Of a stretch of DNA of 64,000 bases, positions 1-64,000 are shown one piece after another (positions within the stretch are counted from its first letter, which is position 1; each line of letters begins with the position of its first letter). Origin of the DNA: Hormiphora californensis. Lineage: Eukaryota; Animalia; Ctenophora. The notes beneath the pieces are model-generated. The model was not told where the DNA came from, did no database searches, and worked only from the letters and a program-made list of their open reading frames with translations. The stretch spans positions 4,340,001 to 4,404,000 of the forward strand of contig CM035350.1 in the NCBI GenBank assembly GCA_020137815.1. Direction: 5' to 3'. Both the position numbers and the translations under genes were made by a program.

Positions 1-1501
1 AGATCAGTTTCCGCACAACGTCGAGCACCCTGCACCGCCCTTTTTGCGCATTGTCATAGCTCCTTCATTTCACCTTCAACTTTTCGAGGAGCGGTGCGTG
101 GCTTTCAGCCACGTCCGCCGGGCGCCGATGTGGGTCCAGGGTAGGGCAGAGCCCCGATCCGATCGGGGCAAAGCCCCCGCGAGCAGGACCCAAGTCCCAA
201 GGGGCAGGGGCTGACACCACTCTTTAGTTTAAGGGATCGCAAATCAAAAGTAAGACGGCTGAACCGTATGTCAAGTATTTGTTTCCTCATTCCTGAATGA
301 ACTCAACGCGACACACACGGTTTGAGCGATGAGTCGTAAGCGACGAAAATATAAAATAAAAATTCGGTGACTTTTGAAACTTTGAAGTTTGGATTTTATT
401 TATTTCGAAGTTTTAGGTTGTAAAACCTGATATGACTTTCTTTTTTTTTTTGAAAATTCACTAACCCCAACACCGATTGGCATCACTTTCCAACAGCCGA
501 AGAGAAGCTGCTGAAGAGAGAAAGGGGGTAACCGTATGAAGACCTGATATGACGCGCACGATAACGTGTTCAAATATTGCGATGCCAACAACGTTAAACG
601 CAAATTTTATTTGTTAAGCGGTGCATTATTAGCGCGCAACGCATTTTGAGGCGCGATACGAGAAGAAAAAATTTAGATTTTAAAGACAAAAAAGTTCCCC
701 AAAAGTGGGTACCGCTTTACGATTCGGGTTGAAACGCGCTGCCAACGATCTGGGTGTTTGGAGGCCTGTTTACTTTAGCCTAAGCTAGGGCTATAGAGTA
801 GGGTCAGTTGCATTTGCCAAACTGTTTCTGCAGACTGTTTGGCCGTTTCGAAACAGCCCCAACCCCATTCAGGAGTACCGGCCTGTGTCCTGTAGCCATT
901 TACAAGTTGGCGCTACTGGTCAGTGGTCCATTTATTTCAAACCACGCAATTGACGCAAATAAAGATTACAGACACTGTACTGTACACAAGCGCACATAAC
1001 ACTTTATGAAACCCGATAGCTCATTTAACAGTCGTTTGAACATTTTGCGCGCTCATGATAACTGCTAGCTGGGGGATTTAACACCCTGCTCGCGGTTTAA
1101 CAGTCCCGCTCTCTTTTTCACGCATTTCTCTTCATTTGAATAACATGCGTGTAAAATTCAGAGTAATTAAAATGTGTGTAAACACACAGTTCTGTCAATA
1201 ACAGAGAGGGGAACACATCTGCAACACTTTTTAATGTTATCTCTCTCATAAAAAGTCAAAAGAATCGCATTCCTATCTCTTCTCCCTCTCATTCTCTCTT
1301 TTGCTGTTCAATATCTCTCACTGTGTGTATTAGCCCCAATCTTGCTCTCTCTTACTCAAATATGTTAGGAACAGTTGCAACTAGGTGCCAGTTAGTCTAC
1401 ACACAGTTTGGGGACGTCTGTTGACTATTTTCCAGTACTCCTTGTGTGTTTTACCTTGTGTTGTGTCTCTTGTTAGTGTGAAATTGCTATCGGGTTTCAT
1501 A

Positions 1502-1700
1502 AACTATGAACGTTTGTTAGCTTGTCACGTTATAGGTTTAAATCGCCTCCCCCTCACCCTCGGCTGCGCCTCGGGTTCGGGGTCGGGATTTAAACCAGTT
1601 TAATCGCCCTGCCGGGCGATTAAACTCCAGTTGGCTATCGCCAGCTCGCGCTGGCGACAGCCAACTTGATAACGCGCCAAGCTACAAACGTTCATAGTTC
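1502..1700. mobile_element. Fold-back MITE-like element with three internal hairpins
   Basis: Terminal inverted repeat aactatgaacgtttg(t)tagcttg / caagctacaaacgttcatagtt. Internal pairs: ggtttaaatc/gatttaaacc, tttaatcgccc/gggcgattaaa, gttggctatcgccagc/gctggcgacagccaac. Confidence 0.6.
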
Positions 1701-3166
1701 ATTTAACCGAAAATTAGGTCGTACTTTTATCGAGCCGAACGAGATATTTTTCATTTCAGTTGTACTTCGGTGGTTTTTGGTACGTCTGATCCAAAGCGAA
1801 CGCTCTGCAATCTTGAGCGATTTAGATATTTTTCTCTAAATTCCGTTTCAATTGTCTCGTACTGGATTCCGGTACTGTTAGGGATAATTCTTATTCTTAC
1901 TCTAAAGATTATTTTTTCTCGTTACTCGCTAGGATCACTAACAAAAGCACTCACATGACAAAAGCTCTAAAATCGACTAAACAAATCCATTGATAAATTC
2001 CAACGAGGGGCGGATATGACACGTTTCCGGGACGCCTTATTAGTAGTGTGTGACGATACGGGATATTAGACACGATTCGAGAAAGTTTTCTCTCTTTTTT
2101 ACATGTATAATATGTCTCTCCCTCTCCCTCTCTGTTTCTATAATTCGGGAAAGCTTCGACAATATGGGATATATTCATTATCCAGCTCTTAACTCTTTCC
2201 AGTTTTTCGCCGGGCCACGCACTCTTAAAATCTCATCAGTTAACGATCAATCATTTCACCTCATATCACCAAATTATGAGAAGGCGTATTGGGTGATCTG
2301 GTAATTCAAAGTGGTAGTGAACTAAAAGATATCAACAAAAAGAGACAGGTTGCTGAGAACTACACGATTGAAAGAAAACTATTATCTAATATTTCACACC
2401 CTTATATGGAGAGGTCGCTAATTGTAGTATTCTTCCTTGGTTAAATATCAGTTAGATCGCGGATCCATTAACACATCCTCCCATTAGTAATCTGGCCATA
2501 TTTTATCATTTATGCAATTTTCTCTTCGGATAAATGTCTCTCAAACCGGGTATTTGCAATCTCACACTTGTGTTTCCTTTTACCATACACACACACACGA
2601 AGCTTTCTAGAACACTTCGTAACTAGGCCTGGTTTACAAATGTCATTTTCACTCCCAGTCATTTCTACCAATGTATTGTTTCTCTCCCACTCTCTATCCC
2701 GCTCTTTTTATTCCACCGTACCTCTCCTTTTCTCCCTGGCTCACTCTCTCTACCTCTCCCTTTCTCTCTCATCCTATTCTTTTAGTTTTCCCTGCTTGCA
2801 ACAGTCGTGGCGGTTCGTTAGAATTGCAACTAGCTGCTAGCACCAGCAGAATGCTTCTCTTTCTCCTTCGGTTCTGACTTCTGAGAAATTACTACTTCTC
2901 TATGTCACAACTTCCTGCCTGGTGCACGTTCTACTCTGCTATACAGCTACATGTGATTTTTTAAATATGTGGCTATTTTAGATATGTCTCATACCACGCC
3001 CCTTTTTATTAGAAAATATATTAATCGTTCTTTATGTACACCCCTTTGATTACAAGAACTCTACTTTATAGTTTATAAGTCAGTTTTGTTAACTGATTTA
3101 GAACTGGATACATTACATCTAACCCTCCCATTAACCCTCCTCCCTACTTCTAGAAATGTAGCTCTG

Positions 3167-13124
<9,958 letters not shown>

Positions 13125-13855
13125 TATGGGTGTTAGGATGTGCGATCCAAGCTCCTGATCGCACGTTATTTCGGGAGAGAGAGAAATAGAGAGAGAGAGA
13201 GAGAGAGAGAGTGAGAGAGAGAGAAATAGAGAGAGAGAGTGAGCGAGATAAAGAGAGAGTGAGATAGAGATAAAGAGAGATAAAGAGAAGGAGCAAGATG
13301 GATTTACCCTTTTTCGCCTATTTTTGGGTGTGTCTGTATCAACGTGATTTGTTTATTGGAACGCGGTTGACGGAGGGGAGAAAGCCCATTTTTCACCAGA
13401 CCTCGTTGTAATGTGGTTTCTACTCCGTTATATTTTCTTTGCTGAGAGACCGTTTATAACACTGCACAGTGTTGTTCCGTTTCCACCGTCACGCCCCTGA
13501 ACCGGAGATGGGTGGGGCGGCGTGAATTCATTTTTCCTTATAATAGTATTTATTTGTTAGACTACGTTTAGTACCGTGTGACAGAGAGAGAGAACACAGT
13601 AGAGCTGTTGTTCATATTAGGCTACTGTCTGAGTTTCTTGGAAGTGATGTTCTGACAATGTCAAATGTTCCTATATAACGTCTGTCAGCTGGCAATGACG
13701 TCACATTTCGACGTCATCATGATGTTTCTGCTGCTGTGAGTGTGCGAGACTGTGTTTTGTATATGTTTATTATTATCTAACGTTAAAAAAGAGAGCCCAT
13801 TTGACACAAAAACTAAAAACGAGAAACAAAGGGACGGTAACAAAAACGTACGAGC

Positions 13856-13898
<43 letters not shown>

Positions 13899-13981
13899 TT
13901 CTTGTCAACATACCACTGTTGAAACTATTTTATTCTACAGTAAACTTTAAATTGTCTGCGTTTCAATTCTTGACGGTGGTT

Positions 13982-34478
<20,497 letters not shown>

Positions 34479-34884
34479 ATGTCATATAGAGCTAGTGACG
34501 AGGAGGATATATTAGGGGGTATGTATATGTGAGGAGGAGGGTTTTGGGTTGGGATATTTTCAAATCTAGCAATGGTGGATTGGGTGGAATATGTTCTTAG
34601 TAGTTTTCTGTTTGTCTAGTGCTCATGTTTGTGTATGTCTGGGGGTGTGTGGGCAGAATGATAGCAAAACGATAAACAAATCACTGCAGCAGAGAGCACA
34701 CGCAGAGACAACTGCCAGCAGCGAGCACACGCAGAGACAACTGCCAGCAGCGAGGTATGCTAGAAGGTTGCAGTTCCCTCCCTTTTTTCGCAGGGTGGCC
34801 CTAGTTACCCTAGTAACCGAACTCTTTCTCTATCTCTTTCTCTCTCTCTTTCTCTCTCTCTCTATCTTTCTTTCTCTCTCTCTA

Positions 34885-34971
<87 letters not shown>

Positions 34972-35435
34972 ACGGGACACACATTTCATAGCTCTCTCGG
35001 TTGATTTCATCAGCCTACTGGACAGTGACATACTATACACTGGGCGGGTTGATTAAGGGGGCAATGATGTATGCTATTTTTCTACACTGAACTCAATTAA
35101 TATTTGATTTGTAAAATGAGCAATGTTTTTTGTTGTAATTTTTATTAACCCCCAATAATTCTCAACCGTGTTCTTTACTGCACTGTCACCCATAAAATGC
35201 ACAAAGTTGTGTCCTCAATTCATTTAACCCTATTATTATATTAGAGTGACATAGGATGTGATATGCTGTGTGGGCGCTTTCTCCGTCTTTCTATCTCCAC
35301 AGGTAAGACAGATCAGGTAGCTCCCCATTTTACACCGGTCCTAATTCCCACAATCTCTTTCCCACACCGGTTTTAATCCCCATAATGCCAAAAATACCCC
35401 CTCTTTTCCCAGGGCCTGTCCACCAGGCAGCATGG

Positions 35436-37281
35436 ATGTCCACATCAAAGAGTGGAGGGGGGTATACTAAGAAGAAGGGTAAACAACAGCACAATAAGAA
35501 GCAGCGATATAATAGTGATGCGGGTGATAATAGTGATGCTAAGAAGCAGCGATATAATAGTTATGCTGGTAAAAAGCAGCGTAGTGACAACAACAACAAG
35601 CGTAGTGAACTGGGAATAGCGGTTAGGGAGCACGTGAAAGAGTTCTGGGATTACCGACAGGAGTTTCAAACCATCCAACTTAAAGGGTGAGTGCACAGGG
35701 TCAACTTGGGTTGTGTTGAGTCTCCTTGGTGTGGGGACCCCTTGGTGTGGTTTATATTTTGGACTGCCCGACTAGTTTGGGCAGAACGTGACCCGCCCGA
35801 AACCACACACAAGGGTCCCCACACCAAGGAGACTCAACACAACCCAAGTTGACTCTGAGTAAAACACGTACTTTTTAAAGGGTGGGTGCACAGGGTCAAA
35901 CGTACGTGTTTTACTCAGGTTGTAGATCATCAAAGAGACTGTTATTCTCTGATTTATTAGTACAATCGTATTGACCATTGAGTACGTCCTACCCGAATTC
36001 TTGTTAGACTGCGAATCACTTCTAATATTTACAGGATGCTGGGCACTGACCCAGTGGCACGGAGAGTATTTAGTACTGATTGGGGAAATAAGGATGATGA
36101 ATTCAACAGGGACCTGGGGAAACTCTATCAGACCCTGTGTTATGAGAAGTTAGAACCGACTGGATTAAAGTACGGGTATTCTTACATCAGTGAAATTGCG
36201 AGAGACAAAGATCCTCTTATTAAGACAAGTGAGTGAAACCATCATCACTAAAGAGTGTGACTCGTTAGGTTTCCAAAACAAGTGTGAATTGTGATCGGTC
36301 TCTTTCCTTCCTCCAGTTTTACAAAACCAGTGTGATCGGTCTCTTCTTACCTAGTTCCCAGTACAAGTGTGATCAAACTTCCCCACCCACCAAAACACTA
36401 ATTTCAGTTGCGGTGAACCACACGAAGATGAAGTACCTGGCTGCGAAGATGGAGGTAGACCCTTCCAAACTAAGGGGTCCCCAGATAAAGTACCATCCCC
36501 ATATGGAGGTCAGGATCCTGGACAGGATGGAGAAGAATAGGAAGGGAAGGGAGGAGGTAATCTGGAACAAGTTGAACTATGTGAGGATGAAACAGGCTGA
36601 CTATGCCCGGTCTCTAGGCAACAGATATGATTCATACTATGTCTACAAAAGGGAGATAGGACAGAATCAGAGGTTGACTCACTCCCGAAACCAGGCTTTT
36701 TACCGCTGGGTGTACTACCATGCTGACACGGGTCAGGCGGTTGAGTTACATGGTAAACCCGCGGCCCAGATGCACCGGTGGACCGAGTTGAAAGAGGAGA
36801 GGGATAGTGCACTGAGGGTTATCGAGCTGAATAATATCCAAACTTATAAACACTGTATTGAAACACTGGAAATCGATCCAATCTACATCCCTTCACAAAG
36901 GGTGGGTGAATTTAGTTATTAATCAAAGTGTTCTAATTTAGAGAGTGAATTAACATAATTAAACATTTAATACTAACCCTATTCTTGTCCCACTAGATGC
37001 CTAAACCGAAATGGTTCCGGAACCACACCATCTCGTCCCTGACTGAGGCCCAAATTAGGACACTCCAGGACAAGAAACTACACGGCTCGATAACACCTGA
37101 AGAAGAGGAGAACGTGGTGATACCTGCACGTGCAACAAAATTCAATGAGCACATCCAAGGGTGGGAGGGAGCCAATCAGAATGTGCAAATAGGCAGTGAT
37201 TTCGAGTTTGGGGTACCGCTTACTATCAGAGATCCTGTGCCACAGGTTCACGGTGCACGCGTTGAAGAACTTACTGAGTAG
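35436..37281 (+). CDS. Uncharacterised 407-aa protein, 4 coding exons
   Basis: Phase-consistent GT-AG exons 35436-35686, 36035-36228, 36408-36901, 36997-37281. Basic N-terminus with a KKQRYNS repeat; no family recognised. Confidence 0.65.
35695..35920. repeat. Two abutting inverted repeats in intron 1 of the orphan gene
   Basis: gtcaacttgggttgtgttgagtctccttggtgtggggaccc pairs with gggtccccacaccaaggagactcaacacaacccaagttgac; ctgagtaaaacacgtac pairs with gtacgtgttttactcag. Confidence 0.8.
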
Positions 37282-37573
37282 CGATCTTTAATTAGTTAAC
37301 TCATCGAGCTTAGTTATCTTTAATTAGTTAACTTATTGAGTTGTGATCTTTAATTAGTTAACTCATCGAGCTTAGTTACCATTACATTGAGTTGTGATCT
37401 CCTAACTTATTGAAATATTGTTATGTTTTTGTACTATGAATGAACGTGTTGTTACTTTTCTTTACTGGCTGATATACCTCCGGCAAACATATTACATACT
37501 GATACATACCGAGATAAAACAATGTATATCTGCATTATTCAAAGCTCCCCCACAGCCCACATGTTCCGCTGCT

Positions 37574-39111
37574 ATGGATAAATATCTTAAATTTTGGAAT
37601 GAGGAAAAGGTTCAGAGAGACATTTTTGTAAGTTACATCTTGATTCGAGATATACCCTCCTTAACCCCTTCTAATTGATTATAAAACTCACCACTCATCT
37701 TGAAACCCTCTCTACCGTCCAGATGGATATAAAACGTCCTTCTCCCCTTGTTTCAGAGTAGCCCACAAGGCAACATAAAATGGGCAGTATGCCCCTCCAA
37801 GGGAGGTAATGAGATCAGAGCATGTGCTTTCAACAGGAACCAATACAAAATTGTACGTACACACACATCACCCATATTTTTTCCTGGGTGTAATAGGATT
37901 TGATTAATTATATTAGTTAATAAATTAACTAACCATCTTCCCCCAGCTGTCTATTAGAGAGAAGGATGGTATACAAGATGACGGCAACACCTACCCATTT
38001 AGACCTCCAGAAAACAACGAACAAATCTTGTAAGTGCAGTTATCAGAATAACTCCCACAATAAAACTAACCACCCAGCTTGTTTCATAACAAGTCGTGCA
38101 CGAATGACAAACAACCCCCCACTCTGTAATTCATCTCTCCCAGGGTTCAGGCGGTAGATTGGAACCCTAAGAATTTGGACCAGGTGGCGGTTGGTTTGAG
38201 TAGCGGGAATGTGCTCCAATGGAACATAAACACTGGCAAGTGTATCCGACATTATCAAGCGGTGAGTATATTGAACAAACCCTCCATCCCCCTAAACCCT
38301 GGCAGCGTACCCCCCCCCCCCCCATTTAATCCCGCAACCCCTTCTTGGAGTGTTACCACATGTCTGTTTTTACCACCAGCTATTACTGTTGTGACAAACA
38401 TTTCACTATTATCCCACCTGCCCAATATAGGACCGACGCGATGAGGGTATATACATAAGAGCCCGTAGTATAACATGTGTCCAGTGGCTTCCAGATGATC
38501 CCCACCTCTTGGCGTGTGGTTCCATGGACCCCTTCTTCTTTGTGTGGGACGTCAGACAACCCAAACCAGTCTTGGTGAGTGAGAATCCGTGACGAGGTTT
38601 TAGGTTGCCTTGTTCGGTCATATCTCAGGGTTAGAACTTATAACATAACAATTTATAGGTAGAAAACTGAAAAAAGGGGTTTAAATTTTAGGCGACTTAA
38701 CTCCATGTGAATCAGATGATTTGTTTTGGTGCGCGCGGAACCCTAAATATGACGAAAGTTAACAATTTCAGCACTGCGCGCACGAGCCCTATGTGTGGCA
38801 TCCCAGAAAACCAACCTGAAGCACTTCTCTTCTCAGACTATGAAGACAAATAACCGGGTATTGGACATCAAGGTTGACCCATTTAACGAAAATCAGATCT
38901 CTGTGGCGTGTGACAATCATGATGTTATGATTTATGAGCTAAGACAGGTATTAAATATAGTGCAGACTGCAGTTGAATAATTGCCAATGGCAATAGTCGC
39001 ACTTTTGACTTTCTCGCTGTGAGTAGTTAAAATAATATCCCTCCTCACTATCTCTATCCCTCACTCTCCCTTCCTCTCCCTTATCTCTATCCTTTCTCTC
39101 TCATTCCCTAA

Positions 39112-39200
<89 letters not shown>

Positions 39201-39211
39201 CCTCTGAGAGG

Positions 39212-39254
<43 letters not shown>

Positions 39255-39263
39255 TTCTACTCT

Positions 39264-39317
<54 letters not shown>

Positions 39318-39665
39318 CTCTCTATCTCTCTCACTCAGGTTGGTGTAGACAAGATGAAGAACGATCGGAACACTATCCCGAAATTCAAGTTTTCAGCCCA
39401 CGAAACTAAAACAGTGAGATGTGAATGGAACCCACAGAAGAGCAATGTCCTAGCTACCTGTGGACAGAAAGATATCAAGGTATACTTCAGACTTCAAAGT
39501 GTTACTTGTCTGATTACTCGAACCACCCATTTGTCAGATTCTGTCTGTTCGAGTCTTTTTGTTTTGCTTTTGGGGCTGATTTGTATTTCGGATTGAATCT
39601 TGTTGAAATATAGGACTCTAGAGCTGTCCAGCTGTCACTGCTTTGTAAACAAATCTCTCTCTCTC

Positions 39666-39707
<42 letters not shown>

Positions 39708-42700
39708 TCTCTCTCAGATTTGGGAGCTAGATTACAGTATGGATTACAGTCAAGTGAAGGAGAAGATGTTAATTAAGACACGGAACAACGCTCACATAAA
39801 GTGGAGCCCCCACTGTGAAAACATGCTTGCTTCCCACACCCATTCGTCCACATTTATAGAGATCTGGAACATTAACCAGAAGTAAGGGATTAGTTGGTAA
39901 CAGGTACCCCCGGCCCCCCTGTTATCCCGAGTAAGGGGGACTGTACTATTTTGATTTGAACAACAATTATTGCATTATGTATTCATAATGCGGTGTTTCT
40001 CTGCCACGAAGGGATGTAAAATTGATGAATAAGCTTCAAAACTGGATTTTTGATGAATTCTGTGCTCAAAGAGCATTTTTTGGCTTATGCGATGTTAGTA
40101 AGGTATCTAGGATAGTTGCTCTGGTAACCAAAGCAGTTGCTATGGTAACCAAGGCAGTTGCTATGGTTAGTTGGTTACCAAGTGCATCATCGAGTCACTT
40201 GCAATTGTGACAGTAGTTTCATGCTTGGAAGTCTTGCTACCACTTCATAACATGGGGCCCAAATCAAAATATGGTGACCTACAAGTTACAACCATGAGCC
40301 AGAGTTGTATGCCAGCCTACAATTCTGGCTCATAGTACAGTCCCCCTGTCCCCCTATAAAAGTTGAAAGGTCTGAAAAATCTGAAAGTGGTAATTTCGTT
40401 TTTTGCCCCAGGTTCCGACCGTATCGACTATTCAAGACAAAGGCTTCTTCTAAAACGTTCTGTAAGTCAACCATAACAAATATCATACATACACTACTAA
40501 TTATAACAATTAGTCTCTTTCTATCAATAATTAATTAAGATGCCTTCTATAACCGCATTTCAGTTTTTGTCTCGTTGTTGAAGCCTCCTTAGCCAGGAGG
40601 CTGCTGTAGTGCAGAAAGCTCTGAATCGGATAGTCTATCTCATCACTCTCTGTAGTGTTCTCTCTGTCAATATCTGCCACAATGAGACCACAATCAGTAA
40701 CCATCTTAAGGAGAACTATCCGTGTCTGATACAACTCTATCTTGACCAGGCCTGCCTTGGATGGTCCAACTATAGATTCCAACTCCTTGTGTACGGGTGA
40801 GGAGGGCATCCCCAGCTTGTCAACCAAGTAAAATCCTTCTGATACTATCACTGCTAGCTTGTCCTCAGGAGTGGAGAGTAGGCGCTCGGGAAGGCCGGAA
40901 AGATCGAGGTCTCGTTTATGTCGCACTGTCTCCAAAATAATTCCTGCGAGAGAAAGACAAATTAGTTTTCTTTCCAATTCTAATTTCCCTGCTCATTTAT
41001 TTATATTGCTGTTTCTCTTCCAAATGAGTTGCCCCCTGCCCCTCCCCAGTTACCTGACACTTGTTGCTGCTGTCGCCTGAGACTATGAAGATGAGCCGAG
41101 AGCACGTCTGTAGGGCAAGTATAAGAGAGAACACTGCTCAAGGCAATGGTGATGATCAACAGTAATCGAGCAAGCATAGTTTGATTCTTCAAGTAGTTGA
41201 TTATCGAGTAGTAGTTGATTATCGAGTGAGGGTAGATATTGCCCAATCCTATCGGCCCTTTTATAAGCCACACCATCAGGGTGTGTTTGGATCCTCACGC
41301 GGTACACCATGTCGAAAGTATCACGTATTTCGTCCCTTTCATTAGCCGAGAATGCTGGTAATTTTGAAACTTTTGATCCCCTGCTTCTCCACTCGGCAAG
41401 CAACCGATCATACATAGCTATAGTATACCGCTCAAGTGAGGGCGAAAGTGAAAGCTATTTAACTTTTGAGATCTTCAGTGTGCTTGTGATTATTAAGCAC
41501 TCAAACAACATCGGAGGCAAAAGTTCGCTTTGAACTGTACTAAAATATTCAGTTTTTAAATCTCGTCATCTCATGATCATCATGTCTCTTCAACATTCAT
41601 TATGTCCCTTTTTTCTCACAACCATATCTTTTAGCTTCCATACACCCCCTTCACCCCTTTCTGTAGATCTACATTGGCACGACCAGCCCAATGCTCTGCT
41701 AACCCTGGACCACTCTACCTCTGACGTCACCATGCATGCACGAAGGGATGCAGTTAACACCGAATTCTGGGCTCCATCCTGCGCCGTGGCGTGCTCACCA
41801 TATGATGAGATAACTTTTGTGACGCCCCTCCAACGCACTGCTAGACCGTGAGTAACGGGGGAGGTTAGGGGTTGTGGGCATTAGGTATATTGTGACACTG
41901 TTGGGTGTATTTCTTCCCCTGGGGTACCTCGAGCCCAACCTCGCATGTGCACAATACATAGAACACGTGATCGCATGAGGACGATTAGCGAAGGGAGCCC
42001 TATCGTCAGGGTGGAGCATCCTATCTCCCAAATACCATTCCTGGACAGGCAGTAAGAGCGTAACCAAAATAATTAAACCAAATCTCTCTCTTTCTCGATT
42101 GTTACGAGAATAACTAACTAAATAACAAGATCGTGCGTGTGTTGTTTATTTTTATTTAATGTTTTTATTAATCTGCTTTAACCAATCTTCTCTCTTTGAA
42201 TGTTCCTCCTCCCGCCACCCACTCCACAACCCCTGACACCCCTCCCATCACCCCTAACACCCCTCCCATCACCCCTAACACCCCTCCCATCACCCCTAAC
42301 ACCCCTCCCATCACCCCTGACACCCCTCCCATCACCCCTGACACCCTTCCCATCACCCCTGACACCCCTCCCATCACCCCTAACACCCTTCCCATCACCC
42401 CTAACACCCCTCCCATCACCCCTGACACCCCTCCCATCACCCCTGACACCCCTCCCATCACCCCTAACACCCCTCCCGTCACCCCTAACACCCCTCCCGT
42501 CACCCCTAACACCCCTCCCATCACCCCTAACACCCCTCCCATCACCCCTAACACCCCTCCCATCACCCCTAACACCCCTCCCATCAACCCTAACACCCCT
42601 CCCATCACCCCTAACACCCCTCCCATCACCCCTAACACCCCTCTCATCACCCCTAACACCCCTCCCATCACCCCTGACACCCCTCCCATCACCCCTAACA

Positions 42701-45700
42701 CTCCTCCCATCACCCCTAACACCCCTCCCATCAACCCTAACACCCCTCCCGTCACCCCTAACACCCCTCCCATCACCCCTAACACCCCTCCTAACACCCC
42801 TGACACCCCTCCCATCACCCCTAACACCCCTCCCATCACCCCTAACACTCCTCCCATCACCCCTAACACCCCTCCCATCACCCCCATCACATTCCACACT
42901 GTACAGAGGGATGAGGAAGCTGGATTCATTCTACCCATCCTCGCCACCCCTCTCTACAACATTCCTCCCTGCCTCTGTGTCATCTACATCTTCGACTATC
43001 ATTGAAACCGGAATCCCATATGAATTTGACCCGTATGTGAAACCATTGCGCTTTGTTATATTATAATTGTGTTTAATTACAATTTAAGATAAACTTCTTT
43101 ATGTAATGACCCACCAATAACTTATTGTACTGTGTTTCTGTCTGATTTTACTATGTTTGCATTTCGGGTTTCGCATTGTTTTGTTCTCTCTCGCGAGTTA
43201 ACTTTTAATCTCATTCAGCTGGGTATAGCTCTGAGTTTTGGGTTTTGGGACACAATACCCATCAACTATTGCTGAGCAAATTTGATTAATATCCCCCCCC
43301 ACATGCCAATAATATCATCATTTAGACTTTCGTCTGATTTATATCGCTGCATGTTCATTGTTCAATCTGATAATGGTCCCACAATCGTTAAACCCAAAAC
43401 TAAACTCCCGATCTAAAACTCCCCCCCCCCCCCAGTGTACTGATGATCCACGAGCACACTGGCACAGAGAAGAGCAACATCTACACAAAGCAGATCCCAG
43501 ATCAGAGGGGGCACAGTAAGAAGTTTATCCACCTTGCTAAAAACTACAAACTTTCCCCTGAAACATTTGATGAGAGTTGCCTTCATAACGCTGAGGTTTG
43601 TATTATGGGGAGGGGGGATGAGTGGGGAGAGTATTTGATTAGAGTTGAGGTTTGTATTATGGGGAGGGGGAGGGGGAGCATTTGATTAGAGTTGTTTGGG
43701 GGGGGGACATGTTAATTGTTAATAAATCACCTCTTTTTTTCGATTTTGTTAATTAACGTTAATTAACAAAATTAACAAAATTAACAAATGCTAAAAGACT
43801 GTTCTTATCGGTTGATAATACGACTTTAACTGGTTTAATTTTATAGTTTAATGACTTACCTAACACATATATACCCAAACAAGGCCTCTTCCGGTAACCA
43901 AAGTCCGACATAAAGGTTTTTTGGCTCAAAATCGATAAAATCCAAAAGTTACAAATATTTCAATTTAGCGTATAAAATCTCACTTTAACGTAATTTTTTC
44001 ATAGATAATCGATTCTTTTAACGAAAGAAGATGATGTACAACGTTTCTGTTGGAAAAAGAAATACAATTTTTCAAAAATCAATTTTTTGGTCAAAGATTG
44101 AAAATTTGATTCGCTACAAATCCTTGTGTTTTTTTAGAAAAATTGATTTTTGGGATATTTTTGATTTTTAGGTAAATTCATGAGTTTTAGAGTTGGAAAA
44201 TGTGAATTAGGGTCATTTGACTTCAATTGCGGTTTAGTTTAGCTAGTTTTTATTAAAAGGTACACAATGGAACAAATCGCTGTAGAAAAGCCGTAGTAGA
44301 GGTAGTATGGGTATGCAAATCGTGCAGAAGGAACAACTTTGCTCGCAGAACAAGTGTTTAATACCAAAAACACGTGCTAAAGGGGATTTAGATGGCATAA
44401 ATGGCATTTGTTAACGTTTGTTAACTTTTTGTTAATTTTGTTAATAAATCACCTGCTTTCTCGATGTTAATATTAACAAAGTTAACAAAATTAACATGTC
44501 CCCCCCCCCAGTTGTTTTCATAACGCTGATGTTTGTATTATGGGGAGGGGATGAGTGGGGAGAGCATTGGCCTGAGCCAAGCTGAGATGATCCCCCTGGC
44601 CCTTTACACCATCCCTAATCCACTAATATCTTTTGCTGAGTTTGGAATCTAACAAAACCACATGAATCATCTCCCTTTCCTCTGTTGTTTAGTAACAACA
44701 ATTCCTTTCCTAGGTGGCTGAATCCCAGGGGCTCCTTCATGCGGCATCTAACTGGCGTCTTCTCACCGTCCTCTTTACAGACACACAGGTCGTCCTGCCA
44801 TTCTATGATGGGGAGATAAACTTTGAAAATCAACGCAAACTGAAACGCTCAAGTAGGTCTCGGTGGTACCTAGATCTATCATTTTAGCTAAGGCTGCCCT
44901 TGCATTTCTCACAATTCTCCCTGGACTCTGGAGGTTGACCATTGTCATTCTAAAACCAGGGTTGTGTTTCCTTCGAATCTTAGCACACACCAGCAGTATT
45001 CTCTGATCAGGGAGGATATCAGTTGTTATGTTCCTTCTTTCCATTTGTATGCGCGCGAAACACAGTGTAGCTAGGCAAGATATCAGTACCAGACACTATG
45101 ATTTAGAAAATCTTCCATTGCAGATACACAGTCGACTGACAGGGGTAATGTGATTTCCTCTGACCAATCTCTGGAGTCTCCAAACATTGAGTCAGACAGT
45201 GACCACACAGACTATAATTTCGGGTAAGAAATTTAGAGAAAAAACCTTGTAACAAATTTTAAGCAAATAAAATAAATTACTAATTGTCTCCTATCAGTCG
45301 GAGCTCCTTCGTAGAGGACCAGAGAAGGTTAGAAGAAGAAGACGACGCTAATGATGAGGGTGATATCCACAACGAATCTCAACCGGTATGTGATACCGTC
45401 CCGGTATGTCGAGCAAGGCAAGTGAGGCCGGGATGGTATCACATACCGGCCCCACTTGCCTTGCTCGACCCTGTTAGAACATCCCCCACCCGATATTTTG
45501 CCTAATTGCCCGTGTGTGTGTGTGTGTATATGTACCTCCGTACTTCCATCCACACTGCTGACGTTGGGGATCAGCTAGCCCTTATTTCCGTAGGATCTCC
45601 CCTTGGCGCCCACACACCGACAACCCGAGCGCCGACCCACACCCCCAGGTCAAAGCCGCCTTCAGTGTTCAAACGGGTTACCCCGTTGTCCCCTCCGACA

Positions 45701-48700
45701 GCGATGACCTTAGAGATGCAGACCGACAGACGATCCTACTTAATAAGTTCTTGCATAAATCCTACCTACGACAGCGGATGCACTAACACAAGCGTGTCAG
45801 TCTTACGTTCCTGGGTTGTCCCAGGTGTAGGTAGTTGCCGAACGATAGCGACGTCTCCATAACTAGAGCGTCTCACTATTTTTTCACTCCCGCATTGCCT
45901 TGTTATGGCTAATACCTTATGGTTTGGGTATAGCGGGAGGGGTCGGTCCACCGAGTCGTTCGCATGCATTTGCATTTGAAGAGGAGTCGGCCCATGTGGC
46001 ACTGTTTGTTATTGGGTTCCATCTAGAATAGGGGTACCAATACCATATCTCTAGTGGCTGGCGACTTTGCAGTTGTGATTACCGTTTCCAGTACTGTTGC
46101 ATACCGTTTGGTTTCAGATCCGACCTGTTATGCTCAGGGCTTTGCGACTTGGCTGTTGTTGAGGCTATCTGTGACGGATCGATTTTTTTAGGGAGGGGGG
46201 AGGTAGCCTTTAGTGACTCATCGGAGTAATCCAGACTTCGTAATCAGTTTTGCTGGGGTTGCCGTTACATATATTGCAGTGGTGCCATGTTATTGTGTTG
46301 TCGTGTGAGACAGTGGTGCTCCGTTTTTGGGGTTGTTGTATAATGCAGTGGTGCCCCTTTTTTGAGGTTGCCGCGTGAGACAGTGGTGCCCCATTTTTAG
46401 AGTTGCCGTTTAATGCAGTGGTGCCCCGTTTTTGGGTTGTCGTATAGTGCAGTGGTGCCCCGTTTTGGGGTTGCCGTATAGTGCAGTGGCGCCCCGTTTT
46501 TGGGTTGCCGTATAATGCAGTGGTGCCCCGTTTTTGGGGTTGCCGTATAGTGCAGTGGCGCCCCGTTTTTGGGTTGCCGTATAATGCAGTTGTGCCCCGT
46601 TTTTGGGTTTGTTGTATAATGCAGTGGTGCCCCTTTTTTGAGGTTGCCACGTGAGACAGTGGTGCCCCGTTTTTAGAGTTGCCGTATAATGCAGTGGTGC
46701 CCCGTTTTTGGGGTTGTTGTATAATGCAGTGGTGCCCCTTTTTTGAGGTTGCCACGTGAGACAGTGGTGCCCCGTTTTTAGAGTAGCCGTTTAATGCAGT
46801 GGTGCCCCGTTTTTTGGGTTGCCGTATAATGCAGTGGTGCCCCGTTTTTGGGGTTGCCGCGTGAGACAGTGGTGCCCCGTTTTTGGGGTTGCCGCGTGAG
46901 ACAGTGGTGCCCCGTTTTTAGAGTTGCCGTATAATGCAGTGGTGCCCCGTTTTTGGGTTGTCGTATAATGTAGTGGTGCTCCGTTTTTGGGGTTGCCGTA
47001 TAGTGCAGTAGCGCCCCGTTTTTGGGTTGCCGTATAATGCAGTGGTGCCCCGTTTTTGGGGTTGCCGTATAGTGCAGTGGGTTGCCGTATAATGCAGTTG
47101 TGCCCCGTTTTTGGGTTTGTTGTATAATGCAGTGGTGCCCCCCTTTTTTTTTAGGTTGCCACGTGAGACAGTGGTGCCCCGTTTTTAGAGTTGCCGTATA
47201 ATGCAGTGGTGCCCCGTTTTTGGGGTTGTTGTATAATGCAGTGGTGCCCCTTTTTTGAGGTTGCCACGTGAGACAGTGGTGCCCCGTTTTTAGAGTAGCT
47301 GTTTAATGCAGTGGTGCCCCGTTTTTTGGGTTGCCGTATAATGCAGTAGTGCCCCGTTTTTGGGGTTGCCGCGTGAGACAGTGGTGCCCCGTTTTTGGGG
47401 TTGCCGTGTGAGACAGTGGTGCCCCGTTTTTAGAGTTGCCGGGGGGGGGGGGGACATGTTAATTGTTAATAAATCACCTCTTTTTTTCGATTTTGTTAAT
47501 TAACGTTAATTAACAAAATTAACAAAATTAACAAATGCTAAAAGACTGTTCTTATTGGTTGGTAATACGACTTTAACTGGTTTAATTTTATAATTTAATG
47601 AATTATCTAACACATATTTACCCAAACAAGGCCTTTTCTGATAACCAAAGTCCGACATACAGGTTTTTTGGCTCAAAATCGATAAAATTGCAAAAGTTAC
47701 AAATATTTCAATTTAGCGTATAAAATCTCACTTAAACGTAATTTTTAAATTGGTAATCGATTCTTTGGACTTAATAAGATGATGTACAACGTTTCTGTTG
47801 AAAAAAGAAATAAAATTTTCCCAAAATCAATTTTTTGGTCAAGGATTGAAAATTTGCTTCGCTACAAATCCTTGTGTTTTTTAGAAAAATTGATTTTTGG
47901 GATATTTTTCGTTTTAAGTTAAATTCATGTGTCTTATTTAGTTTTTAGGGTGCGAAAATGTGGATTAGGGTCATTTGACTTCAATTGCGGTTTAGTTTGG
48001 CTAGTATTTATTAACATTTACAAAATGGAATAAATCGCTGTAGAAAAGCCGTAGTAGAGGTAGTAGGGGTATGTAAATCGTACAGAAAGAACAACTTTGC
48101 TCGCAGAACAAGTGTTAAATAATAAAAATACGTGCTAAAGGGGATTTAGATGGCATAAATGGCATTTGTTAACGTTTGTTAACTTTTTGTTAATTTTGTT
48201 AATAAATCACCTGTTTTCTCGATGTTAATATTAACAAAGTTAACAAAATTAACATGTCCCCCCCCCCCCCCAGTTGCCGTATAATGCAGTGGTGCCCCGT
48301 TTTTGGGTTGTCGTATAATGTAGTGGTGCTCCGTTTTTGGGGTTACCGTATAGTGCAGTAGCGCCCCGTTTTTTTGGGGTTGCCGTATAGTGCAGTAGCG
48401 CCCCGTTTTTGGGTTGCCGTATAATGCAGTGGTGCCCCGTTTTTGGGGTTGCCGCGTGAGACAGTGGTGCCCCGTTTTTGGGGTTGCCGTATAGTGCAGT
48501 GGCGCCCCGTTTTTGGGTTGCCGTATAATGCAGTGGTGCCCCGTTTTTGGGGTTGCCGTATAATAGTGCAGTGGCGCCCCGATTTTAGGTTGCCGTGGTG
48601 CCCCGTTTTTGGGGTTACCGTGTAATACAGCGGTGCCCCGTTTTTAGGTTTTGTTTATTGTCATAGGTATTTACTATTTTCTTTGATCATCTGGAAATCC

Positions 48701-51700
48701 AAAGAGTGTATGTCTTACGGTACTGGGGTTTTCCCAGAATTGGTTTTTGCCGAACGATAGCGCCGGGTCCTCACATATGGACGCGTCACGCTACTTGTAA
48801 TGAATCGATTTTCTTTTGGAGGTCGGCTTTGGCTCACCTAAAAACCCGGATTTCGTGGTCAAATTAAGTAGTTAGTTTAGTTAGATCTTGACTTTGTTCG
48901 GTGTAGGGTTCTTCTTTTGGTTCAGGTACGATGGTAAGGGTAGGTTCACCTAGTCTCCCTGTCTAGTATTCGGTATTTATCGTGTGTGTGTGTGTCGTGT
49001 ACCTCCCGTACTTCCACCCACTTGCTGTCGTTGGGGAGCAGCGATCCCTAGATTTCACAGTTCTCTCCTCAGGTCACCAACACACATGGCTGCCCAGAGC
49101 GCCGTGCTCGATCTCCCGGTCAGGTCCCACCAAGGTAGCGCCGGGTTTCCCCGGTACCCCTTAGTGGTACCCTTCCATTGGAAGACACGAGTCGACAGAC
49201 GAGAACTGTTTCGATAAAGAGCATGAAGGTCACCACCAACAGCAGGCGCACTAGTACTACTGTACCAGTCTTACGGTACTGGGTTTCCCCAGAATAGGTT
49301 AAATCGCCGAACGATAGTGCGCGTTCATCTTCACCATGATGAGGCACCATTTGTGCACTACCACCTGCCTGTTTCCAGGCGTGTACCTCTGATCGGGGTA
49401 CAGTGGTAGGGTTCGGTCCATCGAGTCGTCATAGCAGCTATGATCGAGTCGACCCAGGTGGCGCTGTTCTTTTTGTTTAGCCGATCTAGTTGTGGGGGGC
49501 CAGTCCAAAGACTAGTGACTTGGTTTTTATTGCGCTTTTGCTAGTTGCGGATTTGCTTCTGCCGTGATGGTTTCAACAGACTCTACCTGATGAGATCAGG
49601 GCTTTGCCAGTGTGCACTTTTAAACTACCGTTGGTATAGAATCATTTTGGTGGTAGCGTTATGTTTTATTTGAATAGACCGGATTTGGTGACTACGTTGG
49701 TGAGTTTCCTTAGTTCCAGTGGCTCGTCTTCATTGTAAATGTTTTCTTTGATGTTTTGATACTCTTGAGTGAATCTGAGGTGGTGAAGGTCAGGACAGTT
49801 TAGTAGTTTGTGTTTGGAGTTTTCTCTTTCCCCACATAACTCACAGTTGGGATTTATGGAAGGGTCTCTGTGGGAGAGGGCGCTTCCTAGGTTGTTCTGG
49901 CCCGATATGGCCAGTGTCAGACTTCTCATTGTCTTCTTGTTTTTGATTGTTAGTTTAGTGTTTTCTCTAATAGTCTTTCCGATAATCGTTGTGGTAAACT
50001 CAGAGTAATTTTTCGTCTTTAGTTCGGCGATTGTCCCTGTCTTGTGTTGTTGTTTCAGCTTTGTCGTTATTTGACTCTTTGTTTGTCCTAGTGCATTCTG
50101 GGTGTTTTTGCTGTTTGCAGTCGCTTGTTTTGCTATTTGGTCTGCCCTCTCATTGCCTTCTATGTTTGCGTGGGCCTTCACCTTTACTTTTTCTACGCCA
50201 TTATCTCTTTGCAGTTCGTGTATACTTCGTAGAGTTTCGGTTAGTTGTTTGGAGTTTGAGAAGTTTCTTGTTAGTCTTCTCAGTGTAGTGCTAGAGTCGG
50301 TGTGGATCACTAGGTGTGACTCCTTTGTTTCCATTTCTAGTAGTTTCTTTATTACCATATGTATTGCCAGTAGCTCTGCTTGGTTTATGGTGTTTTCGGG
50401 TGCAAGGGGCTCTTGAAGGATGATTTCCTGGTTATCCATGTAGATTATGGCTCCTGCTCCTGTCACGTGTGTTGAGTCTATCTTAATTCTTGACCCATCT
50501 GTGTACGCGTTTATTACTTTGTTCTTGCTCAGTTGGGAGTTTTGTTCAAAGGTTATATCGGTGTATTTTGTCTGGTCGATGGCATTAGGAGTTTTTAGGC
50601 TTGTTAAGAGTAATTTCATCGCCTTCGAGTGCGTTAGATGCGCTCTTTTTTCGTGGAAGGGGTCTGTCCACCAGTTTCCCTCAGCCTTCAGGTGTATGTA
50701 GTTGTTGATACTTTCTTTGTTGATATGGTAGGTGACATCGTCCACTCCTGCCATTGTGGTTAGCACTATGTGCTGAGTGTGTTCGTGTCCTCCGGTGATC
50801 CTTCGAGTGATAGAGTTCTGTGCTGCTTCCAGCTTCATCTTGAGTGTTTGGTTTTTCAGCGCTTTCTGTCCCCATATGCCTGCCCCGTATGTCAGGGTCT
50901 TCATAAGGATATTGTCGTGAACGTATCTGCCTTAGGCTGTGCTTATTCCCCATTTTGTTGTCATGAGGTGTCTCAGTGGTCTCGCAGATCTTTTAATTGT
51001 TTCTGTTTTATTTTGGACGTGGGCTTTGTAGTTTAAGTTTTTGTCCAGGGTTAAATTCCTAGATACATCGCCTGGTTTGTGACTGGGATAGTGTAGTGCT
51101 AGAGTCGGTGTGGATCACTAGGTGTGACTCCTTTGTTCCCATTTCTGGTAGTTTCTTTATTACCAATTGTATTGCCAGTAGCTCTGCTTGATTTATGGTG
51201 TTTTCGGGTGCTGTTAGTTTTCCAAAATCCAGTTTCTGGTTTTTGTCATATATGTTTTGTTGTATCGTGTATCGCCGATACTATCGGAAATTTAAATGTT
51301 TCAATATCAAGCAAAAGTGAAAAAAGATATCTATAAAGTCGCCTGACCGGGATTTGAACCTGGCATCTTATGCTTCTTAGCCCAGAAAGTGGCCATTAGA
51401 CCACGGAGCTGTTAGGTACAGTGCAATTCAGATATACTTATCCTGTGCCGAGATTAGAAATTTTGGCAGAGGTTCCCCAGGGGCTCCTGGCCCCTACTCG
51501 GTTTTTCAAGAAAGTTCACCCGGCCAGATTCTGGCCCGCCGGTGCCTGTTATTGGAGCAACAGGAGCCCTTGCACAAAAGCTTTATTGGCACTTGAGTAA
51601 TGTTGGTATATATATACTAAGTGTTATCGTGTTGGTCGTAGGGCAGGATTCCCTCAATTTGTGTTAATACCATTTGTTACAGTTGACCGCACTTTATTGA

Positions 51701-53864
51701 TCCATCAGGCCCCAGGATCGCGGCTACGGGACCTATCCCTGGCCTTTCCCCAGAGAGACCTCCCTCCCCGGGTCCTTCCTGTGAAGGACCCGCAGCACCC
51801 ACCCCCCATGAGATTAGGCCCTAGGCTGCCACAGGGAGTCAGAAAATCCTGTCACCTGACTCCCCCCGCAGGGTATTTATCGTGTTAAATCGCCGGTATA
51901 ATCGGAAACTTAAATGCTTCAATATCAAGCAAAAGTGAAAAAAAAGATGTCTAATATTATAAATCTCTTGACCGGGATTTGAACCTGGGATCTTGTGTTT
52001 CTTAGCCCAACTTGTGGCCATTCGGCCACGGAGCTGTTGGTTCCAGTGCAATTCAGATATACTTATCCTGTGCCGCTATTTGAAAATTGGGCAGGGGTTC
52101 CCCAGGGGCACCATGCCCCTACTCGGTTTTTAGGAAGGGAACACCCGGCCAATTGATTTGGACCCGCCGGTGCCTGTTTTAGGGTGGCAACAGGAGCCCT
52201 GGCGTGTAAGCAATGGTGTATAAGCTACATATGTGTTATACGTGTTTTTTGGAACACCCGGCCAATTGATTTGGACCTGCCGGTGCCTGTTTAAGGATGG
52301 CAACAGGAGCCCTGGCGTATTAGCAATGTTGGCACTCCAAGTTCTGTTAAATAGACTTGAGTGTTGTGGTATAAGGTCATAGGGCTGGATTCCCTCTGTT
52401 TGGGCAATGCCGATTTATTGCAGGTTGACCGCACCCGTATTGGTCCATCAGGCCCCAGGACCGCGGCTGTGGGACCACTCCCTAGTCTTTCCCCGAGAGA
52501 TACCCTCCCCCTGCCCCCTCCCTAGTCCCCCGCGGGACTACCATACCCCCTGAGATAGACAATGGGCTGCCACAAGGAGTCAGTAATCCAGTCACCTGAC
52601 TCCCCCCACAGCTAATTGCCCGTGTCAGTTTAGTTGGGCTCTGGAGAACTCTCCAATGATATCAGTACATTGTACAACAGTCCACGCTTTTATTCCTACA
52701 ATTAATCCCTAAGTACTCCCTAGTCCCTAATAACACTCCCCCCTCAGCATCTAAACTGGGACATGCTGGATGCTGCGTTTCAACAACAAACCCTCAACCC
52801 CGAGAGTACTGAGTGTGACGATCAGAGTGACAAAAGCTCCCTTCCCGATACTGACCCTGCCTTTTACAGCTCATACGATGCTGCCCAGGTTGGTGTTGCG
52901 GGGTTGATCTACCGAACCCTCCCAGAGTGCGCTCGTCATTTTAAAATTAAATAGCGGTTTGACCACACAAGTGAGGGGTTACATCTAGCTAGATGTATGG
53001 TATGTGTACCGGGTGTGTTCCTTCCTCTTTATTTATAGGCAGCTGTGCCCAACAGTGCAAAATAAAATGATGTGCTAGATGCGAAACCTATCGGATAAAG
53101 TAGATAGCTGCCTCAAAATTGTTGCATGATTTGCTTTTGTTTCTTCCAAGAAGGACTAGACTGGTATCAATTATAATCGATTGGAATTCAAAAGCAGGTC
53201 TAGAGGCCCCCCAAATCAAAATCGTTCTTACATCCCCTCTCTATTGCCCTCGTTCATTACCAAGAGGACCACTCCCCCTCCCTTTCTTAACCCCATCCCT
53301 CCCCCTGCCCAGGAGAACCCATCTTCATTCCGGCACAACCGCACGGAAAACATCAAGATCAACATCAACTACAAGATAGGCTCTCTAACAATCGACATGC
53401 TGGAGGATCTGGTCGAGGAGGGAGATGTCCAGAGCGCATGTACTATGATCCTCGTCCTGGGATCCCGGTTAGATCGGGCTGTCATGGATTGTCAGGAGTA
53501 TGATATAGTGGACGAGACGGTGCCATGGTTCTACGCTTACCTGGATCTCCTATCCAGGTTCAGGTTGTGGAACATCCAGGCGGATATAGTTCAGAGGAGC
53601 ACTGATGCGATTAAACTGCTGAACAGTACTGGCGAGATTAGGGCGATGTGTGGTAAGCAGACTTGTTATCGACCCCTGAAGAGGGGGAATTGTGACAAGT
53701 GTGGTCCGGTGACAGTGTGCAGTGTGTGCAGGATGACGGTGAGAGGGGTGTTTTTGTGGTGTCAAGGGTGTGGGCATGGAGGACATTATGATCACCTGAA
53801 AGAATGGTTTACCACCCAGAGAGACTGTCCTGCTGCGTGTGGACATGAGTGTGAGTGGTCGTGA
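37574..53864 (+). CDS. WDR24: GATOR2 complex subunit WDR24 (WD40 propeller + C-terminal zinc finger/RING), 17 exons, ~815 aa
   Basis: Exons 37574-37627, 37757-37852, 37947-38029, 38144-38261, 38431-38574, 38837-38947, 39339-39479, 39718-39881, 40412-40461, 41667-41847, 42907-43032, 43436-43595, 44714-44852, 45124-45223, 45298-45385, 52748-52888, 53313-53864; all phases are consistent. WD repeats, CLHNAEVA, GDVQSACTMILVLG, YLDLLSRFRLWN and CSVCRMTVRGVFLWCQGCGHGGHYDHLKEWF..CPAACGHECEWS fit WDR24. Confidence 0.92.
40531..41177 (-). CDS. Secreted 178-aa prepro-protein (signal peptide, RHKR furin-type site), 2 exons, nested antisense in WDR24 intron 9
   Basis: Exons 41177-41054 and 40943-40531, phase 1 on both sides. 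MLARLLLIITIALSSVLS is signal-peptide-like; TATAAAAG at 41265-41258. Confidence 0.72.
41258..41265 (-). promoter_or_regulatory. TATA box upstream of the nested secreted-protein gene
   Basis: TATAAAAG on the minus strand, ~85 nt upstream of the ATG at 41177. Confidence 0.5.
42224..42890. repeat. 21-bp C-rich minisatellite (~31 copies) just before a WDR24 acceptor
   Basis: Unit acccctaacacccctcccatc. Confidence 0.95.
43698..44509. mobile_element. Non-autonomous DNA transposon (MITE) copy 1, poly-G/poly-C termini, 8-bp TSD
   Basis: TIR G(n)acatgttaatt(t)tgttaa; TSD agttgttt at 43690-43697 and 44510-44517. Highly similar to copy 2. Confidence 0.88.
46250..48650. repeat. ~35-bp minisatellite array inside the outer retroelement, interrupted by MITE copy 2
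   Basis: Unit gttgccgtataatgcagtggtgccccgtttttgg(g), with a gccacgtgagacagtgg variant. Confidence 0.92.
47442..48271. mobile_element. MITE copy 2, same family as 43698-44509
   Basis: Same TIRs and body; TSD agttgccg at 47434-47441 and 48272-48279. Confidence 0.88.
49666..51090 (-). pseudogene. RT thumb / RNase H / Cys-His finger remnant of a LINE ORF2
   Basis: YLG-TLDKNLNYKAH with a frameshift and stop upstream of 50904. RNase H motifs YTDGS, NQAELLAI, HTDS and VKAHANIEGNERADQIAK; CELC..HKLLNC. A second copy of ~120 bp of the RNase H region lies at 51091-51211. Confidence 0.88.
51340..51410 (-). ncRNA. tRNA-derived Pol III cassette inside the inner element (not a functional tRNA)
   Basis: A-box TGGTCTAATGG, B-box GGTTCAAATCC and a downstream T-run; the acceptor stem does not pair. 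Confidence 0.6.
51965..52035 (-). ncRNA. tRNA-derived Pol III cassette inside the outer element
   Basis: A-box TGGCCGAATGG, B-box GGTTCAAATCC and a downstream T-run. Confidence 0.6.
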
Positions 53865-53968
53865 GATAGAGAGACTGTCCTGCTGCGTGTGGACATGAGT
53901 GTGAGTGGTCGTGAGATAGAGAGACTGTCCTGCTGCGTGTGGACATGAGTGTGAGTGGTCGTGAGATA
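53818..53968 (+). repeat. 50-bp triplication spanning the WDR24 stop codon
   Basis: gagactgtcctgctgcgtgtggacatgagtgtgagtggtcgtgagata occurs three times. Confidence 0.9.
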
Positions 53969-54477
53969 TACGAGGACTGGGTTTGTGTGTGTGCTCATGA
54001 TTTGTGTGTCTGTGTGTCTGTACTTTGATTCAGAGGGTATTGACGGGATAGCGCTAAGAGAGGACAATCTCCCGTGACAAATTGAAAAGCTGGTTTTTTG
54101 TACAAATTTCTGTTTTTTTAATCTTTGCAGCACATTGCAGCAATAACATTTATATCTGACATTTTAGTCTTCCCCATAGAACTGTTACAATTTCTGACAA
54201 CAATCAACCAATATATAACACGGCCCACACACAGCTCATTATATACAAATTACCCATAAATATTTATCTAGAATAGTCCTTGGTATTTCATCCCCGTCTG
54301 TCCACCAGTCTCCTTTCAGTAGCTCCCTGGTCTCTTGTACAATCTCTACTTCATCATCATGTAGTATCAGCCCCCTCTTGTAGTGGCTTGTACAATGTTC
54401 ATGTAGGCCCCCACTTCCCCAATATTCAGGTACTATCAGCCCCTCACATTGTTCAGGTAGAAACCCTCCTCATCTCT

Positions 54478-55394
54478 TCATGTAGCCTTCTTCTGTATCA
54501 CTCCATCCCCGTTCTGCTTCAAGGCTGATGGTCCCAACTCTGTTGAAAATGCAGCGGCCTTCTTCTCGGCAGTCAGCTTGGAGTTGAAGATACCGTACCC
54601 AAAGTAGATGACCACCCCAATGAGGCCGTACAGGGCCAATTGTAGGAGGGCACTCACCTCCAGGTGGAATAGGAGCAGCAGATTCAGAAGGATGGAGAAC
54701 CCTTGAACAAAGGGTTTAGCAGGGCTGCGGAAAGAGAGGTGTTTCTCGGCGGGTTTCAGTTTGAATCTTACCCAAATGAACAGCAGGCACAAGAACGAGA
54801 GGCATCCTAACACCGTCTCTATGGCAATGACAACATAATTCTGTGCCGCCAGGGCTGTCAGCCCGCACAGGACCACCGCTGACGTCATGAATACTGTGAT
54901 GACTATGACAAAGGTGCGGAATGTATAGGTAGGGGCTGGATGGGTGAGGGGTGTTCTCTCCCCGGAGGTTCCAGGTGATACAGAGGTGTCACTAGTGTCG
55001 TAACTCAGGATAATCACTGCCAGGGCTGTCACCACAAACACTGATAGCGTCCCTCCGGAGATCTGCAGGAGAGGGTTATAGTGTTAGTACAATTCTCTGT
55101 TCGTCCCTCATCCCCACCCACGTCCCACATACAAACACTGATTCCCCCCGAAATTTGATCATCTCTCGATCCTCATTCAAGGTACATACAAACTACTGAC
55201 CCAACTACTGACCCAACAGTCCAACACAGAGGGAGGTATCCAACCCCATCCTAACAACTAACCATATGGCTGAGAGTATCAAAGTCGTAGACGATACTAG
55301 TGATGATTCCTATTACAGTACACAGAACCACATTCCATATTGGAATTCTCGTTCGGGGGTCCACCCAGGATAACCAGGAGAACAACAAACCGTC
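54478..55394 (-). CDS. Last two exons of an SLC7 cationic amino-acid transporter (CAT family); upstream exons not found in the window
   Basis: Exon 55394-55263 (DGLLFSWLSWVDPRTRIP..FDTLSHM) and exon 55062-54478 (ISGGTL..LSFRSPAKPFVQGFSILLNLLL..IGVVIYFGYGIFNS). Confidence 0.85.
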
Positions 55395-56290
55395 CTGGGG
55401 TGGGGAGAGAGATCAGAGAGGGGGGGTTAGTAACCGTCCTGGGGTGGGGAGGGAGGGGAGGTTAGTAACCGTCCTGGGGTGGGGAGAGAGGTGAGGTTAG
55501 TAACCGTCCTAGGGTGGGGAGAGAGGGGAGGTTAGTAACCGTCCTAGGTTGGGGAGAGAGGGGAGGTTAGTAACCGTCCTGGGGTGGGGAGAGAGGGGAG
55601 GTTAGTAACCGTCCTAGGGTGGGGAGAGAGGGGAGGTTAGTAACCGTCCTAGGGTGGGGAGAGAGGGGAGGTTAGTAACCGTCCTGGGGTGGGGAGAGAG
55701 GGGAGGATAGTAAACGTCCTAGGGTGGGGAGAGAGGGGATGTTAGTAACCGTCCTGGGGTGGGGAGAGAGGGGAGGTTCACAACAAACCGTCCTAGGGTG
55801 GGGAGAGAGGGGAGGTTAGTAACCGTCCTAGGGTGGGGAGAGAGGGGAGGTTAGTAACCGTCCTGGGGTGGGGAGAGAGGGGAGGTTAGTAACCGTCCTG
55901 GGGTGGGGAGAGAGGGGAGGTTAACAACAAACCGTCCTGGGGTGGGGAGAGAGAGGAGGTTAGTAACCGTCCTGGGGTGGGGAGAGAGGGGAGGTTAGTA
56001 ACCGTCCTGGGGTGGGGAGAGAGGGGAGGTTAGTAACCGTCCTGGGGTGGGGAGAGAGGGGAGGTTAGTAACCGTCCTGGGGTGGGGAGAGAGAGGAGGT
56101 TAGTAACCGTCCTGGGGTGGGGAGAGAGGGGAGGTTTACAACAAACCGTCCTGGGGTGGGGAGAGAGAGGAGGTTAGTAACCGTCCTGGGGTGGGGAGAG
56201 AGGGGGGTTAACAACAAACCGTCCTGGGGTGGGGAGAGAGAGAGGGGATGTTAGTAACCGTCCTAGGGTGGAAAGAGAGAGGGGAGGTTA
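55385..56290. repeat. ~37-bp G-rich minisatellite built from the SLC7 splice acceptor
   Basis: Unit gttagtaaccgtcctggggtggggagagaggggag, ~24 copies; on the minus strand each carries YAG|GACGGTT. Confidence 0.92.
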
Positions 56291-56718
56291 GTTTTGGGAA
56301 AAACTGTATTTTTCAGGTTCTGCAGAATTCTGGTGTGGCTTTGTTTTGTTCAAACAGGGTCGAGCAAGGCAAACATGGCGTTCAACGTGGCATTGGATGG
56401 AGCAACCCAACTACAGCCAAGAGATGTGCCCACTAATGGTTTTGTTGGGGTTTTGTTGTTGATAGTATCTGTGTGTTTATTATTCCCTCTTTCTAACACT
56501 ATCTTAACCATTCCTCTCCCGCTTAGGACGTTTTTGTGGTGATAAACCTCTCCAAAAGAACGGTATTACATGGTGACAAATGCTGCAGTGATGCCCCTGT
56601 TTGTTGAACCCCTTACTACTCAACAACTTTGAATGGTATGTTGTCTTTTCGATTGTATGGAGACATAGAGACAGCTGGAGTTTTAAGAAATACCGTACAC
56701 AGTACGGAAATTGCTCTA

Positions 56719-56902
56719 CAGTCAAACCTCGATACACTCATGCTTACCATGCTACGCAGTCTGTCCATTGGGCGAGTTAAGCGCCTCAATTACGACCTTC
56801 GGGCTCGCGTATTATACCGGGCCTTCGGTCCGGTGTGATAGCCGACAGACTGGGAACATGTCAACTCATGCCCAACTTGGACGTTATATCGAGGTTTAAC
56901 TG
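56719..56902. mobile_element. Tc1/pogo-type MITE
   Basis: TIR cagtcaaacctcgata / tatcgaggtttaactg, flanked by TA on both sides. Confidence 0.75.
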
Positions 56903-57156
56903 TAATTGTTATACTGTTCACAAAACCAAAAACACTCTTACAATCATTAATCGTGTACAAATTGTGTGTGGGTTAAAATATATGCATTATGCACCCTCGG
57001 CACCGTAAAAATATATCTTGCAGATCCATCGATAGCCATTCTAAGTTAGACACCTATAATAGGAGTCCTAGATAGAGGACAGTCCGCTTCATTTACCCCC
57101 TTTGATCACTGATCATCATCCCGAAATAGGGTCTGATACTCACTAAACATGTTAGC

Positions 57157-58455
57157 TCACAGATTGATGAGTTTCAAGAACACGAACACCATCCCACTGC
57201 CAACAAAGAGCCCCAACGCACTACAAAACACCACTAACGTCCCAGCTCTAGTTTTCTCTGCGGCTCCCATCACACACTCTGGTGCATATGTAGACCCGGT
57301 GGAGAGGAGAACCCCGTTGGTCCACGCCAGCGCCATATAAAACACACCCGGGATCCAATCAGAGTGAAACCAAACGGGCAGAGTCCTGGGTTGTACATTA
57401 CACATCATGATAAGAACAATAAACACTGCTCTAGTCAGGGATAGTGGCAGGACTCTTTGTTTGGGGATGTGGATGCGGGCAGCCGTCAAGCAGCCCAGGA
57501 TGTCACCCAGACCGAACGTCAGGAAGATAATCACGGCGTACATGTACCCAGGAATATTGGATGTGGGGGTGATAACGGGTGCCGGGTAGCAGGAGAGGGT
57601 GATCACCAGGGTGATAAAGATGGAGAGACAGAACTGCCACGTCTGGGAGAACACATACCAGAGTGAGGGGGTCTTGTCCGTACTGCTATTAGATGAGATT
57701 GAGCTCCGGATACCATCCTCTGAGTCGCTATTAATAACCCCCTCATCCTCTCCGTCAGGTACTTGTGGTTCAATAAGACCCTGGGTCATGGCCAGCCTGA
57801 CCTGTCTGTTCCGGGTGAAGAAGAGCAGAAACACGGCCCCGCTGGAGAGGAGCAGGACACATGAAGTGAGGAAGAAGTAACACCCTGCACTAACCGGATC
57901 AGTATGAGCGAGGGTGAGTAACCCCAGAACTGAGTTTAGGAATCCAGCAGAGGATTGTCCTAAGATGAATCCTTGTGTTGCTTTAGGTCCCACCAACCCA
58001 CACACAACAAAGATGGCCGCTTTGAAGAGGGCTGAGAAACCTCCACTTAGACAGTAGAGGGTGGTAGTTAGCACAAAGTATCCATAGGCCCAATCCCAGG
58101 TGCTGATAAGCGCTGAGACAGCCAGGAAACCAAATATCACCACCGACCCGGTCAGACTTGCCAGCACGATAACGATGGTATGTTTGGTGGTTTTTACACT
58201 CAGCATGTAGGTGAGGTTTACCAGAACAGTACACGTTATCCCCCCAAACTGGAAGTAGCACCGGTAGTTGTCAACGATCTGCTGATCACCTATTTCCGTG
58301 TACTTCTGGGTGAAAAACCCAGCCGAGGAGAAGACCATATCAAAGGGAATGAGGTAGATAAATCCGAAGAAGGCGGCGGTAAGATAGAGTCCCCAGGAGA
58401 TTTCATCTGTAGGGGATGGTTTCCGGAGGAGTGGTGTTGTCTCTTCCCTTACCAT
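57157..58455 (-). CDS. Equilibrative nucleoside transporter (SLC29 family), intronless
   Basis: About 11 TM segments; ITLVITLSCYPA, FGLGDILG, RAVFIVLIMMCNVQPR..WFHSDW, WTNGVL..YAP..EKTRAG..LGLFVGS. N-terminal EETTPLL is an acidic-dileucine-like motif. An AG lies 10 nt before the ATG. Confidence 0.9.
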   Translation of the reverse strand: MVREETTPLLRKPSPTDEISWGLYLTAAFFGFIYLIPFDMVFSSAGFFTQKYTEIGDQQIVDNYRCYFQFGGITCTVLVNLTYMLSVKTTKHTIVIVLASLTGSVVIFGFLAVSALISTWDWAYGYFVLTTTLYCLSGGFSALFKAAIFVVCGLVGPKATQGFILGQSSAGFLNSVLGLLTLAHTDPVSAGCYFFLTSCVLLLSSGAVFLLFFTRNRQVRLAMTQGLIEPQVPDGEDEGVINSDSEDGIRSSISSNSSTDKTPSLWYVFSQTWQFCLSIFITLVITLSCYPAPVITPTSNIPGYMYAVIIFLTFGLGDILGCLTAARIHIPKQRVLPLSLTRAVFIVLIMMCNVQPRTLPVWFHSDWIPGVFYMALAWTNGVLLSTGSTYAPECVMGAAEKTRAGTLVVFCSALGLFVGSGMVFVFLKLINL

Positions 58456-59472
58456 AGTGATCGTCCTAGAATATAATACACGGATTAATAAGAGCAATTT
58501 AAGGCTTTTGTTTTGTTCAAATATGGTCGATCAAGGCACTAACTAAGGTGGATCAGGGACTGCAAAGTGAGCAATGCATACTTCACAGCCAGGCATATTT
58601 GCCGTAAAACAAACAAGTGAACTTCCGGATCCTAGTATTGCACACAGGGTCACGTTTTTACCAGGTAAACGTGAGAACACAAACACTAAACAGATAATGT
58701 CTGGGGCGAATGGGCATATTTAGGCCGCAAAAATAAATTATAAATCCCTTATGGTAGAAAGATAAAGATAGGGGTCATTCTGGAATAAAATTAATTCGCA
58801 GACTCCAAGCTAGAGAAAGTGGGACAGTTGGCTGTTTGGACAGCTTGTTGAGAAACTACACAGTCTTCAACTGCAGATTCGTGACCTTGCGACCATAAAA
58901 TAATCGAGTAACGGGCCCGGTAACCAAATTAAGTGTCATGTGAGACGAATTCCATGTTCCCTATGCAGTATGCTGCAAACCTCTGTATTTGGGAGCAGAT
59001 AGGGGATAATTCGAGGTCACGGAACATTTCAATATACCTACAACCCTTCAGTAATCCCCTTCCCTTGGTAAAGCAATTCTTATCTTTTATCTGCTACAAA
59101 TTTGCCACGTTTTTGCCTCGACGCTCGCCGTTGCATCTGTCAACATTAAATGCACAATTTGTAGCAAATATCAGAAAACGAGAGCTGTAGCTTGCTGCCC
59201 AGTGGCTATATACCGTACAGTACTATAAATAATAAAATCAATATCAGAATACAGAACACCCAGCTGCGTAAAGTTGGAAGCATCCGGGAAGCAAGTTACT
59301 ACAAGATCTAATTCTGACTAATAGCAGTGTTGGGCAAAATGAAAGAACTGCCTGACACACTATCAGTCACAAATAACAGCACTAACCGCTCTCACCAACA
59401 CTATCAGTCAGACCAATCTTTACTATCTGGGAATCTCTACTCAGAATCTCAGTTTCCTAGAAATCCTTATCA

Positions 59473-62397
59473 GTGATAAGAACACGCATAGGCACTTTCA
59501 ACTGCAGAACACTCCGAACAGCTGACAAAGTCAGCGAGCTGGCTTATCAATTCTCTAAACATGGTATTGGTCTTTTGGGTATCCAGGAGCACCGAATTGT
59601 CCATCCAGAGACTGTTAAGAGAACCCAGGCTGGGCCAGACTCAATCCTATTAACATCGACAGCCTGGCGGAATAGTGTGGGAGCGTCTGTTGGAGGGGTC
59701 GGAATCTTAATGGGGACCAATGCATCGAAGCTCATTGTTGAGACAAGAGTGGTTTCTAATCGGATCCTGGCCGTCACCTTCGCCGGCAATCCCAAGCTAA
59801 CGCTTGTTACCGTATACTCACCGACAGAAGGTGCCGAATTTGATGAAGTAGAACAGTTCCATAACGAGCTAAGAGAATATCTACACGAAGTACCTGCTCA
59901 CAATCTCCTGATTGTTTGTGGCGACTTCAACGCTCGCCTTGGTTGGGAAGGAACTAGTTCTGGATGGTACTATCATCGTACCACCAGCCGTAACGGTGTC
60001 CTTCTGAAGGAAACTATGGAGGAAACCAACTTGGAGGCCACCAACATTAGATTCCGGAAGAAGAAGAGTCGTTTGTGGACATTCCTGTCGGACGGGACAC
60101 AGCGGAAGGCCACCCTGGATTATATACTAATAAGGAAGAAATGGAGGAATAGTATTAAGGACACCACGACGTCCGAGGCGTTAAGCTCCCTTGGATCTGA
60201 TCATCGGTTGCTTATCGCCAAGGTCAAACTCACCCTACGGAAGAGGAAGACTCTGCCAGGAAGACCGAATCTCGACTATGGTCCTCTCAGAACCGACCCG
60301 GACCTGAGGGATCGTTTCTCTGTTGAGGTTCACAACCGATTTTCCTGTCTAACATCTACTGCTGAAGACGACCCAACTACGAACTATGGTCACTTCATTA
60401 GCGCAGTACAGGAAACGAGTAAAGCTCTCCTTGGGAAGAAGCGAAAACGTCTGAAAGACGTTGTGGCAGAGGACTATAGAGTTAAGCGAGTGAGGACAGA
60501 GTTGGAGTGTGCCAGTAAGGAGTATCACGAAGCACCAGACGAGAGGACGAGGACCAGAGTAAATAGGGCGAAGGAGGGGTTAGCGGGGGCCTATGGAGAG
60601 GTTGAGTCGGAGATTATTGAGGGTAAGATTAGGAGGGTAGAGGATGCTGCTAGGAATGCTAAGTCACGAGAAGTTTGGAGGATAGTTAACGAGGTCTCTG
60701 GTAGAAACCTGAGGACAGCTAGTCAGTTGGAGGGGGGCTCACCGGAAGAGAGGAATGATATATGGTTGAATCACTTCCGAACCCTACTAGGGTCTACACC
60801 ATCAGGGTCATCAGACACGGAAGTCGAACAGCTCTTCCCCCCGGCAGACATCTTCACTGGCAGCTTCACTCTTGAGGAATATCAGAGGGCCAAGAAGAGG
60901 ATTAAGGAGGGGAAGGCTTATGGGGATGACAGCATCCCTCCTGAGGTTCTGAAAAGGTGTGATCTGGATGAGATAGTGCTGGGGTTTTGTAACGGTGCTT
61001 TAGAAGGTAAAGGTATTCCAGAACAATGGACAGTGAGTAACATCATTCCTGTCCCGAAGAAGGGCGACCTGTCCAAGCCTGGGAACTACCGTGGTATTGC
61101 ACTGACTTCAATAGTTGCTAAAACGTTGAACAGGATGCTACTACATCGCATCCGGCCCTATATTGAGACTAAACTCCTTGACTCCCAGAACGGATTCCGA
61201 GAGGGACGCTCAACCACCAGTCACATCTTAACACTGAGGAGGATACTGGAGGGTGCGAGGAAGAAACAACTCCCGGTAGCCATGGCTTTCATCGACTTTG
61301 TTAAAGCCTTTGATAGTATCAACCGTTCCAGCCTGATCAAAATCTTAAGGGCATACGGCATACCAGATGCTATCGTCGATCTTATCCAATGGCTCTACAC
61401 TAACACCAAAGCGCAAATCCTTACAGCCGACGGCGTTACTGCTATATTTGAGATCGTGGCTGGTGTCTTACAAGGCGACACATTAGCCCCGTATCTCTTT
61501 ATCATAGTGCTGGACTATTGCTTACGGATAGCACTCAGTAGACACCCGGAGATCGGTTTCACTCTGAGACCTGCTAGGAGTAGGAGAGTTGGGGCATCCA
61601 GAGTTACTGACACTGGCTTCGCGGATGACGTGGCCCTGCTGGCAAACTCGGTTGAGGAGTTAGGGGTTTTACTTCGTGAGGTTGAAACGGTATGTAAGGA
61701 GGTTGGTCTGGCTATTAACCAGAACAAAACGGAGCTCATAGTGGAGAACATCCCAGATCCAGAGCCGCTTCTTACCTGTGACGGACACACCATCAAAACA
61801 ACCGATGACTTCAAATACCTGGGTTCGTGGATCAGAGATTCGAACAAGGACATCAAGAACCGGAAGAGTAAGGCATGGGTTGCCTGCCACGGCTTGAAGA
61901 AAGTCTGGAACTCAGATCTTAAAGACGAACTCAAGTGTAGGTTATTTGTTGCTACTGTCGAAACCGTTCTCCTATACGGATGTGAGACCTGGACCCTCAC
62001 CAAACAAATGGAGAAGAGTTTGAATGGAGCTTATACTCGTATGTTGAGAATGGCACTTAACAAGAACCAGTGGCAACTCCGCATGACTAATGGCACGTTG
62101 TATGGTATTGGAGGGTTACCCATTCTCAGCACTAAAATAGCGGAACGAAGACTACGACTTGCCGGACATGCACAACGCCATCCTGAGCTGACCCTCCACA
62201 AAGTCCTTCTTTGGGAACCGCTCCATGGTCAAGCCAAACGTGGCAGGCCCTCGAAAACCTTTGTGGATGTTCTACGGCAAGATACGGGTCTGGGAGACGT
62301 GAAGGAGATAGCTTCAGTTATGGAGGAACGTGATGCGTGGAGAAAACTTGTTCAAGGCGTTCGGGAATTCCACCCGCCTTAAGTCAAAGTAAGTCAA
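59473..62397 (+). mobile_element. RTE-type non-LTR retrotransposon, single uninterrupted APE-RT ORF (59473-62382)
   Basis: APE motifs IGTFNCRTL, GIQEHR, GDFNAR, LDYIL and SDH; RT motifs NYRGIAL, QNGFR, FIDFVKAFDS, GVLQGDTLAPYLF, FADD and FKYLG. Very short 3' end with aagtc repeats; candidate TSD agtgataa at 59472-59479 and 62397-62404. Confidence 0.92.
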
Positions 62398-62472
62398 GTG
62401 ATAATAATGACATGTTTTCATTAGAAATGGTGATCCGATCTTGCCCTTTTACTTCTAGAAACACTCGAGAAT

Positions 62473-62522
62473 CAAATAGAAACAAGTTAGTTAGTCATGA
62501 CTAACTAACTTGTTTCTATTTG
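62473..62522. repeat. Perfect 50-bp palindrome
   Basis: caaatagaaacaagttagttagtca|tgactaactaacttgtttctatttg. Confidence 0.9.
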
Positions 62523-62629
62523 TATTTGCTCTCACCCTGTGATAGAGCACTGTCGGCACCCGGTACACTGCAACTGTAACACTCGAGAATCCATCATTGA
62601 CCCTTTCCTATACTACCGAGAACTTTGTA

Positions 62630-62995
62630 GAGTAACACGTGTAACGTACCTCTGCCATTGAGTAACACGTGTGTAACGTACCTCTGCCATTGAGTAACAC
62701 GTGTAACGTACCTCTGCCATTGAGTAACACGTGTAACGTACCTCTGCCATTGAGTAACACGTGTAACGTACCTCTGCCATTGAGTAACACGTGTAACATA
62801 CCTCTGCCATTGAGTAACACGTGTAACGTACCTCTGCCATTGAGTAACACGTGTAACGTACCTCTGCCATTGAGTAACACGTGTAACGTACCTCTGCCAT
62901 TGAGTAGCACGTGTAACGTACCTCTGCCATTGAGTAACACGTGTAACATACCTCTGCCATTGAGTAACACGTGTAACGTACCTCTGCCATTGAGT
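62630..62995. repeat. 30-bp minisatellite, ~12 copies
   Basis: Unit gagtaacacgtgtaacgtacctctgccatt. Confidence 0.95.
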
Positions 62996-64000
62996 GTGTG
63001 TGTGTGTGTGTTTTGCACCGCCCGTCATTCCTCCCACTTTACTGCCCCACAATGGTCGGCAGACAACCTATATTAATATTTGGCCACATTGATGCCTGAG
63101 TGAGATCGAGGTCGCGCAGCGACCGAGATCGATCTCACATCTAGGCCTCCGGCGCGTTATTGATTTTAGAGCAAACTTTTTCAAAGACCTGGCTGCAAGG
63201 AACTACCGAACCGATTTGCATCTCGTTTGTTGCTCCTGGCAGATAATTGTCTCTAGTTTTACGGAAAATACCCGCGAGTATCAGCATTTGAGGAATAGTG
63301 GGTCAAAATTGACGCTAAACATGAGCAATTCTTTAAAGACCTGGCTGCAAGCTCCTACTCGGTCCTGGGACAATCTGCGGGTACTGGGGGAATCGTCATG
63401 GCCTTGTGAGTATGGGAAAATACCCGCCGATTCATCACGATGCGAAATGAGGCCATAATTGATCTTTGAGCAGTGCTAGGTCAGCTAAAAAGGTCTCCAA
63501 AAACGGTCTATCACGCGCGATCTGCTGAAAACGTGCTTTAATATCGCGCGCACGTGAGTTCTTGCTCTCAACGGACCGGGATCCTATTATTCGCGGAGCG
63601 AGAATAGGATGCGATGGATCCAATATTAATATCACTCTTCGCCACCGTCCCCCACACGTAGGGATAATGTTGATGTTGTTCCGGTTTGGGTCCTGGTATT
63701 TTGTCGAGCAAGCTCAACATTTCCCTCGAACCTTCGCCGGCATCACAAGAAGAGTATTTGATACAGTGAATCTAATATTAGACTGACATACCTATATTGT
63801 CAGGACAATGGATGGAATTTACCTGTCTCACAGACTGGTCTTTGGTTACTACTGCTCCAGGGAGCTGTAGAGGTAGGTGGGTTGCCGGATATGACAATAC
63901 CGTGGGTTCACCATCTAATCGGTGACGGCTGAAATATCTTATCACACCTCAGGTCTTTGGTCAAAACCGCTAGCAGTACTTATCAGCATGCAACCTGGGG

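Follow-up and report, generated by a model that had tools for sequence, protein, structure and literature searches.

The locus and its host intron

The window analysed here is a stretch of 64,000 nt from contig CM035350.1 of the ctenophore Hormiphora californensis (positions 4,340,001 to 4,404,000 of the forward strand), and all coordinates below refer to it. At 45502-52625 a non-LTR retroelement is inserted into a diverged relative, and both lie in an intron of a gene that we take to be WDR24 and whose C-terminus matches zf-RING_16 in Pfam. A spliced contig from the public run X1 joins position 45385 to 52748, and X1 contigs also join the exon beginning at 52748 to the next exon; therefore, the element lies within a spliced GT-AG intron. 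Calculated without the 7110-nt insertion, this intron would measure 252 nt. Run X1 is likely RNA despite its 'DNA?' label, and the element sequence within it is likely transcribed, the contigs showing neither strand nor level. The features of the intron and of the outer element are as follows.

45386..52747, plus strand: intron of the WDR24-like host gene (7362 nt)
45502..45515, no strand: outer target-site duplication (TSD), tail side, one of an exact pair
45516..45527, minus strand: outer (AC)n tail
45528..46217, minus strand: outer 3' UTR, which shares blocks of homology with its inner counterpart
45790..45858, minus strand: structured 3' UTR motif, conserved, copy 1 of 3
46218..46250, minus strand: last ten ORF2 codons and stop of the outer element (11-14 of 500 shuffles reach the score)
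46270..48645, no strand: 35-bp minisatellite between two ORF2 C-terminal remnants
47442..48270, no strand: unrelated MITE of 0.83 kb, its inverted repeats ending in G13/C13, with a duplication of 8 bp
48676..48708, minus strand: remnant of the ORF2 C-terminus that shares 9 of 11 aa with protein P0001
48702..48770, minus strand: second of the three 3' UTR motif copies, carried by an additional captured piece of a 3' end
48845..48928, minus strand: decayed ORF2-end-like piece of another subfamily
51886..52611, minus strand: outer 5' module with a 113-nt internal duplication
51938..52028, minus strand: putative tRNA-derived cassette, A box from 52028 and B box to 51975
52612..52625, no strand: outer TSD, 5' side, one of an exact pair

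The inner element comprises the following parts.

48972..48985, no strand: inner TSD, tail side, exact pair and empty site
48986..48995, minus strand: inner (AC)n tail
48996..49665, minus strand: inner 3' UTR, with motif copy 3 of 3 at 49268-49329
49666..51089, minus strand: ORF2 3' fragment (RT end/thumb, RNase H, CCHC knuckle)
51090..51211, minus strand: 122-nt duplicate of part of RNase H, 96% identical to 50282-50403
51212..51265, minus strand: 18 codons of an ORF2 C-terminus of another subfamily (against each of the three references, 0 of 500 shuffles reach the score)
51266..51270, minus strand: ACACG homologous to the outer insertion site; 5'-module homology stops 3 nt further on
51271..51871, minus strand: inner 5' module with exact 5' end
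51320..51403, minus strand: putative tRNA-derived cassette, A box from 51403 and B box to 51350
51872..51885, no strand: inner TSD, 5' side, exact pair and empty site

A strong hairpin at 45383-45469, with 28-nt arms that are 93% complementary, stands where the host intron begins and some 30 nt away from the outer TSD. Its matches to miRNA families were all sub-threshold, and the nine Rfam matches returned were all to this hairpin, outside the element. The MITE has a second copy at about 43698-44509; both copies are 0.8 kb long, 92% identical, bounded by poly-G/poly-C-ended inverted repeats and flanked by 8-bp duplications beginning AGTTG, which hints at a target preference of the MITE. Elsewhere in the window, an uninterrupted 973-aa endonuclease-RT frame with a short tail (59461-62382, plus strand), presumably RTE-like, is unrelated to the nested elements. 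At 62630-63040, (GT)9 stands beside 12 copies of a 30-bp unit, and the adjoining 42 nt are 83% identical to the inner 3' end; this is possibly the tail of a more distant relative that runs off the window. Two adjacent long single-exon frames at 21263-25479 on the minus strand resemble, by eye, ankyrin-repeat TRP channels.

Insertion sites, nesting and target choice

The two 14-bp TSD pairs of the original prediction proved exact, each 14-mer occurring exactly twice in the window and neither pair extending on either side. In the window-wide search, the outer TSD, CTAATTGCCCGTGT, begins at 45502 and 52612 only, and the inner TSD, GGTATTTATCGTGT, at 48972 and 51872 only. The left copies run into (GT)n (45512-45527 and 48982-48995), bearing out the claim that the TSDs are continuous with the tails, and therefore both elements lie on the minus strand with (AC)n at their end. 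The inner element is 2886 nt long, and the outer one is 3366 nt long after removal of the inner element and the MITE.

Public contigs of runs X1, X4, X5 and X7, of 22 runs listed, were compared with the window over 48660-53000, and a second comparison, at 51805-51905, covered X2, X4, X5 and X6; runs X8-X20, which are marine or aquatic metagenomes with shares of 0.06-0.22, stood outside these comparisons. In X1 and X5, two of the four runs of the first comparison, position 48971 is joined directly to 51872, skipping 2900 nt, with 14 letters that fit both sides. The corresponding X1 contig (642 nt) represents the outer element without the insert and carries the 14-mer once, and loose ends of the empty form occur in all four runs of the second comparison. 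Because the inner site is thus found empty, with a single 14-mer, in public contigs, the nesting is a true insertion into a diverged relative, as had been proposed; such nesting is in itself ordinary. Of the features expected of TPRT, an empty site with one TSD copy was found for the inner element, and the outer insertion rests on its exact pair. Both elements have a simple-repeat 3' tail and no LTRs, the two ends of each not being repeats of one another.

A tandem duplication or an assembly artefact might be considered, in that the filled inner junction is spanned by no contig among those listed. However, the two 5' modules differ by 13-25%, exact TSDs stand at both the tail and the 5' end, and the site also occurs in its empty form; nor would an artefact put a second 14-mer in precisely that position. 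We regard this explanation as extremely improbable.

The prediction that these are multi-copy, internally deleted derivatives was upheld: the inner-type 5' end occurs with several flanks, all beginning at the same 5' nucleotide, and the outer 5' end occurs with other flanks in record 7 of X1 and in a row of X5 at 52612. The outer form is therefore a multi-copy family. For the internal junctions of the inner copy, no formal bridge was found among the contigs listed, which extend 30 nt on one side at 51089.

What, then, determines the site of insertion? The original prediction was a preference for CGTGT/ACACG. Eight other 5' junction rows were available, seven among the 22 of 29 loose-end rows listed for 51805-51905 and one from 48660-53000; an adapter row, a poly-G row and the non-terminal rows at 51835, 51845 and 51904 were excluded. 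Six of the eight were unmixed, being single contigs or having an agreement of 0.9, and the mixed rows comprised two and three contigs. The 14 letters beside the terminus, of which 0-7 are letters aligned to the window TSD, were read by eye, position 14 having been fixed beforehand from the window TSDs. Among these listed rows, CGTGT stood at positions 10-14 in none of eight. GTG or TGT occupied positions 12-14 in four of the six unmixed rows listed (P 2.6e-5), or in four of eight when the two mixed rows are included (P 1.2e-4); the remaining two unmixed flanks end in AGT and TGA. One of the four positive rows lacks the last four bases of the element, and its boundary is therefore uncertain.

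An endonuclease specific for ACACG/CGTGT, in a family that carries its own target, would account for the fact that both window TSDs end in CGTGT, a 5-mer with a frequency of 0.09% per position, and for the CGTGT of the inner copy (51266-51270), which does align with the outer insertion site as first described. It does not account for the junctions at other loci, where the base before GTG varies (T, G, A, A, T and G in the six unmixed rows listed), or for the CGTGT sites that remain: the 5-mer occurs 17 times on the plus strand of 45502-52625, 13 of them outside the TSDs. The homologous CGTGT is explained by shared descent. GTG and TGT together make up 3.7% of the 3-mers in the window, and in that light carrying one's own target is a trivial property; because so short a target is common, insertion into a relative needs no special self-targeting. 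We consider sequence-specific recognition of ACACG quite improbable. The accompanying suggestion of priming through tail microhomology is, on the other hand, favoured by the GTG or TGT next to the 5' end in those four of six unmixed rows. Thus, the rule is likely a 14-bp stagger combined with 3-4 nt of tail microhomology, the primer ending in either phase of (GT)n, rather than a 5-bp recognition site. Because only 5' junctions were seen at the other loci, a TSD of 14 bp would be expected there by extension from the window.

The (AC)n tail also recalls elements that target (AC)n microsatellites. Waldo and Mino, of the R1 clade, target ACAY and AC repeats (PMC3812793), and one flank from X2 contains (GT)4. 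Against such targeting, no microsatellite is left at either window site when the element is taken out, five of the six unmixed flanks listed have no AC repeat, and the RT relative of our elements falls outside the R1-like proteins. A microsatellite-targeting family is therefore, in our estimation, very unlikely as well.

ORF2 remnants, mosaic structure and the 5' module

The inner element retains a 421-aa frame in which the predicted RNase H was recognised (Pfam E 3e-16, motifs present), together with a CCHC knuckle. Its ORF2 fragment (49666..51089) is interrupted towards the 5' end by a single stop and a single frameshift and includes neither endonuclease nor RT core. The APE endonuclease and ORF1 are deleted from the inner and the outer copy alike. 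ORF2 is thus mostly deleted in the inner copy, as supposed; the outer copy, by contrast, is not wholly without ORF2, retaining three short C-terminal remnants. The remnant at 48676..48708 scored above all 500 shuffles against P0001 (9 and 44 of 500 reached the score against the other two references), and the piece at 48845..48928 gave 4, 3 and 108 of 500 against the three references. The outer ORF2 end at 46218..46250 lies directly before the 3' UTR, in the same position as in the inner copy, and the outer 3' UTR at 45976-46023 weakly matches the tail of P0001 (11 of 16 aa, E 0.18). At the ORF2 stop, contigs of X4, X5 and X7 depart from the window sequence, as do those of X4 and X5 at the frameshift, so that other copies are likely to be without these lesions. 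A 21-nt pattern of the 5' end gave 0 loci in metagenome contigs; a protein-guided scan yielded 222 pattern matches with 0 confirmed, recovering no autonomous copy with this 5' module.

The closest proteins are P0001 of Pleurobrachia bachei (61%) and P0002 (55%), the latter a single 1443-aa frame with endonuclease, RT, RNase H and CCHC. Taken by itself and apart from any host gene, this kinship of the element points to a likely ctenophore host. The window frame groups with both at a support of 100 (FastTree, 45 of 48 chosen sequences); the wider clade in the RNase H tree is unsupported (41). An RT tree was built with FastTree and SH-like support from 108 of the first 109 proteins, leaving out P0001, which has no RT core; P0002 stands in for the window elements in this tree, and no protein in it is labelled Loa. 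The RT of P0002 falls in a clade of 54 sequences (support 100), with the ant element P0055, beside 13 R1-like sequences, the joining branch having a support of 90. P0002 contains the RT motifs ISLTS-LLK and PQGG-LSPLLW, which we take to be Loa-typical. RNase H lies downstream of RT and is followed by CCHC, as in Loa, though this order is not diagnostic, being common to the R1, Tad and I clades too. The placement in the I group, which was correct in naming a non-LTR element with RNase H, can be narrowed: the lineage of the window elements is likely Loa-like and sister to R1, a label drawn from tree topology and RT motifs. Membership in the R1 clade itself was rejected, P0002 lying outside the 13 R1-like sequences and having no IGLL motif as they do. 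Solved structures gave eight weak matches, none of them to a Loa protein. We also observed that the gene model of P0001 repeats the region from RNase H to the end, the ORF2 C-terminus being rejoined to RNase H as in the inner element; either an error of assembly or a comparable rearrangement may lie behind this.

How might such elements have been put together? The two 5' modules align from nucleotide 1, as expected from the matching 5' ends first described, with 174 of 231 columns identical in their first part and 96 of 110 around the tRNA-like part. Their homology stops at ACACGATA, and a different ORF2 end continues each copy. After ACACG, the inner copy runs through the 18 C-terminal ORF2 codons and the 122-nt RNase H duplicate to the RT end. 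After the insertion site, the outer copy runs through the decayed ORF2-end-like piece, with its copy of the 3' UTR motif, then the remnant, then the minisatellite, beyond which follow the last ten ORF2 codons and the 3' UTR. At the DNA level, the pieces past the junction do not align between the copies, whereas the modules before it do, and from this we infer separate joins: a single 5' module was likely attached, on separate occasions and probably through template switching, to 3' ends from different subfamilies. A reading of the 60-nt stretch upstream of ACACG as a decayed piece of ORF2 was discarded, since 17 and 30 of 500 shuffles reached the score at best. Both modules also contain a second ACACG(T)ATA, at 51628-51632 and 52241-52245, some 360 nt upstream of the junction. 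With the junction it brackets the tRNA-derived cassette, and it might represent the decayed remains of a duplication made by an earlier insertion.

Immediately upstream of the cassette, the two modules have their longest stretch of identity, 32 nt that include a TATA-like core. With a consensus pattern composed after the site had been seen, two A-box/B-box pairs were found in the window, one per 5' module and each with a 32-nt spacer, compared with 0 in 200 shuffled windows; a T6 run (51320-51325) is present in the inner cassette and a T8 run (51938-51945) in the outer. From these boxes at tRNA spacing, we interpret the cassette as a putative tRNA-derived polymerase III promoter. It starts 469 and 584 nt from the elements' 5' ends; a SINE with a tRNA-derived 5'-terminal head was rejected on the grounds that the cassette is internal. 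A tRNA gene was rejected as well (ARAGORN, 0 genes; no cloverleaf fold). Contigs of X1 and X7 have the cassette region in common and diverge beyond 51506, which hints at a third type of 5' end.

These observations bear on a further explanation, that the 5' module was a separate tRNA-containing RNA, either SINE-like or a captured tRNA locus, that became attached to the 3' ends of LINEs, either through template jumps or through insertion at its ACACG, giving chimeric SINE-like elements whose integration step would be the same as in our preferred explanation. It draws on the boxes in tRNA register in both copies, on the end of module homology at ACACGATA with different ORF2 ends beyond, on the divergence of the X1 and X7 contigs, and on R2/R1, where hybrid elements as well as jumps of template to tRNA and U12 are known (PMC3414825). 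However, the cassette lies about 470-580 nt inside the element and not at its head, and it is followed by a T6-T8 run, at which polymerase III would terminate without reaching the LINE part. The portion upstream of the cassette is conserved too, to the extent given above, with the same exact 5' end. We therefore treat a separate origin of the module as possible but the less probable account, preferring internally deleted derivatives of a LINE.

The 5' end itself shows signs of structure. In either copy, nucleotides 1-8 can pair with those at about 141-148, the helix showing a compensatory change, and a covarying hairpin follows. This 8-bp helix from nucleotide 1, found post hoc, was reached in 1% of 300 column shuffles; helices of at least 5 bp with a double change were at chance level across the alignment (4 seen, 3.8 expected). 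Relative to shuffles, the first 222 nt fold better in the inner copy (z -2.1) and not in the outer (z +0.2). The order of helices recalls HDV-like ribozymes; yet a canonical one was rejected, because the strict descriptor had 0 matches in both 5' modules and Rfam none. In both copies, a relaxed HDV-like search found a P1 that starts at nt 1, a P3 and a loop of 7 nt, the misfits to the HDV-like core being a purine-rich L3, an inverted P1.1 and a P2 of only 2 bp. A strict HDV-like match in the outer 3' UTR was set aside, there being no counterpart in the inner copy, and the structured 3' UTR motif of about 65 nt, present in three copies, matches no Rfam family. As to what defines nucleotide 1, we rank an internal polymerase II promoter first and hold self-cleavage to be a minority possibility. 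More speculatively still, and in our view doubtful, the module might be a portable unit of a ctenophore Loa-like lineage, in which a pseudoknotted non-HDV RNA that defines or cuts nucleotide 1 and an independent tRNA-derived polymerase III unit would repeatedly capture LINE 3' ends at one AC-rich junction and so found new non-autonomous families.

Proposed mechanism and relation to known elements

The exact TSDs, the empty inner site, the other flanks, the shared 5' end, the loss of endonuclease and RT core and the retention of RNase H and CCHC are direct observations. Taking them together, we consider, with a probability of roughly 0.7, that the locus holds two related, internally deleted LINE derivatives that were trans-mobilised by an intact Loa-like LINE, through a nick at GTG/GTGT, priming by the (AC)n tail and a 14-nt stagger, with the 5' module rejoined by template switching. 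In this scheme, an intact Loa-like protein would bind the 3' UTR of the derivative RNAs. The nick made by its endonuclease would follow a short GTG or GTGT. The free 3' end would then anneal to the (AC)n tail and prime reverse transcription, and a second nick would fall on the other strand, 14 nt away. We infer these steps from established TPRT, and with them trans-mobilisation, the position of the nick, the priming and the 14-bp length at other loci.

If this reading is true, a fifth LINE clade would yield ORF-less bipartite derivatives, which as of 2018 were reported only for RTE, Ingi, Vingi and R2 (PMC5786205). Loa-like elements would likely extend to ctenophores. With the stagger fixed at 14 bp and the target left free, integration geometry in the R1 group would be set apart from the recognition of sequence. 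How such elements define their 5' end is a question on which the shared exact 5' end, covarying fold and putative tRNA-derived cassette also bear. A literature search over titles and the beginnings of abstracts, with Repbase, supplements and most subscription papers outside its scope, returned neither a ctenophore Loa element nor a LINE with an internal tRNA cassette, a weak negative.

The nearest known elements are those of the Loa clade (LOA, TRIM, Bilbo and Lian, as well as CiLOA), in which RNase H lies downstream of RT, as here; according to PMC2790886, named Loa elements with RNase H come from Drosophila, Aedes and Ciona and RNase H-less ones from Daphnia, and ctenophores are not among the hosts reported. 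In contrast to that clade, multi-copy derivatives without a usable ORF occur here. LOA is listed with an HDV-like ribozyme in PMC5786205, whereas no canonical one was found at the 5' end here; 5'-end self-cleavage is noted for baggins in PMC3774820.

Among the bipartite non-autonomous LINEs (RIME, NARTc, Bov-A, R2 SIDEs and R2/R1 hybrid SIDEs), the ends are kept, the middle is lost and mobility is in trans, as in our elements; ours differ in being longer (2.9 and 3.4 kb) and mosaic, with an internal tRNA-derived cassette. According to PMC3414825, R1 and the R2/R1 hybrid SIDEs make 14-bp TSDs, internally deleted hybrid elements use the R1 machinery, and R2 template-jumps to tRNA and U12. The 14-bp TSD of R1 and the AC-related targets of Waldo and Mino make the R1 clade (R1, Waldo, Mino) resemble our elements; the latter nevertheless have no rDNA or microsatellite target, and their RT relative lies outside the R1-like sequences. 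SINEs of tRNA origin with LINE tails carry, as here, an A box and a B box in tRNA register ahead of LINE-derived 3' sequence, but in our elements the tRNA part is internal, about 470-580 nt in, a T run follows it, and the whole is kilobases long. These elements likely combine a known mechanism and a probably known clade with a 5' module and a mosaic construction that are unusual.

Follow-up and report, generated by a model that had tools for sequence, protein, structure and literature searches.

A multi-domain predicted RNA fold spans the entire 3' UTR of a LINE with RNase H, and that of a sister family, in a comb jelly

The window (the whole 64-kb stretch of DNA analysed here, from the comb jelly Hormiphora californensis) contains two nested LINE-derived elements, both on the minus strand, with the inner element (48986-51871) lying within the outer one (45516-52611). 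Each element ends in a (CA)n tail and is flanked by a target-site duplication, and the empty inner site is bridged by a contig from a DNA run (48985 joined to 51271). The following features make up the two elements.

45502-45515 and 52612-52625: target-site duplication of the outer element, 14 bp, beginning ACACG on the element strand
45516-45527: (CA)n tail of the outer element
45528-46217, minus strand: complete 3' UTR of the outer element, 690 nt, of a sister LINE family, with the same predicted fold as the inner UTR
46218-46250, minus strand: last ten codons (KLITKSGLLR) and stop of the sister family's ORF in the outer element
46270-48645: 35-bp minisatellite within the outer element, into which an unrelated repeat of ~0.8 kb (about 47445-48260) is inserted
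48972-48985 and 51872-51885: target-site duplication of the inner element, 14 bp, beginning ACACG on the element strand
48986-48995, minus strand: (CA)n tail of the inner element
48996-49665, minus strand: complete 3' UTR of the inner element, 670 nt, a multi-domain predicted RNA fold directly after the ORF stop (49666-49668)
49666-51144, minus strand: LINE ORF remnant of the inner element (end of RT, RNase H and C-terminal cysteine motif), with a stop near 50932 that breaks the frame
51035-51253, minus strand: RNase H fragment, duplicated, at the junction of the inner element's internal deletion
51255-51871, minus strand: 5' module of the inner element, composed of the LINE 5' UTR (about 51445-51871) and a tRNA-like unit
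51320-51440, minus strand: tRNA-like unit of the inner element, with an upstream TATA-like stretch, A box, B box and T6
51886-52611, minus strand: 5' module of the outer element, composed of the LINE 5' UTR with a 113-bp internal duplication and a tRNA-like unit (51938-52065)

A preliminary description of this DNA had assigned the 3' region to a retroelement, and we can now define it as the complete 3' UTR, from ORF stop to tail, of an RNase H-bearing LINE. The ORF remnant of the inner element matches the Pfam RNase_H family (E-value = 3e-16) and is 54.5% identical to residues 983-1443 of P0025, a full-length relative of 1443 aa in which Pfam domains place AP endonuclease, RT and RNase H in a single ORF. 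The closest named relatives are proteins of Pleurobrachia bachei (50% and 41% identity). The outer element has no ORF beyond its ten terminal codons, which resemble the C-termini of relatives P0001-P0008 and P0025; since the outer UTR begins behind such family-like codons, it represents a sister family's 3' UTR in full length. Between the two elements the 5' modules are 78% identical and the 3' UTRs 61% (376 of 616 aligned letters), a disparity that would fit an exchange of tails. In two DNA read runs, 2515 and 1768 contigs with many variants fall on the inner element, so that the family has many copies; contig depth is no copy number. In one RNA read run under the same species label no contig fell on it, which is no proof that the element is silent. 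The inner element inserted at an ACACG site that terminates the 5' module of a relative (48985/51271; 51873-51890). The same site is present in the inner element's own 5' module, and therefore the family can nest in itself.

The window contains several other features. The unit of the 35-bp minisatellite (46270-47441, 48273-48645) bears a faint likeness, possibly due to chance, to an invariant core motif of the 3' UTR (model R1, E-value = 0.87). The A+T-rich repeat of ~0.8 kb that interrupts it occurs in two copies (47445-48260 and 43698-44484) that are 86-96% alike, and is probably a non-autonomous DNA element. On the plus strand, an unrelated LINE at 59473-62400, which we take to be RTE-like, encodes an endonuclease and RT in a 969-aa frame with no RNase H, and has a very short UTR and a short repeat tail. 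A nucleoside transporter gene (57157-58497) is 95% identical to an EukProt protein whose 'sb' identifier has the form seen in two Pleurobrachia bachei proteins, which points to a host in or near Pleurobrachia.

In both elements the tRNA-like unit has intact A and B boxes, an invariant TATA-like stretch upstream and a T6-T8 run. In contrast to SINEs, where such a unit stands at the head, here it is internal, located in the inner element about 430 nt behind the 5' end. It is not a tRNA gene, as ARAGORN finds no tRNA in it. L006, a copy of the element from a metagenome contig, shares part of the 5' UTR and lacks the tRNA-like unit. The unit looks like a captured Pol III unit. Structure is present in the 5' UTR too (minus strand, 51445-51871 and 52070-52611), where a strong hairpin forms the 5' terminus and some changes are compensatory; a rough descriptor finds no HDV-like fold there, and Rfam has no match.

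The RT motifs of this comb-jelly lineage presumably resemble those of LOA elements. The lineage as a whole looks LOA-like, an assignment resting on these motifs and on the order of domains, RT followed by RNase H, which the cited passages give for LOA, TRIM, Bilbo and Lian as well as CiLOA (PMC2790886). In a quick tree built from 51 of 126 RT rows, with no named LOA reference among them, P0006 and P0025 formed a separate supported group among unnamed relatives.

The predicted fold of the 3' UTR comprises, from 5' to 3', a weak domain A, hairpins B and C, domain D, hairpin E and a junction of P0, F and G. Parts of it are given below in the coordinates of the inner element.

49307-49416, minus strand: domain D, in which helix D0 (49416-49411/49312-49307) closes D1 (49409-49358, itself branched) and D2 (49337-49314)
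49250-49292, minus strand: hairpin E (49292-49279), 5' strand of P0 (49276-49272) and hairpin F (49269-49250)
49015-49248, minus strand: large 3' domain closed by helix G (49248-49242/49021-49015)
49197-49193/49104-49100: helix J0
48996-49021, minus strand: terminal motif carrying the 3' strands of G and P0, common to the inner, outer and fourth elements

The domain enclosed by G contains helix H (49208-49201/49065-49058), a long arm with a conserved GNRA hairpin cap (49154-49141), a side hairpin whose loop reads UGUG(U)G (~49080-49086) and, in addition, hairpin I (49042-49024). Around hairpin F, P0 and G are predicted to pair the last ~35 nt of the UTR with strands located 230-270 nt upstream. 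The strands adjoining G and I have alternative pairings, and two copies do not suffice to choose between them. The pattern of the terminal motif is found at 49021, 45553 and 63037 only.

Several lines of evidence support this fold. Both UTRs are more stable than shuffled sequences (inner z = -3.74, outer z = -2.86; in each case none of 20 shuffles was as stable), with stability concentrated in 49050-49449 (z = -5.2 and -3.3), while the 5' ~200 nt are no better than shuffles in either copy (z = +1.2 in both). When each UTR was folded alone on the element (minus) strand, 69 of the 184 confident pairs of the inner copy (p > 0.5) recurred in the outer one within three alignment columns. The corresponding null, in which identical columns are kept and variable ones shuffled, has a mean of 17.1 (sd 10.1, maximum 41 in 33 runs). 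On the plus strand 39 of 183 pairs are shared, which is within its own null (mean 17.2, maximum 43, 31 runs); with an excess on the sense strand only, a function of the plus strand was rejected.

Sequence changes between the copies tend to preserve the pairing. In 17 helices registered by hand, 67 of 103 pairs are invariant, 19 are changed on both sides, 10 are changed on one side with pairing kept and 7 are broken; helix J1, which has no outer register, was left out of this count. Double-sided changes affect two of seven pairs in D1, two of eight in F and, in the hand register, six of eight in H. Helix G has one double-sided and two one-sided changes with no pair lost. The stem of hairpin E is invariant in three lineages and its loop variable. 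In the unedited MAFFT alignment, where helix H is out of register, 11 of 97 pairs are changed on both sides (4.0±1.5 in shuffles, with none of 500 reaching this value, and 0-2 in slid controls). Both double-sided counts lean towards the structure, because it was derived from the same sequences, and the covariation comes from two full lineages, a third being partial. The UTR of L006, which is 98% identical to the inner copy, carries 13 substitutions, two of which form a compensatory pair in helix B and three of which keep pairing in the long arm; against the model, one disrupts a D1a pair and another costs a candidate helix near B its terminal pair. Among the read variants listed, at least four UTR positions vary, too few for covariation analysis. 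Taken together, and as far as two lineages can show, the modelled 3' UTR fold is real.

The preliminary description had proposed a multi-domain structure far larger than the usual LINE stem-loop. Folding stability and shared pairs bear this out, except that the 5' ~200 nt are weakly folded. The helices it had named in the inner copy (49057/49201, 49358/49403) and in the outer one (45590/45732, 45887/45933) are all in place. So are its short motifs, gtcttacg and gccgaacgatag at three places (outer element, third remnant and inner element) and the remaining three at two. Only one of the GNRA loops is conserved (49141-49154/45673-45686). In the outer copy the counterpart of the gcctg-GAAA-caggc loop is not a GNRA loop, and the CUGGG/CCCAG hairpin has a different loop in each of the three copies. 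The outer region does contain the matching fold, but its true end is at 46217 rather than 46150. Similarly, the third copy of one module that had been placed at ~48712-48762 is present but larger (about 48710-48826), and is preceded by an ORF-end remnant of its own. This remnant and a further element near the end of the window each share a part of the UTR.

48686-48880, minus strand: third remnant, with a frameshifted ORF end (about 48835-48880) followed by the compact core D0-D2-E and the 5' strand of P0 (model match, E-value = 3e-9)
62994-63070, minus strand: 3' end of a fourth element, which has a (CA)n tail, the terminal motif given above and an equivalent of hairpin I

The third remnant retains a core of only ~120 nt, which includes D2 and D0, and lacks A, B, C, D1, F and everything 3' of F; it may be either a natural compact UTR or a deletion product. 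The fourth element shares only the last ~60 nt (model R2, E-value = 5e-4), and upstream of these, towards the end of the window, it has a different large fold (z = -2.73). This element (62994-64000, minus strand), which is cut by the window end, also has an internal duplication and a long-range helix at about 63630/63070. Directly behind its tail, at 62630-62995, lies a tandem repeat with a 30-bp unit (12 copies, 97%). An E-P0-F-G-like arrangement at 63952-63902 is a lead only: the descriptor was drawn after the match had been seen and also matches 41 of 2000 shuffles and 3 of 94 other stretches, and model R1 finds no E or F in the fourth element.

Two non-autonomous partners, neither encoding a functional protein, share the fold with the LINE. 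In the outer element the 5' and 3' ends of a LINE are joined across an internal deletion and flanked by the target duplication. In L006 the 5' UTR and ORF start are fused to the last four ORF codons, followed by the whole UTR, as the result of a separate internal deletion; its target duplication lies off its contig. Thus, the whole UTR, from 4-10 codons before the stop, is kept in both bipartite derivatives seen. Several of the relatives P0005, P0007, P0008 and P0153 are RNase H-only or rearranged frames on contigs of 2.1-2.7 kb, and P0153 starts with residues read from UTR-like sequence, which suggests many internally deleted or nested derivatives.

To place the fold among known RNAs, we searched Rfam, as the preliminary description had suggested. 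No family reached its gathering score in the 64-kb window, and the UTR fold is without a matching family. At E-values up to 10, a search of 45000-53000 with 4227 families returned only ten sub-threshold miRNA-like matches at 45400-45475, outside the elements. Their source is a near-perfect inverted repeat of ~60 nt (45405-45470) just beyond the outer element. Catalytic RNAs were also considered, with rough descriptors, and rejected, none having an Rfam match. The HDV-like descriptor matches neither 5' module, and its matches in the 3' regions are not common to both copies. Both hammerhead core motifs occur on the minus strand of the inner element and neither in the outer one, while the patterns for domain V of group II introns and for the R/S core of group I introns have no match.

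A motif scan of metagenome contigs gave seven loci, one of which, L006, is a real copy; the other six have no similarity beyond the pattern and read like bacterial coding DNA. Viral contigs gave no match to two DNA patterns, and none of 74 candidates held up by protein alignment. Prokaryote genomes yielded only five bacterial RNase H-like loci (26-33% identity), and phage records no match. In a literature search with limited coverage of subscription journals and repeat databases, we found no description of this LINE family or of the fold, and no comparable 3' fold for the LOA clade.

The region is a structured LINE 3' UTR, probably of the stringent type and thus of a known kind, though no family model matches it and it is unusually large. 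Three roles had been offered for it, an RT-binding scaffold, a ribozyme and a translation element, and the first fits best, given that the fold occupies the whole 3' UTR and is kept in non-coding derivatives. None of the tests made favours a translation element. The UTR fold is probably a cis-acting handle through which the LINE's protein recognises its own RNA and brings the (CA)n tail into position for target-primed reverse transcription. Consistent with this are its position behind the ORF stop, the sense-strand bias of pairing, the covarying helices, the retention of the whole UTR and the 14-bp duplications beginning with ACACG. Both target sites begin with sequence that the tail matches, which would be expected of a tail that primes by pairing with the nicked strand. 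Retention of the whole UTR by non-coding derivatives points to a cis role in mobilisation and not in translation alone.

In such a handle, P0 and G would bring the last ~35 nt back to hairpins E and F, which lie 230-270 nt upstream, thereby placing the start of reverse transcription beside the most invariant sequence, the D0/D2/E junction. The endonuclease-RT-RNase H protein would read the invariant unpaired motifs at this junction, and the (CA)n tail would pair with the nicked strand ending in CGTGT to allow priming. The peripheral arms (A, B, C, D1 and the GNRA-capped arm) may brace the core or protect the RNA, and could vary or drop out. Non-coding derivatives such as the outer element would move by keeping the whole UTR of a partner family.

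Known systems provide precedents for parts of this scheme. According to the cited passages, the R2 protein binds 3' UTRs of divergent sequence and shared architecture (PMC11601368, PMC11194090), and bipartite non-autonomous LINEs have been described (PMC5786205). As in R2, the whole comb-jelly 3' UTR has divergent sequence and a common architecture, and adjoins a short tail predicted to pair with the target primer. In contrast to R2, whose 3' UTRs measure 248 nt in R2Bm, 292 nt in Gf3 and 210 nt in R2Pm in those accounts (PMC11601368, PMC11194090), the comb-jelly UTR is two to three times longer, with 17 hand-registered helices and nested junctions; its protein is of the AP-endonuclease/RT/RNase H type, its tail a (CA)n repeat and its target something other than rDNA, and it has no Rfam match. 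SART1Bm of the R1 group, an AP-endonuclease LINE of the same broad group, also has a long 3' UTR (at least 461 nt), which contains stem-loops and short motifs that resemble the target and are presumed to anneal to it, but its end is poly(A), its target the telomeric repeat, and the passages cited describe two stem-loops rather than a covarying multi-domain fold (PMC7265360). In stringent L2-clade elements such as UnaL2 and ZfL2 a tail structure is likewise common to the LINE and its non-autonomous partners; there, as described, it is a single stem-loop (PMC1636434, PMC4176376), whereas here the shared part is the entire ~680 nt. Like the bipartite LINEs of RTE, Ingi, Vingi and R2, the outer element and L006 keep LINE ends around an internal deletion, with an apparent exchange of tails between families. 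The 2018 paper gives, in the passages cited, only these four clades for ORF-less bipartite elements (PMC5786205), and the present lineage differs from them in having RNase H, in looking LOA-like and in carrying its tRNA-like unit inside instead of at the head.

A handle for RT does not by itself account for all of the structure. In R2, as reported in the passages cited, the terminal 65-98 nt or two stem-loops suffice (PMC11601368, PMC11194090), so that recognition does not explain 670 nt of conserved helices. Furthermore, retention of the whole UTR is known from two cases, and the third remnant does without over half of the fold. Alternatively, the fold might replace a poly(A) tail in protecting the 3' end or in enhancing export or translation, with the protein reading the last ~60 nt only. 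We regard this as unlikely, but it ranks first among the alternatives. AATAAA is absent near the end of the outer and fourth elements, and the single one of the inner element lies 530 nt upstream and is altered in L006; the tail is (CA)n, the UTR exceeds known RT handles in size, and the UGUG(U)G loop, found at the same place in both copies, could form 7 bp with the tail. On the other hand, this loop-tail pairing shows no covariation, Rfam has no match to translation or stability elements, and whole-length UTRs in non-coding derivatives speak against a role in translation only, not against one in stability.

A more far-reaching and rather improbable proposal is that the UTR represents a new class of large tertiary-folded retrotransposon RNA, with a compact invariant core (D0-D2-E and the P0/F/G junction) and exchangeable arms. 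Such an RNA would itself make or guard the 3' end of a non-polyadenylated LINE transcript, by catalysis or by a clamp of the UGUGUG loop on the (CA)n tail or on the displaced target strand, and would then hand the RNA to RT.

A catalytic role is doubtful, in which the UTR, as a large ribozyme of a class not yet described, would set the 3' end of the transcript by cutting it at the (CA)n tail or close by, or by processing it in some other way. Unpaired motifs of 8-12 nt, invariant in three lineages, occupy helix junctions, and the GNRA-capped long arm, nested multiway junctions and detachable compact core are typical of tertiary-folded RNAs. Protein contacts would be equally expected to leave invariant motifs, however, and tails that vary in length and merge with the target make a precise cut unnecessary. 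The ribozyme role offered initially finds no known signature in the descriptors or Rfam: the UTRs have no HDV-like fold or hammerhead core common to both copies, no group I/II motif and no Rfam match. According to the passages cited, ribozymes are frequent in retrotransposons, though at the 5' end (PMC5786205).

Just as doubtful is a model in which function resides solely in a small core plus the terminal 60 nt, the remainder being a weakly selected structured spacer that keeps the RNA compact, with retention reflecting where deletions happen to land. The third remnant does join its ORF end straight to D0-D2-E, the interior of the fourth element is unrelated, and the 5' third of the UTR is no more stable than shuffles. 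Against this, most double-sided changes sit in the peripheral helices H, D1, C1 and the GNRA arm, and therefore imply selection on their pairing. Finally, chance pairing in two related G+C-rich repeats, selectively read, is highly improbable: at loose thresholds hundreds of short helices co-locate on either strand (276 on the minus, 434 on the plus), which makes co-location as such uninformative, and registration by hand favours pairing, but with the copies folded independently the count of shared pairs lies above all 33 nulls on the sense strand, and on no other, and helix H remains paired with six of its eight pairs swapped.

The choice of RNA by non-LTR proteins is known mainly from R2 and L2, where a few small stems suffice. 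The comb-jelly elements offer a natural series of two full folds, a compact core and a distant element with only the end in common, that is, ready-made constructs for mapping, and template modules from elements of this type are relevant to tools for RNA-based gene insertion. The lineage is an RNase H-bearing clade in an early-branching animal lineage, and a 680-nt UTR in which distant helices are under pairing selection suggests that the RNA has a further job or that its RNP interface is much larger.
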